NCBI GenBank assembly: GCA_041498975.1
Contig: JBGQJI010000138.1
Coordinates: forward strand, 1 to 6,445
From: Candidatus Methylomirabilis sp.
GTDB lineage: Bacteria > Methylomirabilota > Methylomirabilia > Methylomirabilales > Methylomirabilaceae
Direction of reading: 5' to 3'
DNA length: 6,445 nt
Shown here in pieces: positions 1 through 6,445 of the stretch. A program made the translations under genes and the position numbers. Numbering within the stretch: the first letter of the stretch is position 1; every line of letters starts with the position of its first letter. The notes beneath the pieces are model-generated. The model was given only the letters and a program-made list of their open reading frames with translations, did not search any database and was not told the origin of the DNA.

Positions 1-890
1 GCCTGCTGGTCGGGTGTCATATCTTTGTAGCCGGGTTCGATCGCCCGGGCGTTCTCCTCGACGGTGAGGTTGGGGTTCTTCTCCTTGTTGTCGAGGATCC
101 AGCTCTCTCGAATGCTCACCGTCTCGCTCCGGTACTTCGTGGCAGCCAGCGCATACCCCCAATCCCGGAAGGCCCCTTCTGTGAATTTCATGATGTTGCC
201 CTTGTGAACCATATTCACGGACTTCCGCTTGTGGCGGATGGCGAATTGAATCGCGGCATCGATGAGGCGCTCCGTCCCTTCTCGGCTGATGGGCTTGATC
301 CCGATCGCCGAGGTGTTCGGGAACCGGATCTTCTTCACCCCCATCTCAGTCCGGAGGAAGGCGATGAGTTTCTTCGCCTCCGGCGATTCCGCCTCCCATT
401 CGATCCCGGCGTAGATATCTTCAGTGTTTTCGCGGAAGATCACCATATCGACCAGCTCGGGGTGCTTCACTGGGCTCGGCACGCCGCGGAAATAGCGAAC
501 CGGCCTCAGGCAGACGTAGAGATCCAGCATCTGGCGCAGCGCGACATTCAGGCTTCGAATGCCGCCCCCTACAGGTGTCGTGAGCGGTCCCTTGATCCCC
601 ACCAGGTAGGTGCGGAATGCCTCGACCGTGTCGTCTGGCAACCAGTTATTGAAAGTATTAAACGCCTTTTCCCCGGCATAGACCTCGAACCAGACCATAC
701 GGCGCTTGCCGCCATAGGCCTTTTTCACCGCCGCGTCGAACACGCGAACGGAGGCGCGCCAGATGTCGCGGCCCGTGCCATCACCTTCGATAAAGGGGAT
801 GATCGGATCGTCCGGGACGACCAACTCTCCACCTTTCAAGGTGATCGCGTGTCCGTCTTTTGGTGCCTGAAGCTTCTCTAATCCCTTCAT
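1..890 (-). CDS. icd: NADP-dependent isocitrate dehydrogenase (homodimeric, E. coli-type family), 5' part; runs off the window
   Basis: Manual translation from ATG 890: [44 protein letters not shown]...[35 protein letters not shown]...[16 protein letters not shown]...[19 protein letters not shown]. These are hallmark IDH motifs. It is absent from the ORF track because no stop lies in the window. Confidence 0.97.
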
Positions 891-894
891 GATC

Positions 895-905
895 AACCTC
901 CCCCC
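895..905 (-). promoter_or_regulatory. Shine-Dalgarno of icd
   Basis: Minus strand reads GGGGGGAGGTTgatcATG, with GGAGG 6 nt before the ATG. Confidence 0.85.
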
Positions 906-1047
906 TCGATCGGTTGTACGCCCTTTTTCTGCGGCATCACCCGCATAGAAAGATGACGCGCATGCGTGGACCTGCAAATACCATATAGGCTATCTATGGG
1001 AAAAACGATGCCTGAAGTCGGCGGAAAGACGTTTGCAGCCGGGTCCT

Positions 1048-1179
1048 TCCAAGGGTTCGCACGGTCCGGATCGTCCCAGGGTACGAACATGAACAATGCG
1101 GCATACGGAGATGCAGTCATGCCCCCTTGGAGTCCGCTCATCCCAGGGAGGCCTTGACCAAGAACCTCCCCTTCTTGAT
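1048..1179 (-). ncRNA. Candidate structured 5' leader or cis-regulatory RNA upstream of icd
   Basis: By-eye helices: 1172-1179/1157-1164, 1124-1131/1048-1055, 1117-1121/1088-1092 and 1081-1087/1056-1062. G-U pairs favour the minus strand. The element begins at the predicted transcription start. No known family was recognised. Confidence 0.35.
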
Positions 1180-1185
1180 GCGCGC

Positions 1186-1215
1186 AAGCTAGCATGTAGC
1201 GCGGACACCTGTCAA
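1186..1215 (-). promoter_or_regulatory. Putative sigma70 promoter for icd and its leader
   Basis: TTGACA (1215-1210), 18-nt spacer, TAGCTT (1191-1186), with an extended -10 TGn. Predicted start near 1179. Confidence 0.6.
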
Positions 1216-1341
1216 GCACTAGTTCCCGGCGGGTGCATCCTGAGTTAGATGCGATCACAGCCATTTGACGAGGCAAACCCGCCTGCGTCCTAGCCTATGA
1301 CAAGCGAGGTTCGAGTTCTATCATCCAGATCAAAAATCCCT

Positions 1342-1355
1342 ATGATCCATGTCAA
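1342..1355. promoter_or_regulatory. FNR/Dnr (CRP-FNR family)-like operator
   Basis: ATGAT-CCAT-GTCAA matches 8 of 10 positions of TTGAT-N4-ATCAA and lies in a locally AT-rich patch. Confidence 0.35.
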
Positions 1356-1543
1356 TATGGCATACAATTTACTCATCCCAGCCGCTTCAAAGGCGACTTG
1401 TCAGCGCAACGCGCAGGCCATCCGGAGACTGTTTGGCATATGCATAAAGGCGCCCGAGTATCCTGGTTGCTCCGTTTTCACTCTCCAAGTCGCGCCGAAC
1501 ACATGGAAATGGCGCCAGAGGATACAAGGGGGAACAGGACGCC

Positions 1544-1575
1544 GCCGTCAAAGACACAGGGGTGCTTTGACCGGC
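1544..1575. repeat. Imperfect inverted repeat / strong hairpin downstream of der
   Basis: GCCGTCAAAG-a-CAC-aggg-GTG-CTTTGAC-c-GGC. No poly-U tract on either side. Confidence 0.55.
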
Positions 1576-1649
1576 AGGCTGAATGAGCGGGACCGCACTA
1601 TCGAAGATATTGGCCCGGACCCGGCCCCTCCGCGCCCCCTGCACCCGAT

Positions 1650-1708
1650 CGGCCCTCCCCGCGCACCCGCGCCTTCTGCGCGGGTACCCGACCTCGAGGG
1701 GCGGGCCG
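1650..1708. repeat. GC-rich nested palindromic element (REP-like candidate)
   Basis: Outer arms CGGCCC-T-CCCC (1650-1660) and GGGG-C-GGGCCG (1698-1708). Inner perfect stem ACCCGCGC (1665-1672)/GCGCGGGT (1678-1685). Palindrome CGGGTACCCG at 1681-1690. Confidence 0.5.
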
Positions 1709-1790
1709 CCGCCCGTCATCGGACTCTCCCGCGGCCTGGGCTCACGCGTCGCCTCATACTCACTCCGCACAGTATGTAGCACCTGGCCGA

Positions 1791-3110
1791 TCACCCCCGC
1801 TTCCCTTTGAAGACCACACGAATCGGTGTGCCAACAAACCGGTACACGTCCCTGAGTTGGTTGACCAGATAGCGCCTGTACGGGACCCGCACGCCGGTTG
1901 GATCGCTGACAAACAGCAGAAAAGTGGGAGGAGGACCCGCGGCCTGCGTGGCATAGTGGAATCGAATCGGCCGTCTGCCATGCGAGGGTGGGGGATACTT
2001 ACGCACCGCCTCGCCGATGAGAGTGTTGATCTCAGGGGTCGGGATTCGTCGGCAGCGTGCTTGCGAGACGGCATTCAGCATTGGGAAGAGCGTCGAGACC
2101 CCGAGCCCCGTCAACGCGGAGACAAACGCGATGGGCGCGTAGTCCAGATGTCTCAGGCGGTCACGGATTTGTAGTGTAAGTTGCTGCTTTGCCTCCGCGC
2201 CTGGTGGCATCAGGTCCCACTTGTTTGCGACGAGAATCGCTCCGCAGCCAGCGTCCTCCACATAGGCGGCGATCTTGGCATCCTGCTCCGCGACCCCCTC
2301 CGGCCCATCTAAGAGGATGATGACCACGTCGCACCGCTGAATGGCCCGCAGCGCCCTGAGCACGCTGAATCGCTCCAGCGGCCATCTGACCTTGCCGCGG
2401 GACCGGAGACCTGCTGTGTCGATCAGGACGTAACTGGTGTCTTTATAGGTGAACGGGGTGTCGATCGCGTCCCTTGTCGTCCCAGGCTGCTCGCTCACGA
2501 TCACCCGATCCTCCCCCAGGATCCGGTTGACCAGCGATGACTTCCCCACATTCGGACGGCCCACCACCGCGACCCGAATGGCGCTCTTTTCCGGCTCATC
2601 CACTGTCGCCGGCAAGGATTCCACGATCAGGTCGGCTAACTCGGCGACTCCCATTCCGTGCTCGGCGGATATCGGAACCACTTGGGAAAATCCCAGGCGA
2701 AAGAACTCAGATGCCGAGAGCTCCTGACCCCCCCGATCGACCTTGTTTGCCACCACGACGATCGGCGCCTGGGCATCTCGTCGCAGCCGCCGGGAGATTT
2801 CCAGATCCAGGGGCGACACCCCCTCGCGGGCATCGACCACGAAGAGGATCAGGGCGGCGTCCTGGATAGCGCGCCGGACCTGGGTGACCACGAGGGCAGC
2901 GAGACCGGTCGCACCGGTCGGCTCGAACCCTCCAGTATCTCCCAGGACGAATGCCCTGCCCTTCCACTGGACCGTCGCGTACAATCGGTCTCTGGTCACG
3001 CCAGGCTCGTCATGGACGATCGCCCTTCGCCCTCCCACCAGCCGATTGAACAGGGTCGACTTCCCCACATTGGGGCGTCCGACGATCGCCACGATAGGAA
3101 GGGACATCAT
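1791..3110 (-). CDS. der: Ribosome biogenesis GTPase Der (EngA)
   Basis: Two tandem G domains (GRPNVGKS...DTGG...NKVD and GRPNVGKS...DTAG...NKWD) and a C-terminal KH-like domain (PPTFLLF...YRRYLVNQLR...FVGTPIR). RBS GAGGA at 3124-3120. The start could be 3110 or 3107. Confidence 0.98.
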   Translation of the reverse strand: MMSLPIVAIVGRPNVGKSTLFNRLVGGRRAIVHDEPGVTRDRLYATVQWKGRAFVLGDTGGFEPTGATGLAALVVTQVRRAIQDAALILFVVDAREGVSPLDLEISRRLRRDAQAPIVVVANKVDRGGQELSASEFFRLGFSQVVPISAEHGMGVAELADLIVESLPATVDEPEKSAIRVAVVGRPNVGKSSLVNRILGEDRVIVSEQPGTTRDAIDTPFTYKDTSYVLIDTAGLRSRGKVRWPLERFSVLRALRAIQRCDVVIILLDGPEGVAEQDAKIAAYVEDAGCGAILVANKWDLMPPGAEAKQQLTLQIRDRLRHLDYAPIAFVSALTGLGVSTLFPMLNAVSQARCRRIPTPEINTLIGEAVRKYPPPSHGRRPIRFHYATQAAGPPPTFLLFVSDPTGVRVPYRRYLVNQLRDVYRFVGTPIRVVFKGKRG

Positions 3111-3174
3111 CGATCAATTTCCTCAGTCACCCGCCCCCTCTGCGCCGGGACCGATTCCTCGAGTCGGTTTCAGG

Positions 3175-3203
3175 TTGCAGAGAAAGGATTTCAGCGGTAG
3201 GCT
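3175..3203 (+). promoter_or_regulatory. Putative sigma70 promoter of the HMA selenoprotein gene
   Basis: TTGCAG (3175-3180), 17-nt spacer, TAGGCT (3198-3203). An inverted repeat TCAGC-N5-GCTGA (3191-3205) overlaps the -10. Confidence 0.45.
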
Positions 3204-3256
3204 GAGATGACGCGTGGTCGCTCGATCGACAGGAGCATCCCGCTGAAGGACCCACG

Positions 3257-3592
3257 ATGAGACTCGCAAACCTCTTTGTCAAGCCGGAAGCGCGGATCCT
3301 CTCCGATCGTGCCCACGCGCCTCAAACACATCGGCGGCGAAAGGTCCTGGAGGTCACAGGAATGCTGTGCGGTCTTTGAGCAGACCGGGTGAGGAGAGCC
3401 CTGGAGGGGCTCGAAGGCGTCACAATGGCCCGAGTTGAGCTGGAAACCGGGCGGGCGGTCGTGGACTACCGCGAAGGGACACTTGTCGACGGCCAAGCGA
3501 TCGAGGCGATTGAGGCCACGGTGGTGCTGCCAGGCCTGCGCCGCTGGCTTGCTATGCTCCCTCGGATGCGGCGGCCCACCGTCAACCGCTGA
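3257..3592 (+). CDS. Heavy-metal-associated (HMA) domain protein, CopZ/MerP-like; probable selenoprotein with a CxxU motif (UGA at 3377-3379 read as Sec41); 111 aa
   Basis: RBS GAAGGA (3245-3250) lies 6 nt before ATG 3257, in frame with the track ORF 3389..3592. Read-through gives MRLANLFVKPEARILSDRAHAPQTHRRRKVLEVTGMLCGL-U-ADRVRRALEGLEGVTMARVELETGRAVVDYREGTLVDGQAIEAIEATVVLPGLRRWLAMLPRMRRPTVNR. This fits the HMA pattern (l.v.GM.CxxC...v..aL..l.GV..a.V.le.g.a.V.y) on both sides of the UGA. Confidence 0.85.
3396..3412 (+). promoter_or_regulatory. Putative bacterial SECIS element
   Basis: Hairpin GAGCCC-UGGAG-GGGCUC (6 Watson-Crick pairs plus a possible U-G). The stem starts 16 nt after the UGA and the G-containing apical loop lies about 22 nt downstream. 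Confidence 0.65.
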
Positions 3593-4112
3593 GACGCTTT
3601 GCGCCCCGCAGAATGTACTCGAGTCCTGAGAAGATCGTCACTCCGGCCGTCACATAGGCCAGCGAGGGCAGGTAAGGCCCCACCCCGCCGGTCACATGGC
3701 CAAGCATCGTCCCCAGCACGGTTGCCAATTGCAATCCGGTTGTGAGCTTTCCCATTCGTGAAACAGAAACCGTCGTCTGGGACGTGGCGATATACACGAC
3801 CAAAAACCCGCCGATCAGGATCAGGTCCCGGCTGAGGATGATGATGAAGAGCCAGCGGGGGATCTCGTGCAGGTAGACCAGGGTCATAAAGGCGGCAAAG
3901 AGGAGCAGCTTATCCGCCAGTGGATCCAGGATCATCCCGAGCTCCGTGCGCTGGGCTCTCGAACGGGCGAAGAACCCGTCCAGGGCATCAGTGATTCCCG
4001 CCAGAAGAAACACCGCCACGGCAAGCCTCCAGAACCTATAGACCAGGAGGATCGAGATCACTGGCGCCGTCAGGATCCTCAAGATCGTGAGCCCATTGGC
4101 GAGATTCACCAT
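3582..4112 (-). CDS. pgsA: CDP-alcohol phosphatidyltransferase (PgsA/phosphatidylglycerophosphate synthase-like)
   Basis: N-terminal NLANGLTILRI, the family signature DALDGFFAR...G..LDPLADK, and several hydrophobic segments. The start is uncertain: 4124, 4112 (ATG), or 4109 (GTG overlapping the hflX stop as GTGA). Exact substrate cannot be determined. Confidence 0.85.
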   Translation of the reverse strand: MVNLANGLTILRILTAPVISILLVYRFWRLAVAVFLLAGITDALDGFFARSRAQRTELGMILDPLADKLLLFAAFMTLVYLHEIPRWLFIIILSRDLILIGGFLVVYIATSQTTVSVSRMGKLTTGLQLATVLGTMLGHVTGGVGPYLPSLAYVTAGVTIFSGLEYILRGAKRLSG

Positions 4113-5371
4113 CGCCAGGTCCATGCCGCAGCCGCTTCCTCAGACGCTCGATCGCCCGCAGGGGCGCCGCCCTCATCTGGTCTCAACTCCTCCTCTCCCT
4201 TTAACCGGCCTTGTCCTTCGGTCGGTATCCGCCCACGTGGCATTCGGCCAGACGCCTGTCCACCAGAGGCCATGAGAACGTGTCGCACGACCTCTCGCAG
4301 TCGGTCGAAGCCGTGGCCCGTAAGGGCAGAGACGGCGACACGTGGTATCGCGCTATCGGTCCCAAGGAACGACCGCTCGACACGGCCGGGCAGGAGATCT
4401 ACCTTGTTGAGGACCTCGATGATCGGCTTGCTGGAAAGGCCAAGCTCTCCCAGGATCGTGTCTACGGTCCGTTTCTGCTCGATCATCTGGGGGTGACTCG
4501 CGTCGATCAGGTGGAGGAGCAGATCGGCCTCGTCCAGCTCCTCGAGGGTGGCCTTGAACGCCGCGACCAATTGCGGAGGAAGTCGCCGGATGAATCCAAC
4601 CGTGTCGGATAACAGAAACGTGAATCCGTCCGGGGCGGTCACCCGGCGCAGGATGGGATCGAGAGTTACAAAAAGCGCGTCGTCCGTCCGGACGTCTGAG
4701 TGCGTGAGAGCATTGAAGAGGGTTGATTTGCCGGCGTTGGTGTACCCGACCAAGGCAACGATCGGGATAGCATGGCGGCGTCGAGGCCGCCTGAGCAGCG
4801 CGCGATGACGGCGGACCTTCGCGAGCTCGTCCCGGACCTTGGCCATGCGCCGGCGGATAGCACGACGGTCGGTCTCCAGTTGGGTTTCGCCCGGGCCCCG
4901 GGTCCCGATCCCGCCACCCAGGCGGGAGAGGTCGGTCCCCCTCCCCACGAGGCGGGGCAGACGGTAATCGAGCTGGGCCAGTTCGACCTGGAGCTGGCCT
5001 TCCCGGGTCTTCGCTCGCTGAGCGAAGATATCCAGGATCAACGAAGGACGGTCAATGGTTTTCCACCCGGTCAGGTCCTCCAGGCTTCGCTGCTGCGAGC
5101 CCGACAGTTCTTCGTCCACCACCACCAGGTCGATTTTCCCGTACCACCGCTCCTTGATCTCCTGAGCCTTTCCTTTCCCGATCAGATAACGCGGGTCTGG
5201 CGCGTCGCGCTCCTGCAAGATCGTTCCCACCACAGTCGCGCCGGCTGATTCTGCCAGACGACCCAACTCGGACAGAGAGTCCTCGGCCTCCCAGCGCGGG
5301 CTGCGCTTCCTGTGGAGCCCTACCAGCAACGCCCGTTCCCCCCCCTCATTCGACACTGCGCTTACGGTCAC
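4106..5371 (-). CDS. hflX: Ribosome-splitting GTPase HflX
   Basis: Motifs ELGRLAESAG, IGKGK, LILDIFAQRAKTREGQLQVELAQL, GGGIGTRGPGETQLETDRR, GYTNAGKST, LFVTLDP, DTVGFI, NKVD and VSA. The start is placed at GTG 5371 after AAGGGGG; GTG 5356 is an alternative and the track start 5422 is probably too far upstream. Confidence 0.96.
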   Translation of the reverse strand: MTVSAVSNEGGERALLVGLHRKRSPRWEAEDSLSELGRLAESAGATVVGTILQERDAPDPRYLIGKGKAQEIKERWYGKIDLVVVDEELSGSQQRSLEDLTGWKTIDRPSLILDIFAQRAKTREGQLQVELAQLDYRLPRLVGRGTDLSRLGGGIGTRGPGETQLETDRRAIRRRMAKVRDELAKVRRHRALLRRPRRRHAIPIVALVGYTNAGKSTLFNALTHSDVRTDDALFVTLDPILRRVTAPDGFTFLLSDTVGFIRRLPPQLVAAFKATLEELDEADLLLHLIDASHPQMIEQKRTVDTILGELGLSSKPIIEVLNKVDLLPGRVERSFLGTDSAIPRVAVSALTGHGFDRLREVVRHVLMASGGQASGRMPRGRIPTEGQGRLKGEEELRPDEGGAPAGDRASEEAAAAWTWRW

Positions 5372-6290
5372 TTTCCCCCTTTCGGCTTTCAAGGGCTTCT
5401 CGCCAGGCTCGGGCCCGCGCAAACTGTCGGGAGAGTCCCTCGCCGTCTCCGGCGCTGATCATCGCGCCGAGACGGCCAAGGGCGACCTGAAACCGCTCGA
5501 TCATCTCGAGGATCTTTCGGCGGTTGGCGAGACAGATGTCCCGCCACATGACCGGATGGCTCATGGCCACCCGCGTGAAATCTCTCAGGCCGCCTGCCGC
5601 GAATTCCTGCAGCTCCTCGCCGTCAGTCAGATCGAGGATCGCGCCCATCAGCGCGTAGGCGACGATGTGCGGCAGGTGGCTGACCGCAGCGAAGATCTCG
5701 TCATGTCGGTCCGCGCTCATCTCCAGCACCTCCGACCCGATCGCTTTCCACAGGGCGCGTACCCGTTCAACGGCGGCTGGATCGGTGGATCCGCCTGGGG
5801 TGAGGACGCACTTCGCACCGATAAACAGCTCGGCGGAGGCTGCGCTGGGCCCCGACCGCTCCCGTCCTGCAATTGGATGGCCCGGGACCGCGTTTCCGCT
5901 CGGCAGCAGTCGCTCCATTGCGGTCGCCACCGGCACCTTGACGCTTCCCACGTCCGTGACAACGGCGCCTGGCGCCAGATGGGGGGCGATCCGCTCGATC
6001 ATGGAGGAAATCGCGCCGACCGGCACGGCGAGAACGACCATATCAGCTCCCTCAACCGCAGCGACCGCGTCGGGAAAGGCCAGATCGACAAGGCCCAATG
6101 CAACGGCATGCGCGCAGTGGTCCGGGTCTTGGTCGGCCCCTCGGATCTCTTTCGCCAGGCGGCGGGCCCGGCAGGCGAGCCCCACGCTTCCGCCGATCAG
6201 GCCCAGACCGAGAATGGCGAGGCGCTGAAAAAGGGGGAGCGAAGGTGGCGCTGCAGCGTGCGGCGGCGCCGGCGTGGACCGAAAGGTCAC
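5346..6290 (-). CDS. tyrA: Prephenate/cyclohexadienyl dehydrogenase (TyrA family, no ACT domain)
   Basis: Rossmann motif GLGLIGGS, plus [26 protein letters not shown] and [10 protein letters not shown]. The GTG start overlaps the upstream stop (GTGA). Confidence 0.95.
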
Positions 6291-6445
6291 AGGGTTCGCC
6301 CCACGGCCTGGGCCACTCTGCTCAGTTCGTCCATGAGTTTCGCGAACGTGCTCGGAAGGAGGGCTTGCGGCCCGTCTGAAAGGGCTTCCTCGGGGCGGGG
6401 GTGAACCTCCACCATGATCCCATCGGCCCCGGCAGCCACCGCCGC
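6287..6445 (-). CDS. aroF: 3-deoxy-7-phosphoheptulonate (DAHP) synthase, class I-beta, 3' end only
   Basis: Translation [52 protein letters not shown] is the typical C-terminus of the DAHPS I-beta/KdsA family. Coupling to tyrA favours DAHP synthase. Confidence 0.9.

Follow-up and report, generated by a model that had tools for sequence, protein, structure and literature searches.

The window, by which we mean the whole 6,445-nucleotide stretch of DNA analysed here, holds a reading frame with one internal TGA that we regard, with high confidence, as a genuine gene for a selenoprotein with the HMA fold, its metal being left unspecified (Table 1). The TGA itself is very probably read as selenocysteine (Sec), as judged from the sequence and its relatives. 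The original prediction of a Sec-containing protein at this place is thereby supported on two sides, by the conservation of the TGA codon and by the Sec machinery of the genome.

Table 1. Features of the selenoprotein gene and its surroundings, in window coordinates
Feature	Position	Strand	Remarks
Selenoprotein gene	3257..3592	+	111 codons including Sec41, plus terminal TGA 3590-3592; single frame, translated
Shine-Dalgarno-like GAAGGA	3245..3250	+	6 nt 5' of ATG 3257; read directly from the sequence
Cys38 codon TGC	3368..3370	+	First ligand of the predicted C-x-x-U site
In-frame UGA, putative Sec41	3377..3379	+	TGA in 21/21 genome relatives and 72/73 metagenome loci
SECIS-type hairpin	3396..3412	+	Stem 3396-3401/3407-3412, loop UGGAG 3402-3406; conserved across relatives
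N-terminal extension, residues 1-25	3257..3331	+	N5 and L6 invariant; predicted strand 11-19; block pLDDT 91 and 86
HMA (ferredoxin-like) domain, residues 26-90	3332..3526	+	VIA-align and Foldseek against solved chains
C-terminal tail	3527..3589	+	L91, P92 and R95 invariant in 14 sequences (V-L-P-x-x-R); Arg-rich end; predicted helix 93-99
der/engA	1791..3110	-	Neighbour
CDP-alcohol phosphatidyltransferase (pgsA-like)	3582..4124	-	Neighbour
hflX	4106..5422	-	Neighbour
Prephenate dehydrogenase	5346..6290	-	Neighbour

On translation from its ATG to the terminal TGA, the frame shows the internal TGA as its sole interruption; translation table 11 splits it at this point into 3257..3379 (40 residues) and 3389..3592 (67 residues, with a GTG start). 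Across the junction, the amino acid sequence is ...KVLEVTGMLCGL-U-ADRVRRALEGLEGV... and carries the metal motif GMLCGL-U, so that the TGA, at residue 41, occupies the position of the second metal-binding Cys of HMA domains, just as had been proposed. The proposed start codon with its putative ribosome-binding site, Cys codon, TGA and downstream ORF are likewise all where they had been placed, and the start is consistent with the relatives, in which the ATG lies 3-4 codons 5' of a conserved NL motif. With U entered as C, the Pfam HMA profile (PF00403, cut-off 24.8) matches the read-through protein at 43.1 bits, residues 31-87 covering positions 2-58 of 62. The 67-residue ORF alone reaches only 20.4 bits, below the cut-off, and is missing profile positions 1-17; as originally claimed, it lacks strand 1 together with the metal-binding loop.

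An assembly slip at the TGA was ruled out, as contigs from four other public runs, one of which is possibly the source sample, are identical over 3377-3379. TGA terminates all five complete neighbouring ORFs as well as the selenoprotein gene itself, and so serves as a normal stop codon here. A genome scan for TGA followed after 10-25 nt by GCCCTGNNNGGGC gave seven matches at six places, with a sensible frame in the selenoprotein gene only. All genes neighbouring the latter lie on the opposite strand, and its 3' end overlaps that of the convergent CDP-alcohol phosphatidyltransferase gene by 11 bases (3582-3592). On the minus strand, the pgsA-like gene and hflX overlap head to tail by 19 bases (4106-4124). 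Between hflX and the gene for prephenate dehydrogenase the overlap is 77 bases (5346-5422) if hflX does begin at the TTG listed for it; these overlaps suggest either that the genes form one operon or that hflX starts later.

When the read-through protein was compared with 41 related genomes, we obtained 13 further full-length matches, at 37-77% identity in this comparison, each with TGA at the same codon in the context G-[MF]-x-C-x-x-U. Together with the window gene they form an alignment of 14 sequences at 33-77% identity, and the profile built on it recovered 21 whole-profile matches (86-172 bits) from 251 genomes of the phylum, spread over five family-level groups. All 21 full-length relatives have TGA at the CxxU codon. 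The next-best profile match, at 58.9 bits, covers the generic HMA core only, as do those below it, which are mostly P-type ATPase N-termini. The denominators of 41 and 251 genomes, and that of 66 used below, include the unpublished genomes G027, G066, G075, G216 and G217, from which no carriers or sequences are reported. Within the window's genus the gene is present in seven of 20 genomes and absent from 13, and as eight of the latter are 99-100% complete, it is dispensable. In two members of the genus (L016 in G005 and L017 in G009) a TGA stands at codon 103, where the others have Arg (...LSRLP-TGA), making the protein nine residues shorter; we read this codon as an ordinary earlier stop.

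Around the TGA, residues are held constant while their codons change. In the metal loop of the 21 relatives, G, C and U are invariant, with M in 18 and F in three at the residue after the glycine. Upstream of the TGA, the invariant glycine at -6 is written GGG, GGA or GGC, and the cysteine at -3, invariant in 21/21, TGC (17) or TGT (4); downstream, the invariant Ala+1 uses four codons, Val+4 three and Val+28 four. Invariant residues with two to four synonymous codons on either side indicate that selection acts on the protein encoded by this frame, upstream as well as downstream of the TGA.

The original prediction would have failed had close relatives all had Cys, with the TGA peculiar to this assembly; this is not so. 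We scanned metagenomes with a DNA pattern derived from the invariant positions, in which the Sec codon was left as NNN and 10 hairpin bases were fixed. This gave 73 loci, all with the N- and C-terminal motifs of the family, although, because the pattern fixed those 10 bases, this set cannot test the stem core and is skewed to hairpin-bearing (Sec) forms. The codon is TGA in 72 of them and TGC in one (L076), whose motif GMVCNLC represents a Cys form with both terminal motifs of the family. A peptide pattern of the Cys form, run against 185,579 species genomes, returned 17 stretches and no family member; one of the 17 is a relative in the wider sense, a generic HMA protein of a Bacteriovoracaceae MAG at 29% identity. 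As this pattern had Cys at the Sec position, the scan could find Cys forms only. From these sequences, Cys forms of the CxxU family look rare, and the family itself was found here solely in one phylum (251 genomes) and in metagenomes.

A hairpin 3' of the TGA had also been predicted, and here the outcome is divided: a conserved stem of 5-6 bp at this place is found in the relatives, but single-sequence folding gives it no backing. The hairpin consists of GAGCCC, the loop UGGAG and GGGCUC, and begins 16 nt 3' of the UGA; in bacterial SECIS elements, the consensus has a G in the loop and an apical loop that follows the UGA at a distance of some 16-37 nt. In the 14-sequence alignment, 93% of cells are paired, compared to 32-71% after a shift of the 3' partner by 1-3 columns, and RNAalifold recovers the same helix from these sequences. 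For 61 distinct sequences the values are 92.9% versus 31-69%, with the reservation that 42 of these rows were pattern-selected, so that the two outer pairs are the informative ones. The stem pair 33:47 varies between GU, AU and CG, and the loop starts with UG in every sequence. Codons +7 (GCC), +8 (CTG) and +10 (GGG), whose bases form the stem, are invariant in 21/21; the stem codons spell A-L-E-G-L, a stretch that is also constrained at the protein level. Because four of the six pairs never vary, the case for the hairpin comes from synonymous-site invariance plus two covarying pairs. The fold of positions 3365-3440 taken by itself is no better than that of shuffled sequences (z -1.08; 27 of 200 shuffles fold equally well), and Rfam, searched in evalue mode over 3300-3500, returned no SECIS family, only two chance-level eukaryotic matches. 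The same hairpin, GGCCCUGGARGGGCU, occurs at the same place of the domain in both of the UxxU-type HMA genes examined in relatives, which argues that HMA selenoproteins of this phylum use it as their SECIS.

The machinery for Sec insertion, whose presence had been named as a check on the prediction, is complete in the genome, which is itself 84.9% complete: selB (378 bits, cut-off 242), selA (595, cut-off 268) and selD (399, cut-off 125) are all there, as is tRNA-SeC(tca), located on the selB contig. On this contig (C73), tRNA-SeC at 2759-2853 and selB at 9409-11295 are about 6.5 kb apart. The selD gene (L008; contig C199 of G000, 1054-1980, minus strand) also encodes a selenoprotein: a single in-frame TGA stands in the context GAG-U-ACK, and about 10 nt further on there is a 7-bp hairpin with the loop CCCGU. 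Across the order, selA is found in 58 of 66 genomes and in all 25 of high quality; it accompanies the CxxU gene in 18 of the 19 carriers within the order, the exception being a genome of 70% completeness.

AlphaFold2, run with the 14-row alignment, predicts the protein at a mean pLDDT of 77.7, falling low after residue 100, with strands at 11-19, 26-34, 55-61 and 66-72 and helices at 39-50, 78-86 and 93-99. The model has the beta-alpha-beta-beta-alpha-beta fold of HMA domains: residues 26-90 of the prediction superimpose on the domains of CopZ and MerP and on ATPase metal-binding domains over their whole length, with Z 9-10.7 and rmsd 1.0-1.6. The best structure match by VIA-align is 2qif_B (Z 10.7, rmsd 1.1, 64 residues), with 6ff2_A (CopZ) at 10.5 and 1osd_A (MerP) at 10.3. 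Solved HMA chains align to residues 26-90 only, leaving the N-terminal extension unmatched among them. By inspection of the sequence, the 111-residue protein has no hydrophobic leader or signal peptide. Apart from this protein, HMA domains were found in the genome only as a pair, at the N-terminus of a contig C2 ATPase with the architecture YHS-HMA-HMA-E1-E2.

From these elements the following course of events can be proposed. Judging from its anatomy, the hairpin at 3396-3412 would act as a bacterial SECIS during translation; SelB carrying Sec-tRNA(Sec) would bind it and deliver Sec at the UGA, and the ribosome would continue to the stop at 3590. The product, according to profile and fold prediction, would be an HMA protein of the CopZ/MerP type, in which Cys38-Gly-Leu-Sec41 stands for CxxC in the beta1-alpha1 loop. 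The Cys38 thiolate and the Sec41 selenolate could then bind one soft metal ion, and the protein may buffer this metal in the cytoplasm or hand it on. The usual ligand of HMA domains is Cu(I). Fold and motif point to soft-metal binding, most likely of Cu(I), with such a buffering or hand-on role, an assignment that we make tentatively and at somewhat less than even confidence. The selenolate may alter the affinity for the metal, as originally suggested.

The same selenoprotein might instead serve a different chemistry, with a reversible selenenylsulfide between Cys38 and Sec41. It would then be a small redox carrier or sensor rather than a metal chaperone, working for instance at the cytoplasmic face of a reductant pathway of the CcdA/TlpA type. 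The gene neighbourhoods of the carriers bear on this question. They depend on the lineage: in the window's genus the gene lies beside der and a pgsA-like gene, and in a second family groEL is found 5' of it in seven loci. In a third family, a CcdA-like DsbD_TM gene lies directly 3' on the same strand in all three carriers, with a TlpA-like redoxin between the two in two of the three, and elsewhere the gene follows a SCO1/SenC gene in one genome and has TPR and GalT-like genes beside it in two genomes. Both the CcdA/TlpA arrangement and the SCO1/SenC neighbour favour redox chemistry, and so do the motifs themselves, as CxxU and UxxC are typical of redox selenoproteins in the part of PMC13188914 available to us. 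The near-exceptionless retention of Sec would also suit catalysis better than simple binding. No copA, copper regulator or mer genes are adjacent at the window locus or in the carriers, and no conserved copper or mercury operon was seen among the neighbourhoods compared. Against redox chemistry stands that redox neighbours occur in just one of the five family-level groups of carriers, and that the HMA fold is, to our knowledge, known for metal binding and not for thiol-disulfide exchange. TlpA and Sco, moreover, function outside the membrane, while a signal peptide is missing from the protein considered here. It is the CcdA/TlpA arrangement and the near-absence of Cys forms that keep a redox role alive, as a less likely candidate. 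More speculatively, and with still less confidence, one can picture the CxxU family, which almost never reverts to Cys, as a cytoplasmic selenenylsulfide relay or sensor that possibly feeds CcdA/TlpA-type pathways, or as a handler of another soft element, and in neither case as a copper chaperone; it would use its Cys-x-x-Sec site, N-terminal strand and basic tail for this purpose, and would share its SECIS with exported UxxU HMA proteins of the same phylum, from which it was inherited.

Database records mirror the interruption of the frame, in line with the expectation that standard pipelines would truncate the gene. Of the 21 database proteins matched, none is full length or spans more than 59% of the read-through sequence, and the majority are the 67-residue fragment. 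Because the public records of the gene are either fragments of 63-72 residues that fall short of a complete domain or two odd entries (P0022 and P0070), the CxxU family has been invisible to annotation. In a search of 1.84 billion representative proteins, 21,425 matches at E<=0.001 were dominated by multi-HMA proteins, and P0070 alone was full length. In this protein of 156 residues, Gly occupies the Sec position (GMVCALGS) and Trp the place of the relatives' terminal TGA, and the nearest relatives of P0070 in genomes (50-61% identity) all have TGA; the record is either a translation under another genetic code or a real sense-codon variant. In P0022 (126 residues, from an 895-base contig), the C-terminal 37 residues match the C-terminus of the family, whereas the part N-terminal to them is unrelated and has PF21016 as its precomputed Pfam assignment; the record probably represents a chimeric contig or gene call.

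The Gly of P0070 would fit a read-through of UGA that does not involve Sec, either by a near-cognate tRNA inserting Trp, Cys or Arg or by local reassignment of the codon, and near-cognate read-through of UGA does exist in bacteria. We nevertheless consider this very improbable, given the complete Sec machinery of the genome, the Sec/Cys pair at the site, the use of TGA as terminator of all five neighbouring genes, and a nucleotide-constrained hairpin at SECIS distance that recurs in the double-UGA genes of the NF041115 type. Less credible still is that the TGA is a true stop, in a pseudogene or nonsense allele or with the 67-residue ORF (or the 40-residue peptide) as the real product: two ORFs under table 11, the 67-residue form in the databases and the normal use of TGA as a stop in this genome would agree with it, but a nonsense codon would hardly be kept in 21/21 relatives down to 33% identity amid synonymous change, its sole alternative would not be a Cys codon (TGC at L076), and the 67-residue piece is without strand 1 and the metal site and stays below the Pfam cut-off.

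HMA-type selenoproteins as such are already catalogued, as UxxU proteins (NF041115) and UxxC ATPases, and the CxxU family is a new family among them. None of 13 NCBIfam families reaches its cut-off for the window protein, and the same is true of the 14 aligned members, for all of which NF041115 (UxxU_metal_bind) is the best NCBIfam match. Like the window protein, members of NF041115 are small stand-alone HMA proteins with Sec in the metal loop, but the window protein scores 45 bits on this model versus a cut-off of 95 and contains a single Sec (CxxU) where those proteins have two (UxxU); the best of the 14 sequences reaches E 8.2e-19, which corresponds to about 68 bits when scaled from the row with 45 bits and 8.2e-12. 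The phylum contains exported UxxU HMA proteins of its own: two genes, L035 (G017:C31, about 1355-1525) and L030 (G025:C64, about 7691-7867), have two TGAs each, the motifs GMTUGAU and GMTUPFSU, respectively, and the hairpin GGCCCUGGARGGGCU, and the profile search of 251 genomes gave many further HMA matches with one or two TGAs. In contrast to these two examples, which start with a twin-arginine-like hydrophobic leader and have an ...AGF/AGY... end, the CxxU family is leaderless and has a conserved N-terminal strand and the basic tail V-L-P-x-x-R.

With the copper chaperones CopZ and Atx1 (6ff2, 2qif, 1cpz) the family shares the fold, the position of the metal loop, the stand-alone form and the lack of a signal peptide; these structures match the predicted model at Z 10.5-10.7 and rmsd 1.1-1.4 over 64 residues, with 30-38% identity. 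It differs from them by Sec in place of the second Cys, by Leu, Val or Ile between Met and Cys, by its additional N- and C-terminal elements and by not lying beside copA or a copper regulator, and on the CopZ models NF033795, NF033794 and NF047957 the window protein stays at 41-45 bits (41.4-44.5), below cut-offs of 85-95. MerP (TIGR02052; 1osd, 1afi) is similar in its HMA fold (Z 10.3 to 1osd_A), but the window protein scores 26.9 bits versus 92.55 on its model and has neither a signal peptide nor mer genes nearby. Sec at metal-binding positions is known from mercury-transport proteins (C/SxxU, PF02411; PMC13188914, as far as its accessible part goes), and the same part of this source lists a UxxU metal-binding protein, a UxxC cation-transporting ATPase (TIGR01525) and a C/SxxU mercuric transport protein, the ATPase being like the window protein in having Sec in a Cys-x-x-Cys-type motif of a heavy-metal protein. 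For the selenoproteins of the MerT/MerTP type (NF045683), the window protein reaches 17.8 bits versus a cut-off of 375, and it has no membrane part. In the P-type ATPases, Sec is the first ligand and the domain, which we take to be the N-terminal HMA domain, is fused to the pump, whereas in the window protein Sec would be the second ligand of a stand-alone domain; the genome's own pump (YHS, two HMA and E1-E2 ATPase domains) has no in-frame stop. A literature search gave no paper on a CxxU HMA family: PF00403 is absent from PMC13188914, a review of 2026, no HMA protein is found among 12 of its 14 mentions of CxxU, and the accessible parts of the 2022 review PMC9312934, the deep-Sep paper PMC12013277 and the preprint 10.1101/2022.07.06.499078 do not mention such a family.

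With the family described here, the catalogued UxxU and UxxC proteins are joined by a CxxU form that stands alone and has no signal peptide. The natural Cys/Sec pair, with the TGC of L076 on the one side, would make it possible to gauge the effect of a selenolate on soft-metal affinity or redox potential within a well-understood fold, and an NCBIfam-style model with a marked Sec position would allow the annotation to be corrected in at least 21 species genomes.
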